64,000 nt of DNA. It comes from Alloascoidea hylecoeti. Lineage: Eukaryota. The translations under genes and the position numbers were made by a program. Below, piece after piece: positions 1-64,000 of the stretch. The number at the start of each line of letters is the position of its first letter. The first letter of the stretch is position 1. Under the pieces are notes generated by a model. The model searched no databases. It saw only the letters and a program-made list of their open reading frames with translations, and was not told the DNA's origin. Where the stretch lies: contig BCKZ01000016.1 in NCBI GenBank assembly GCA_001600815.1, forward strand, positions 175,077-239,076, given 5' to 3'.

Positions 1-1038
1 TTGATAACTTGGATCATTTACAGGTTTTGTAGATTTTAGATCTGAATACACGGTACTTTCGCTACCATCGTCAGTTGACTTAGATTTTAAAAAAATTGTG
101 TTTTGTGGATCGTCTTTCAATTCAGCAGTCATATTCACTTGTAATATTGGTGCTGCCGTTGTATAAATGTCATCAGATGAATATTCATCCTCATAAACAT
201 CATTTGAAAAGGTTCCTCCTTCCCCCATGGCCTTTAAAGATTCATAATCTAAAAACATACTAGTGCTCGGGTCCGATGGCTTGGTGGTATTTGGAACGTT
301 AGTGGTAGTTGATTCATTTGACATAGTAAACGAATAGGGTGTGTCGTATGCTTCCGAAGAACCAGAATCCCAATGATTATTAGATACGATCTTATTTTCA
401 TATGTTTCTTTTCCCCTTCCAGTTTTCAGTTGAGATTTGTCAGGGCTGCTAATTGTTAAAGATCCCCTATTGGATGCAGATTCGTCTATTGTCTCCGGAA
501 TTGATAATGAAGATACAAAATCTTGATTTGATTCATTTTTTCTGTAATATTGTAGCTTTTGATTTATATCTATAATTTCTGTTACCGGTTTAGAGGGAGT
601 GAGATCATAAGGCTTCGAATTTTGAGGAATGAATACTTCCTTATATGACTCTGAGCAATCCCAGTCGTGATCTGTTTCCGAGTTAGATGAAGTGTGTATG
701 TGGTTCATGATGGGATTTTTAAATCCGTCAGCGGCGATTGCATTTATTCCGGTTGTATCATTAGAACTCGACTGTGGCGATGCGGAAGATGTATAGAACC
801 TAGTAGATTGATTAGATTCGTTTAACACATGATCATCATCAATCCTCACAAAGCTTCTGGGAAACAATCCTGACAATATATTTCCATTTTTGTCCGTATA
901 TTCACCATAATACCATTCGTCATCTTCAATGTTTGTTACTAAAATGATTTGATTTTCAGGAAATTCCAGATCATCCAGATCACCGGAGATATATTCAAAT
1001 AATGCTTTCACTCTGAAAGGAGGGTTTAGATTTGCCAT
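1..1038 (-). CDS. BBC1: SH3-domain actin-patch protein (Bbc1/Mti1-like), 5' part; runs off the window start
   Basis: Not in ORF track. ATG at 1038 gives MANLNPPFRVKALFEYISGDLDDLEFPENQIILVTNIEDDEWYYGEYTDKNGNILSGLFPRSFVRI, an N-terminal SH3 domain, followed by Ser/Asp-rich low complexity. Confidence 0.75.
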   Translation of the reverse strand, partial: MANLNPPFRVKALFEYISGDLDDLEFPENQIILVTNIEDDEWYYGEYTDKNGNILSGLFPRSFVRIDDDHVLNESNQSTRFYTSSASPQSSSNDTTGINAIAADGFKNPIMNHIHTSSNSETDHDWDCSESYKEVFIPQNSKPYDLTPSKPVTEIIDINQKLQYYRKNESNQDFVSSLSIPETIDESASNRGSLTISSPDKSQLKTGRGKETYENKIVSNNHWDSGSSEAYDTPYSFTMSNESTTTNVPNTTKPSDPSTSMFLDYESLKAMGEGGTFSNDVYEDEYSSDDIYTTAAPILQVNMTAELKDDPQNTIFLKSKSTDDGSESTVYSDLKSTKPVNDPSYQ

Positions 1039-1939
1039 AATTGGAAGCACTAAGCAGTTGAATCATAGCTGTGGATGACAATGCAAAGAAGACTATATGG
1101 ATCTGGGTTTTTTTTAATACTTGTTACCCTCCAATCCTGCAGAAACAGGCATCTCTTCTATACGGCCATAACTACATCTAGTCTGTTTCATCTAGTGACC
1201 AACATCTACAGGAAGTTGTAATCAATAAACATATAGATTGTACTGCCTTAGACTATTTATGCCATCCCAAGTTATACCTGATAGCTGTATTTCATTTGAT
1301 AGTAAACTTCATTTGGTACCATAAAATATTCATGCTGCGCCTACAAGGAGGATTAGCCTAGCCAATGTGGTAGTCATGGACTAATGGCTGTGTAAACATG
1401 ACTAAAATATATATTAAGCTAATAATAGAATGGAATTTGATCGTAGAAAAGCTACCATCAACATTGTACTCACATTGTTTTTCTTGGTTTAACATGACAC
1501 ACATACGATTCAATATATCTAAGCTCAAGCTTTTTGAGAGGCTGATAGTACAGTATGTATAAGAAAGTTAGAAACTCTATCGTAGATGAAATTAATAAAT
1601 ATAACATTCTAATCAACAAAGTAGCGAGTTAGTCTCGTATAGATTTTGTGGTCAAATGAAAGTAGATATACCAGTATGCTTGATTCGCCAATAAATAGGA
1701 AATGGTTAGAATATATAGAGGAGATTTTCCCTTCTTAATGGTCAATCAATCTATTATTTAAGTCTTTAATTTTAGATAATATTAATATTATTGTTTTAAA
1801 ATTATTTCAATTATACTCTTCACTACAAATTATCATGTCTAATATAAGGTGAATAATTGCTTACAAATAGTATATTCATCAGAAATCAGCACCAGAGCTG
1901 GAAGAGCTCAAGGACCGTATGTTTGTTTCTTTAGACAGC

Positions 1940-2720
1940 ACTCCGAAAAAGAAATTGCAATCAACCAAGTGGATTGAAATATGTTATCTGATAAAACATG
2001 GGTTCTCAATTGCCGAAATAGGTAGAAGGTTTAATATTGCGTTTACAACTATGCATTTCAATGAAATACACCAACTCTAAATAACACCCCCTCGAACAAA
2101 AGACCCCAAAAATACTTTCTGAAAGTGCTTTAAATCAGATTCTGAGTATTATATAAGCTTCCTCTTGAATACGTTTGAAAAGCTTACTTTCAAAGTTCAA
2201 GATTAGAAAACCAAAGACCGTATAAGAACCTTTATGTAAAAACATAGATATTGAACAATTTGACTTATGAAGGATTTTTTTCTGGACGAGAAGAAATGAA
2301 GAAATATGCATAGAAAGAAGTGATCTAAAGATACATTGAAGTGGTCTCAGGATATTTGGGGGGATGATGTTTAATTCAGTTACCAATGTACTGTATCTGG
2401 ATCAGGAAAGGTATGCATATATAAGTAACTTATATGTTCGACAATTTTCAGGCCAAGCCTTTGAGCAAAAAATTACATGGAGACAGAAGAATCTGTGACA
2501 TTAAAATTGGGGTCTAAGCTTTATCATATGATGTAGATATAAGATTATAATTCCTGGCTGAATAGTACTGGACAATGATCTTCTGTAGAATAAATAAGCT
2601 TAAGTTCTTGAAGAGAACACATTTGGATAATGGAAAATGTAGTTCAAATTAGTGGACGTTTCTTCAAATTCCCGCTGTAGCTTGAATTCTCTTTAGTTTG
2701 CTAATTAAAAAGGTCAGACT
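1940..2720 (+). mobile_element. Decayed Tc1/mariner transposase relic (copy A)
   Basis: HTH-like KWIEICYLIKHGFSIAEIGRRFNIAFTT then RPKILSESALNQIL, broken by stops and frameshifts. Segments ~1980-2040 and ~2565-2720 are homologous to ~3995-4055 and ~4120-4440. Confidence 0.6.
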
Positions 2721-3043
2721 TGAAACCGAGATGAAATATCTCTTATTGATGGAGGCACATTCTTTGCATAATTTACCATTTCTACGATTTCATCAATTTT
2801 GAGAATAGGTGTACAGTTTTGGGAATACTCTCACGTCTAAATTTCCTAATGTAGCTCTAGAAGATGGCACATTTATGAAGTAACGCGAATGGACTCACAT
2901 GCAGCAGATCTTAATGCAGATGAGCACTCTTCTCGATGCATACTATTTATATATATTGATACAAGGGGAAATTCTCCAGGAAATATTACTAAATATAATA
3001 TAAAGCACGTTTCCAACTTGCCTAAACATCACTGGAGACAATT

Positions 3044-3600
3044 CTAGTAGTTAATGTGCCCTTCTTTTGCTTCTACAACTAGTTTTAGTCACTTTGGTAT
3101 TAATATGTGCGATGGGTATAAGCTGTCAAGAAGTAATTGATCACTGACTCCATAACTCTGGCGATGCTTCTGAAAGGCCATCCTATATCTTATGATACCA
3201 CCTTTCATTATAAATGGCTTTTGGTGCTTGCTCCTAGATTAATTTTGAACTTACGCTGGATGCATGGGTTTCAATGGGATTTAGGAGCTCGTAGGCCAAC
3301 ATCATAATTGTTCTACTTGGAGTATTTTCCTGTAGAAAAATACCACCTTCAAAAGCTTGAATAAAAATTATTTCTACCCGTCATAATGCTTCTCTGTTAT
3401 ACACCTCTAATTTAGTTTTTCTTTAAAACTCCCTCGTAACAGATGGATATCTTGTGTTTTTCGTCAAACCTTTTTGTAATTATTAGACCACTACAATCTC
3501 TCGAACTTTGGTGGCCTGTCACTTGATCTTGCGTACTACAGTGTAAGATGTTTTGTAATGAATGTAGATGCGTCTCGTGATATTCTGAGGGACACTTACA
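3044..3600 (-). mobile_element. Decayed, internally deleted Tc1/mariner transposase relic (copy B)
   Basis: Minus strand gives GGIFLQENTP (cf. FQQDNAP), LLNPIETH (cf. DLNPIENLW) and C-terminal LKLVVEAKEGHINY* (cf. AVIxAKGGHTKY*), stop at 3044-3046. Confidence 0.7.
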
Positions 3601-3959
3601 ATCCTTCCACTTTTAGAAAATAAACAGGATATTACATTTACTCTGTTGTAAGCCGCATTCATATCTATTTAACATAATGCACTACATATCATCACATCAT
3701 TTGAGGCTCATTTAAAAAGATTGCTAGTTTAGTATAATTTTATAACATTATAAACGTTAACAAATAAACATATAACTTACATTATATCTTATTATCTGGT
3801 CTTAATCTCAAATGTTTCAAAAAAGGTCAAAACTGACTAAGGTTTCGATGAGATATTCTCAAACAAAGTTTTATCAACAGGTTTACGCGTTGAGAGTGAG
3901 ACCAAAACAGTCGGAAACATTAGCCTAGCCAGCGCACCAGTTAAGCAAGATTTCATTCT

Positions 3960-4440
3960 GAAAAGAAAATCCAACTAGCAGATTGAAATTGAAATAAGTT
4001 ATCTGACCAAACATGGGGTTTCTATGGCCGAAATAGGAAGAAGGCTTAATACTAATCCCCCAAATGTCACTGTAAATAAATACATCAACGTTCACAACTC
4101 TTGGTGCTGAAGAAAGGGGATACTGGACTTTAACAATCATCTTCTCTGGAATAAATAAGTTCTTGACCAGCATTTGGTCTGGAAAATAGAAAATATAGTT
4201 CAAATCTGTGGATGTCTCTTCAAATTCCTGCTTTGGCTTGGATTCTCTTTGATACAGTCTTCATTATTAAGTTCAAACTAGCAGACTTTTACTCCAATTT
4301 ACATACAATTTACAATACTAAAGTTTAAGTGTGCAGAACTATAAATATTGAATCGCTTAAACTGGGACTTTCTTACCCCAACGCTTGATTTTTTTGTGGA
4401 GTTGTGTTTAGTGTACCATTTCAGACTTGAAGCCGAAGTG
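3960..4440 (+). mobile_element. Decayed Tc1/mariner relic (copy C), paralogous to copy A
   Basis: gttatctgaccaaacatggggtttctatggccgaaataggaagaagg matches gttatctgataaaacatgggttctcaattgccgaaataggtagaagg near 1983; tcagacttgaa occurs in both copies. Confidence 0.6.
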
Positions 4441-5920
4441 ATTACAAAAAACTACAAAGATATTATAATTTGAAATATAATTTAGTACCATACCTGGAAT
4501 ACATGTATTGGTATTTCGTATCTATTGCTTTTCAACTACAACTGCTAGAGTAGGCGGTTACAACTGCAGTTTAGAGGCAATAGATTTAATGATCGTTTTA
4601 GGTTTCGCTAATTCCTATTTCAACTCAATTCAAGCAACAGCCATCTCCTTAGAATGCATAAATCACCAGTCGAAAAGTATGGCACCAGAAAGGCAAACAT
4701 CATCAAGACAGTCGTTAGAGAAGGATATGACGGTAAAAAAACATCATTTCAGGCTTTTATGATCATTTTGATGTAATGTGAGGGGGTCCTTGAAACAATT
4801 GGTAAGATATGAAGCATCGTTCAAAAAAGAAGGTATAGCTGAGAATAGATGTGGATTTTATCACTAACATAATAAATTGTGTGATATGTCATGTCTTATT
4901 CAACACAATGTACTTAAAATTACCCTCAGTTACATATATGGTCATTCTATTACTCATATAAATAATATCACCATTAGGTAAATATATTTTGTTACTCTGT
5001 ATGAGTATGGGAATGTTATCAAAAAGATAACAATATAAAACCATGGTATATGGTACTTCTGCAGAATTTGGAATGTCATATACTAATCCAAGTTTAAGGA
5101 ATATTCTGTAATAACCAAAAAGGATTAATATTATACAAGCTGTTTACGAATACTTCACTAATTCCAATTTCATTGATTTATTTTTATAATTATAACATAC
5201 GTAGTATAAATTTTGCATCGTGATATAGCTACCTTAATTAATATTATGGATTACAAACAACTAATATTAATATATAAATCTTATATACCTTAGCTAAACA
5301 AAATCAAGAATTTTTTTATATAGATATATAAACGAAGGAATATAATAATACTGCAATATAGTGAAATAAAATAGAATAGAATAATATAAAGGAAATAATA
5401 ATTTGTCGAATATTAATAACGATAATATAATAATGAAATAGCAACGATAATAATAATAATGAAATAGCAATGATAATAAGCCAAAAAATAATAGATATCA
5501 GATATTAAATATTAATGAAATCAATAAATTAATAATTTATAATAAATATAGCAACATTTTCAAAAGACAAGACAAAAAAAAGTAAAGTAATATTAATCAA
5601 TATTGAAAAAAGGAAATTAAAAATTAAAGAAGAAATTAAAATGAAATTAAAACAAAAAGAAAATAAAAGAGAATAGAAGAAAATAGAAGAAAAATACATT
5701 AGGTATCATATTCATAAATTTAAATATAATTATAATGAAAATAATTTAGAAAGAAGAAATCGGTTAAGGTTATATCTTACTTGTTGAAATATATAGGAAA
5801 GATTATAATCCTAAGACAACGTTTTATTAACATTATCATGAATCATGCATCATCATAATTGTAAAAGAAATAATAATAGTACAATATAATAAAATTTAAA
5901 AATTTGATTTTATTTGAATG

Positions 5921-5965
5921 TGATTTTGATTTTGATTTTGATTTTGATTTTGATTTTGATTTTGA
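5921..5965. repeat. (TGATTT)n hexamer microsatellite
   Basis: About 7 direct copies. Confidence 0.9.
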
Positions 5966-6089
5966 ACGAGTTAATTATGATATTTGAACAAGTTAATTAT
6001 TATGATATTTAAACAATTAATTTTATAAAAATTTGTGATTTTATGTGATATGTGATTTGTAATTTTAATTTAATAATTTATTTGATTTA

Positions 6090-7586
6090 TCAATCCGTTT
6101 TAGATTGTCCAGATTTAACAGAATAGCCATAAGCTTCTTCATATGGAATCTGTGGAGGGAAAGGAACAGGGTATTGCATCGGAACTTGAGGAATTCCATG
6201 AACATGACCATTACCATTAACATTCCCAACAATAGAAACAGGGATATTTGTTGTATATTGAGGATACATCATTCCATTATTATTTAAATTATTATTTATA
6301 TTTCCATTTCCATTTCCATTTCCATTTCCATTTATGTTTATATTTGTATTTCCATTTGGATTTGGATTTGGATTTGCATATAAATTATTTGTTGTATTAG
6401 TGGTATGCATATAATTATTATCTTGATATGGTAAATAAGCTTGAATAGATGGTTGAAAAGGATGTAATTGTTGTTGTTGAGGATATGATGATAATTGTTG
6501 TGATGACAAATTAACAGGAGTTTTTGGAGTTAATTGTTGATATTGATTCATACTTGTAATTTTTGGAGTTGTTATATTATTTTGAGTATTTTGAGTATTT
6601 TGAGTATTTTGAGTATTTTGGATATTATTTTCATTATCAGATTCAGAATCGGATTCGGATTCAGAATTTGAGATTGGATTTGATTTATCAATTGAATTTT
6701 GATTTTGATTTGGGATTGAATTTGAAGATTGAGTATTTTGTAAATTTAATATTGATTGGTGACCAGATGCAGAATTAGTTGATAATGTGATTGGAACTTG
6801 TTGTAAATGGTTAGTATGCACTGGATAAAACTTGTTATAATGAACAGCAATTGGAGTTACTATTGGTGGTTGCTGCATATTTACATGAGCATGAGTATTC
6901 GGAGGGGGGTTTGGAAGAGGTAATTGATTTGGTTGACGAGCCCTTGATTTTGTATGAGGGCCGGGAGTATCAACATTCAAACGGAAATCAACAATGGAAT
7001 CATCGAAAGATGAAGAAGATGACAAACCTGCTTCCTTCACAGCATTACATAGATCCGCACTCAATTTAATATGACCGAAGTTTGGGTTTTGAGAAGGTTG
7101 GATCAATTTGCCACTTTGAACATCCTCAGCAGTGTAGTAAGAAACCAAATGGATTGTTTCTTCTTCAGGAGTTGCAACAGTTATTGATAAGGTTTTTTTA
7201 ATCAGACCGTTTTCTTTAAAAGCGTAAGAAGTGACCAAAGACCCCACAAGAGCTCTATTTGGATTTACGGATGAAGGAGTTGACTGTAGATCTCTTTTCC
7301 TTTTCAGAGTATTTTTATCCAGCTCTCGATAAACCAGGAACCTCCCCAGGATTCTTGAAGGAGACCAACAAACCCCATCTGTCCATCGTTTTATGGCGGA
7401 CTTCTCTTCGGAAAAGATGAAGATGTTTCCGGATTTGATGAGATCCGGCCGTTCGCGATCATGAGGTCTACGCTGAACAGCAGGGATTTCCCCATCGATG
7501 GAAGCTTGAATCAGCAATAGAGCTTCCTTTGTGGATCCAACAAATCCAAAAAAACTCCGTTCCAATCTCGCGTTTCGGCCAAACAT
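6090..7586 (-). CDS. WOR1: Gti1/Pac2 (WOPR) transcription factor, Wor1/Mit1 type
   Basis: RRPHDRER, IKRWTDGVCWSPSRILGRFLVYREL and ALVGSLVTSYAFKENGLIKKTLS motifs; N/Q-rich C-terminus. ATG at 7586 (the track starts at an upstream TTG). Confidence 0.85.
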   Translation of the reverse strand: MFGRNARLERSFFGFVGSTKEALLLIQASIDGEIPAVQRRPHDRERPDLIKSGNIFIFSEEKSAIKRWTDGVCWSPSRILGRFLVYRELDKNTLKRKRDLQSTPSSVNPNRALVGSLVTSYAFKENGLIKKTLSITVATPEEETIHLVSYYTAEDVQSGKLIQPSQNPNFGHIKLSADLCNAVKEAGLSSSSSFDDSIVDFRLNVDTPGPHTKSRARQPNQLPLPNPPPNTHAHVNMQQPPIVTPIAVHYNKFYPVHTNHLQQVPITLSTNSASGHQSILNLQNTQSSNSIPNQNQNSIDKSNPISNSESESDSESDNENNIQNTQNTQNTQNTQNNITTPKITSMNQYQQLTPKTPVNLSSQQLSSYPQQQQLHPFQPSIQAYLPYQDNNYMHTTNTTNNLYANPNPNPNGNTNININGNGNGNGNGNINNNLNNNGMMYPQYTTNIPVSIVGNVNGNGHVHGIPQVPMQYPVPFPPQIPYEEAYGYSVKSGQSKTD

Positions 7587-7999
7587 CAAAAAAGTGTCAC
7601 AAAATTTAAAATTTAAACTTTTGGATTTTGAATTCTGAAACTTAAAAAAAGGAGGGAAACTTTTTTAATGTGATTTTTAGCAGAGCTTAACAAAGTTTGG
7701 TTTGCAAAGTTAATTAGTAAATTAAGCCAAACGGTTTATTCTTTGACTGACGCTCATGCACCACTGCAGCCCCGGGCTCCTCCGGTCCATACACCCGTGC
7801 ACCCCTGTGGCAGCCATCTCCAAGAAGTGCCTATTATTAATAATGTAAATGGCCGAAAGCAAGGAAACGGTTGCACATCAGTTACCCCGAAAAGTGGGGT
7901 TTTTGCCATTTTTTTCTTAAAACCTCTAATTTGTAGATATGTACGGAAATTTGCCAGCAGCCTTCCTGGGATAACGACTCCTAGACCGGAATTTAGTGA

Positions 8000-8063
8000 T
8001 ATTCACATTCACATTTACATTCACATTTACATTCACATTTACATTCATATTCATATTCACATT
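8000..8063. repeat. (ATTCAC/ATTTAC)n hexamer repeat in the AOX 3' region
   Basis: About 10 imperfect copies. Confidence 0.9.
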
Positions 8064-8085
8064 CAGCAATCTATATTCATGTTCA

Positions 8086-9132
8086 TTACAATGAGATATC
8101 ATTTCTTTCCCATCCAGTCCCCTTTTGTGTTGATAGATCCTTCGAAGGTTGTGGTTTCCCATTATCAATTTTAAGCGTAAATGGATTCCTATCAGTTTTT
8201 TGATCCAAATTACCCAAAGTATGATTAACCTCTCTATGTTTAGCTTCATCTGCTCTTACATACATAATCAAATCTCTCATAGTTGGATTTTCTCCCATTT
8301 TCCAATATTCACGGGCAATATCTGGAACTTCTAAATTATCCCATTCTTTTAGTAACCCATTATCAATATCTTCAAGACATCTTGTATATGTAACAATTGC
8401 TTCTTCTTCTAAATATCCAACAAATCTATGACATGTTTTTGGTGATGCCAAGTAACAAATGAAAAATAAATTGAAAAAAACACCCTGTGCTCCTAATAAC
8501 ATTGTTCTCATAAATAATCCAGGATCAGCTAATTTTATAAATGTTAATAAATGCATTCTTTCATTGTAAGCTTCTTCTAATAAAGTTTCCATCCATCCTC
8601 TATCTCTTCTTAAAGCACGTAATGAGTGTAAATGACGTAACATTCCTCCAACCATACCAGGAACACCAGCAATACTTTCTAAAAATATAAATCTTATAAG
8701 CCATTTACGATGACCCATTTGATATTTTGGATTTGATTCTTGTCCTTTTGGCGGATGAATATAACCTGTAAAAAAATCAAAAGAAATTCTAAAAAATCTC
8801 ATCGTTTTAAAAGCAACCTTATCAGATAATGTTTCAACTTCTCGATGCTCCACTTTGATTGATTCCATTTGTTGTCTTGTAAAAATTGGATGAGACCATG
8901 TTGGACTTAAATAGTAGTGATGTTTACTACTGTCTGGTCTCATTAATGAACCATTTGCTTTTTCTTTTATAGCGCTAGCCATTGTTTTTGTATCATCATG
9001 TTGTGATACTGATTTTGTTGTTGAGTCTAAAGTCCCAATACAACGATGTAATTGAATACTTTGTAAAGGAATGCAAGTTCCTTTTACAAAAGATGATAAG
9101 AGAATTTGTTGTGAAATTGGTTTGATAATCAT
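8086..9132 (-). CDS. AOX: Mitochondrial alternative oxidase
   Basis: Di-iron motifs LESIAGVPG, NERMHL, LEEEA, RADEAKH; presequence-like N-terminus. Confidence 0.97.
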   Translation of the reverse strand: MIIKPISQQILLSSFVKGTCIPLQSIQLHRCIGTLDSTTKSVSQHDDTKTMASAIKEKANGSLMRPDSSKHHYYLSPTWSHPIFTRQQMESIKVEHREVETLSDKVAFKTMRFFRISFDFFTGYIHPPKGQESNPKYQMGHRKWLIRFIFLESIAGVPGMVGGMLRHLHSLRALRRDRGWMETLLEEAYNERMHLLTFIKLADPGLFMRTMLLGAQGVFFNLFFICYLASPKTCHRFVGYLEEEAIVTYTRCLEDIDNGLLKEWDNLEVPDIAREYWKMGENPTMRDLIMYVRADEAKHREVNHTLGNLDQKTDRNPFTLKIDNGKPQPSKDLSTQKGTGWERNDISL

Positions 9133-11229
9133 AATTGATTTTTGATATTGTATAAAGTAAAAAAGAGAAAGTAAAAAAACCTATTTATATCAAAAATTTA
9201 GAGTTTATAGAAATATAGATAAAGCAAATTAAATTTGGATGAACCATACGGACAACGGAGTAATACTGATTGGTTATAATTTAAACATATTTAAATGATT
9301 GTTACTATTTAGTAATTACTATTCTAATTCAGGCCTTAGCTTTCAATGCCTTGCTATAGCATCGGACACCGTTATAATGATGTCTCATTAGGTCATCTGC
9401 ATAGAGGTGGCGCATAACGCCACCTTCCCACTAGTGTTATCCAATCAAATCAGTCTCTACCACTTCTGCGAATCCCTTAAGCCGATCAGCCACCTAGATA
9501 TACACACATTATTGGCTACTGAATGTGGCGCCTTGCTGGGATAACAACATCACTATCCCAATTTCATTGTTTACAGAAAAAACAGCGAGTTATCCGATCT
9601 TTAGCAAAAACAGCTATATTTCTGTTTTCAATATAAAATTTGATAAAATAACCAATGACCAAAATCTTAAATATCTATATATTTTACTTTCACATTATTA
9701 ATTGTCCTCTTTACAATTGGTTAAGTCTTTTCATGAGCAATATAGTGGCAAAAATTTAAGCAACTTCTAAAATTAATAAAGTTTATCGGATCCCGAATAT
9801 ATACATGTACACCATTAATTGGGAAAACCGATAATACTATTACTATTATATTATAAGAATATAATGAGCTAATTAGTAATGTTAAGTTGATTTATACTAA
9901 AGTAATTATTTTAATTATCTAGTAGTAGAAATATGGTACATTGTTCCATATATGGTCATAAATCAACCTGAAAGAAAAGAGCGTGCTTAATATAAAAGTT
10001 AATATTACGACTTCGATGCTCTTTTATAGATGATAATGATTGGTTGTATTCCCTATTGATACAACAAATGTACTATCGCTAGCGCTATTATGATTATTCT
10101 TTCTCTGTGATGATAACAATGAAGGACTTGTGCTTTATGTTTTTCAACCTTTTGTTAGATAGCATAAATTATTATAAATTTATATCATTAATTATATAGT
10201 ATTTGCTTTACCTTTAGTTGCAGAATACATATGCATAAACCATATAAGGGAATATAATTTATACTAAGCTAAATTTAAATTTTGCTCACTACTCTTTCTT
10301 TATAAGAATATATACCAGTATGTCCTATAAAAATATAATATTAATACTAATTTATATAACCAAATTTTATTCTTCAACCTTCATATTTTATTTTATTTTT
10401 GGATATAAACTTTTTGATACCTATAATTTGAAATTATTTTTTTTTACTACAATTATTTTTACACTGATCATATATATTATATTTTCGTCTATTGTTTATG
10501 TCTATAGCGATATTCCATATATGCCATGAAACCCACTATTTTTAGGTCATTATATCATCTTATTATTTTGTTTATTCTTTTGGTTCTCTATTATATTTTA
10601 TATGCCTTTGTTTTACAAGTTCTTTTTAGTATTATTTAGTTGTTTTTATCAATTTATAATTATCCTACTTGTCAGAAGATGAAGAGGTTTTTCATTCTAT
10701 AAATGGTTTTTTTCCTCAAATAGTTTCTAGTTAGTCACTAAAGGAACACATCTTAAACCATTGTGAAATTAAGACAAATATATTATAAATATCATGGCAA
10801 TGGTCAACCGAGAAAAAATTTGATTATATTTTAAATATCAATTACAAATGGATATGTTAATGTTCATATATTCAGATTTATTTTTATCGGACATGATATT
10901 ACAAAAATAACAATAAATAGTTTATAATAAAATATTAATAAGTCTGAAAAAAAATATGTAATGAACTTAATTAGTTTTCTCCTGAACGTAGGAATCCACT
11001 CTACACTCTACAGCATGGTGTCTATGGACTCGAATTTGCAATAATACCTCTACTACGAGTCATAGTTTTTGTAAAAGTAAAATTTCTATATATATATTTA
11101 CGAATATATACAATTATTATACATGTATCAGATATCGATATTTTAGTTTATTTGAGTAGTATGTGATTAACAACCGATGAAGAACAGAGTATGTATGTCT
11201 TCCGAGTTTAAAAATTTCCCGAAGGGGAT

Positions 11230-11231
<2 letters not shown>

Positions 11232-11263
<32 letters not shown>

Positions 11264-11385
11264 CAAGTGGCCATTAAGGCTCTATATTAAACTGCTTTTT
11301 CTATAAATACTATAGTTATAACAACCAAAAAATTGTGAAAATAAAAAGACCTATTACTAGGCAAAAATACCTCTTACTAATGTTA
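11232..11385 (-). mobile_element. Very short 5'-truncated LINE copy: 122-nt 3' end plus 32-nt poly(A)
   Basis: 11264-11385 matches 11619-11740 with 3 mismatches; T32 run at 11232-11263 is a poly(A) tail on the minus strand. Confidence 0.7.
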
Positions 11386-11417
11386 GAGGTTTAAAGCAGA
11401 AAAAATAGTTTATCAAA

Positions 11418-11489
11418 TGCCACCTAGCGGAATTGAACCGCCGACCTTTGCATTACAAGTGCAACGCTCTACCACTAAGCTAAGGAGGC
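11418..11489 (-). tRNA. tRNA-Thr(UGU)
   Basis: GCCTCCTTAGCTTAGTGGTAGAGCGTTGCACT-TGT-AATGCAAAGGTCGGCGGTTCAATTCCGCTAGGTGGCA, full cloverleaf; T6 terminator downstream. Confidence 0.96.
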
Positions 11490-11507
11490 ACTTTCGTGGC
11501 CGTTTTA

Positions 11508-11607
11508 NNNNNNNNNNNNNNNNNNNNNNNNNNNNNNNNNNNNNNNNNNNNNNNNNNNNNNNNNNNNNNNNNNNNNNNNNNNNNNNNNNNNNNNNNNNNN
11601 NNNNNNN
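11508..11607. other. Assembly gap (100 N)
   Basis: N run abutting a poly-T tract. Confidence 1.
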
Positions 11608-12350
11608 TTTTTTTTTTTCAAGTGGCCATTAAGGCTCTATATTAAACTGCTTTTTCTATAAATACTATAGTTATAACAACCAAAAAATTGTGAAAATAAA
11701 AATACCTATTGCTAGGCAAAAATACCTATTACTAATGTTATAAGTTCACTCTTTTTTGAGTAATGTTGTTACATTTTATAGTATTATTGCCATCATTTCC
11801 AACTTCTTACTCAATCAATACGAATAAAGGATGTAATATTTATACATTTTTCCTCTTTTTCTTTTTTTGTCCGTAGCACCTAAGTGATTCAGAACAAAGC
11901 TTTGTGGAGTCCCTTTCAATCATTTTACACCATTGTGATTCTGATAAACTATTCTCCTGTTGATAATATCTTCTGTTGTGATATTTTCCAACCAAAAAAA
12001 CGGTTACCGCTCTTAATATTAAATCTTTTCTTTCCTTATGATTAAAGTCAAGAAAAGATTTCACTTCAGTTTCCTTTTCTTTTAGTTCTATCACTTTTTG
12101 GTTATAGGACCATATTTTCTTTGTAATTTCACATGTAGAGAAAACATGTTCAAAGGATAATTCCAACTTTTAACAGCAAGGACATCTTTTGTCTTTAAGG
12201 TTGTTGTAATAATGTAAAAAAAAATGAACCACTGCAGAATATTTGGTATTCATCTATAACGTTTGATAGATATAGGTTATTTTTGTGGATTGTTTTCCAT
12301 GGCAAACCCCATCAATTGACTCCAATTTTGTAAGTTTTTACCATTTCTTT
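11608..12350 (-). mobile_element. 5'-truncated non-LTR retrotransposon (L1-clade/Zorro-like): ORF2 C-terminal zinc knuckle, 3' UTR, poly(A)
   Basis: Minus strand reads PWKTIHKNNLYLSNVIDEYQIF (frameshift in a T9 run) ...KDKRCPCC*KLELSFEHVFSTCEITKKIW, a CX2CX8HX4C zf-RVT-type motif. Stop at 11840, ~220-nt 3' UTR, poly(A) running into the gap. 5' boundary approximate. Confidence 0.75.
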
Positions 12351-12374
12351 TTAGTTCTAAAAGGAAAAAATATA

Positions 12375-12398
12375 TGCGAACTCTGTGGATCGAACACA

Positions 12399-12440
<42 letters not shown>

Positions 12441-12447
12441 AGTCCGC
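12375..12447 (-). tRNA. tRNA-Phe(GAA), intronless
   Basis: GCGGACTTAGCTCAGTTGGGAGAGCGTCAGACT-GAA-GATCTGAAGGTCCTGTGTTCGATCCACAGAGTTCGCA; T6 terminator follows. Confidence 0.97.
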
Positions 12448-12559
12448 TGGGATTATATCCAACAAAAGATTCCTTTTTACACTTTAGACTATATTACTGT
12501 GATTTCCTCAGAATTTATAGTTTCTAGTTATATAATTTAATAGGAGGTATTTTATTGTC

Positions 12560-12646
12560 AAAATAAAAATAAAAATAAAAATAAAAATAAAAATAAAAAT
12601 AAAAATAAAAATAAAAATAAAAATAAAAATAAAAATAAAAATAAAA
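12560..12646. repeat. (AAAAAT)n microsatellite
   Basis: About 14 copies. Confidence 0.95.
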
Positions 12647-12899
12647 TGAATATGAGAATACAAAAAGAGAAAACAAAAGAGAAATAAAGTAGGAGCGGAG
12701 GTTTTATACTCTTAGAGTGATTTTATCAATTTAATAATTTTTTAGTTAGAAGGTTTAAATTATTTAGATATATATATATGTAAAGTTTAAAAAAAAATGA
12801 GACGTCACCACAATATTAAATGTATAGTAAAAACTTATGATTGTTCCAATTGATTTAAAACAACTTTTTTTTAAATTTAAAATTCTCCAAGCTCTAGAA

Positions 12900-13200
12900 G
12901 TAGTGTATGATTTAATAGACTTGGGAATATAAGTGACTAAATAATTTAAAAAAATAGCCGAGTAAATTTTAAGCAAGTTACGCATATGCATGCTAAGCAT
13001 TTTTTGGATATGCAGGGATACTATCACAAACTTTAAATGAAATAGACCTGGGGAATTTTAATGTTTAAATCTTTGAGAAAATAAAACAATGCCATAAAAA
13101 AAAAATTAAAAAATTAAGATTAATGGTGGTTTAGACTTAATAACAGTAGATCAGAATCTGAGGGTTGGGGCTGCCTTCAAAGTTCGAATTCAATATTAGA
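12900..13200 (+). mobile_element. Possible older LINE ORF2 relic
   Basis: IKINGGLDLITVDQNLRVGAAFKV resembles the GGLGL motif downstream of L1-clade RT domains; heavily decayed. Confidence 0.3.
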
Positions 13201-13469
13201 TTATTATAATGGACTATAAATCCATTAGTATCTACAATAAAACTACCCTTTACCATCTACTATAGGTAATAAGACTATATATTAAGATCCAGATCTGGTA
13301 ATAAACACTATTACCTAAACAAGGATATAATAACGTTAACAGATATATTTACATATATGACAAATTTATTCTTTTTCTATTAAATATACTTTCTTCTATA
13401 AATAAAATATAAAAAACTACTGTTTTCCCTTAGAAAACGATAGCGTTTTAATATACTTATATGTCAATG

Positions 13470-14130
13470 TTCAACTTCAAATACGTCTAATAATTCCACA
13501 GATTCTGGAATCGAACTGAGCATCTCAACAATTGAGAAACACCCGCAACATCGTACATTAAAAACCACGTAAGACCCCTTTTGTAAAAACACGCATACGT
13601 AATATTTTCGGCATGTAAAAGGTCTTATCAAAGACTCCTTGTAGTATAAGGACATCTGATTCCGTGTGTCTTATGGCATGGGCTAGAACTTGGAAGGGAA
13701 GATTCACTGTATAGAGGGGTTCCTAGTAGCAGAAAAAAAGGATTTACCACATGTTAACATAAGTTATACAACGTTCGTAAGAGGCCTCTGGTGGCAATGA
13801 TGAGGGTGGAATATTCAAGCTGGATAACAGACCTATCTATAAAGCCAGAATCACAATGAATTGGTTTCGTGAGAAAAGGATAGAGGTGTGAGAGTTTTTT
13901 TCACTGGATCTGAATCTAATTGAGCACATGGGAACCCTTCATAAAATAGTTCACTTGAAGACTGGAATTGAGATTATGCGCCTTCCACATGGTTCATACA
14001 AGAAGAAAGATGTATATTTTAAGTCTTTTTCAAAAGTGGGGCTAATGTAGACCAGGATATCATTGATTGACACCCTGCCTCGTAGGTGGTGGCCGTCTAT
14101 GACGTTAAAGGGGCAAACACTAAATACTAA
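13470..14130 (+). mobile_element. Tc1/mariner transposase pseudogene (DD34E-type)
   Basis: GIFKLDNRPIYKARITMNWFREKRIEV*EFFSLDLNLIEHM and terminal TLPRR...DVKGANTKY* (stop ends 14130). Confidence 0.85.
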
Positions 14131-15706
14131 TTTTAAAATGTTATTTTGTATAGCCTAATAGAATATCTAAAACAGCGCATTATGGGCTATTTTAAGAGCC
14201 GTTTGAGGTAATGTAAAATTTTTGATGTCTGGGGTTATAATATTGCCATTTTCTTACTGATTTATGGGTATCTGAAGTCCCTCCTAAATTGCCCATCTGT
14301 CTACCGAAATGTGGTACGCAAGTCCGCTGATTGTTTTCGGGTCTATCGATTATTTTCTATATTACCAAAAGTCATTGTCGTGATCTAGTTGGAAACCTAC
14401 CGGTTACCGGAACACGACAGTAGTCATTTGACTCATTACTTAAACTGTGTTGTATGCATATAGGCCTATATCTCTAACTAGTAACCAATACTCCTTCAAC
14501 AATATAATATTATATACATATGTATGTTTGTTCCTCTAGTCAGCCTTAATCTCAAATCGAAACCTGCAAATATGAGTGGTAATGCAATTATTGTTGAACC
14601 TGATAAGAACAGAAAATATTAATTCTCGAAAGCTTATTTTTTATTAATAATAAAAAACGTGAAAGGCTCAAATCAACAAAAGAAAGACAGAAAATATAAG
14701 AATCATCAGTTATCTCTTATTGGTAATATTTAAACAGCTCACCGGAAAGGGCGATGTCATTATTTGAATTTAATTATACGGTATTATACAAAGAAGAGTT
14801 AGAGTGAGATAGCGAGAAAAACACACTAGAATCTTAAAAGTTACTAGAGAAAAACCAAATTGCCTAAAACACTAATTTTAATAGCTATCTATAATAACCG
14901 TAAATACGATCTATATATAGCATAGTCGTTAAATGGGGCATAAACATATTTACTTTTAATTAAAGTTTTAAAGAAATAATCGCCAAACGTCGCATCTTGA
15001 TCATAGCCCAATTAAACAAGCTTGAGTAGGTAATAATAGGTAATATGTATCGTTAGTTATGACATTAACCATTTTTAGAATGATAAGTTATGTGCATCTG
15101 GGGTACTATAGTTTCATCCAATACCAGAGATTATTATTATATCTCGATTGATATAATTATTAGGCTTATTATTGAGCTGATATATTGGTATCCAATGTTG
15201 ATACTAACTTGACAGTGATTGTCATTCTATTTTCAATTAGAAATTCACATTAGCGTGATATCGGTTAAGATAGGGTTCTGCAACTTAAACTTACTTGGAA
15301 ATAAAGTAGTCCTTTTACTGAGTAAATAAACAAGTTAACCCTTGCTAAGCCTTGCCAAGATAAAATAAAGGTGGAATGCTAATAATGCCAAACTTTCACA
15401 ACAATTGCGATGTATGATGAGCTAGTATTAAATCTACTAATATACCTCGCCGCAAAACTCAAAGATCTCATCTCGCATAATATTGTTAACGTTAAATACA
15501 TTATAGTTGGGGAATATCAAACTTACTTATAGTTTTGTGGTACATTCTCACTCATTGGTTGTAGCACTATGTATGTTCTTCTTACTCGGTGATATTGAGG
15601 AAGCTGACGTGTTTGTACCTGGAATACGGTTCAAAATACATATATAAACAGGCTTATTCCACTTTTTCCAATCATACAAATATCATTATTTCAATTTAAT
15701 TTCACT

Positions 15707-15979
15707 ATGAGAGTTCAATTATCATCAATCTTTTTGTCAATTTACTTTGCAGTTGCCGTCTTTGCAGCCTCATCAGCAGTCAGCAGTAAAGCATCATTGG
15801 TCAGCAGTCACGCATCTTCTGTTAAAACATCTATTTCAAGTGTAGCCTCCAAATCTGCTTCCGCTTCCAAATCTGCCTCCAAATCCGGATCTAAATCAGG
15901 TGCTCCAGCTAACTCTGCTTCTGTTATGGCAGTTGGACTCGTTTCACTTTCCGTCATTTTAGGATTGGCTGCTTGTTAA
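15707..15979 (+). CDS. Small Ser/Ala/Lys-rich secreted protein, probably GPI-anchored
   Basis: Signal peptide, SKSA repeats, SG-A omega-like site, hydrophobic C-terminus; TATATAAA at 15641. Confidence 0.8.
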   Translation: MRVQLSSIFLSIYFAVAVFAASSAVSSKASLVSSHASSVKTSISSVASKSASASKSASKSGSKSGAPANSASVMAVGLVSLSVILGLAAC

Positions 15980-16341
15980 TGGTATTAAAATATCAAATTT
16001 TGAATCAATGAAAATGTTGTGGTTGCTATATTATATTTCTGGAGTTGAAATCTGGTCTGGAAATATTACATTTATTGGATTATAATTATAAATAGCTTTT
16101 TTTAGGTAACTGGTATATTTATTAAATTCTATAATATACTCTTTTTATACTACATGCTTACAGTGATTCAGGCAGGCCTCCATATCTATAAGAATTTGTA
16201 TATGTTTGTACTAAATATATAATAACGTTAATGTTTAAGTGTTCCTTGTACGGTATGTACATGTAGGTTTACAACTTACACCTTCATCTTGGAAAATTAA
16301 TATTGACCTCACTTTCATACATTCAGTTGAACGCAACAGTC

Positions 16342-17214
16342 ATGGTGGGGTCCACATCAAATTCAGAGGCACTTCATCCGGCAATATCGAAACTGCTCAA
16401 AGATCTCACTCCGAATCCTTCACAAAAAAACTTGATTGAAGTGAAGAAACACTACACCGACATAGATGTCATCTCCATACTCATCAACCAACTCCTACTG
16501 AATCACTATCCTCTCAAGTTTCTCATATTCAATCCAGACGCGATAGAGCCACAGATATGGCTTTTTGAGAATTTCAAAAGGCTGACCATTGAGCTTAACT
16601 TCTTGTTGGCTGAACTGATAAATCATGGTTGTATGGAAACCTGTCCGCAAATGGTTATAGAGAAATATGAGACTACAAATGAAACCTCATCTAAATTAAA
16701 AACTTTTATCAAATCGGGATCAACAACAGGAGATGAGTGGAATGATTCCGAACGATCGAAAATAAAACGTCGTGCGAAAGAAGTTATTCTTAATCCTATA
16801 GGAGATTCAACAAGCCATCAATCAGCCATCGAATACTGTTCAAGCGTCCTAGATACTTCAATGGATCTGATATCTACCCATCAACTTGAGTATAATTCAT
16901 TATCTAAGGTTGGCGTAAAACCAAAACTCATTTCAAACCGACAACTCATTATAATTTTTAAACGATTCATTAACATTCTCAAACATTCGTGGTACAAACA
17001 CTCAGAAATTTTTGAAGACCCAGAAAATTTCACTTCGCTCTACCTACGACTACTAGGGATCGGGCACAAGTTCAAAATATTTTTACCTAATGATGATAGT
17101 ATTTATTTTGGGCCTTACAAAGATATAAAAGAAGCTGGTGAATTGGGGCTTGATCTCAACACTAAGTTTGACTATGGACATCAATTGCAACAATATTTGG
17201 ATGGCATTGAATGA
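16342..17214 (+). CDS. MOB-family protein of phocein/MOB4 (fungal MOB3) type
   Basis: IWLFENFKRLTIELN, CMETCPQM, SAIEYCSSVLD and FKRFINILKHSWYKHSEIF align with phocein motifs; first ATG at 16342. Confidence 0.7.
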   Translation: MVGSTSNSEALHPAISKLLKDLTPNPSQKNLIEVKKHYTDIDVISILINQLLLNHYPLKFLIFNPDAIEPQIWLFENFKRLTIELNFLLAELINHGCMETCPQMVIEKYETTNETSSKLKTFIKSGSTTGDEWNDSERSKIKRRAKEVILNPIGDSTSHQSAIEYCSSVLDTSMDLISTHQLEYNSLSKVGVKPKLISNRQLIIIFKRFINILKHSWYKHSEIFEDPENFTSLYLRLLGIGHKFKIFLPNDDSIYFGPYKDIKEAGELGLDLNTKFDYGHQLQQYLDGIE

Positions 17215-17360
17215 TAGTTTATTGCATATTATAAAATGTAGATATTTTGAAATAATATAATAAATGTGCAATAGAAAAGAAAGCAGTTTATAAAAAAAGA
17301 TTGTAGAATGGAATGAATATTTACCAATAATAACTTAAAGATTAATAAGTCGCCTTTTGT

Positions 17361-17368
17361 CCGGGTAA
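17361..17368 (-). promoter_or_regulatory. Reb1-type site TTACCCGG; also at 25996, 28293, 29952 and 51738
   Basis: Exact motif upstream of UPS1, NOP56, PBA1/YKE2, COQ9/SFA1 and VPH1. Confidence 0.65.
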
Positions 17369-17485
17369 CCGTATGATTTTTGAAAGATTTAAACCTTCCA
17401 ATTCTTTATTACAAATTGAAGGATTTTTTTACTCCTTAACTTCTTTACTCCCCAACGGTTCACTTGAGAATAAAATCATCACAAA

Positions 17486-18473
17486 ATGGTTCTTTGGTAT
17501 AACAATGGTCATAATTATGAGTATGTCCTTAAACTATTCATATGAAATATTTCCCCACCCCCTCTTTGATCGAGGCAAAAGGTATTAAAAGAACAAGTCG
17601 ACTAATCTCTTTAAATTTTTTCTTCTTCTTCTTCATTTAAATAGCTTTAATTTTGCCACAGTTTCTTTGGCCTATTTTAACAGATATCCAAAGTAAGTAT
17701 TATTGATTATTTTTCAGCTTGTGGATCTTGAGATCCCATGATTAGATTAATATGTCAAAGGAAGTCCAACTAACGATTGCTTTTTAAATTATTCAAGCCC
17801 TTATTCAAGACATGTTATTTCTGTTGATACCATTGATAGATTTGTGGATGAAGATGGAAAACTTCATACGGTTCGCCTAGTAATGAAGACAGGTCGGCTA
17901 CCGAAATGGATTAAACCTCTTCTTGGAAGTAAAATAACTTCAAGTTGGATCATTGAAAGAACGATAGTAGATCCAAAAGAACGCACAATGCATACATATA
18001 CTAGAAACCTTGATCATACGAAAGTTTTGCGAATTGAGGAATACAATATTTACAGATGCAATTCCTTTAAGGAGAAACCACTTAAACCGTCCGATCTAAT
18101 AGAAACCATAGCTTCTGGTGAACAATCACCCCTGCGAAGCAATCCCACAAATCCAAAGAAACCTTGGGCATCCCTGTTCAGTAGAAGTGATCGTTCAACC
18201 TTACAGCAAAATATAAAAGATCATATTTCGGATGTTGAGGATGATTCAACAGTGTCTGTTACACAGCATGTAAAGATCAGTTCTAATTTAGGACGTTGGG
18301 GGATTAAAGACCGAATCGAGAAATGGAGTCATCAAAGATTTAGTGACAATATAAGCAATTCTCGAAGAGGCATGTTTTTTGTAATGAATATGATGAAAGA
18401 GGCCGGTTATAATGGATTTAGGCTGTATCAAATGAATTCAGTTACTCAAAACATTACCATGGCGAATCAGTAA
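17486..18473 (+). CDS. UPS1: PRELI/MSF1 lipid-transfer protein Ups1; exons 17486-17520, 17645-17692, 17798-18473
   Basis: Spliced start MVLWYNNGHNYDFNFATVSLAYFNRYPNPYSRHVISVDTI; TYTRNLDH motif; introns GTATGT..TAG and GTAAGT..AAG. Confidence 0.9.
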
Positions 18474-19389
18474 AAATCGATATCGATATCATGATCATAC
18501 TTTGGCACTCAGAAATTGAGAAAGATAATATTTTATTATAATCAGCACTTAAGTTGTAAATAGACTGTCATTCTTTTGAGTGCAACTCATCTTTATTATT
18601 TATCTTTCGCATGTTTTTATCTTATAATTATACATTTATGATTGCATTTAATGACTTTGACTATTCTTTTTATCAGCCATGATTAACTATTTTTTATGTT
18701 TCTACAGTGAAATACAACTTAATTTACTTTTCAAGTATTCATGAAAACAGGATTTATCGTATGATTATTAGCTAGTGTTGTTTATATGCAATGATGATTC
18801 GAATTGAATTATGAAATAGACTAGAATTTGTAGTCAATGTTAGCATTTAGGTCACCTCAATTATAATTAACTGTCAAACTTATAATTTTCAGCTCAATGA
18901 ATCATTTAAAAAAATATATATACTTTTGAGACTTCCATTTTTATTGTACTCAAACCCGGGTGAAAACATACAAAACTTCCGGAAAATACTGGTACACATG
19001 TCACAATACTAAACAACTTACTCTATGATATGCTATGGCAAATAATTACACTTTGTATAGACTATGGGCCTATAGTACCCTATACCATTATTAATCAAAC
19101 TTAATGTTTAGTTCCCTATGTAATTAAAAGAAGTTTGACTTTTATAAATTAAGCACCACCAATAGGACTTTTTAATTATATGAAGCCGAGCAAAAATAAA
19201 CGAGAAGTAAAATTGTCATAAATTATAAATTATAGAGTTGTCTACTTATCCAACTTCTAATCTTATCGTGAAAAATCCCAAAGATAAATAAAAAAATATA
19301 CAAAACTTTCTATATAATACGATATGTCCCAAATTGCAAAACCACTACCACTACTACTACTTCTTTTTCTTCTTGTCATTTTCTTTGTA

Positions 19390-21868
19390 TTAAGCAAAAC
19401 AAATGTTCCATCCAAAGTTTTTAATGACTTGTGTATAGTCAATCCATTTATTTCCAATTGGGTCCATCATCCATATTTCCTCAACTATTACTTTTGAGCG
19501 TTCTACATTACGTGCTTTATATCTACTACACAGCTGTGCAAAGCGAGCCCTCATTCCGTCACGCTGCTCATTACCAACAGCATTAATACCAGCGATAAAT
19601 AAAGAGAAACACAAACCTCCTTCCACTGGAGTCCCTAGTGTTACATCCAATAGAGATATCAAATCTGCCATAAGGCATTGAATTTCTAAGGACATTGGAC
19701 ACAATCGAAGAACAGCTTGGCGCAAATAGATTTTGACCGCCAATTGTAACAATTCAAATAATGATAACTGCCACTCAACCTCTTGTTGAGATAAAGATAT
19801 CATATCGATTGGATTTGGTCTTGCTGAATCGATCTTAGCTTCTAAGTTGGAAGCTTGTCTGATTATATTTTCTGTAACCTCCTTTTTCTCTTGTATTGAC
19901 ATTCGTCTTACAGACTGAGAATTATTTCTAGGTGAACTGAACTGAGCATGAATTTCTCTATATTCTGCAGCTAACTGTGTTATTTCTGCTAAAAATTGAT
20001 AAATAAGTTTAGAGCAACCATGCAATGGATCCATTCCATAAGTTTCATCATTAAGTAATTCATCATAACTTTCAATATTAAAATAAGCCCCATTATTTTC
20101 TGAAGTTGATGATAACACATGATGATATGTGAAATTTCCAATTAACCATCTTAGATCCCGAGATTTTCGAAACGCTTTATATCCTCCTTTTGATTTAATT
20201 ATTTCACCTGCTCTTGATAAATAATTCCTCCATTTTTGAACATCGCCTCGGCAAAGTTCACCACCTATTAGAATTAAAAAAGTAGCCAGCCTTGTAGACG
20301 AGTCTTCTATAGTCTCATTTTTAAGTTCCATTTGAGATCTGTTCTTATTTACCAGTGCTAGAGCGTTCGATGCATATTCTACACCAATATCTTCTAATTC
20401 AGGCCTTGCCACACTGGCATGGAAGGCACCCCATGATATAATGCTATACATTATTGCAGGACTAACGGTTGCCATGGGCAGGAAGACTTTTAGATAGAAA
20501 TTTGAACTCTCTGGAGCAATGCAGATTTCGCGTGCAACAACGTTTTTGAAGTAATCCATCCATCTAAGACCCGAAGAATCTAAATGAACTTGGTAAGGAT
20601 TAGGTTGGTTTATTAGTGAAAGTTTGTATTGTTGTGAAGCCCCTTGCTCCTTTTGGGTGGGTGTACTTCTTGGAGGACCAGACATAAATGCTTGATGTGG
20701 GTGGAACATTGAATTTGAATCCTGAACAAGATGATCTGTGAGTTCATTGCCATGAGTAGTTGGATAATAATCAAACTCAAATTGTTTTGCTATATCAGCG
20801 AATTTGGCTTGGGTTGTTAGACTAATATCGTTAGTTACAACAGTGGTTTGAACAGTTGAGGGTTGCAAGTTAGAATCATCTCTTTCCCCCAATTCGTAGA
20901 TCTTATTAGAAGGGTGATTATGAAAGACTTGTAAACTAACTGCCTCATCGTCATCCATCAACAACTTAGATAGTTCATCGAGAGTGTTTGGAGACAATGT
21001 CATTGAGGAGTAAGATAGGGATTGAGATGTTGTAGCTGCAATTGTAGATGCCGTTGTAACTGGAGTTGTGTTTTCAGTTACGACAGGTATCGATGCCGAA
21101 GTGGAAGGCAGCTGTTGTTGCTGAGGCTGAGAGTGGTAGTTATTGCTTTCTGTGTCTAAAGGAGCATAGTCAGCATCAACATCAGTATCACTTTTGGATA
21201 TGGATCTGGACCTTGGTGGTAAGAATTTGACCCTTTTGGTGGCGATCACGGAATCATCTGTGGTGTAAGACTCCCCCCTTTTAAGGGTAGGATAATATAC
21301 ATTTGCAGTTGGATTTGCTTCTGGACTGGTCGAGTTTGATGCTGGGGCCGCCCCCGACTGCGGAGAACCTGATGGTGATGAGGGGATGGAGTCTATCGCA
21401 CCCTTTTGAGCTGCCATTTTGTGTTCAAGGTTATTTGCGTCGTTTTTGTTTTGAGTCCTCTTCTTGTTGCGACGTTCTGTGCCAGGCTGGGGCCATTCAC
21501 ATACTTTTCCCAGTCGCTGGCAGTCTCCGCATATCGGATGGACTTCATTGCATCGTTTTCTAATGGCAGAGTTAGTATCTGAAGTTAACTGTATATTTAC
21601 GGGTTATATATGTATTAAAAACTCACTTCCTTCGCTTACACGTCAAGCATCCATAGCGAGAACGTTTGGACGGCTCCTGGAGAACAGAAAAAATCGCCGT
21701 GGGATCACTGGAGTTAAGGGCCGCTGGGTCGAGAACAAGAGGCTTCGTCGGGTCTATTGTGGTGTTTCCATAGCTGACAGCGGTCGATTGAAGGCCTTTT
21801 CTAGAGTTGGTGGTGCTGCCATCGCCACTGGCATTGCCACTACTCGAGAAGTCAAGCAACGAGAGCAT
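19390..21868 (-). CDS. UGA3: Zn(II)2Cys6 transcription factor with fungal-specific TF domain (Uga3-like); intron 21560-21626
   Basis: Splicing (GTGAGT..TACTAAC..TAG) restores SRYGCLTCKRRKKRCNEVHPICGDCQRLGKVC and joins the 675-aa ORF. Symbol rests partly on proximity to SFA1 as in S. cerevisiae. Confidence 0.7.
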
Positions 21869-22483
21869 TTTGGACGACAGTTAGGGAGAAGAAAAGAGAT
21901 GAGAGGTCGGGAAAATCGTGACAGGCAGGATCGCCAGCCGGACTGGAAAATTATGCTGGTTAGTGTGTGTGCATGGAAGATACAGTATTGATATGTATCT
22001 GCTCCCTCCACCGCACTGTTTCACTATCGTCCCATTCAGAATCTTTATCCGTCCACCAATCTCTAATCAGCCGTATAATCCTATCTTCAACACTTGATTA
22101 CCTGTCCTAATCTTTCATTAATATTTTATTACTCAACCCTTAATAAAACTCGTAATTAAATTTAAAGTCTTTTTTTCACTCTCATTTTATCATCATGCAA
22201 TATTAATTGCATAATTTAATTTTCCAACATCTAGGTCACAGAGTTAATACTAACTGGAATGCTTACATACATAATATTGTATTTAAATACACCTAAAATA
22301 ATGGATTTGGTCTGTCACCGATTGACATTTTAAAATGCTGTTGTAAATATACATAATGATATTATAAGTTATAATTGAATATGTTCATATGACAATGTTG
22401 GCCTCGGCGTTTATAACCTTTTCTCATGTATTATTCGGGCAATCACCAATTAATACGGGAGATATATGATACACTTTAATTTT

Positions 22484-22900
22484 CTAATCTTTTGATATCT
22501 TTTGCTTATTCTTTACTGTCCCAACAACATCATCTGTCAATTAATCTGTAAATGTACTCCTCGATTAATGCTTTTCATTACCATGTACATTTATATTTTG
22601 CCCTTAATTTTATAATCTTTTTTTATCTCTTTCTATCCAGCAGTGCTAGGCTGCTAGCATCATCCAATTCGACATCTTCCTTGATTTTCTTAGCCACCGT
22701 TAGATCTTCAGGAATATTTGGAACTATTTAAATCCGCATAAAGTTTTATAGAGATCTTCCGACGAAGTTTAGCTGTGATGAAGTTATTCACTATTTTACG
22801 AAACATCCCTACTTCAATAAATTTAATGTACGAAAATCTAAAAAATTATCAATACGATTCAATGCAAAAAGCAATGGAAGCATTGTATGGCGAAGTAGTA
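22484..22900 (-). pseudogene. Decayed tandem copy of the NOP56 3' region
   Basis: IPEDLTVAKKIKEDVELDDA vs Nop56 MPDDLTVTKDIKEDVEMEDA; RIDNFLD vs RIDSFSD; both end SKD*; stops and frameshifts present. Confidence 0.8.
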
Positions 22901-23689
22901 ACTGCCATAACTATATAGTAAGAAGTGAGTAAAGTAAACTAAGTAAGGAAAGAAATACAAAATACGATCGTTACTTAATACTAAAACAATTTGCGCACTT
23001 TTACAGTATAATTCACTACGACGCATGCGTATAGGTAACTTACCTACTGTGAAGCACATTATCTCTCCACTATAAGCCAATGGGTATGTCGGTTTCACTT
23101 CCTGATAAATCTAAGCTTCACATTATTTCTTTCTATCTATTCTTTGCTGCTAAATAAACATCTCTGGATACTCAAGAGTTGGGAAATGCCAGTGGGATGT
23201 GGGATGTGGGATGATCAAGAGAAAATCAAAAATTTTGAAAAATGAATGAATTAAAAAAGATATAAACCTTTGTAAATTTATAGATCAGAGGTTCCGTCTC
23301 AGATGCTCTATTATAGCAACTCTTCTGTGCCTTTTTGGCCTTTAATTAAATTGATTTTATTTCTTCGATCATTTCCGTTACTGGACCAGGAGCGATTCCA
23401 ACGACTGCCACTACGTGCTTACCAAAGGCTTTATCATATTGTAGGTAATATATTCATATATCAAAACACAATCTGATAATCGAGTATAGTTCCTACCTGT
23501 TCACCTCCTCCATATGTTGAGTCTTAGTCGCCTCATCTTTATCCGCTGGCATCACAAGCTCTATGATTAACCGTACGCTTTCTTCATGAGTGGCTTTCTC
23601 TAGTGGCAAGTCACCTTCTAGGTTTCTTTTGAGCATCCAGAATGTTTCCCTTATTAGCTTGTTAAGGAGAACCGACGGCTGTAGTGGGT

Positions 23690-23990
23690 ATAAGATCTTT
23701 ATGCCCGTCGATGTACTTAAGGCTAATTTTCTTGCTCTTCTATGTGTATACACCAACAAAATTATCCTTTTGGCATTGTGATTTCGGCCTTTTAAGTAAA
23801 CCTCCCGAGAATACACCTATTTATCTTTTCTTGCAGCTATCCCATGTGATCCATGACCATCCAGTACATGAGGGGGGTTGTTTGCTCTATTGTTTTAGGA
23901 AGCAGTGCTTGACCCATTCGACAATTAAATAGGCGCCAATACTGTATTTTATTATTTTTCAACAGTGGACAATTCCTTCCACAATTGTTT
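23690..23990 (-). mobile_element. pogo/Fot1-type DDE transposase relic
   Basis: VEWVKHCF, HVLDGHGSH (23844-23870), then KRIILL...LYPLQP; interrupted. Confidence 0.65.
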
Positions 23991-24406
23991 GCTGCTTAAA
24001 CTTCTGAATTACTTCTCATAGGCAATAAATAGGTTTATTCAATTTTGTTTTAGTTATGTGCTATGGCATAGTATCGTTCGTGGTTGGTGCTAAATACCAT
24101 AAATAAAACTTACATAGTAGATTTACATCCATACGACAATGAGTCCGGAGTCTGAACGTTTATTATAACGTTTTTTAACTAACTTATATAGCTACGCTAT
24201 CACTTGTTATTCAAGTATACTAGTATATTAATTGAATATTAATTCATTAAACATAATTATAATATACATAGTTATAGTATTTGATAATTTAATTATCTTT
24301 AATTCTAGCAAAATCCTATAAAAAGTAAACATCTCCAACTACAAATTACTTCCATACTGTGAGAAAAAATTGATAGTTGATACATATCTTAAAATGAATC
24401 ATTTCA

Positions 24407-25921
24407 CTAATCCTTTGACTTCTTCTTCTTCTTCTTGGGTGTATCTTCATCATCAGCAGTTCTCTTCTTTTCCTTCTTTTTCTTATCTTTTTTCTCCTTT
24501 TTTTTCTCCTTCTTTTCTTTCTTGTCTTTAATCTTCTTTGGCTCATCAGTAGCATCCTCCATTTCAACATCTTCCTTAATATCCTTAGTAACAGTTAAGT
24601 CATCAGGCATACTTTCCAAGACTAAATCCATAGCATGCTTCATAGCAATAGCGTTCTTCACGGGTGGTTTACCAGTATCATAGAATTCCAATCGTTCTTC
24701 GACCTGTTGTTTCAAAACTTCACCAAATTTTGTTGTAGGAGTATCAGAAAAACTATCAATACGTGAAGCAATCGAACATTTATTTGCTAAATAACGGGAT
24801 ATTCTACCTTTATTCTTTGCACCAGCTTTACCGATAAATGAGGAGTGGTATATTAAACCATATTTAGGTGTATTTCCCTTTGTCTTTAAAGCTCTAAATA
24901 AAGCCTTTTCAGCACCTAAAATTTGGAGAGTAGAAGCAGGATACTTTGACAAATTCGTCAAAGAACCAGCATGTGAGATTAATCTAGCACCAACAACTTC
25001 ACCAATCAACTCTGAAAGGTTAGGAGCAACGGTGTGCATTTTCTGGGCCAAGTAGTCAAACAATCTTTGACGATACTCGGTGATGTTGACAACCCGTTCG
25101 GCAAAAGCTGTAACATTTGCCATATCAGCTTCGGAAATATCTTGACCCATACTTATCCTGGCAGCACCGATTATTTCTTTAGAAATTCCAGCATCATCAT
25201 TGACCAAAGAAGCAATATCATGGAAGCTATCTTCGTTAAGAGTGGATTTATCTTTGATGAAAAGAGCAAGTTTTGCGTAAGTATGATTGTCAGAAACAAT
25301 TTTGGCCAATTCCGGGAAATGCCATCCATACCATTCCTTAACTCTCATTGCAAAAGTGTTAATATCCTTATCTAGTTGATCAAGTAAGGAAATAGCTTGA
25401 ATAATGTGGTTATCATTTTTTTGGACGCTAAACTTCACTTTAGCTCTGGAGTAGGCATGACCAAGACCAAGTTGTGCTCTTTCAATATCACCTTGTTCTA
25501 GTTCTTTCAATAACTTTACACCGTGGAACCTGATACCTCTAAGTAAATCCTGAACAATTTCATTTGAAACGCAATCAATAAAAGGGAATATTTCCTTGAT
25601 ACTTGGACCCAAGTTTTTATCCGATATTCCAAGAACGATGCTCTTCTTTGAAGAGACCGATGGAATGTTAAGTTCTAAAATCGATTTCAAGAAATCGCTG
25701 ACAATTCCTTCAGAAATATCGTTTGCATTTTCCAAAGCTTGAGCAGCACCTTTAAAAGGAACAAAACTCACGACTTGAACAAATTTTCCAAATAAAGCCA
25801 AGTCTTTAGCAGCTTCTTGAACTTCCTTTAATCTAGCACCGATGTCTTCTGACTGGTGGAGTACTTTAAAAATGGCATAACCAGTAGCTTCTTCGAAAAG
25901 AAGATAATCAATTTTTACCAT
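24407..25921 (-). CDS. NOP56: Box C/D snoRNP protein Nop56
   Basis: AQLGLGHAYSRAKVKFSV, MRVKEWYGWHFPEL, KKE tail; PAC (GATGAG ~26021) and RRPE-like motifs upstream. Confidence 0.97.
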   Translation of the reverse strand: MVKIDYLLFEEATGYAIFKVLHQSEDIGARLKEVQEAAKDLALFGKFVQVVSFVPFKGAAQALENANDISEGIVSDFLKSILELNIPSVSSKKSIVLGISDKNLGPSIKEIFPFIDCVSNEIVQDLLRGIRFHGVKLLKELEQGDIERAQLGLGHAYSRAKVKFSVQKNDNHIIQAISLLDQLDKDINTFAMRVKEWYGWHFPELAKIVSDNHTYAKLALFIKDKSTLNEDSFHDIASLVNDDAGISKEIIGAARISMGQDISEADMANVTAFAERVVNITEYRQRLFDYLAQKMHTVAPNLSELIGEVVGARLISHAGSLTNLSKYPASTLQILGAEKALFRALKTKGNTPKYGLIYHSSFIGKAGAKNKGRISRYLANKCSIASRIDSFSDTPTTKFGEVLKQQVEERLEFYDTGKPPVKNAIAMKHAMDLVLESMPDDLTVTKDIKEDVEMEDATDEPKKIKDKKEKKEKKKEKKDKKKKEKKRTADDEDTPKKKKKKSKD

Positions 25922-26234
25922 TACAAAATTATATGATAGGGAAAGCTTTAAAAAATTTAGAAAAAAAATTGTGTATTTTTTTTTTTCATGTCAGATTACC
26001 CGGTCCAGAGGCGATTTGGAGATGAGATGGCATAAGCTGTATGTTGCTGCAGTTATGCCATAGAGATGCTGCAGGTTTAAATTAAGGTGTTAATAATATC
26101 GATGAAGTCTATTCTTTTTTGAATATTTAAATAGTATAATTGATTGTGTTTGTTCCTATCCTTATTTGTATTTGTATTTATATATCATTTCTGAAAATAT
26201 AACCTCCCCTGCTATTTTGTTTGTCACTACCATC

Positions 26235-26678
26235 ATGGCCCCTATCAACAACACATTATCCCCCTCTACCTCTCCCTCTAGACGGAGCAATACTGCCAGT
26301 GTTAATATAGAACATGACGCAAGCCTACCATCACACTCAGTTATGACACATATAACTCATTCCGGAAAATCCAGAAAAAGAGGAGTGTCTGCTTTTGCAT
26401 CTCCAAATTCTCCCTGGGCTAGGAAGAGATCTCTTGTCTCTGAATCCATGATGTCCCAGGAAAAACATAATGTTTATGAAAACTACTCATATGAACCTGG
26501 TGTGCCTTGTTTTACCATGGCTCTAAAAGTATCCGAGGGATTCTCCTGGAATCAAGACTTATTTGTTTCAAGGTATCAGCAGGGCTTATCTGGTGTTGAC
26601 TACGAAGAGAATTTAGCACCTGAGGTTCATGATATTGTCATCACAGATGAAGATGAGAACATTTTCCCATCTGATTGA
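26235..26678 (+). CDS. Small conserved-looking yeast protein, possibly Ugx2-like
   Basis: 147-aa ORF with SEGFSWNQDLF motif; lies between UGA3-like and SFA1, where S. cerevisiae has UGX2. Confidence 0.6.
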   Translation: MAPINNTLSPSTSPSRRSNTASVNIEHDASLPSHSVMTHITHSGKSRKRGVSAFASPNSPWARKRSLVSESMMSQEKHNVYENYSYEPGVPCFTMALKVSEGFSWNQDLFVSRYQQGLSGVDYEENLAPEVHDIVITDEDENIFPSD

Positions 26679-27113
26679 CAGAATAAGAACTACAATATAA
26701 TGCTTTTAAAGCAGGATGACCTGGACATTAGGTATACTTCCGAGTTATTGGGATACAACATTTAACACACAAGTTTAAAAAACATTCATTTTATAATTGT
26801 TCATATCATTATAATATTTTTTAGTTGTAATTAGGCGTTTGATTTTGGTTAACTTTGATTTTTTTTATTTACTGAATTTGCATTCCATCTTTCGTTTTTC
26901 ATATGTTTTATTATTGTTTTAAATGTATAGGTCTTATAAATTTCCACTTCATTCCAAAGATATATATATGAATATTTCAAGTATCCCGACTAATATTAAT
27001 TGAGTTTAATTTATTTATTGATTTATGAAAACTTTTTATATTTAATAATCGTAAATTTCGGAACTGAGTAGGCCTAGACTCAACTGATGACTCCTCAGTT
27101 TCATATAAACAAT

Positions 27114-28175
27114 CTAAATATACATCCTCGAATTTGTAGCGCCAAAACTTTGCTTGGCTACTTTTTTCATTCTCTTGTCATTTGTAATTAAGTCATTGGG
27201 TAACTCTAATATGTATTGCAAAACTTGTAGGGAAGAGGTTAAGGTCGATGGATCAACACGTTCATAATTTGTTGGACCTTCTGCGTCGTATACTAAAGAT
27301 ACTGCTTTTAACCCCTCCATTTCGGCCTAAAAGACGTTATACATTTTAATTATTGTTTGAATATTCAGCATAAAAATAGAACTTACGTTTGACAGAAAGG
27401 AAGCGGAAATACCTGTAATGAAACTGGGTGGCGTTAACAGTTGTACCCTCATTTTCTTTAAGTCCTCTAGATATTTATCAGTCAGAGTGAACGAGCTGCT
27501 GAAAAGTAATGCCAGCTGATTTTCATTGATTCCTCTATTAATTGAACTTGGTGATAATACTACAAGTTTCTGTGGCACAAGTGTTTGTAAAATGAATCTT
27601 GCTATTGGTGAATCCAACTCGTCTGCTAAAATCGGTAACTTTATCAAGAATAACGAAGGAATAAGGGTATTCACATATAATTTAATTGAAGATGGAATTA
27701 AAGACTTCGATAATGAATTACCTGGAGCTAAATTTGGATCAGAAGGAGCGTATAAACCTATATCTTCATCATAAATTGCATTATTCCTCTGTTGTGAGTC
27801 AGAGTTCAACTCTCTTTCTCCAAAAGAGGTATCATTTTTCTTATTCCCAGGAGTCCCTTTTGTAATCGCAAAATTTCCTGCCTCTTTCCATGAATTTTTG
27901 GGGAAATAATCATAAATTGTATGCAAACAGTGTGGTAAGATTATCAAGGTGGTGTTTGTCCCTTGTGTCAGCTCAATTAAGCGCGTGAAATCAATTTTTG
28001 GTTCTGGACAAGTTTCAAGTTCTTCAAGTCCCGTTTCTTCATCGTATTGGGATGAAAGGAGATGGCGAGGCTCTGGAAAGTCAGATAAAGGTTTAAACTA
28101 GAAAACGGTATTTATTAATTAGTTAATGAAGTTGGATGTCAGGAGTAACAATTGAGGAGAATATCATACCAGCAT
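27114..28175 (-). CDS. PBA1: Proteasome assembly chaperone Pba1/Poc1; exons 28175-28170, 28097-27387, 27326-27114
   Basis: Spliced MLFKPLSDFPEPRHLL, PPSFITG, EGP, C-terminal HbYX (MYI); neighbours YKE2 and COQ9 as in S. cerevisiae. Confidence 0.9.
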
Positions 28176-28374
28176 TATTACTAACTTTGAGTTTTAGCTA
28201 AATAAATTAAACAAACAGGGTAGAAAACGAAAAGCGATTATGAACTAGATATATATTTTATTCCAAATGGTTGTTTGAATCTGGAAGAAAATTTACCCGG
28301 ATCTAGATATAAAATTGAAATCAGAGCATGGTGAAAAAGTGACCAAGTGACCAGTGAAATCATATCAAGTAGTC

Positions 28375-28971
28375 ATGAGTGGCGGTGTTAACTCTAAGGC
28401 TCAATTGGAAAGCATATCTGATGCATATAGTAAACTACAAACAGGTAATAACATGTTATTTTGTTTGACAAATAGTGGTCGAAAGCTTTGACAGGAAATT
28501 AATGAGATGATTCTTTTTATTGTCTAGATTTATCTGAATTAATACAGGCGAGACAGAAGTTAGAACAACAATTTCAAGAGAATAAAATCGTCAAGCAAGA
28601 ATTTAGCACCTTAGAAGATGATGCAAAGATCTATAAGTTGATCGGCCCAGCTTTGGTTCCGCAAGATAAATTTGAAGCTGAGACTAATGTTGAAAAGAGA
28701 ATTGAATATATACAAAATGAGATGTATGTCCCCAAATTATATCTATTAATACAGCATTATGATATATTTGACATTAACATATTATTAATAGTAAACGAGT
28801 TGAGGGTAATATTGAAAAATCACAAAAAGAAATGGAAATCAAGCGAACTGAGGTATGCATTTGACATATTTGCTTCTATCTTTCTAATGTAACTACTAAC
28901 TGTCTTCATTTATTATTCAGCTTGTTTCTCTTCAAGCAGGATTGGAAAAACAAGGTCAAGTACAGGCATAG
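28375..28971 (+). CDS. YKE2: Prefoldin subunit 6; exons 28375-28444, 28528-28723, 28792-28852, 28921-28971
   Basis: RQKLEQQFQENKIVKQEF...KIYKLIGPALVPQD...NVEKRIEYI; three GT-AG introns keep the frame. Confidence 0.92.
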
Positions 28972-29043
28972 ATATATATTAAAATGACATAAAATAAACA
29001 AAATAAGAACAAATTTTCACTCAAAATTAAAATGTGTAGAAAT

Positions 29044-29829
29044 CTATCCTCTAACTAATTGTGATCGGATTAAATTTAGGGTTGCGTAAGTGTTAAAGGT
29101 TAGCCATTCCTGTGTATTATCGACCATTGATTCTACAGTATTGGCATTTTTTATTCTTCTCTCAACGAAGTTCCGAGTATCTTGAAAATCTGCAGATTTA
29201 TCATTAAGCATGAACAACTCAGAAGCACTGTAAGTTCCAGCAATGGCAAACCGCTTTGAATACCAGCTGAAATCGTTGGACTTATCACCAGCGTAAAAGG
29301 CTATAGTATCAGCCAACTGCTGTAATTCCCAAATAGACGCTGTCAAATTTTTAGGTTGGGTCATAAGAGCAAGACCATCCTTCATCTTTGACAAATAAGG
29401 AACATTGTATTTCAATCTTTCATTGATTAAATATGTTGTTCTATCAACCTCACTCTTAGACATAAATTCCTCCTCATTTGCTTTGATTGTATCAAGGAGA
29501 GCCAATCTCCTGGTTCTTAAATGATAGAAAATTAAATCTGCAGCACCGTTTTCAAACATTGCTCTCAAACCATCATTATAGCCTTTATCCCGGGCACCTT
29601 TAATAAGAGCCATATCAGTGAACCCCTCAGAAGGCACATGAAGTAGGGCAGAGTTGTATATCGCACTTTCCTCGGAAGTATAAGGGAATTCATCCGGATG
29701 CTCTGTGGAGTGGTAGTTTTTTATGGAATTAAAAACTCGTGGTGTGATTTGCTGAGATTTCAGAACATTGTGAAGAGTAAGAGTTCTGGGGAAAGATCTG
29801 GTCAATTGGCGTAAAAATTGAGATTTCAT
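29044..29829 (-). CDS. COQ9: Ubiquinone biosynthesis protein Coq9
   Basis: AGDKSNDFSWYSKR, YSASELFM, C-terminal SQLVRG. Confidence 0.93.
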   Translation of the reverse strand: MKSQFLRQLTRSFPRTLTLHNVLKSQQITPRVFNSIKNYHSTEHPDEFPYTSEESAIYNSALLHVPSEGFTDMALIKGARDKGYNDGLRAMFENGAADLIFYHLRTRRLALLDTIKANEEEFMSKSEVDRTTYLINERLKYNVPYLSKMKDGLALMTQPKNLTASIWELQQLADTIAFYAGDKSNDFSWYSKRFAIAGTYSASELFMLNDKSADFQDTRNFVERRIKNANTVESMVDNTQEWLTFNTYATLNLIRSQLVRG

Positions 29830-30253
29830 GGTAATATTTTTAATATTTTATATTGACAATTGGTGAGAATGAGATTGTTCTTTAAATTTGGTATAATACT
29901 GATGTTAATTATTGTCAATTGGAAAACAATAATATGCCTAAATTACCGTATTTACCCGGTCATGATCGGCATTTGATATGGTTTGGTCGTTTACTGCAAT
30001 TGGTATATTTACTTTTACTTTTACCTTTATAGACAATGGAGATTTACACAGTTATTAAACTAAACGGTTTTGTAGGCATATGTAATTTTTAGAAGGCATT
30101 AATCTCGTTTCCCCTCATGATCAATTAGTAATAAGATCCAGGATTACACCCACCCACCGGATCGGTTGACATATATTTGATCCAACCTGAGACATTTCCT
30201 CTTCTTTTTTCTTCTCCAGATCAATCCAATTGCCATTATAAATTTATTCAAAA

Positions 30254-31432
30254 ATGACCGTTGCCACAAATGATATAGCTGCTCCAGGAGAGGAAACTCC
30301 TGGAAAAATCATCAATTGTAAAGCTGCAATTGCATGGGCTGCTGGTGAGCCTTTATCTGTTGAAGATGTTCAAGTTCTCCCACCAAGACCACACGAGGTC
30401 AGAATAAAGGTCGTCAATTGTGGTGTTTGCCATACTGATGCTTATACATTATCAGGTAAAGATCCTGAAGGTGCTTTCCCTGTCGTCTTTGGTCATGAAG
30501 CTGCTGGAATTGTTGAATCAATTGGTGAAGACGTTACAAGTGTTAAGCCTGGTGATTATGTCGTTGCCTTATACACCCCAGAGTGTAAGGAATGTAAATT
30601 CTGTAAATCTGGAAAGACCAATTTATGTGGTAAGATCAGAGCAACTCAAGGTCAAGGTTTACTGCCTGATGGAACCGTTAGATTCAAGGCAAGAGGTAAA
30701 GATATCTTACATTATATGGGTGTTTCAGGATTTTCTCAGTATACTGTTGTTGCCGACATTTCCGTCGTCGCCGTTGATAGATCTGCTCCATTTGATAGAA
30801 CTTGTCTATTGGGATGCGGAATTACTACCGGTTATGGTGCTGCTACTATAACTGCCAATGTGCAAGAAGGGGATACAGTTGCTGTTTTCGGTGCTGGTTG
30901 TGTCGGGTTATCGGTTGTCCAAGGTGCTGTTGCTAGAAAAGCTGGTCAAATTATCGTTGTTGATATTAATGATGATAAAAAATCTTGGGCTGAGAAATTC
31001 GGTGCCACTGATTTCGTAAATCCAACAAAACTTCCAGAAGGTCAAGATATTGTTTCTACTTTAATTGATAAATCAGACGGCGGTTTAGATTATACTTTTG
31101 ATTGTACTGGTAATGTTAAAGTTATGAGAAATGCTTTAGAGGCATGCCATAAAGGGTGGGGTCAATCAATTATTATTGGTGTTGCTGCTGCTGGACAAGA
31201 AATTGCAACCAGACCATTCCAATTGGTCACTGGTCGTGTTTGGAGAGGTAGTGCTTTTGGTGGTGTTAAAGGTAGATCTCAATTGCCAAGTTTAGTTAAT
31301 GATTATCTTAAGGGTACCTTAAAAGTTGATGATTTCATCACCCATAAAGTACCATTGAACAAGATCAATGATGCCTTTGGCTATATGCACAGTGGTGAAT
31401 GTATCAGAACTGTTGTTAATATGTTTCAATAA
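30254..31432 (+). CDS. SFA1: S-(hydroxymethyl)glutathione dehydrogenase (class III ADH)
   Basis: [35 protein letters not shown]. Confidence 0.97.
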
Positions 31433-32074
31433 GCTTAAAGTATATATTAAAATCATTTTAGTTCTGAGTTGTTAAAAGTATATACCGGTATATGTGTACA
31501 TAACTTCGGTTAATGAAATTTATTATAGATGCTTATGAGGGATCTAGATAAAATTCTCAGAAGAATCGTAAAAGTTTTAGAATAATTTGGAAACTTATTG
31601 AGTATTTATATTAATTTTTGGGGTTTTACACCTTGGAGGTACTTAAATGTTCCCTTAAAACATTGATATTTTTGGTGCTAAACAAATTCCGGAACGAATG
31701 CTTAAATGTTATTTCAAATACCATTATTTTTCTCCGCAAGCTTGATTATTTGCCATTAAAATTACCAATTAGTATTTGATATAACATTTCATATTTCAAC
31801 ATACAGTCATACAGTATTAACATATTACAATTTTACAATTCATTAATTAGTTAAATATGGTATTCCTTTTCATATATGCAGCGGGTTTAAAATTGATAAA
31901 TAACTAAAAAAAAATACTAATAAGGCAAACTAATAAAATAACTTAAATACATTATAAAGAATAAAGAAATTCTTCCGAAGTCAATTTTTTCCTTCGCATT
32001 ACTGCACAAATACTTTTGTCTTTTTGGCGTAAAACCGTCAAAATCCATGAGTTGATGGGTCCAAACTAATAAAC

Positions 32075-34435
32075 TTATTTGCTATGTAAAGTAGCCATTC
32101 TGTTCAAGGCAGAACCAGCTTTGAACCATTCAATTTGTTCAGCATTGTAAGTATGACTTAATTCAGTAGACCAAGATTCACCTTCCTTTGGATGAATAAC
32201 TAAAGTTAAGTTTTTACCTGGAGCAATTTCGGTAATACCAACGATATCAACTTCATCATCTGGGTTGATCTTTTCATAAGCTTCTGGTTCAACGAAGTTC
32301 AACGGTAACAAACCTTGTTTCTTCAAATTTGTTTCGTGAATACGAGCAAATGATTTAGTAATGATAGCAAAACCACCTAAAAATCTTGGCTCTAAAGCGG
32401 CATGTTCACGAGAAGAACCTTCACCAAAGTTATCACCACCAATAACAACCCATTTAATACCTTCATCTCTGTAAGCAATAGCAGTTTCTGGGACACCATC
32501 ATATTTGCCAGTGTAGTGATTCTTGATATTGTTTGCTTCACCATTTTCAGCATTAATAGCACCAATCATGTAATTGTTTGAAATATTTTGTAAATGACCT
32601 CTGTATTTCAACCATGGACCAGCTTGTGAGATATGATCAGTTGTAGTTTTACCCAAGGATTTGATCAAAATTGGGAGTTTGAAAGCATCTTTACCATCCC
32701 AAGCTTTAAATGGGGTCAAGAGTTGAAGACGGTCTGAAGTTGGAGCAACTTGAACACTAACTTGAGATCTATCAGTAGGAGGAGCTTGGTAAGTATCCTC
32801 ACCAGGGTCATATCCATTAACAGGTAAACCAACACCACTTGGTGGAGCTAATTTGAACTCTTTACCATCCTTATCTTTCAAAGTATCAGTGATAGGATTG
32901 AATCTCAAATCACCAGCAATAGCAAAAGCAGTGACTAATTCAGGAGATGCAACAAAAGCATGTGTTTGAGGATTTGAATCATTTCTTCCAGTGAAATTTC
33001 TGTTATAAGAAGAGACAATCGTGTTTTTATCACCCTTTTTGATATCCTTTCTATCCCATTGACCAATACATGGACCACAGGCATTAGCTAAAACAACACC
33101 ACCAAATTCATTAAAAGTTTCTAATTGGCCATCTCTGGCAATAGTAGCACGGATCTGTTCAGAACCTGGGGTAACAGTAAATATAGATTTGGATTTCAAA
33201 CCATGAGCAGCAGCATCTTTAATAATAGAAGCAGATCTTGTCATATCTTCATAAGAAGAGTTTGTACAAGAACCAATTAAACCAACTTTAACTTCAAAAG
33301 GCCAGTCATTTGCAAGAGCAACTTCTTTCATTTTTGAGATAGGAGTGGCTAAATCGGGAGTGAAAGGACCGTTGACATAAGGTTCTAAAGTGTTCAAGTC
33401 GATTTCAATCAATTGATCGTATTCAGCACCTTCATCAGCCTTTAAGAATGAATTTCTATACAAGTTGGCAAACTCACCAATTTCTTGTCTACCAGTGGCT
33501 TTTAAGAAATCGAAATGGGAATCATTGTAAGGGAAAGTAGAAGTGGTAGCACCAATTTCAGCACCCATATTACAGATGGTAGCCATACCAGTACAAGATA
33601 AGGTTGCAACACCATCACCAAAATATTCAACAATAGCACCAGTTCCACCTTTAACAGTTGTGATACCAGCAACCTTTAAGATGATATCTTTAGCGGAAGC
33701 CCAACCATTCATTTTACCAGTTAATTTAACACCAATAATCTTTGGAGCTTTCAATTCCCATGGTAAGTTAGCCATAACATCTACGGCATCAGCACCACCA
33801 ACACCAATAGCCAATTGACCCATACCACCAGCATTTGGAGTATGTGAATCGGTACCAATGATTAAAGCACCTGGGAAGGCATAATTCTCCAAAACAATTT
33901 GATGAATGATACCAGAACCTGGTTTCCAGAAACCAATATTATATTTAGCACAAGCAGAGGCCAAAAAATCATAGACTTCTTTGTTAATGTCAATTGCACG
34001 GGCTAAATCTTTGGCACCACCAATTTGAGCTTGGATCAAATGATCACAATGAACAGTTGTTGGGGTAGCAACTTGTGGCATACCAGCAGACATGAATTGT
34101 AAGATGGCCATCTGAGCAGTAGCATCTTGACAAGCAACTCTATCGGGTCTTAACTTTAAATAAGATTGACCTCTGATGATTTCTTGCTCATGAGGTTTAT
34201 CCAAATGACCATATAACAACTTTTCAGCATATGTGAGAGGTCTCTTGAGTCTTTCTTGAACAATTTTGACGTTTTCCAAATGCTTCTTGTAGTTGATGAA
34301 GTTACTTTTCTCAAGAAGGTTCATTGGGACCTTCGAATCCGGGGTAAGACCGGATACGGTTGCCAAAGTACGAGCCGACTGCTGAGCAGCGAATCTTGTG
34401 AGGCCCCTTCTGGATTGGAGTCTTGCGGAGAGCAT
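32075..34435 (-). CDS. ACO1: Mitochondrial aconitase
   Basis: [42 protein letters not shown]. Confidence 0.98.
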
Positions 34436-34566
34436 CTCTAAAGTTAATTGATGTTTATGAACAAAGAAGAAAGAAAACAGCGTTCAACCGGTTTTTATAC
34501 TTTGATGAAAAATGGCGAAGCCCGATGCTCGCAATGGCTTACTCTACCCAAACTGCACGCCCGCTG

Positions 34567-34760
34567 ATTGGCTTGCGGTGGAGGCACGTGACGGAATGCG
34601 TTGGCCCGAGACCGGGCTGACCAGCGGCCTACGGATGTGTGCCGATTGGCCGAACTATAAACGCGTCACCTGACACGGTCTTCCAGTCACATGACCCAGA
34701 TTCGTCAAGATTCGCCCAGAAGCATCCAGAAACCTCCAGAAACCTCCAGAAACCTCCTTC
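34567..34760. promoter_or_regulatory. Divergent ACO1/HSP104 promoter: CCAAT boxes, CACGTGAC/GTCAC motifs, extended heat-shock element
   Basis: ATTGG at 34567 and 34645; GAA at 34719, 34729, 34739, 34749 alternating with ATC/CTC. Confidence 0.75.
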
Positions 34761-34849
34761 ACGAGTTTTTTTATTGTGTATCGTTTATATAAGATGTCCC
34801 TTCTGCCCCCCATCCCCTTTCTTGTTTCTTCAACGCTACACTAGCAATT

Positions 34850-37549
34850 ATGTCTTATACTACAATGAACGAATCTGAATTCACAGACAAAGCTCTCTCA
34901 ATATTCAAAGATGCTGCTCAACTCGCACAAGAGCACAGTCATTCTCAGTTAATGCCTCTTCATTTCTTAGCTGCAATGACCCCAGATAATGAACAAGGAC
35001 CTTCCTACTTACACGTTCTGTGCGATAAAGCTCGATATGACTTTAAGCAATTGGAAAGGTCTATTAACAAACATCTGGTTAGGTTGCCTTCCCAAACTCC
35101 TGCTCCTTCAGATGTCTCTCCTAGTCAGGCTACAATCAAATTAATACAAGAATTCCAGAAAATAAAAAAACAACAAAAAGATAGTTTTGTTGCTCAAGAT
35201 CATATACTACTAGCATTACTTAAAGATTCTACAATTCAATCAATCCTAAAAGAAAATAGTATGCAGCCCAATGCCTTGGAATCACAAGTGATCGCTGTTA
35301 GAGGTAATCGAAGAATTGATTCACGACAAGCTGATACTTCTTCTCAATATGAATTTTTGTCAAAATATGCAATTGACTTAACAGAAAAGGCTAGAGAAGG
35401 TAAGCTAGACCCTGTTATAGGTCGTGATGAAGAAATAAGAAGATGTATTAGGGTTCTTGCTAGAAGAACAAAATCAAACCCTTGTTTAATTGGTGATCCT
35501 GGTGTTGGTAAAACAAGTATCATTGAAGGTGTTGCCCAAAGAATCATTGATGGTGATATTCCAAATGTTCTTTCCAATTGTAAACTATTCGCTTTGGATT
35601 TAGGTGCCTTAAAAGCTGGTGCAAAATATCAAGGAGAATTTGAAGAAAGAATTAAAGGTGTATTAAAAGAAATTGAAGAATCAAAGGATATGATTATTTT
35701 ATTCATTGATGAAATTCACATGTTAATGGGTGATGGTAAATCTGATGCTGCAAACTTATTGAAACCAATGTTAGCAAGAGGTACTTTACATTGTATTGGT
35801 GCTACAACTGTTGTTGAATATAGAAAATACGTCGAAAAAGATGGTGCTTTTGAAAGACGTTTTCAAAAAATTGATGTTAGAGAACCAACCATTAGAGAAA
35901 CAGTTGCTATTCTAAGAGGTTTACAATCAAAATATGAACTTCATCATGGTGTTAGAATATTGGATAATGCTCTGGTTACTGCTGCTCAATTAGCTTCAAG
36001 ATATTTGACTTATAGGAAATTACCCGACTCTGCTGTTGATCTCATCGATGAAAGTGCTGCTGCTGTTGCTGTAGCTAGAGATTCAAAACCAGAAGAACTC
36101 GATGGTCTTGAACGTCAATTACAACTTTTACTTGTTGAAATCAAAGCTTTAGAAAGAGATGAAGATACCGATAAATCGACAAAGGATCGTCTGGAACAGG
36201 CAAGACAAAAGGCTGCCAATGTTGAAGAACAATTAGCACCATTACGTGAAAGATTTAACCAAGAAAAGAGAGGTCATGCAGAATTAAGTGATTTGAGAAA
36301 GAAATTAGAAGAATTAGAAATTAAAGCTCAAGATGCTGATAGAAGAAGAGATACCGCCGCAGCTGCAGACTTAAGATATTTCGCTATCCCAGATGTTAAA
36401 AGAAGAATTGATGAAATTGAATTACAAAAGGAAAAAGAAGATGAAGCATCAAATAATAATTTATTACAAGATCTTGTTGGTCCGGATGAAGTATCAGAAA
36501 CTGCTGCGAGATTAACTGGTATCCCAGTCTCTAAGTTAACACAATCTGAAAACGCAAAGTTGATAAATATGGAAAAATCATTATCTAATGATGTTGTTGG
36601 TCAATCAGATGCTGTAAAAGCCGTTTCTAATGCCATTCGTTTATCAAGATCCGGGTTATCAAATCCAAATTCTCCAGCTTCTTTCTTATTTTTAGGTCTT
36701 TCAGGATCGGGTAAAACTGAGCTAGCAAAGAAGCTTGCCGAGTTTTTATTTGCTGATGAAAAAGCAATGATCAGAATTGATTGTTCTGAACTTTCAGAAA
36801 AATGGTCGGCTTCTAAATTGCTTGGTGCTGCTCCTGGTTATATTGGTTACGAAGAAGGTGGTATTTTAACCGAAGCTCTGATGAGACGCCCATATTCTGT
36901 GGTATTATTCGATGAAGTTGAAAAGGCAAGTCCTGATGTTTTAACTGTTTTATTACAAATATTAGATGATGGTAGAGTTACGAGCAGCAGTGGTAAATTG
37001 GTAAACTGTTCAAATGCTATTTTCATAATGACTTCAAATTTAGGTGCTGAATATGTTAATAAAAATGCTAGTTCTCATGTTGATAATATTACAAGAGATA
37101 TGGTGTTAGAGGTGGTTAAATCTCATTTCAAACCAGAATTCCTTAATAGAATCAGTTCAATGGTGGTTTTCAATAGGTTATCTCATAAAGCAATTAAGAA
37201 AATCGTTAGAATTCGTCTAAATGAAATTGAACAACGTTTTGCTACAAATAATAAAAATATTAAACTAGATGTCGATGCTTCTGCTATTGATTATCTTTGC
37301 GAGCGTGGTTATTCTAGAGATCTGGGTGCAAGACCATTAAACAGATTGATCCAAAATGAAGTTTTGAATAAATTAGCAATTCTCATTTTAAGAAATCAAG
37401 TTAGAGATCAAGAAATTGTTAAGATAACTACTGACAGTAATGGTATTGTTGTTATTGCGAATCATGAACCAAGTATTGAAGATGAGGTTATGGTAGACGC
37501 TATGGAAGAAGATTCTGACTCTGATAGTTCAACAGATGACTTAGATTAA
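34850..37549 (+). CDS. HSP104: Hsp104 AAA+ disaggregase
   Basis: Walker A motifs GDPGVGKT and GLSGSGKT, C-terminal DDLD; true start may be the ATG at 34865. Confidence 0.98.
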   Translation: MSYTTMNESEFTDKALSIFKDAAQLAQEHSHSQLMPLHFLAAMTPDNEQGPSYLHVLCDKARYDFKQLERSINKHLVRLPSQTPAPSDVSPSQATIKLIQEFQKIKKQQKDSFVAQDHILLALLKDSTIQSILKENSMQPNALESQVIAVRGNRRIDSRQADTSSQYEFLSKYAIDLTEKAREGKLDPVIGRDEEIRRCIRVLARRTKSNPCLIGDPGVGKTSIIEGVAQRIIDGDIPNVLSNCKLFALDLGALKAGAKYQGEFEERIKGVLKEIEESKDMIILFIDEIHMLMGDGKSDAANLLKPMLARGTLHCIGATTVVEYRKYVEKDGAFERRFQKIDVREPTIRETVAILRGLQSKYELHHGVRILDNALVTAAQLASRYLTYRKLPDSAVDLIDESAAAVAVARDSKPEELDGLERQLQLLLVEIKALERDEDTDKSTKDRLEQARQKAANVEEQLAPLRERFNQEKRGHAELSDLRKKLEELEIKAQDADRRRDTAAAADLRYFAIPDVKRRIDEIELQKEKEDEASNNNLLQDLVGPDEVSETAARLTGIPVSKLTQSENAKLINMEKSLSNDVVGQSDAVKAVSNAIRLSRSGLSNPNSPASFLFLGLSGSGKTELAKKLAEFLFADEKAMIRIDCSELSEKWSASKLLGAAPGYIGYEEGGILTEALMRRPYSVVLFDEVEKASPDVLTVLLQILDDGRVTSSSGKLVNCSNAIFIMTSNLGAEYVNKNASSHVDNITRDMVLEVVKSHFKPEFLNRISSMVVFNRLSHKAIKKIVRIRLNEIEQRFATNNKNIKLDVDASAIDYLCERGYSRDLGARPLNRLIQNEVLNKLAILILRNQVRDQEIVKITTDSNGIVVIANHEPSIEDEVMVDAMEEDSDSDSSTDDLD

Positions 37550-38297
37550 TTTAATTACATCTCGATTGTTTTTCTCATGTATCATTATTTATTTGTTTTT
37601 TGTTTTATATTGTAATTAGGAGGCTTTTAATATATAGGTAAATATTATGGCATAGTTTCTTATGTATCTAATAAAATCTGCGATTTTAATTATAATGAAG
37701 AGTTTGTAAATCTAGTTAACATGTGAACTATCGATATCACAGAACTTGTAACTTATTTATAATTTTAACTTCTAATATATATTACATAGCTATCGATAAT
37801 GTTATAGTACACGACGTCTACTATACGTATCAAGCTCAAGTGAGAACGATAGAATGTTAAATTCAAACTTTCACAGTGGTATCTATAATTCATGGTATAG
37901 TTTATAATAGTATAATACCTGAAATCTATTTTCGACACTTTTTGTGAGGAAGAAATTTCTTTTTTCATGATAAATTTAATTGCAACTTCGAATTCTAAAC
38001 CTACTGGATAAAATAATAACTAAGAAAAAAGCAAGATTAAGCTACATATATGAGTTTGATCATGATAATTACTGAAAAGAGCCAGAAATCTTACTGAAGT
38101 TAATTTAGTAAAAATATATAAACATGGTTCTGTATGCGCCATACTAAAGCAACCAAGACCGCTTATTTGGACTACCCTGATAAGGGTTTGTATCTAGTAT
38201 TCCTATCTGTCTTCTCAAAGAAAGGACTTTAGATATCTAACTATAACTAAATAAGCCCTTACTTACTATTGTACTTATATTGTAGCGTTTTGGCTAC

Positions 38298-39548
<1,251 letters not shown>

Positions 39549-39816
39549 CTACTTTCATAAGTCTCAAAATTAAAGATTGAAATGTCTATCTATTTAATCT
39601 AGTTTTCTACTTCAAAATGAAATACTCAGGTTTAAAAGTTCATCATAATTAATTGTACATGAATGTTTATATAAATCGTAAATGTTATAATAGAAAACAA
39701 ACGAAAACCACCAACAAATGCAAACAGGTCTTTCAAAACGAAATGTAAAAATAGAAACCATGCGCATTCATTTATAAATGAAATACCAAAAACAATTGTA
39801 GTTTGATTTGATGAGG

Positions 39817-39996
39817 CTAATTAGGTTTATTAACAAGTTTCTTAGCGAAGATGGGCCATATAAAAAAGGCACCTAAAAGTCCACCCCATAAAGTAAAGAT
39901 AGGAATAATTCTTTGGGACTCAGAACTGACCCAACCGTGTTGGTTAAGTGGCATACCAGCCTTTTTGAAAAGAGCTCTCCTTGCAGTTGGAAACAT
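39817..39996 (-). CDS. COX26: 59-aa single-TM mitochondrial microprotein, Cox26-like
   Basis: MFPTARRALFKKAGMPLNQHGWVSSESQRIIPIFTLWGGLLGAFFIWPIFAKKLVNKPN; W-x3-E-x-x-R-x-IP-x4-W...WP pattern; TATA-like element ~40095. Not in ORF track. Confidence 0.75.
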   Translation of the reverse strand: MFPTARRALFKKAGMPLNQHGWVSSESQRIIPIFTLWGGLLGAFFIWPIFAKKLVNKPN

Positions 39997-41893
39997 TTGA
40001 TCGATTGTGTATAAAGTTTGAATAGCGGTCTCAAAGGTGTACTCAGACGAACAGAGATGAGAAAAGAAAAGGAAGAGCGAAAGAAACTCGGGTTTTATAT
40101 GCGCTCCTATTTGCCAGTTGAACTTCTCCTCATTTGCATCAATATTATATAATTATAAGTTTATAATGAAAAGGTGGTGTGATTTAAAAATAATTCCCAG
40201 CTTGGTTGTCGCTTCTGTGGCGTGATTCTTTTTCGTCTTTTTCTTTTACTTCCTCTTTTAGAGAATTCCTGCATATTGCATTCAGCCGTGCATCCAATTG
40301 CAATGAATTGACAAACCATCATAAATTCACCAAAGCGATTGTTACCTGGATATTAATAACGGCAGAGATCTATTAATACCATACAATTGTTATTTTTTAA
40401 TATCATGAATGCTAATGCCCATGGTTATAATGATACTACTCTTAATTAAACTACTATTAGAAAATTAATAAAAGTCAAACCCATAGCAAATTTCAAACCG
40501 TATGACTTATATTTATGGAGCTAGAGCCTATAGATTCCGAATTCGAAGTCTCAAAGTATAAATTAGAAGAGCACAATAATGTATAATCAAGCAAGGTTTA
40601 GGCTATAAAGAATTTAAAGTTTGCTTTTAAAATATCTCCCAACCCATGGGTGTTTGCAAATCATGCTATCAGGTATTTATACTTATTGTAAAAGATAGAA
40701 AGATATCTACAATATTCTATATAAAGATAGATATAAATGCAATAACAGCGAGTCATTATTCAATTAATACTGTATTGTCGTAATTAATGTTAGATATTAC
40801 AGAAATATTAATAGAATTGAATAAACAATAATATATGAATAGTAATATGATCATAACTTAATTATATTAATCTTTCGATATGGAACACCACTTTTGTAGT
40901 TGACCAGCTATTAGCTGATGGCCGATAAGTTTTATTATAGGGAATATCTACTCTTTTCTAATTTTTCCTATTCTATTATTATTATGGAGACCTATTAATG
41001 ACCAATCTAGTATAACAAACTTAAATATCCGGATCCAACTCCATATTATATTTTTTTATTTTATAGTATATGATGCGGGACACTTAGAATATAATGAACT
41101 TTTAGGAACATCAAAAATGTTGTGGTATATTAAGAGACAATATATATAATTAAAATATATTTACGAATTCCTACGTATACTTAATCCACTTATAGGCTTT
41201 TACGATCTTTTCCAAGTTGGGAATGCGCTTTTAAATATAAAAAGCTATTATTAAATATTGAAATTGAGTGGAAAAATGCTGTGAAAATTTGGTATATGAC
41301 CAGCTTCCGTTCTAAATCGGAAATTTGATTATAATTAGTATCCTAAAATAAATAAAAGTGATTAATGACTTGTGACAACTAGTATAAGGTTAATAGGTTA
41401 TAATGTAGTATTATTTGATATAATACAACATATAAGGTTAATGTTTGGCTTTAAGTTATACTAGATTGGTCACTAATGGGTTTCCGGTATAGTAATAGAA
41501 TAAGAAAAATTAGACTATATAAAGAGGTAGATATTCCTTTTAATAAAACTTATCGGCTATGAGCTAATAACTGGTCGACTACAAAAGTGGTGTTCTATAT
41601 CGAAAGATTATTAGAATTTAAATTTATTATTTGTATTTTAGTATTATTAGCCTATTATAATTAACATTAATTACAACATTATAAATATGCGACACGAAAA
41701 TTTATTGGCCAGCTACAGCTATAAACCTTAGATATAGACGGGATTTTAGATCTAGTAAATAAGTGTTATATTAGATACTTCTATAACATTTAAATGGGTT
41801 TAACGTATTGTATGATTTACTATTATTATTCAGCATAAGTCTAAAAGTCTATGTCTAGTTTGTTTCTATATATGATATGATAACATTAATGGG

Positions 41894-43282
41894 TTAATTT
41901 AGTCCTTTTATAGTTTCGACAGTTATTTCAGGAACATTTGTTACACCTTTACAATTGGCCGCAGTCGAAACTGTCCCACAACTCTGCGTTAAATTCTTCA
42001 CATCTTTTTCGCACTTTTCACAACCACATTTGAAAAACCATTCATCTTCTAATTTTTTTCTTCTTTCCTTAACTTTAAGGTCCTGGAAACCACCATAATT
42101 TATGCATAGTTCTTCACCTTTTTTAATATGTCTGGTTGTGGTGAAGGTCAACACTTGACCATTACGTTGTTTACTAAGATTGGGGGCGCATGAATGATTA
42201 AAGAAAGAAGATGTCGGGTACAAAGAAAATCCAAGGTATTCTCTTTCAGAGGTAATATTGATACCATTTTTACTACGGTCATTGGCTGTGGAGTTAACTT
42301 TGTCATTTACTTGGTTTGATAATTCCCAAATTCCAAAAGCGTTACTCGAATGCACTCCAACTAAAAATCTATAACATTCAATAGTTAGTAAGTCTCTGAG
42401 ACATTCAGGAAGAGTTAATATCAAAATTTGATATATTTTTAAATGAGATTTAAGAAGTGTTGGAAAATGTTGAAAGTATTCTACTTCTGTTGATTGAAGT
42501 GAAGCAAACCCCATTAGTTCGCCCATATCGATAATATTTAAATTTGTTTTGTTTGTAGCTGTTTGGGATTGAGATTTGGAAATGTACCTTTGATATAAAA
42601 CACCAACAACAAATTTCGCATATGTAATTTCTTCATCTACTAGCTGATCGTGTGATAATAACTTCTCCAGTGCTTTGTTAATCTTTTTCAATCTTGATTT
42701 TAAGTTTGTATTATTACCAATGACGTTTTGCTGCCAAGTATTTATTTCGTCCCATTTCGAGTTGATATAAAGATTGACATTATCCAATAAAGCATCTTTA
42801 TTTTTCTTAATGATAAGATCATCTTTTCTTGACTCTTCTATTTCATCCTCTATACTTCTGGGACGTTTGTGGGATTTTGAATAAACATATTCAAGTGCAT
42901 CATAGGAACGAGTAATGATACCTTTATAATCATATTCTTTGAACATGTTCAAACATTCCAAAGAACAAAACCACATCCCTCCATTGAAGAACTTGGAAGA
43001 GGCAGCGCTACAACTACTATTATTTGGATCATTATCGTTTTCGGGCGTTGTCGTTACCTGCTGTAACCATTTACTCTCAAGTTTACATTTCCAGTTTTCA
43101 CCAGTGTACTTTAAACACCAAGCACAACATTCCTTTTTAAAATCTCTTAATATTGTAAAGCTTAAGGGATGAGAAAGATGTATTATCGAGTTTGGTAAGA
43201 TATCATGTGATGCAATACAACCCCGACCAGAGTGTGGAAGCTTGGAGATAGTATAGTTCGGATTTATTGGAAGGTTCACCAT
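41894..43282 (-). CDS. SET6: SET/MYND-type lysine methyltransferase
   Basis: GRGCIA, CAWC..FCSLEC, NAFGIW, SFFNHSCAPN, ELCINY, FKCGCEKC; near ATG29/REV3 as in S. cerevisiae. Confidence 0.85.
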   Translation of the reverse strand: MVNLPINPNYTISKLPHSGRGCIASHDILPNSIIHLSHPLSFTILRDFKKECCAWCLKYTGENWKCKLESKWLQQVTTTPENDNDPNNSSCSAASSKFFNGGMWFCSLECLNMFKEYDYKGIITRSYDALEYVYSKSHKRPRSIEDEIEESRKDDLIIKKNKDALLDNVNLYINSKWDEINTWQQNVIGNNTNLKSRLKKINKALEKLLSHDQLVDEEITYAKFVVGVLYQRYISKSQSQTATNKTNLNIIDMGELMGFASLQSTEVEYFQHFPTLLKSHLKIYQILILTLPECLRDLLTIECYRFLVGVHSSNAFGIWELSNQVNDKVNSTANDRSKNGINITSEREYLGFSLYPTSSFFNHSCAPNLSKQRNGQVLTFTTTRHIKKGEELCINYGGFQDLKVKERRKKLEDEWFFKCGCEKCEKDVKNLTQSCGTVSTAANCKGVTNVPEITVETIKGLN

Positions 43283-44730
43283 AATTATATATACTGATTA
43301 TTAGTTTATTGAAATTTAAATGGTATAAGTATGTATACTAGGTCGTTAGTAAAGAAAAGAGGTAAATATATTGGGACTGTTCTGTATTATACCTTTGTGT
43401 ACTGCAACTGCTTAATTGAGGATAAAAGAGGTGAAAATTTAAATTTAAAGTTCTTTATAACTTAAAAATGTTTTTTTAGATCTTCCTAAGTGTCACCGGA
43501 AAGGACGAGCCATTATAATTAATTATAAATTATAACCATGCTAGATTTCATTTGTGGCCGAAATTAAGTAGAATCACCCCTTAGAGTAATTATGTGCAGA
43601 GCTATGACGACGGTTAGACATGTGTTATCAGTGTTGATCACATGTACTAACTAATTATGAGTACCTAATTTATAATTCCTTAATAAAAGCATGCGTAGAT
43701 ATAAGCCTTAAGCCTTTAAGCTTATACCATATACCTTATCGATGCAACCACAAATTAAATTTCAACAAACCTTCATCTAAACTTATTTTTCGAAAAAAAA
43801 ATAGCATAATTTCAAAAATTGTATATTGTTTTAAATTCTTTTCAAGCTTGTCTAAAACAACCACTCCAAATGCTAATAATTATTATCCTATAAATATGAT
43901 TAAATACCTTTGGTCTGTCAATATTCGTTTAAATTTCACCGATTTCGAGTTGTCGCATATTACACTGCTACTCAGAAGGCCGTAATTTTCAACAACTCGG
44001 GAGAATTTTTAAAATTTGTCTTGGTGGAACTATTAATAATGTCATTAACGGAGGGACTCATTTTTTTCCATTTTTGTTTTCAAGATTGTACATGCATTAA
44101 TATTGGTTAGAATATTAGATGAGTATAATATAAGTTCCTATACTTTTAAACCTGTGCGGCCGTGTCCACTTATACATATTACCACTTTTCAACAAAATAG
44201 ATTTCAGTAAATAGTTAAGAATCTCAATTCTTTAATATAACTAAGTTACTATTTCTTGGAGCTGATGGAACAGCGGTTGAAGATTCAAGCCTCTCTGTGG
44301 TCTTTCTTCGATGAATTGAACATAGAACCAGTCCATCCCAGGAGTAGCAAAGGTGTTTAGAGATAACAGTTATACCGTATATATTTATCATTACTAAAGA
44401 TAGAGATCGAAATATCACCGATGTAAGCAGTTGGACACTCACTCTCCTCTTCGATCATTTGATGGGTATTCTAGTTTGAACGGGTTCTAGTTTATCCAGC
44501 TTTAATGATTTGTTGTTCGTTCGGATGGAAATTAATATACCAACGATACTAGAGCAGGGGCTAATAATTAAATGTAATTGCATAGTTTTAATTAATATCA
44601 ATATTAATTTAAAGCCTTTTAGCCCCTAAGCTTCGCTTCCTCTTCAAAAAGTTTCTGTTTCTACATAATTCGTGAGATAACCACCCGATTTGTATATATC
44701 ACGTGATACTAACGCTAATGTACGAAAGTA

Positions 44731-45876
44731 ATGAACTTTAGTAAATTGAGACTTGACAATTCAATCATGCTCATTTTAAGAAGATCACCACTGAACATTG
44801 GATATAGCAAGAAATTACTGCAGAGTACTAGAAATCGCTATAGATATTTCACTACAAATATCAACAAACGTTCACTGATATCTCTCATATCCCCTAATTC
44901 ACTGCAAAATCTAAGAGAAAGTTATAGATTACACAATGAAGCTGTTCTTAAATCATCCAAAACAGATGGGCCCTTGAAAAGAATAATTTCAGTTGATGCC
45001 AGTTGGTACATGCCAGGATCGGAGAGAAATCCAGCGAAAGAGTTCTTGGAAGAGAACATCCCTGGATCTGTGTTTTTTGATTTGGATGAAGTCAAAGATC
45101 ATGAAAGTCCATATCCTCACATGTTACCAAAACTTGATGATTTCAATGAAAAAGTTGGAAAATTAGGCATTTCAAGAAACGATACTTTGGTATTTTATGA
45201 CAAACAGGGGAATTTCAGTGCACCAAGAGCTGCTTGGACTTTTTCCATATTTAAGCACCAGAATTTATATGTTTTGAACACTTATCAAATTTATAAAGAC
45301 TTGGGATATCCGTTGAATTCAGGAATAGAAGGAACTCCCAAGTCTACTACTTACGAGGCGACATCGTTTGATCTGGATGCTGTTATTTCTTTTGAAGAAT
45401 TACTTGAAATTGTCCAGCATGCAAAGGAAAGGGCTAAATATACGATTATTGACGCTAGATCTCATGGAAGATGGCTTGGTACCGATCCTGAGCCAAGAGT
45501 TGGATTATCTAGTGGTCATATTGAAGATTCCATTTCGCTGCCATTTCCAACTGTCTTGGGTACTGAAACATCTACAACAGAATATAAGCCTAAAGATGAA
45601 TTGAAAGCACTTTTCAGGGAAAACGGTATTACCGATGAAAAGCCTATTATTGTTTTATGTGGTACAGGTGTTACTGCCTGTGTTGTTAAAGTGGCATTGG
45701 AAAATGCTGAAATAGGTAAAAACGGGGTGAAAGTCTATGATGGTAGCTGGACGTAAGTAACTAAATCCACTTTGAATTCATTTTTACCTACTCCAACTAA
45801 CTAAATCTTTTATTTTGCATACAGTGAGTGGGCACAGAGAGTTTCCCCTGATTTGATCATTAAATCTAAAGAATAA
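44731..45876 (+). CDS. TUM1: Rhodanese/3-mercaptopyruvate sulfurtransferase; intron 45753-45824
   Basis: DASWYMP, PHMLP, CGTGVTAC, spliced YDGSWT|EW; TCACGTGA at ~44699. Confidence 0.92.
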
Positions 45877-45995
45877 TTATAGTTATGGAGCGGCCATCAA
45901 CATTTGTTTGGAACTCGTAGATATTGAAGATATATTACTTTTAATCTATATAGATCTCGGGTGGGATCAATGTCCAATCCAGCTGTATATAGATG

Positions 45996-46494
45996 TCACT
46001 TCCTAATGGCAACTTCGTCTTCCAAAGCACTTTTACTAAGATTCAAGGCTAGTAATTATAACAAAATAAAATATGTTAATACTATAAGAATATGCATTTA
46101 AATATCACGTGCCATATCCTAACTTACGATTCGCTAAGTCACTGAAGCTAGAATTGAAGCTCTCTCCATCAAGATCTGTGCTGCCATTTTTTGTACTTGT
46201 GCCTGTTACTGTTGTAGTAGTATTATGCACTCTCAACTGATCCATATCTAATGGAACAAATGCAGCATCAAAATCACTATCACTTTCGTTGTTATCACCA
46301 AAGCTTAAGCTTGCTTTACTGTCTGAGGACGAGGGAGGTTTTGGTGGGAGAATTCTAGATAATTTCAACAGGTTTTTTGTTTCAACAACATCATCTTCTT
46401 TATTTTCAGCGGAATTCGATGGCAAGTTTTCACCTGATCGCACATAAGAATCCTTTGGAATAGGAAACCTGAGATAAACTATAAATTTTGTCAT
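45996..46494 (-). CDS. ATG29: Short Atg29-like protein (139 aa); intron 46049-46127
   Basis: N-terminal IVYLRFPIP and spliced C-terminal SSFSDLANPLNLSKSALEDE; head-to-head with REV3 as in S. cerevisiae. Confidence 0.7.
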
Positions 46495-46568
46495 GAATAT
46501 ATTCGATGGCAAAGAAGAATGGATGTTTCGATGTATAATTATAATACTCTTCAATTTGTTTCTTGATC

Positions 46569-49500
46569 ATGGTTCTATTGAGTATCAACCAGTTTGATTA
46601 CTACCTCGCCCAGCCAACTGTGTTGGATCCAACTGATCACAATGGGCGAAAATATAGCCATGTTCCAGTTATCAGAATATATGGAAGAACCGAGAAAGGA
46701 ATATTAGGAGTTTGTCACGTGCATGGAATCATCCCATACCTCTATATTCAATCCACCAACTTGAAAGATCCAAATCATTTCAGGGACGCTGAAGCTGATG
46801 TTCATTCGCAGATAGAGAGGGCTCTCAAATCATTTGTTAGAGCTAGCAAGTTTAACGATAATAAGCAGGAATGGAATTTTGTTGGAGGAGTATCAGTGGT
46901 GAAGGCAACACCTTTTTATGGATTTCATCTCTCTCAGAAGTTTGTATTTAAAGTATGGCTTCTTAATCCAACCCATGTGAGGAAAGTTGCTGATTTGATC
47001 TACAGTGGGTCTATTAAGTCACAGTATCTACTTACAGGTCATGGTTCTCATGTGTACGAAGCTCACCTGTCATACTTGCTACAGTTTATGTGTGATTTTA
47101 ACTTACATGGTTGTAACTGGCTACATTGTCAGAAAGCAGTCGCTAGATCTATTCCAGAATCGCAATCCATAGATCTAGATTTGTTGCCAACTTTATACTT
47201 TCCAAAACATGCTAAGACAGATTTGGAGATAGATATAATCCCACAATGGATATTAAACGCAAAGAGTATACAAAAAAGTTCAATTCACAATGGGTTTTCC
47301 GAATTCTTCAACCCATTGGATCCAGAAACTATTTATCTTTCTTCCACCAAAGAGATTTGGAACAACTTAGCTAAGATACGGCGTGAATTGAATATACCGC
47401 TGTATAAGGAGGAACCAAGAATTGCATCATGTTCAAGCTTAGCTAAACATATGGATATGACATGGTACGCACAGGGTGAGTTATTGGAACAGTTTGAACA
47501 ATGTGTAGAAGAAAATACTAGACCGTTCAAAAGACAAGGGATAAAGCCAGATTATGAAAATTTGTCCACAAACTTACCATTTGAAGAACAGGTTGAAAAT
47601 GCGAGTGATAGCCTGTTCCATATACTAAAAACTGATAGTATGATCATGGAGGACTTATTATTGTTAAGAAATAAAGAACAAGCAACTGAAAGCGAAAACA
47701 AGGAAATGAACGAGAGCTTTATTGAGATAGAAAGACTCATAGAAGAAGAAGAAGAAGAAGAAGAAGAAGAAGAAGAAGAGAACGAAATGAAGGAAAATAT
47801 GCTAAACCACCAAAATGAAATCGAGGAATGTTACAAAGATTTAATGGATTTGGTTGAAACCAATGACCCTGGAAGTATATCTTTATCTGATGATGAAGTC
47901 AATAATAAAAGCAGTCATAAATTACCAACTCCAGGTTCTCAACAAAACTCCAGTTACAAAAGACAAGTAAGTATTATCAGTATTTATATCTATTATTAAA
48001 ATATAATAACTTACTAATTTTTTATTGAATTTATAGCACTCATTTCCAACTCAACATCCCTCAAATCTAGTAGTTTCATCTTCTCATTACCATAAACGCC
48101 ACTCATCCACACTTCAGTCAACATCGTTCAAAATTAAAGACATTCATTTAACCTCCCCATTTGTAATTTATTCCCAAGTTCCACCTCATCCATCTTTTAT
48201 ACTTGACGATTTCAAGTATTATCATATCCCTCGACATATCTATCCCGAACCACATTATTCTAAGAAAGATGATGCTCCCAAGAAAAATATTGACTATGCT
48301 GGAGTAAAATTTAATGTTAAAACTGATTCAATTGAAGACCTCGATGACTTTCAATTTGGAGATGAGACGGAACACAAGAGAATAGCCGGAACGGAGTGTT
48401 TCAGACGGATACGGGAACGTAAAAATGAACTTAAACTCTTGAAGAATTTGATGTTTGGAGAAAGCATAGATGTTGACAAACAGGATACAATTAAAACACA
48501 CTGGAGATATGTACATGAACCTCCCACATACGGAGATGTTGTGGATTGGCTACTTAATCTGAAAAACAAGAAAGTCACAAATAGCTTTAGTGATTGCAAC
48601 ATTAATACCAATTTTGATCTTGGTCATATTAACTTGGCTGCGAGTGACAGGAGAACTTTTGATAACACTCAATTGCATACCCCTAGGAAACATCATTTCA
48701 AATACCCAACCCCAAAGAAATACAAACCCCAACAGACCCCGATTGAAAATAATAATAGTTCTTCCTCGTTTTCTAATCCGGACTCCATTTTAAATAATGA
48801 TGTTAATTTCCAAGATATGAGTTTAATGTGCATGGAATTGTTCATCCAAACTCGCGAGGATTATTATCCAGATCCTGAGAAAGATGCTATTAGGGGAATA
48901 TTCTGGAAAATTAGAGATACAAGTTTATTGGATCGATTCGGGATCAGTGAGGAAGAAGGGATTTTAATCTGTCAAAATAACAATAGCGAGGATCAATATA
49001 TTGATGATGACCATCATTTAATAGCGCTTTATGATCAAATATCCACACAAATGCAGATTACAATAGAACATTTTGGCAGCGAAAAGCAAATGCTAGAAAG
49101 ATTAATCGAGTTAGTGAATTTATTAGATCCAGACATTCTCTCCGGCTTTGAAATTCATAAAAGTTCATGGGGATATCTTATCGATAGGGCATCGAAGTTT
49201 CATGATATTGAAATAAATAAAGAATTATCAAGATTATCAGACCTTTCAAAGTTACAATCAGAAAAGAAATTAAAAAAGGGACAATGGGGAAGGAGAATTG
49301 ATAAATGGGGCCTTAAAATAGCATCCGGTCTCAAAGTACAAGGCAGGCATCTTTTAAACGTATGGAGACATTTGAGATCGGACTTAAATTTATTGGGGTA
49401 TTCTTTCGAAAATGTCGTTTTTCATCTGCTCCATGAAAGGGTCCCGCACTACTCTTATAGAACCATGACACAGCTGTTTAACTCACGCTTAACTTCGGAA

Positions 49501-51441
49501 AAAGAACTACTGATAAGACATATCATAAAAATAGTAAGATTATCTTTAATTATCATTGATACTCAGAGGTTAATCTCGAGAACAGAAGAACAAGCGCGAT
49601 TAATTGGCATTGACTTTTATTCAGTTTTCACAAGGGGATCCCAATATAATGTTGAATCTTTATTATTTCGTTTAACCAAAGCCGAAAATTATATCTTATT
49701 ATCACCCTCGAAAAAGCAGGTGTCCAAGCAAGATGCATTAGAATGCTTGCCTTTGGTGATGGAGCCAGAATCTAAATTTTACACATCCCCTTTGGTTGTT
49801 TTAGATTTCCAAAGTTTATATCCATCAGTTATGATTGCCTATAATTACTGTTATTCAACCTGCCTAGGAAGGTTAAAGAATAATATATCCTCTCATAGTA
49901 AAAATAAGTTAGGAGTCGAGACAAATTTAAATATACCCTCGGGATTATTGGAGTTATTAAAAAATGATATAACAATATCACCCAACGGTCTGATGTTTGT
50001 TAAACCAACAATTAGAAAGTCAACTTTATCAAAATTGTTAGCCGAAATGTTAGATACTCGAATAATGGTTAAATCTGCAATGTCTAAATATCCATCAACA
50101 GAGTTAGAATTGAAAAAGACAGCAGACAATAGGCAATTAGCCTTAAAACTTATAGCTAATGTCACTTATGGATATACGGCAGCTACATTTTCGGGTCGAA
50201 TGCCATGCACGGAAATTGCTGATAGTATTGTTCAAACAGGAAGAGAGACTCTAGAGAAAGCAATTGATTTGATTCAAAGTAACGAAGATAAATGGGGCGG
50301 ACAAGTTGTGTACGGTGATACCGATTCCTTGTTTATAAACTTCCCAGGAAAATCTAAAGAGGATGCTTTCAAAATTGGAAAGGAAATTGCAAACAAAGTA
50401 ACCTCCATGAATCCTGAACCAATAAAATTAAAATTTGAGAAGGTTTACCACCCATGTATACTATTAGCCAAAAAACGATATGTTGGTTACTCATACGAAT
50501 CTGAAGATCAGAAGGTGCCCAAGTTTGATGCTAAGGGCATTGAAACTGTTAGAAGAGACGGAACTCCAGCACAACAGAAGATAGTGGAGAAGACGTTGAA
50601 AATTTTATTTGATACAACTGATTTATCGGCAGTTAAACGGTATATAACTGACCAGTTCTCAAAAATAATGCTGGGCACGGTATCGGTTCACGATTTTTGT
50701 TTTGCAAAAGAGGTTAAATTAGGTACTTATAAAAAAAGTGGTAATATCCCTCCTGGTGCCCTATTATCTGCACAAAAAACGGAAGAAGATCAACGTGCCG
50801 AGCCGGAGTTTAAGGAGCGGATCCGATATGTTGTTATTAAGAAGAAATTGGGTACACGATTAAAAGATCGTTGCGTCTTGCCATCCACAATGATTAATGA
50901 TGCCTCATTGCAATTGGACAGTGCTTACTATATCGAAAAGAACATTATACCCCCATTGGAAAGAATTTTCAATGTTATGGGAGTTAACGTTAAACAATGG
51001 TACGATGACATGCCAAAGATGTCTTCATTACAACCTACTGCTGCAGTCCCATCACTGGTAGAAGAATCACTGACAACAATATCTACTGATCTTGACAATA
51101 ATAAATATTTGCACACCTTTACACAATCTCAAACTTGTGTTTCTTGTCATGAACCATTGGAGATTGATGATAAATGTTCAAGCTTATGCCCTTCCTGTTT
51201 ATCTTCAAAAGATACAGCTATTAATAACTTGATGCTTCGTGTTAAAATACATGAGAAACAGTATTTTGAAATTGAATCGTTGTGCCGGTTTTGTATCAAT
51301 ACATCACATGGAACGAATCATACGGTTCAGTGCACATCAGAGGATTGCCCTTTATATTACAAAAGAGTGAGAACGAAGAGAAGATTAGAGTTATGTAAAC
51401 TTATGGAAGTGAGGACACTGGAAGAATTATCAGACTGGTGA
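46569..51441 (+). CDS. REV3: DNA polymerase zeta catalytic subunit; intron 47967-48036
   Basis: VPVIRIYG, LDFQSLYPS, KLIANVTYGY, YGDTDS, C-terminal Cys motifs; intron GTAAGT..TACTAAT..TAG joins the two track ORFs in frame. Confidence 0.96.
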
Positions 51442-51598
51442 AATTTCATCGCAAAAAGTGTATTTTCAGCTTGAGATAACTTATAATTACAACTTAAAGT
51501 CATATGATTTTGCCCAAACCTGTAGATTTTGAGATTTGAATGATTGTAGAATAATATAACTCTTTTGCCATGGTAATAATTAGTTAGCTAATAGCTAT

Positions 51599-51724
51599 TA
51601 TGAGCAGCCCGGTTCTAATAATCAAGGTGAAAACATCCAATCTGGTGAGGATCGAACCTGCGACCTGCATTTGTATTAAGAATGGCGCAGGGAACGGAAC
51701 TTTCTACTAAATATGGCCGAAACC
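51599..51724 (-). ncRNA. Divergent 5S rRNA-derived sequence with internal tRNA-type B-box (pseudogene or novel Pol III locus)
   Basis: GGTTTCGGCCATATTTAGTAGAAAGTTCCGTTCCCTG matches the recalled S. cerevisiae 5S 5' end at 29/37 ungapped; later anchors CCTCACC, TTGGATG, TCACC, GCTGC; GGTTCGATCC at 51658-51649. Confidence 0.6.
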
Positions 51725-51809
51725 GAAGATCTAAATGTTACCCGGAAATGTTGTTTATATTCCAATGTCTCTTCATTGTCCTTCGGTTCATCTAATACCT
51801 CCATATATA

Positions 51810-54573
51810 ATGACTGGAGAGGAAGCTATTTTCCGTAAGTACCAAATACCATTTCCTTTTTATTACGCCTCAGAGGCTTATAGAAATATATTTCTGTCAC
51901 CATCTCTTAAAATGTTTGACATCAGAAGGATGAAAAGAAGATGAAACCTTTATTCTCATTGTCCAACCTTATGATCAATACTAAATGAAAATTATTCTAG
52001 GCTCTGCGGAAATGACACTCGTTCAATTTTACTTTACAAAAGAAACAGTTAGAGATATTGTGTCTGCACTTGGTGAACTTGGCCTTGTCCAGTTTCGTGA
52101 CTTAAATGCGAAGGTAAATGCGTTTCAACGAAGCTTTGTGAAGGAAATTAGAAGACTTGATAACACCGAAAGACAGTTGCGTAAGTTAAGAAATGCCTGT
52201 GTATAATCTGGGTTAATACTAACATTCATTTCAAAAGGATTATTTGCTACTGAGATTTCAAGCCATGGCTTAGTTGTAGGACCATCTCCATATCAGGATG
52301 ACCTTACAGCCCCCAAACCTGGTGATATAGATGATCTAGTTCAAAGCGCACAATTTTTAGAACAAAGACTGAATGAGTTGCTCGAAAACTCTGAGGATTT
52401 GCAAAAGAAGAAAATGCAGTTACTTGAAAGGAGATATGTACTAAATACTGCGGATAATTTCTTTGCTCGAGCAAATGAAGACCCAAAACTTGCAAGAGTA
52501 TCACTGGACACAGATGTCAGCGATTCTGCACCCTTATTGCTGGATGACCACTTAGAACAAGGTAACGGTAACAGCAACGGTAACAGCAACGGTAACAGCA
52601 ACGGGGGTGAACATCATTTGGCTAGGTCCTCAACACTGCAGAATATTAATTTTGTTTCAGGTGTGATCGCTCGTAATAAGATTGCTTCAATGGAGAAAAT
52701 ATTATGGAGAACATTAAGAGGTAACTTGTATCTCTATCAATCTGAAATCCAAGAACCTATTTATGATCCAAGCACCAAGAAGGATATCGACAAAAATGTT
52801 TTTATTGTTTTTTCCCATGGTTCCGAAATCATCTCTAAAATCAAGCGTATTGTGGATGCCTTAGACGGTGACTTGTATACTGTTGACCAAAGTAGAGATT
52901 TGCGTAAGGAAGAACTTCAAGAACTAAACACCAACCTTGATGAAGTAAACACTGTCCTCGGAAACACAAATTTGGTGCTTCATACCGAATTGTCTTTAGT
53001 CGCTGAAAAATTGACTAACTGGTCTGTTACGATTAAAAAGGAAAAAGCAATCTATGGAGCACTGAACCTTTTTAACTATGATCAACAAAGAAAGTGTTTG
53101 ATTGCTGAAGGTTGGGTTCCAAAAGATGACATTGATCGTATCAAAACAACTTTAAGAAATGCCGCAGAACGTATTGGTTCGGAACCACCTGGTATGATAG
53201 AGTTGGAGACAAATAGATCCCCGCCAACTTTTCATAGAACTAATAAGTTCACAAGCGCTTTTCAATCCATTTGCGACGCCTATGGAATTGCTAGCTATAG
53301 GGAAGTTAACCCCGGCTTACCTACTATTGTAACATTCCCTTTTATGTTTGCAATTATGTTTGGTGATTTGGGTCATGGATTTGTTATGTCGTTGGCCGCC
53401 TTAGTTTTAGTCCTTAACGAGAAAAAAATTGGTGCTATGAAGAATAGGGATGAGATCTTTGATATGGCCTACTCTGGTCGTTATATCCTACTATTGATGG
53501 GAACTTTTTCGATGTATACAGGTTTCTTATACAATGATATATTTTCTAAAACTATGACAATTTTCCAGTCAGGATGGTCATGGCCTGATAGTTGGGAATT
53601 AGGTGAAACTATCTTTGCTCACCAGACTGGTGTGTACTCATTTGGTTTAGATCCAGCATGGCATGGAACCGAGAATTCTCTGATTTTCTCCAATTCGTAT
53701 AAAATGAAGCTTTCTATTTTGATGGGGTTTATTCATATGTCTTATAGTTATATGTTCTCATTGGTTAATCATTTACATTTCAAGTCACCAATTGACATCA
53801 TTGGAAATTTCATTCCTGGTTTACTTTTCATGCAAGGTATTTTCGGCTACCTATCCATTTGTATTGTTTACAAATGGTCTGTCGATTGGATTAGCATTGG
53901 TAAACCGGCACCTGGTTTACTCAACATGTTGATTTCTATGTTTTTATCACCAGGGACAGTTACTGAAGAGCTTTACCCAGGACAAGCACGACTTCAGGTT
54001 TTCCTAGTTATACTTGCACTCATCTGCATTCCGTGGTTATTGCTTCTGAAACCTTTATATTTTCGACATAAAATTAATCAAAAAAATCAACACCAATATC
54101 AACAATTAACAGAAACTTCGGGAAATAATGGTATTTCTGGAGAACTTGAACAAGAGATCGATGATGAAGAAGAAGGACATCATGAAGAATTTGGTGACAT
54201 AATGATACATCAAGTTATTCATACAATTGAATTTTGTTTGAATTGTGTCTCGCACACAGCCTCTTATCTTCGTTTATGGGCGTTGTCTCTTGCTCACGCA
54301 CAATTGTCATCTGTGTTATGGACGATGACGATTCAGAATGCCTTCTCCACGACCGGTACACTTGGCGTCATTATGACTGTTCTTCTTTTTGCCATGTGGT
54401 TTAGTTTAACAATTTGCATTTTGGTTGTTATGGAAGGTACATCAGCAATGTTACATTCACTTCGTTTGCATTGGGTTGAGTCGATGTCGAAGTTCTTTGA
54501 AGGTGAGGGAACTTTATTTGTTCCTTTTTCCTTTGAACAGGCTTTACAAGAAGATGAAGAAGCATCAACATAA
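51810..54573 (+). CDS. VPH1: V-ATPase V0 subunit a; exons 51810-51834, 52001-52180, 52238-54573
   Basis: Spliced [49 protein letters not shown]. Confidence 0.93.
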
Positions 54574-54887
54574 ACTTTATATATTATATACATAGGTAAA
54601 GATAACAGAACATGTATAGCGTTAATTTGAATCTAAAAAAAATACAACATTTAAATTTCACCATCTATCTTATATGTTTCTGAGATAGACTTCTATACAG
54701 TAAAAAGGGACGTAATGTAAATATGGGGAGATTGGGCCCAAGATCGATGTACTCACTTTAGATATTAAAAGGCAGTAATTTAGACAAATATTAAGGTTAC
54801 GGGAAAACTTTTTCAACCAACGTGAAAGTTTACTTTTCCTATTTTTAACCCACCCCACTCATTATTTTTCAGTTTTCAACAATCTGA

Positions 54888-56651
54888 ATGGCACGGATAG
54901 CAGGCACGGTAAAATATGGCATATACAAGTCTATTCTCCTTCTATCATCGCTAGTTCCAGCCTTGTGCATCCCTTTACGCCTTCATGCGAAAGAGTTAAT
55001 CAACAATATTAATGAAGACAAACTGTCAGAGACCGATGAGAACACGGGTTCTCACATGTATCTTAATATATGCATTTCCATTGTACTGGTGCTTTTGGGT
55101 GGTGTTATGGCCGGCCTGACACTGGCATTGATGGGTCAAGATACTGTGTATTTGAAAGTCATTGGGCAATCAGGAGAGCCACACGAACGAACGGCAGCAA
55201 AAAAGGTACTGAAACTTCTCGACAAAGGCAAACACTGGGTTCTAGTTACACTACTTCTTGGAAATGTTATCACAAATGAAACCCTACCAATCGTGCTTGA
55301 CAATTGTCTAGGAGGGGGCTGGCTCGCTGTCGTGTTTTCGACCGTTTCAATTGTTATTTTTGGAGAAATAATCCCCCAGAGTGTTTGCGTTAGATATGGA
55401 TTATCTATTGGTGCTGCCTTTACCCCCTTTGTTCTTTTTTTGATGTATTTAATGTATCCGGTAGCTTATCCAACTTCTATGTTGCTTGACTACTTACTTG
55501 GTGAGGACCATGGTACGATATATAAACGGGCGGGGTTGAAATCCCTTGTTACATTACACAAATCAATGGGAACAGCTGTTGAAAGGCTGAATGAAGATGA
55601 AGTAGTGATTATTTCCGCTGTATTGGATCTAAAGTCCAAGCCAGTTCAACACGTTATGACTCCAATCAAAGATGTTTATACTCTATCCTCCGATACAATT
55701 CTAAATGACCCAACTATCGAAGAGATTCTTAATACGGGATTTAATAGAATTCCGATTCATGTTCCCAATGAGCCTACAAACTTCATTGGTATGCTACTTG
55801 TCAGAATCTTAATTAGTTATGACCCAGAAGATTCGCTCCCTATATCATCATTTCCATTGGCAACCCTACCAGAGACAAATACTCATACATCTTGCTTGAA
55901 TATACTTAATTATTTCCAGGAAGGCAGATCGCATATGATGGTAGTCAGTGAAACTCCCGGCGAACCTACTGGTGCATTAGGTGTTGTTACATTGGAGGAT
56001 GTCATTGAAGAACTAATTGGAGAGGAAATCGTTGATGAATCAGATGTCTACGTGGATGTCCATAATGCCATCAGAAGGATTGAACCAGGACCGCTGTCCA
56101 AAAGCAAATTGAAAACGTACTATGCCCAATTACAGCGATATGGAAGTAATCAGTCAACATCTGGTAATAACTATAATAGCATCTTACAGGATATCAATGA
56201 TAATTCTATTTCTAATAATCAATTTAATGGTATACCAAAACTTGGACCATCTAATAAAGCATCTAATCCACTTATCACTGCTAATCCAAATGTCACTATA
56301 AAGAAGGCTTCAGTTGATCCAAAAGTCCAGAAATCGATGATAAATAATCCTCTCACTAGCATTCTTGGTGGAACCAAAACTGGAGGTAATAATTGCAACT
56401 CAATGAAGAAAACAGAAAAGGATGTCGTTAAAGAAGCGCATTTGCAGCATAAAGATAAATATAGAACACCAAATGAACGAGACAGCTTATTAGAACATGC
56501 TGATGGAAAGTATACTGACGACCAAGTTCATGATTTAGATCATGAAGATATTGAGCATCGTAGGTATAGGACGGGAGGAATAGTGGAAAGTGTTAGACAG
56601 GTACACGGTATCCATAAAACTGTTGTCGAAAGCGATGAAACATTAAGGTGA
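54888..56651 (+). CDS. MAM3: CNNM/DUF21-CBS metal homeostasis protein
   Basis: GLTLALMGQD, HWVLVTLLLGNVITNETLP, FGEIIPQ, TLEDVIEELIGEEIVDESD. Confidence 0.92.
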   Translation: MARIAGTVKYGIYKSILLLSSLVPALCIPLRLHAKELINNINEDKLSETDENTGSHMYLNICISIVLVLLGGVMAGLTLALMGQDTVYLKVIGQSGEPHERTAAKKVLKLLDKGKHWVLVTLLLGNVITNETLPIVLDNCLGGGWLAVVFSTVSIVIFGEIIPQSVCVRYGLSIGAAFTPFVLFLMYLMYPVAYPTSMLLDYLLGEDHGTIYKRAGLKSLVTLHKSMGTAVERLNEDEVVIISAVLDLKSKPVQHVMTPIKDVYTLSSDTILNDPTIEEILNTGFNRIPIHVPNEPTNFIGMLLVRILISYDPEDSLPISSFPLATLPETNTHTSCLNILNYFQEGRSHMMVVSETPGEPTGALGVVTLEDVIEELIGEEIVDESDVYVDVHNAIRRIEPGPLSKSKLKTYYAQLQRYGSNQSTSGNNYNSILQDINDNSISNNQFNGIPKLGPSNKASNPLITANPNVTIKKASVDPKVQKSMINNPLTSILGGTKTGGNNCNSMKKTEKDVVKEAHLQHKDKYRTPNERDSLLEHADGKYTDDQVHDLDHEDIEHRRYRTGGIVESVRQVHGIHKTVVESDETLR

Positions 56652-56916
56652 AAGCCTCCGACTTTAGGGAATTTTAGTAGACCCCAATTAATTTGTATGA
56701 GTTGTACAATTGCAATAATATGATTATATATATGTACAGTATATACAAGCTATAGAATCATCATCATAATATTAATATATAAAAATATGTATTAAACCTG
56801 GGTATAGAATAAACGAAAAATGTATCGTAGTTAGATCAATATATGGCACGTGATCCGAAAGTTCTACCTTTATAGGACATCTAACACTTATATCCATTAT
56901 AATTCTAGCCTTTCAA

Positions 56917-59112
56917 ATGTCAAACGACTTGATCAGGGTGGTTGTTTGTGGCGACCAAGGTATGTTTCCTTTCATATATATAGTTATTCGTATAATTAAC
57001 TAATCATTGACTTAGGTGTTGGAAAGTCGAGGTACAAACATGATCTTTATAAATATAACAGACTTCTTATCAATGCTTGCTAACTTACCATGGCCACAGT
57101 TTAATCACTTCTTTGGTGAAAGATGCATTTGTTAAAAGTATCCCAAAAGTGCTACCACCTATAACAATACCGCGAGATTTCTCCTCTCCTTCATTTGAGC
57201 CATTGTCATCTCTGGCTACGGTGGTGGTGGATACTTCAGCCAGACCTAGTGATATGGCTACGCTCCAGAAGGAGATCAGAAGAGCAAATGTTATATGGCT
57301 GGTGTATTCAGATCACTTTTCCTATGAAAGAATATCGCTTTATTGGATGATGCTCTTCAGATCATTGGGCGTAAATGTAAGAAATTCATACTCCCATAAA
57401 TATCTGTGAACTTTCAGTCGGATCATATATTAATCAGTAATACTATAACATCAGCTGCCTATAGTTCTATGTGCTAATAAATCAGATCTTACTCCACCAA
57501 ATGAAGTCGATTATGTCATAACTGAAGAATTTATCACCACCATGAAGGAATACAAAGAAATTGAATCATGCATCAGATGTAGCGCAAAAGATCACTATAA
57601 TGTTAACCAGGCATTTTATCTTTGTCAAAGAGCAGTCACTCATCCCATTTCTCCGCTTTATGATTCAAAAGAAGGAGCTTTGAAGCCGGCTGCTGTGAGC
57701 GCACTCCAAAGAATATTTTGTAAGCTTTTAATAAAGTATTTTTTCTTTATTATTTTTATTTGTGTTTTTAACACGTTTTTTTCTTTCTTTCGGATATAGT
57801 TTTATTTGATAGAGATCAAGATGGTATCCTGAGTGACTCTGAAATGTTAGATCTTCAAAATAAATGCTTTAACAAAGGCCTGGATCATAATGATCTAAAT
57901 GAAATAAAATCAACGTTGTTCAAGGCAGGTCCTAATCTTTGTTCAGAAATCGGAATCACGCTTGAAGGTTTCATTCAACTGAATAAGATATTCGCGGAGA
58001 AAGGTCGCCATGAAACAACGTGGGGAATTCTCCGTACCTTTCATTACACTGACTCTTTATCCCTTAAAAATGAATTTTTATATCCAAAAATTAATGTATA
58101 TCCCCATTCCAGCGTTGAATTGAGCCCAATCGGATACAGATTTTTGGTCGATTTATTTATTTTGTTTGATAAGGATAACGACGGTGGTTTGAATGAAGAT
58201 GAACTTGATAATTTGTTTAAATCAACCCCAGGTATTCCTAAACTTTGGCAAGAATCTAACTTTCCCCAAACTACAGTTAAAAACGAACAGGGGTTTATAA
58301 CATTACAGGGCTGGTTAGCTCAATGGAGTATGACAACTTTTCTTGAACATAAAACAACGTTGGCATATCTTGCGTATCTAGGGCTAGAGAGGACGGTCGA
58401 TGCTTTGAAGGTAACCAAACCCCGGAAAATAAGGATGCGGAACGGAAAGTCATATAGAGCAGCGGTTAATGATAGAACCGTTTTTAATTGTTTTGTTCTT
58501 GGTGCAAGCAGTAGTGGAAAATCATCTTTGTTAGATGCTTTCTTGGCTCGGCCTCTTACTGAAACTTATAATCCTACCATTAAATCTCAAATGGTTGTGA
58601 ATAGTGTGGAGATGAGAGGGGGCAAACAATGCTATTTAATTCTCGAAGAGTTCGGTGAATTAGAGCCCGCTATACTGGAAAACCAAGCAAAGTTAGACGA
58701 ATGCGATGTTCTATGCTACATGTATGATTCGTCAAATCCAGAAAGTTTTGGACATTTAGTTGAATTGAGAGAAAAATATCCACATTTAGATCAAGCACCA
58801 GCGATATTTGTTGCATCAAAAGCTGATCTCGATCGCCAACAACAACGATGTGCTATACAACCTGATGCATATACCAGAGATTTGTATATACCTGCTCCGC
58901 TTCATGTTTCGGTTAAATGGGCTACATCTTTAAATGAATTATTCGTTCAGATCACCGAAGCTGCACAGGCGCCCACCTCTTGTACACCTGGGTTGGAACC
59001 AGAGCCTGAGACAGATACAATGTCACCGATAATCTTAACTAGTACTGCAGTTGGTTTAATGGGATTAATGGCTCTATGGATCTGGGGAAATTCAATGCAA
59101 CATTCATTATAA
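56917..59112 (+). CDS. GEM1: Miro GTPase Gem1; exons 56917-56959, 57016-57031, 57100-57376, 57455-57719, 57800-59112
   Basis: Spliced [19 protein letters not shown] hands DRDQDG and DKDNDG, second GTPase domain, C-terminal TM. Confidence 0.95.
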
Positions 59113-59790
59113 AATCTCAGTGTAGGATCTCTAACTTTATTTTATGATCAGAAGCCATCTTTAAATATCTTTCTAATTATAAGTTATGTCTAAGTTAAGT
59201 TATAGAATCAACAAAATCTATTTTCAATTGAACTTGCAGAATTGATCCTTGATTTCGAAGTTTTGTTTCCAAATTTCTGGTTCCTGTACAATCTTTTTGA
59301 AAGGTTATTGATAATTCTTACATCCTTAAGAAAACTCATGTAACTATTATAACGCTCTCAAACTAAACTGTTTATCCGTGGCAGTGAACCTCAGAGGTAG
59401 TAGATATCTATATAACGGCGGTAGCTATAGCTATATTTTAACAGCTATAACTTTTTTTTCCTTATAGAAGTATTATAGTATCTTTCAGATTGGAGGTTTT
59501 AAACGCAGACTATATCTAACTACAGCTTTGTATCGTGTGCTTTATTTCTGTATCCAATACAATCAACGAGAGTTCAACTAATATGGTGAAGATAAAGAAA
59601 TAAAGAAATTAATTATATATATATTATAATATGCTCTATCATATTATTATATTTATAAGATTGTAATTTCCATTGCCTATATAACATTTATAGCTAGTGA
59701 CGTGACGTGAAGTGTAACTTTCTTTGGTATTCAAATAAACTAAAAAGTTATGACTTATGCATAAATCTATGATTCTATTTACTACTAGAA

Positions 59791-62700
59791 TTATGATTTT
59801 GATTTTGATTTTGATTTTGATTTTGCTAATATCATAGAAAGCAGAGTTCCTTCACCTGCCAAAGATAAAAAATCTGAAGTAGTCACTGATACTTGTGTAA
59901 GATCAGTCGTCGTTTTAGATTCATCTGATAATACCATAAAATCTTCATCATTTATATTCCCGTTATTGAGTGCTTCAACATTTTTCGAGGTGACTATTTC
60001 ATCTGACTGTTTATTATTTGGGTTTTCGACAGTTAGTGATAAATTATATTGAGAGGTTTTGTCACGAATAGGAGTAATAGAGGTGCTCACATTTGATGAC
60101 ATTCCGTTAGCTGGGTTTATATCAGCTACAGAATTAATTATGATTTGATCTGTTTTCTTTGGTTGTTGAACTTGTTGAACCTGTTGAGCATGCTCTTGAA
60201 GCGCCTGCTGTTGTTGTGCTTGTTGTTGTGCTTGTTGTTGTGCTTGTTGTTGTGCTTGTTGTTGTGCTTGTTGTTGTGCTTGTTGTTGTGCTTGTTGTTG
60301 TGCTTGTTGTTGNNNNNNNNNNNNNNNNNNNNNNNNNNNNNNNNNNNNNNNNNNNNNNNNNNNNNNNNNNNNNNNNNNNNNNNNNNNNNNNNNNNNNNNN
60401 NNNNNNNNNNNNGCTTGTTGTTGTGCTTGTTGTTGTGCTTGTTGTTGTGCTTGTTGTTGTGCTTGTTGTTGTGCTTGTTGTTGTGCTTGTTGTTGTGCTT
60501 GTTGTTGAATCCAATGCACTTGTTGAACTTGCTGAGCCTGTTGCTGAGTCTGTAGCTGAGTCTGTAGCTGAGCCTGTAGCTGAGCCTGTTGCTGAGCCTG
60601 TTGCTGAGCCTGTTGCTGAGCCTGTTGCTGAGCCTGTTGCTGAGCCTGTTGCTGAGCCTGTTGCTGAGCCTGTTGTAAATATATTGCATTTTCTCGTTTA
60701 AGGAGCTCACTAAGAAGATTCTGAATCATACCAAATAATAAGACACCATATTCTTTGTTTGAGATAGATTGCAGAATTAATTGATATCGGGTCCTTAGGG
60801 ATGTTGAAGGATCAAGTGCGTCAAGATTGGATAACTGATGCCGGATAAATTCCGACGGAATAGTAGCAACTCCTTCCCCCTTCAGAGAATTTATGATTTG
60901 AAGAAGGGGATATACCAGAGATGACCTGGATTTAATCTGCTTGATTGAATTTGTTGTACAAAGAGCAATAAAATTGTCAAACTCTTGTTCTTTTGTTCTT
61001 AGAGATGAAGTTTCAACACTAGACCCTGGTTGGTTTGTCATATCCACTGGTGGATTAACTCCCCGTGATTTATTCTGTGTATGTGTAGGTACTTTTATAG
61101 GGTTGAAATCCCTAGATATCTGTGAATTCATTTGTGGTCGTGTATTGCTTATATAATTTTGATGTTGCAACGTCTCTGACGGTTGTTGAAGTAAGGGCTG
61201 TTCGACTGAATATCCTTGATGTTGAGGTTGAGTCAAAATTGGTCTATTGTAACTATTTTGAGTGGTTGAACCCCCAATCTGAGGCTGTTGTGGCTGTGAT
61301 GGAGAGTGACGATTTCCCATATTACTGGAGCGTTGAATACTGGCTTGATGCAGGTTCCGAGATTTAGACATTCGTGTTTTAGCCGTGTTTAACTGTTCCG
61401 CTTCGGATTTTAATTGATTTATCAATTTATTAAAAATATTGAGTAATTCTACATTTCCTTTGCTTGATTTGGAGAGTAGGCCAACACGATTCGCTTCATA
61501 TTCCTGTATCTTCTGTTTAAGTGTTTCCAATCGTATGTCTAATAATGCTATATCTGAAAGATTGACTATCGTCTGAGTTACCGATGGAGTTATTGGCTGC
61601 TGATTACTTCCAACAAACGTAACGTTTTTAGAGGATTGGGGCAACGTCTCGTTTATAGCAGAAGTATCCGAAGAATGTCTTGTTATAATGGTATTGGGAG
61701 TGGTATTCGTCAGTGGTGATGGGTTGTGGATCCCTAAACTAGAGTGTCTAGGATTTTGATTCTGCACTGGAAATTTTGGGGATGAAGTTGTCACCGTGTT
61801 GTATCGGGAATTAATTTCATTTGCAGAATTCTGACGTTGATGTTGGATAGGGTTGTTGGACATCAGAATATTGGGACTATTCGTCTGTGTTTGATTTTGA
61901 TTATCTGATGAAACCATTACGCCATTACTTATGGAGGACTCGATGAAAGATCGGTCTCTGCCATTTTCGCCTGTTTTATGAGAAGCTTTACGATTAAATA
62001 ATGATCTTGATGAATCCGAATAATTATTAAAATTTTGGCTAGTCTGTTGAGGTACCGGGATATTTCGATGTTTGTTGGTGTTCATTTTTTCAGATCGATT
62101 TGTTTCATTTTGTTCAGATTGAGCTTGGTTCATAGAAATATCAGCATCTGCTTGATTTAGTTCTGAAAATATAACTTTATTTGGTACATACTCAGCATTA
62201 CCTTCCCTAGGTGGCTGTGAGGAAACTTCCCTTATTTCTTCATTGAAGAGGAAATACTTTGGGTCTACTTTTGGATTGGATTCATTCTTAACCCTCTGTT
62301 TTTTGAGTCTTTTAACAAAAAATGGTTCTATTCTTGACTTAAATCTGTAAGTTTTGTTCTTCAAGTCAGGTGAAGTAATCAAGTTATCATCTTTATCATA
62401 GATTTCATTGCAAATAAAGATAGGAGCCATCACAATTCGTATATTTTCAGGGATATTATAACAAACTGGTCCATCTTCCTCTAATGTAGTGTTTATGCCA
62501 CGAAGAAAAGAGGCAACTCGAGGACCTTTTAATAGGGAGCACGAGCATAAAATTTCTTCCAATTCATCAGGGTATTGTCCTTTACAGGAAGATTCTTCAT
62601 CTTCATCCAATATTATAACCTCCCTATTAGTCACAGGTTTAATGAATTCAGAATTTAAACTGCTTAGCTGCTCAACTGGAGGCATGGGAGATTTGTTGGA

Positions 62701-64000
62701 ACAGCCATCTGCATAATCTTGCATTTGATTCACTATTCTTGATTGATTTACTCCATCAGTATTTGTTTTCGCGATGTTATATTGATTTCCAGTTAATATG
62801 GGAGAATTGATATGATCACTGGCATTTTGTGGTTCACTCATCCCCGGTACTGGATCTGTTAGTGAAATCGAAGAAGATTCTGGAGCCCGATTTTGCTTAT
62901 GATTTGAAGGACTCGGGGGATGGGATTCGCGGTCAGATGCTGGGGGTGTTTCGGCTGCTCCTTTAATTTGTTGACTTTTAAGTACCACTACTCGTTGTTT
63001 AGCTTTTTGGTTATTTTGGTTGTCAGTGGAGTTTGTTAGTTTATCAGTCGCATCTGACTCTGATGATCTGATAATCTGTGTTTCAGAGCTATTTGCTTCA
63101 AATGCTTTACTTTCATTATTCGTAGAGTACTGCTTATTTCTTGGTTTCGTAACACCACCAGAACTTACCAGCGGAGAAGAAATTAATTGGTGAGCTTTGG
63201 TAGGTTCTTCGCAAATGGAATCTTTTTCAAATACTGATTGATCATTTATTTCGGAACTTTTTCTTTCCTGGTCTTCATGAGTCGTTATTTTATCTTTCGA
63301 TTCTTTTTCTGCTTCTAATGTTTTAAAGGTAATATGTTTTTTTCGGGTATGTGCCTCTATATTTTCTGTGGTAGAGTCATTACTTGTTATTCTTTTCAAC
63401 GATATCATACCGTCATTAGCATTTCCCTTTTGTGAATCTGAAGGCTGTACCTCAGGCTTGGGTATATTGCTGGTTTTACTTGCCTTATTAGTTTCAAACC
63501 TTTTTGTAGAATCAAATTTTGGGCTATGCTTAGGAGCCTTCGATAATATATTTGATTCAATTTCATTCATTACTTTTCCAGCAGAAAGTATGGAATGTGA
63601 AAGTAATTTGCTATTACTTTTTTGAGTATTAGGATCAGCTTGAACGTCATTGGAAGCAGGGGAGTCAGTAGGTACGGCATGTTTAGCAAATCTATTTGAT
63701 AAGTAGTGATCCTTATTGTTACTCACTTGTTCATCCCCATAATCGATCGCGATGTGGTGCAATTTGTTATCATTTGATTTTAAGGATTCGCGTCGCGTTT
63801 GTTGAACCTTATAGCCCATATGATCATTATGGTTACTATTACCACGCTTAATCGGAGGAGTATCTGCGCCGTTTATTAGATGTACACTACCTTTTCTCTT
63901 CCTGTGGTTTATAAACACAGAAGGAAGTCTTTTTTGAGAGTGTCCAGCTAGGGGCTTCCTGGGAAGGGACGGGATTGTCGCTTTTGGTGCTGATTCCGCA
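59791..64000 (-). CDS. Large low-complexity Q/N/S-rich protein of unknown function; 5' end beyond window
   Basis: Frame stays open from 59791 to the window end; long (QQQA)n tract; no domain recognised. Confidence 0.75.
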   Translation of the reverse strand, partial: AESAPKATIPSLPRKPLAGHSQKRLPSVFINHRKRKGSVHLINGADTPPIKRGNSNHNDHMGYKVQQTRRESLKSNDNKLHHIAIDYGDEQVSNNKDHYLSNRFAKHAVPTDSPASNDVQADPNTQKSNSKLLSHSILSAGKVMNEIESNILSKAPKHSPKFDSTKRFETNKASKTSNIPKPEVQPSDSQKGNANDGMISLKRITSNDSTTENIEAHTRKKHITFKTLEAEKESKDKITTHEDQERKSSEINDQSVFEKDSICEEPTKAHQLISSPLVSSGGVTKPRNKQYSTNNESKAFEANSSETQIIRSSESDATDKLTNSTDNQNNQKAKQRVVVLKSQQIKGAAETPPASDRESHPPSPSNHKQNRAPESSSISLTDPVPGMSEPQNASDHINSPILTGNQYNIAKTNTDGVNQSRIVNQMQDYADGCSNKSPMPPVEQLSSLNSEFIKPVTNREVIILDEDEESSCKGQYPDELEEILCSCSLLKGPRVASFLRGINTTLEEDGPVCYNIPENIRIVMAPIFICNEIYDKDDNLITSPDLKNKTYRFKSRIEPFFVKRLKKQRVKNESNPKVDPKYFLFNEEIREVSSQPPREGNAEYVPNKVIFSELNQADADISMNQAQSEQNETNRSEKMNTNKHRNIPVPQQTSQNFNNYSDSSRSLFNRKASHKTGENGRDRSFIESSISNGVMVSSDNQNQTQTNSPNILMSNNPIQHQRQNSANEINSRYNTVTTSSPKFPVQNQNPRHSSLGIHNPSPLTNTTPNTIITRHSSDTSAINETLPQSSKNVTFVGSNQQPITPSVTQTIVNLSDIALLDIRLETLKQKIQEYEANRVGLLSKSSKGNVELLNIFNKLINQLKSEAEQLNTAKTRMSKSRNLHQASIQRSSNMGNRHSPSQPQQPQIGGSTTQNSYNRPILTQPQHQGYSVEQPLLQQPSETLQHQNYISNTRPQMNSQISRDFNPIKVPTHTQNKSRGVNPPVDMTNQPGSSVETSSLRTKEQEFDNFIALCTTNSIKQIKSRSSLVYPLLQIINSLKGEGVATIPSEFIRHQLSNLDALDPSTSLRTRYQLILQSISNKEYGVLLFGMIQNLLSELLKRENAIYLQQAQQQAQQQAQQQAQQQAQQQAQQQAQQQAQLQAQLQTQLQTQQQAQQVQQVHWIQQQAQQQAQQQAQQQAQQQAQQQAQQQAQQQXXXXXXXXXXXXXXXXXXXXXXXXXXXXXXXXXXQQQAQQQAQQQAQQQAQQQAQQQAQQQAQQQAQQQQALQEHAQQVQQVQQPKKTDQIIINSVADINPANGMSSNVSTSITPIRDKTSQYNLSLTVENPNNKQSDEIVTSKNVEALNNGNINDEDFMVLSDESKTTTDLTQVSVTTSDFLSLAGEGTLLSMILAKSKSKSKSKS
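60205..60676 (-). repeat. Coding 12-bp tandem repeats (QQQA)n with a 100-N gap at 60313-60412
   Basis: (CAACAACAAGCA)n and (CAGCAACAGGCT)n blocks. Confidence 0.95.

Follow-up and report, generated by a model that had tools for sequence, protein, structure and literature searches.

The targeting of tRNA genes is a textbook case of retroelement survival in compact genomes. In yeasts, this strategy is known to us from LTR elements alone, which insert by means of an integrase and settle upstream of the gene, and the targeting of tRNA genes by LINEs is, to our knowledge, confined to social amoebae. Ty3, Ty1, Tca8/beta and Tyl3/Ylt1/Tyl6 are likewise yeast retroelements with Pol III genes as safe havens but, unlike the LINE described here, all of them are LTR elements and all reside upstream of the tRNA gene. 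A window almost identical to that of the present case, 8-23 bp behind the tRNA genes of Dictyostelium discoideum, is occupied by the dictyostelid Ty3/gypsy element Skipper-2 (DGLT-P), which, however, is an LTR retrotransposon that relies on an integrase rather than on target-primed reverse transcription. The closest described non-LTR counterpart is TRE3 of D. discoideum, classed under L1 in the excerpted account of this element (PMC5911963). Judging from the same excerpt, frequent 5' truncation and a compact host genome are common to TRE3 and the present element. The differences are that TRE3 is found 40-150 bp downstream of tRNA genes, with an external B box, whereas the present copies lie at 20-32 bp, right behind the terminator, and that the host here is a budding yeast and not an amoeba.

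Among the Saccharomycotina, Zorro3 of Candida albicans and Ylli of Yarrowia lipolytica resemble the present LINE in the Cys-rich C-terminus of ORF2, the poly(A) tail and the many 5'-truncated copies, and Ylli, too, lacks a recognisable target site duplication (TSD). As far as the extract of the report goes, Zorro3 inserts into poly(A) tracts of 9-12 nt, where poly(A) comes to lie on either side of the element and the 5' tract has at least 6 A, and its 30 new insertions were not associated with tRNA genes (PMC1965478). By contrast, the 5' junctions described below contain only 2-5 A, short of what poly(A)-tract targeting would produce, and the tRNA junctions listed all lie behind the tRNA. In the literature searched, tRNA-targeting non-LTR elements come from dictyostelids only, and nothing was found there on a LINE of budding yeasts with this habit, in agreement with the initial annotation, which knew of no LINE family that homes just past Pol III terminators in these fungi. 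We propose, with a probability of about 0.6, that the locus analysed here contains dead copies of one high-copy budding-yeast LINE, each truncated at its 5' end in a separate event, and that this LINE prefers to insert at a short, narrowly defined distance behind tRNA genes and in their orientation.

Two LINE remnants behind two tRNA genes

The DNA analysed here is a 64-kb stretch (hereinafter the window) which, as the initial annotation had recognised, belongs to a budding yeast. On the minus strand, a tRNA-Phe(GAA) gene is followed by a 743-nt 5'-truncated LINE 3' fragment, a gap of 100 N, a tRNA-Thr(UGU) gene, a 122-nt copy of the same LINE 3' end and A32 (Table 1). ARAGORN, Rfam and the sequence itself all match the arrangement originally read from the letters alone, with about 25 bp behind tRNA-Phe and 32 bp behind tRNA-Thr. 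A search with ARAGORN that allowed for introns yielded no third tRNA in the 64-kb window; these two are its tRNA genes, as these two are its LINE copies, such that two of two LINE copies lie behind two of two tRNA genes, co-oriented with them. The T6 runs that follow tRNA-Phe and tRNA-Thr are, we presume from general knowledge of Pol III, the terminators of these genes. Both LINE copies lie within a 7-kb ORF-poor region with 25-29% GC.

Table 1. Features of the locus (window coordinates)
Feature	Position	Strand	Basis or remark
tRNA-Phe(GAA) gene, no intron	12375..12447	-	ARAGORN; Rfam RF00005, 67.3 bits
T6 run, likely Pol III terminator of tRNA-Phe	12365..12370	-	sequence; 4 nt past gene
Spacer from terminator to LINE, Phe side	12351..12364	-	sequence; end of homology among other copies at 12347-12350
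Long LINE fragment without its 5' part (degenerate C-terminus of ORF2, 3' UTR, gap-cut poly(A))	11608..12350	-	
CCHC zinc knuckle of ORF2	12131..12184	-	translation; zf-RVT match below threshold
LINE 3' UTR, 221 nt	11619..11839	-	begins after the stop of the frame
Scaffold gap, 100 N	11508..11607	.	between poly(A) of long copy and 18 nt upstream of tRNA-Thr
tRNA-Thr(UGU) gene	11418..11489 (Rfam, 70.5 bits) or 11417..11490 (ARAGORN)	-	
T6 run, likely Pol III terminator of tRNA-Thr	11400..11405	-	sequence; 12 nt past gene
Spacer, Thr side	11386..11399	-	sequence
Short LINE copy, last 122 nt of 3' UTR	11264..11385	-	3 mismatches vs 11740..11619
Poly(A) of short copy, exactly 32 A	11232..11263	-	sequence; the CC that follows at 11231..11230 may belong to the right TSD copy

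Both copies are cut 3' of the reverse transcriptase (RT); their identification as LINEs is based on the zinc knuckle, the 3' UTR, the poly(A) and the pattern of truncation. The L1-type knuckle of the long copy is spelled C-P-C-C, an in-frame TAA (12172..12170), seven residues, H, four residues and C, and aligns with positions 57-85 of the 85-position Pfam profile zf-RVT (PF13966) with E 3.8e-4 and 21.5 bits, under the cut-off of 27.5; the ORF2 frame then ends at 11842..11840. Homology to other genomic copies ends at 12347-12350, which places the 5' start of the long copy 24-27 nt past the end of tRNA-Phe. In the short copy, sure LINE sequence begins 32 nt past the end of tRNA-Thr, and a looser alignment extends it by up to 8 nt more, to 11393. 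The 3' end is identical in both copies and is followed by A32 in the short one and by 11 visible A in the long one, where the gap intervenes, for a full tail of at least 11 A. The TSD proposed for the short copy is a weak candidate that amounts to AAACC only (11392..11388 and again past the tail), with three of the five letters being A next to poly(A); the 3' flank of the long copy is lost in the gap.

The tRNAs, the trailers and the truncation points all differ between the two window copies, which implies separate insertion events. The alignment and the differing trailers bear out what the initial annotation inferred from 3 differences in 122 sites and distinct 5' truncation points, and sequence comparison supports the reading of the two pieces as members of one non-LTR retrotransposon family that lost their 5' parts independently. 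The 37-nt LINE 3' end occurs twice in the window and in none of 100 shuffles, and the probability that both copies lie within 35 nt downstream of a tRNA gene and in its orientation is about 1.3e-6 when calculated on non-ORF sequence; the loosest of the definitions applied raises it to about 7e-4.

The family in public sequencing runs

Contigs from four public sequencing runs (X1-X4) were compared with the window, and their summed depth was expressed relative to the single-copy flank; the joints discussed here are those listed, a part of the total. In all four runs, the depth over the LINE declines from 61-104x at 11624-11675 to 3-7x at 12300-12351, depth being a rough guide. The family is supported as a high-copy one with a gradient of 5' truncation, and the depth, which is not a copy number, translates into a very rough estimate of 60-100 copies. 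The truncation points seen across the family are at about 12350, 12193, 12084 and the equivalent of 11385.

The tRNA-Phe/LINE junction of the window is present without difference in contigs of X2, X3 and X4, and the bin that holds the tRNA-Thr/short-copy junction is covered in X1, X2 and X3, with nearly no depth in X4 (0.16). Furthermore, among the six distinct joints listed, two lead from the point where a LINE is truncated into a tRNA at its 3' end. One of these, 12084>11416 (X1, depth 19.4, approximately single copy), has 21 letters in between, the complement of which contains T5 and T6 runs, and reads as a second tRNA-Thr gene with a 23-nt trailer that leads into the LINE. The other, 12193>12374 (X1, X2 and X4), joins a second tRNA-Phe gene to a LINE cut at 12193, with a spacer the length of which is not readable. 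Altogether, the orientation of the LINE is that of the tRNA in four of the four junctions among those listed, and in the three where the spacer is measurable, out of at least four, it is 24-27, 32 and 23 nt long. Each of these three also contains a T/A step at a similar distance from the tRNA end: T/AAAAA at 12353/12352 in the Phe spacer (22 nt) and TTT/AAACC at 11393/11392 in the Thr spacer (25 nt), both candidate nick sites, and a third at 20 nt behind the second tRNA-Thr, each 0-12 nt beyond a T6 run. The 5' junctions contain A5, A3 and A2.

The initial annotation suggested that this family homes just past Pol III terminators. To the extent that this concerns the individual loci, the suggestion has gained two further co-oriented tRNA-LINE junctions at other loci; as a statement on the family at large, it goes beyond the four junctions listed against some 60-100 copies. 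The comparison of at least four junctions with roughly 60-100 copies is itself to be read with the understanding that only junctions with tRNA-Phe or tRNA-Thr could show, all others being unreadable loose ends. One more joint, 11947>11613 (X1), leads from a LINE tail with about 6 A directly into another truncated LINE, so that at least one copy does not directly adjoin a tRNA, although such a joint is exactly what repeated insertions behind one tRNA would give. Also weighing against the proposed preference is an X4 contig of 8668 nt that contains tRNA-Thr with its 17-18 upstream bases and 7969 nt of unlike sequence behind; it is not read here as an empty site.

Alternative explanations and a putative mode of integration

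Could the junctions have arisen without any attraction of the LINE to tRNA genes? If every T/A step of AT-rich DNA between genes were open to nicking by the element and its copies survived mainly in gene-poor safe spots, where tRNAs and repeats gather, the L1-like T/A step at three of three readable junctions, the 461 occurrences of TTAAA on both strands of the window, the ORF-poor, 25-29% GC surroundings of the copies and the existence of the LINE-to-LINE junction would all be expected, and the yeast element Zorro3 would be a precedent, given that the extract of its report describes targeting of poly(A) tracts without a tRNA link (PMC1965478). Survival bias, however, leaves unexplained the spacing of 20-25 nt and the shared orientation in four of the four junctions listed, and the two window copies alone yield P of about 1e-6 even on non-ORF sequence. 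The junctions hold only 2-5 A, as opposed to the tracts of 9-12 A given for Zorro3 in the same extract (PMC1965478). A plain preference for A tracts is further disfavoured because a LINE primed on the T run of the terminator would point in the direction opposite to that of the tRNA. We consider an origin without homing unlikely. A different possibility, absent from the initial annotation, is that each tRNA and the truncated LINE behind it represent a single insertion, that is, a chimeric retrocopy produced when the RT jumped from the LINE RNA to a pre-tRNA, similarly to U6/L1. The layout fits, in that a complete small Pol III RNA precedes a LINE 3' end truncated to varying degrees and poly(A), all in one orientation; in the partial accounts of U6/L1 and tRNA/L1 chimeras, small Pol III RNA sequence is likewise fused to the 3' end of a LINE that lacks its 5' part and has poly(A). 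The quoted portions of the reports describe template-switch chimeras of L1 with U6 and, at 21 primate loci, with tRNA (PMC11838501), as well as those of a LINE in the fungus Magnaporthe (PMC2104539), and tRNA-Thr with 17-18 upstream bases occurs in X4 at what may be another locus. Nevertheless, the junctions do not coincide with the end of a Pol III transcript, as the T6 is followed by further bases outside the LINE, 7-15 nt for Thr, 12-17 nt for Phe and 3 nt for the second Thr, and no CCA is present, whereas the chimeras, as portrayed in those portions, are joined at the RNA end and have the TSD around the whole unit. The known tRNA/L1 chimeras are, in the same partial account, rare and made mostly of tRNA halves, mostly in antisense (PMC11838501); here, in contrast, the LINE is preceded by full genes in sense that have a trailer, a terminator and additional bases, the tRNA genes of the window are full-length and high-scoring in two of two cases, and the two tRNA-Thr loci have different trailers. 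The chimeric origin is thereby weakened, and we find it rather improbable.

The short copy could also be taken for a tRNA-derived SINE, inasmuch as tRNA-Thr, spacer, 122-nt LINE tail and poly(A) reproduce the classic layout of a tRNA head, a LINE-derived tail and poly(A) and might make up one mobile unit transcribed by Pol III. We reject this interpretation, to which we attach hardly any credence: a T6 terminator separates head from tail, the trailer at the second tRNA-Thr junction is a different one and the LINE there starts elsewhere, at 12084, and the junction bin 11364-11415 is near single copy (approximately 1-2x the single-copy depth, against 6-10x for the tRNA and 61-104x for the tail); moreover, no TSD that would bracket the unit is found in the 18 nt visible upstream. 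A scaffolding error around the N gap that placed one 122-nt copy twice appears just as implausible and is rejected as well, notwithstanding the separation of the copies by the 100-N gap, the shortness of the piece 11221-11507 and the depth near zero in X4 at the tRNA-Thr/short-copy junction. The two copies are set apart by 3 of 122 sites and by their 5' neighbours (the tRNA-Thr trailer as opposed to ORF2 sequence), the short one is contiguous with tRNA-Thr and with the unique flank 11000-11231, and its junction bin is covered in X1, X2 and X3, while X2, X3 and X4 carry the Phe junction.

Returning to insertion of a LINE behind tRNA genes, how could such a preference come about? Target-primed reverse transcription is the standard model of LINE integration. 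Within this framework, the LINE RNP would be drawn to a transcriptionally competent tRNA gene, with the likeliest tether, by analogy with what is thought of Dictyostelium TRE3, being TFIIIC, a Pol III factor bound to the B box and extending as far as the terminator. The LINE endonuclease would then nick the strand opposite to the tRNA sense strand at the T/A step, the position of which, 20-25 nt past the tRNA and a few bases beyond T6, is observed. The stretch of T exposed by the nick could pair with the poly(A) tail and prime reverse transcription, and early stops of the RT would produce the different 5' ends observed at 12350, 12193, 12084 and the equivalent of 11385. Insertion past the terminator would leave the tRNA gene intact and spare the protein-coding genes of a compact genome.

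Genetics of the targeting step is hard in social amoebae, and the Pol III machinery is, as far as we know, best understood of all in the yeast lineage. Should the proposed preference be real, a yeast LINE that lands within a spread of about 5 bp behind tRNA genes would constitute a second, independent case, in which the way a LINE RNP reads the Pol III complex (TFIIIC, the terminator or open chromatin) would be directly testable, and it would bear on the evolution of tRNA gene neighbourhoods. The marked-element assay described for Zorro3 in the extracted part of its report indicates that yeast LINEs can be followed experimentally (PMC1965478).

Relationships of the element

With slightly less assurance than we have in the preference itself, we lean towards considering this element the first fungal LINE with homing to Pol III genes, with tens of copies located 20-25 nt behind the last base of the tRNA, past the terminator and in the orientation of the gene; it would probably read TFIIIC or the termination end, independently of TRE3 and as a mirror image of the upstream Ty elements. 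Convergence with TRE3 is more likely than kinship, in a comparison made by behaviour. The 23-nt 3' end of the LINE had zero matches in the collections of metagenome, prokaryote-genome and viral contigs. For the 137-aa C-terminal fragment of ORF2 (with the stop rendered as X), no relatives were found among 242 candidates in a word-indexed search of longer proteins, and nothing meaningful in the PDB (E of at least 0.5); Pfam searches with the two upstream pieces of the frame detected no RT-related family. The sole HMMER match among 1.84 billion representatives, P0001 (E 1.9e-4; 8 stretches, without a Pfam RT family), was taken as spurious. The fold predicted for the 3' UTR (z-score -2.1; 7 of 200 shuffles equally good) is too weak to build on. 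The 3' UTR of the long copy also contains a short internal duplication that is absent from other copies, as seen in the contig joints 11691>11727 and 11357>11761.

Minus-strand order and insertion geometry

The order initially proposed for the minus strand (tRNA-Phe, LINE, gap, tRNA-Thr, short copy, A32), with both LINE copies oriented like the tRNA genes, is confirmed by the sequence, ARAGORN and Rfam. Both LINE copies of the window (2/2) lie behind tRNA genes, and both tRNA genes (2/2) are followed by a co-oriented LINE; the 64 kb yielded no third tRNA gene with ARAGORN, with ARAGORN including intron search or with Rfam, and no third LINE copy with BLASTN, TBLASTX or a pattern search allowing 3 mismatches.

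Features of the tRNA-LINE locus in reading order, followed by the T/A junctions (window coordinates)
Feature	Position	Strand	Source
tRNA-Phe(GAA)	12447..12375	-	ARAGORN, Rfam
tRNA-Phe trailer with T6 run	T6 12370..12365	-	sequence
LINE fragment, 743 nt (long copy)	about 12350..11608	-	sequence
Scaffold gap, 100 N	11607..11508		
Unique sequence, 18 nt, between gap and tRNA-Thr		-	
tRNA-Thr(UGU)	11489..11418; ARAGORN 11490..11417	-	Rfam, ARAGORN
tRNA-Thr trailer with T6 run	T6 11405..11400	-	sequence
Short copy, 122 nt, final bases of the LINE	11385..11264	-	
Poly(A) of short copy, exactly 32 A, then unique sequence	11263..11232	-	
tRNA-Phe junction T/AAAAA, 22 nt after last tRNA base, 12 nt past T6	12353/12352		
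tRNA-Thr junction TTT/AAACC, 25 nt after last tRNA base, 7 nt past T6	11393/11392		
Second tRNA-Thr junction T6/AAT, 20 nt after last tRNA base, 0 nt past T6			

If 5' ends fell at random over the 31,074 non-ORF positions, both would land on a tRNA gene's strand and no more than 35 nt past its 3' end with P ~1.3e-6; with a limit of 200 nt on either side and regardless of orientation, P is ~7e-4. Since they differ in tRNA, trailer and truncation point, the two insertions are separate events, as the initial annotation held.

The long copy, a 5'-truncated LINE 3' fragment behind tRNA-Phe, carries a degenerate reading frame that ends at 11842..11840 and is followed by a 3' UTR of 221 nt and poly(A). 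Its zinc-knuckle motif (12184..12131) reads, in translation, C-P-C-C, an in-frame TAA, seven residues, H, four residues and C; with the stop entered as X, it aligns to the final 29 positions of Pfam zf-RVT, a family that describes the zinc-binding tail of LINE reverse transcriptases, scoring 21.5 bits (E 3.8e-4), short of the family's cut-off of 27.5. The frame is also broken further upstream, and the copy is therefore dead. Contigs of other LINE copies, 5-10% diverged, cease to match at 12347-12350, which places the 5' end 24-27 nt behind tRNA-Phe, in line with the ~25 bp first estimated. The trailer/LINE junction (12358-12339) is alike at 18/20 positions to 12091-12072 inside the LINE, a likeness that could be due to chance, to microhomology at the 5' join or to the remnant of an older copy. 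The short copy indeed differs from 11740..11619 at 3 of 122 sites, and a looser alignment extends its 5' end by up to 8 nt.

At each of the three junctions, T is followed by A. L1-type endonucleases nick TTTT/AA on the opposite strand, leaving this pattern, and the L1-like nick suggested earlier accords with all three steps. The accompanying short target-site duplication fares worse: the only candidate, AAACC (11392..11388 and again after the short-copy tail), is nearly weightless because three of its five letters are A beside poly(A). The T run of the terminator itself cannot have primed the poly(A), because such priming would give the opposite orientation and the element is co-oriented with the tRNA.

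Copy number, truncation and further junctions

Contigs from four public sequencing runs in three studies (X1-X4; X1 and X2 from one sample, X3 a wood-decay metagenome) were aligned to 11000-12540, and their summed depth was normalised to the single-copy flank 11000-11207. All four runs (4/4) show a fall in depth from the LINE 3' end (61-104x single-copy depth, bin 11624-11675) through the interior (13-23x, 12040-12091) to the 5' end of the fragment (3-7x, 12300-12351), sums that give an order of magnitude and are not copy numbers. The family has tens of copies, to an order of magnitude, mostly short 3' ends; element type, copy number range and truncation are established. Up to 12 contigs per run continue past the poly(A) at 11608/11609 and there enter dissimilar sequence (agreement 0.49-0.67), and this divergence implies many different insertion sites.

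The tRNA-Phe/LINE junction is difference-free in X2, X3 and X4 among the contigs listed, and the bin of the tRNA-Thr/short-copy junction has a depth of 52.5 in X1, 100.7 in X2, 10.5 in X3 and 0.16 in X4. Contigs connecting one window position to another (joints, a>b) take at least six distinct forms among those listed: three are length variants within the 3' UTR or body, one passes from the tail of a LINE, with some six A, straight onto another truncated LINE, and two run from a LINE truncation point to the final bases of a tRNA. One of the latter, 12193>12374 (X1, X2, X4), connects the end of tRNA-Phe with a same-strand LINE whose truncation point is 12193. The other, 12084>11416 (in X1 at depth 19.4, close to single copy), carries 21 letters, ATTAAAAAAGATACTAAAAAT, in between; their complement on the tRNA strand is trailer-like, with T5 and T6 runs, which argues for a second tRNA-Thr gene with a 23-nt trailer and a LINE truncated at 12084. 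By our reading this joint stays on one strand, given the break exactly at the tRNA end and the terminator-like trailer. Junctions were recognisable for tRNA-Phe and tRNA-Thr only, because the analysed stretch carried just these two. Order and orientation are established at four loci, and spacing could be measured at three of them.

Several further observations concern these repeats. Other family copies lack 35 nt (11692-11726, joint 11691>11727) or about 48 nt (11713-11760, joint 11357>11761) of the 3' UTR, a region that holds a short internal duplication in the window copies. The LINE-to-LINE joint mentioned above, 11947>11613 (X1), lies elsewhere in the genome and is a head-to-tail pair with a tail of ~6 A; its second LINE is truncated near 11986 and lacks a 16-nt piece flanked by two short direct repeats. 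The tRNA-Thr(UGU) acceptor stem has, by eye, a U:U mismatch at pair 4:69; the Rfam score is nonetheless 70.5 bits, and contig depth in X1-X3 suggests ~6-10 copies of this sequence. An X4 contig of 8668 nt matches just tRNA-Thr and its 17-18 upstream bases (window 11415-11507), followed downstream by 7969 nt of dissimilar sequence; together with the near-zero X4 junction depth, it could represent a polymorphic insertion, a different locus or a repeat-crossing contig path at 8x cover.

Two candidate explanations were rejected. A tRNA-derived SINE conflicts with the internal terminator, the differing second junction and a junction at about single-copy depth. An assembly artefact conflicts with the different neighbours of the copies, their 3 differing sites and the independent contigs.

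Readings of the tRNA-LINE association

What, then, could have placed these fragments behind tRNA genes? The best reading, partly supported and to which we assign a probability of roughly 0.6, is a tRNA-homing LINE of yeast. The original proposal that the family may home past Pol III terminators fits both window copies (2/2) and gains two further tRNA-LINE joints. A plain LINE inserting at T/A sites, with copies surviving near tRNA genes, is unlikely and leaves both spacing and orientation unexplained. Chimeras of pre-tRNA and LINE produced by template switching have precedents with U6, with primate tRNAs (although rarely) and in a Magnaporthe LINE (PMC2104539), as far as the available text of these sources goes. 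Here they appear quite improbable: the junctions lie 3-17 nt beyond the T6 terminator, both window tRNA genes are affected, and the tRNAs are whole, high-scoring and sense, whereas the primate tRNA/LINE chimeras (21 loci in the accessible part of PMC11838501) involve mostly half tRNAs in antisense.

In the case of homing, a LINE ribonucleoprotein would be guided to tRNA genes, most likely by TFIIIC, by analogy with what has been proposed for TRE3; TFIIIC is favoured for its contact with the B box and its reach as far as the terminator. The ribonucleoprotein would then nick a T/A step 20-25 nt past the tRNA gene and integrate by target-primed reverse transcription, with early termination yielding truncated copies. 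Repeated hits on one gene might push older copies downstream into head-to-tail stacks, for which the single LINE-LINE joint may be compared.

In the excerpted text of reviews on Pol III-directed retrotransposons, tRNA-targeting non-LTR elements come from dictyostelids only (TRE5, TRE3, NLTR-A/B), and the yeast elements are LTR retrotransposons, all upstream of the gene (PMC5911963, PMC5006619). TRE3 sits 40-150 bp downstream and is oriented like the tRNA gene (same sources); the present LINE, likewise downstream and co-oriented, would extend tRNA-gene targeting by LINEs to a new lineage, with a far narrower target zone directly behind the terminator. For Zorro3 of Candida albicans, the portions available report integration into poly(A) tracts and no association with tRNA genes across 30 new insertions (PMC1965478, PMC7175516); Ylli of Yarrowia has 5'-truncated copies with poly(A) and no target-site duplication, its available text mentioning no tRNA link (PMC5014426). 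A full-text literature search, with most subscription journals outside its scope, returned no report of a downstream-of-tRNA non-LTR element in yeasts.

Host and neighbouring sequences

Judging from its genes, the host belongs to the budding yeasts (Saccharomycotina), with no close named relative among the matches listed. Pfam markers include Gti1/Pac2, alternative oxidase, a fungal-specific transcription factor domain and ordinary eukaryotic housekeeping genes, and the window aconitase shares 81-85% identity with its counterparts in Kuraishia, Cyberlindnera, Wickerhamomyces and Komagataella, with no closer named match among the best 120 of 8000 scored matches.

Both tRNA genes are enclosed in a 7-kb stretch (9133-16341) of 25-29% GC, flanked by the alternative oxidase gene on one side and the following gene on the other, that has 0 ORFs of at least 250 aa and a longest stop-to-stop frame of 123 aa. 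Upstream of tRNA-Phe lies a second high-copy repeat (12501-12540 and up, perhaps to about 12720; 37-68x single-copy depth in bin 12508-12540, 4/4 runs), which has no second copy in the window. It ends here at 12501, 54 nt upstream of tRNA-Phe, and other copies continue with common sequence (agreement 0.97-0.98), most with two additional letters, AC, behind 12516. The repeat may be a solo LTR, or a different element that targets tRNA genes on their upstream side. Within or beside it lies a long (ATTTTT)n microsatellite (about 12554-12650). At the far end of the window, an open frame of 1342-1402 aa (59791-63999, minus strand), matching no Pfam family at E 0.001, contains the window's second 100-N gap (60313-60412).

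Follow-up and report, generated by a model that had tools for sequence, protein, structure and literature searches.

Scattered 5S rRNA genes have been counted in several yeasts, and the sections of the literature used here give 116 of them for Y. lipolytica, 30 for B. raffinosifermentans and 36 for T. vanleenenianus (PMC13130702). In T. vanleenenianus every 5S gene stands 1-3 bp after a tRNA gene (PMC13130702, PMC2566860), and in these tRNA-5S genes the tRNA and the 5S behind it are both complete and functional (PMC13130702). Decayed copies have been described as well: seven pseudo-5S genes are given for Y. lipolytica CLIB89 (PMC5014426), and truncated 5S copies in filamentous fungi are classed as pseudogenes (PMC5555474, citing Rooney and Ward 2005). 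A tRNA-like promoter and 5S have also been combined artificially in the RPR1-promoter::5S fusion of Camier and co-workers, in which a promoter with A- and B-box, placed upstream of a complete 5S, works with it as one Pol III unit (PMC2566860). S. cerevisiae has ETC sites, whose definition rests on measured TFIIIC occupancy and on conservation (PMC4228148, PMC12409998), and the excerpts of PMC4228148 report that in this yeast ETC sites, ZOD1 and tDNAs affect both the 5'-UTR length and the read-through of Pol II genes beside them. ETC sites are not known to carry 5S-derived sequence, which goes unmentioned in the sections of PMC4228148 and PMC12409998 used here.

The element described here was found in Alloascoidea hylecoeti, within a 64-kb stretch of AT-rich yeast DNA (34% G+C) that was analysed over its whole length and is called the window below. 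It is located on the minus strand of the spacer between the genes REV3 and VPH1, and from its sequence we consider it reasonably probable that it is a 3'-truncated 5S relic next to what is left of a tRNA gene, and as such gene debris of a familiar sort, not an active RNA gene.

Results

The spacer between REV3 and VPH1

REV3 (5') and VPH1 (3') follow each other in tandem on the plus strand and are separated by 368 bp, beginning at the REV3 stop codon. The ORF just upstream of the spacer (48451..51441, plus strand) codes for the C-terminal part of REV3, the catalytic subunit of DNA polymerase zeta, and contains the Pfam domains zf-C4pol and DNA_pol_B (3e-108). The ORF preceding it (46569-47999, plus strand) carries the N-terminal domains, including REV3_N according to Pfam. 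REV3 is split over these two ORFs, and the gap of about 450 bases between them may reflect an intron, a frameshift or a weakly conserved linker. Downstream of the spacer, the main ORF of VPH1 was located at 52414-54573 (plus strand; Pfam V_ATPase_I, 3.8e-294). A tblastn comparison with three VPH1 relatives placed exon 1, coding for MTGEEAIF and contributing the first base of the codon for R, at 51810..51834 (plus strand), directly before a GTAAGT intron, and splicing of this exon yields an N-terminus that agrees with the relatives. VPH1 has two introns near its 5' end and an exon 1 of only 25 bases; intron 1 covers 51835-~51996, and intron 2 corresponds to a gap of about 57 bases near 52180 that appears in tblastn as an insertion keeping the frame but containing a stop codon. 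The nearest named relatives of VPH1 are those of Nadsonia, Sugiyamaella and Geotrichum (63-66% identity only), which assigns the organism to an early-branching lineage of the budding yeasts, and as a matter of context the VPH1 relatives would place the organism near yeasts with scattered 5S genes (Yarrowia, Blastobotrys, Trichomonascus).

The VPH1 ATG at 51810 is located 86 bp from the 5S-like +1 at 51724, just as an earlier reading made from the letters of this DNA (the sequence-only reading) had stated, and the Reb1-type site TTACCCGG that it had placed 13 bp upstream of the 5S-like +1 is present in the VPH1 promoter at 51738..51745 (plus strand). This octamer occurs 5 times in the window, compared with 0.72 expected, and at least five occurrences were obtained in 0 of 100 shuffles; the sites are at 17361-17368 (minus), 25996-26003 (plus), 28293-28300 (plus), 29952-29959 (plus) and 51738-51745 (plus). 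Because of this excess, Reb1-like promoter sites seem to be really used in Alloascoidea hylecoeti.

A 5S-like head on the minus strand

Reference 5S sequences came from metagenome contigs, which were searched with a pattern of the element's first 25 bases, five positions being left open. This yielded 47 loci, all of them canonical yeast 5S; among these 47 no element-like copy was present, and ARAGORN called no tRNA gene in them. Two metagenome contigs from other yeasts (L008 and L015) carry 5S copies with internal deletions, in which position ~38 or ~50 is joined to a later part, which marks them either as pseudogenes or as artefacts of assembly. A profile was built from 9 distinct full-length real yeast 5S sequences and when the window was searched with it by nhmmer, 51683..51724 on the minus strand aligned from 51724 to 51683 with model positions 1-42, starting exactly at the 5S +1 (19.2 bits, E 3.8e-5, a score somewhat inflated because the references were picked with a pattern from the element itself). 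This head of a 5S rRNA gene is the sole significant 5S match in the window, the second-best having an E of 2.3, and its score was reached by 0 of 1000 dinucleotide shuffles. Identity to the closest of the 9 real yeast 5S sequences is 31/37 and 33/42, and the 29/37 identity to a Saccharomyces-type 5S that had been claimed for the minus strand from 51724 was reproduced. The head also has differences of its own, for example a T at position 5.

As a control, positions 26-42, which the retrieval pattern leaves unfixed, were considered separately: 11 of 17 are identical to real 5S, a value that 42 of the 127,502 17-mers of the window reach (0.03%). Directly upstream of +1 the element has TTC (51725..51727, minus strand) as start-site context, and its TC at -2/-1 is shared with 27 of 27 distinct upstream flanks of real 5S genes. 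Since the likeness reaches upstream of the RNA start, a gene fragment is favoured over a copy of the RNA. Local G+C is 0.42-0.47 at the element and 0.27-0.38 in its flanks; such a rise is typical of Pol III gene sequence.

These observations bear on whether ordinary VPH1 promoter DNA might resemble a 5S 5' end and a B-box by chance, which we judge improbable. Such a coincidence would find room in the E value, as 3.8e-5 per 64 kb amounts to roughly 0.006-0.015 for an assumed genome of 10-25 Mb, and when very many windows are scanned a few matches of this kind are to be expected; moreover, the references owe their retrieval to the element. However, the similarity sets in precisely at model position 1 and extends into the conserved TC, the positions left free by the retrieval pattern are also alike, and the local G+C content rises, none of which speaks for a coincidence.

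5S similarity ends at position 42

Beyond position 42 no 5S similarity above chance was detected. When positions 43-135 of the element were aligned with positions 43-121 of 5S with free ends, 678 of 1000 shuffles scored as well, and for strict collinear alignment of the element tail to 5S between 33 and 380 of 1000 shuffles were as good, depending on the end chosen, so that the lowest figure (33/1000) loses its weight once the choice of end point is allowed for. The later 5S anchors that the sequence-only reading had seen at offsets of +7 and +5 are, by these shuffle tests of the tail, no more than chance. That reading had also proposed a significant match to a 5S covariance model as a check, and this turned out negative: Rfam 5S (RF00001) gave no match at gathering score in the whole window, which by Rfam has no 5S gene elsewhere either, and searches of 551 and of 146 bases surrounding the element yielded neither 5S nor tRNA at E<=10. 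The blank covariance models can be counted in favour of a chance resemblance. Homology along the whole 5S of about 120 nt, including A-box, intermediate element and C-box, was not found, as only model positions 1-42 align. These three boxes are the type I promoter elements of 5S (PMC12409998, in the section used here). The description of the element as 5S-derived holds for about -3 to +42 and does not hold for a whole 5S copy with an insertion, as the tail is at chance.

The edge at +42 is abrupt, with identity dropping from about 79% to none. Because such a sharp edge is unlike the even decay of a whole gene, a rearrangement must be assumed. For RNAs of 126 nt and 95 nt from the element, the folding energy equals that of shuffled sequence (z 0.29 and 0.09); the CCUGCG/CGCAGG hairpin that had been proposed does appear in the minimum-energy fold, though it carries no statistical weight. 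A further suggestion, that the element acts as a decoy for L5 or TFIIIA, is unlikely, since the part of 5S with the type I promoter elements and most helices is absent.

A tRNA-like piece with a B-box

Downstream of the head, an 18-nt piece (AGGTC-GCAGG-TTCGATC-C, 51649..51666, minus strand) has the layout of variable loop, 5' strand of the T-stem and T-loop as in the Rfam tRNA consensus. The B-box GGTTCGATCCT extends from 51658 to 51648 (minus strand) and fits both the consensus GWTCRANNC, as given in the sections of PMC2566860 and PMC4228148 used here, and the stricter GGTTCGANNCY. The longer sequence GGTCGCAGGTTCGATCC was located at 51665-51649. Where the sequence-only reading had seen a perfect B-box/T-loop motif, the B-box was confirmed and the T-arm was not, because the 3' strand of the T-stem reads CTCAC instead of the pairing sequence CCTGC. 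The T-stem is therefore unclosed: the 3 differences from the pairing sequence are all transitions, and 3 of 5 positions pair, one of them as G-T. No tRNA was called at the element with Rfam RF00005 or with ARAGORN at default settings.

With a relaxed ARAGORN setting (80% thresholds, introns allowed), a tRNA-Cys was reported at 51632-51714, which we regard as noise because with this setting the window yields 109 calls, 2 of them real. A possible tRNA relic at 13496-13569 was rejected as well, being without Rfam support.

On the minus strand downstream of the element the only T runs are a T4 and a T5, the latter at 51457-51453 and 268 bases from the start. The T4 run (51630..51633, +92 to +95) begins three bases past the expected tRNA 3' end and may be a weak or decayed Pol III terminator. 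By comparison, both real tRNA genes of the window (n=2) have T6 terminators: tRNA-Thr(TGT) at 11417-11490 (minus) has its T6 13 bases past the 3' end, and tRNA-Phe(GAA) at 12375-12447 (minus), about 900 bases away on the same strand, has it 4 bases past the 3' end. Two runs of 100 N (11508-11607 and 60313-60412) resemble scaffold gaps, and the first of them lies 18 bases upstream of the tRNA-Thr gene. A terminator like those of its own tRNA genes is thus lacking at the element, which has T4 in place of T6.

Given its layout, the 18-nt piece together with the T run is probably the remnant of the 3' half of a tRNA gene, although a fortuitous B-box in VPH1 promoter DNA must again be weighed here. 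The strict B-box occurs once in the window, compared with 0.26 expected, and is found at least once in 21 of 100 shuffled windows, a frequency at which chance might well provide it. What chance explains less easily is that this strict B-box lies on the same strand and less than 70 bases from the 5S-like head, with a T run at a tRNA-like distance behind it.

Layout of a possible Pol III unit

A TATAAA motif (51754..51759, minus strand) occupies -35 to -30 relative to the 5S-like +1. Such a motif carries little information in AT-rich DNA; it may be left over from a TFIIIB/TBP site or may belong to the core promoter of VPH1. ATATA-like runs occur near -30 in several real 5S flanks. At +16 to +25 the A-box-like TAGTAGAAAG (51700..51709, minus strand) is one base short of TRGYnnAnnnG, the A-box consensus in the excerpt of PMC2566860 used here. 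This motif is inherited from 5S, as real 5S genes have TAGCAGAAAG or TACCAGAAAG there. The B-box lies at +68, so that the spacing from the A-box-like motif to the B-box is 41-42 bp.

This arrangement suggests that the locus might be a functional TFIIIC or Pol III locus, in which the 5S stub would provide TATA, start and A-box-like motif and the tRNA-like piece the B-box, and in which TFIIIC, perhaps joined by TFIIIB and Pol III, would occupy the spacer; we consider this unlikely, though less so than a chance resemblance or a mobile element. Together with the Reb1 site, such a locus would stop read-through from REV3 and fix the VPH1 start site; alternatively, a short ncRNA would be made, of about 95 nt if it stopped at T4 or about 270 nt if it stopped at T5. 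Several observations are in line with a functional locus. Its B-box satisfies the minimal and the strict consensus; the B-box is the main determinant of TFIIIC binding, with a nanomolar affinity of tauB for it, according to the parts of PMC12409998 and PMC4228148 used here; the spacing of 41-42 bp is inside the 32-93 bp given there for type II promoters of S. cerevisiae (PMC12409998); and TATAAA is suitably placed. The tight tandem spacer is also a place where a block would be useful, and the influence of ETC sites, ZOD1 and tDNAs on Pol II neighbours in S. cerevisiae offers a precedent (PMC4228148). Against these stand the T4 in place of T6, an RNA structure no better than that of shuffles, and an A-box motif that is one base off the consensus and simply normal 5S sequence at this place; apart from the B-box, the motifs are poor in information. 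Furthermore, the minimal B-box consensus is common, with 36 occurrences in the window and 25 expected, and the Reb1 site alone suffices for a normal promoter boundary. Taken for themselves, the T4-only run and the absent RNA structure argue against a normal Pol III gene.

A more specific proposal, built on the same motifs, is that a hybrid Pol III promoter arose accidentally from two gene wrecks, the start-site and upstream part of a 5S gene and the B-box of a tRNA gene, was kept, and recruits TFIIIC and perhaps TFIIIB and Pol III, which we regard as rather doubtful. It would then act, beside Reb1, as a roadblock and insulator that keeps the terminator of REV3 apart from the promoter of VPH1, or as the promoter of a new short ncRNA, a role that we see as equally doubtful. 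A site of this kind would be ETC-like, with its descent from 5S and tRNA genes still legible.

A snoR38-like C/D-box match at 51423-51511 (minus strand) reached 20.1 bits in Rfam, compared with a gathering score of 45, at E 1.5. It was considered as a snoRNA that Pol III would transcribe behind a leader, as with SNR52, and was rejected as probably spurious since it overlaps the REV3 stop, contains a T5 run and has a poor C box.

Copies, sequencing runs and relatives

Another assembly of the same organism is identical to positions 50800-52800 of the window over 2001 bases. Among the 27,261 contigs of that assembly (some contigs having been filtered), no second copy of at least 80% likeness was found, and no target-site duplications, terminal repeats or direct repeats flank the element. 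Contigs of two other organisms, compared with 50800-52800, gave only two fragments of 35-36 bases with 4-6 mismatches, both off the element. One metatranscriptome gave no alignment with 50800-52800. These comparisons say nothing about expression or conservation. Four sequencing runs contain the stretch, and 0 of these 4 are recorded as RNA; this, like the lack of a relative among the sequences compared, weighs against a functional locus.

The single copy is also relevant to an origin by retroposition. The element might be the one copy of a mobile element headed by 5S or tRNA sequence, either a SINE or a TRIM like Cassandra, Helenus or Ajax, or it might be a retro-copy made by template switching between tRNA and 5S, all of which appears very improbable to us. 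Heads derived from small RNAs are known in non-autonomous retroelements, and Helenus, with a tRNA-like head, occurs in fungi (PMC10886601, in the part used here); the exact start at +1 would be accounted for if a template switch had run on to the 5' terminus of 5S RNA. However, a retro-copy would not carry the TC upstream of +1, and for a mobile element one misses other copies among the contigs of the other assembly, target-site duplications or terminal repeats, a CCA or A-rich tail after the tRNA-like part, and the 5S internal promoter that SINEs with a 5S head need.

Discussion

The truncated relic that we favour would have arisen as follows. A 5S rRNA gene would formerly have been present in the REV3-VPH1 spacer, pointing away from VPH1, and its immediate upstream context and its first 42 bases would be all that survives of it. 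From about +43 the body of the gene would have been lost or replaced, and with it the internal promoter and most helices. The replacing DNA would consist of the 18-base stretch resembling a variable loop and T-arm, followed at the right distance by the short T run; this remnant of a tRNA gene, as its layout suggests, was probably joined to the 5S stub by deletion or rearrangement. The site may still attract TFIIIC by way of its B-box, because TFIIIC binding depends mainly on this box, and any such residual attraction would be a by-product.

Some features count against a relic. The B-box is very well preserved beside a degraded T-stem, and TATAAA, A-box-like motif and B-box, the latter two at a spacing usual for type II promoters, resemble a full type II arrangement that would not have to persist in a random relic. 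The abrupt edge at +42, for which a rearrangement has to be invoked, and the use of the element's own pattern to retrieve the 5S references count against it as well.

If the element is a relic, it matters little in itself and marks a site where a 5S gene once stood. It would suggest that in a sparsely sampled yeast lineage 5S genes lie, or once lay, outside the rDNA, as in Yarrowia and its relatives. For the search of such remnants it is of practical importance that covariance models miss stubs that retain only the 5' end of the gene, and that a plain sequence profile finds them. Should occupancy and conservation of the B-box be demonstrated, the locus would illustrate how dead Pol III genes can give rise to extra-TFIIIC sites, and it would be a simple natural test case for TFIIIC and Reb1 separating two close tandem Pol II genes.

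Comparison with known systems

Like the ETC sites and ZOD1 of S. cerevisiae, the element has its B-box in a Pol II spacer, away from any working tRNA gene, and it might bind TFIIIC and affect transcription of its Pol II neighbours. The likeness goes no further than this B-box; ETC sites owe their definition to occupancy and conservation. In the RPR1-promoter::5S fusion the promoter is upstream of a complete 5S, while in the element the B-box is downstream of a 42-base stub (PMC2566860, in the section used here).

With the tRNA-5S genes the element shares a tRNA-type promoter motif and 5S sequence on one strand and in one short unit. Unlike in these genes, the order is reversed, with the 5S head first and the T-arm after it, neither part is complete, and the DNA immediately preceding the 5S +1 does not resemble a tRNA, which rules out that the element is a tRNA-5S gene.

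The element most resembles the truncated 5S pseudogenes of fungi, as its 5S homology is partial, neither coding region nor fold is intact, and it stands alone between protein genes, the pattern by which truncated pseudogenes are recognised; it would belong with the pseudogenes of scattered 5S families if Alloascoidea hylecoeti has such a family. It differs from the truncated pseudogenes in that it keeps only the first 42 bases of 5S and that these adjoin a tRNA-like B-box.
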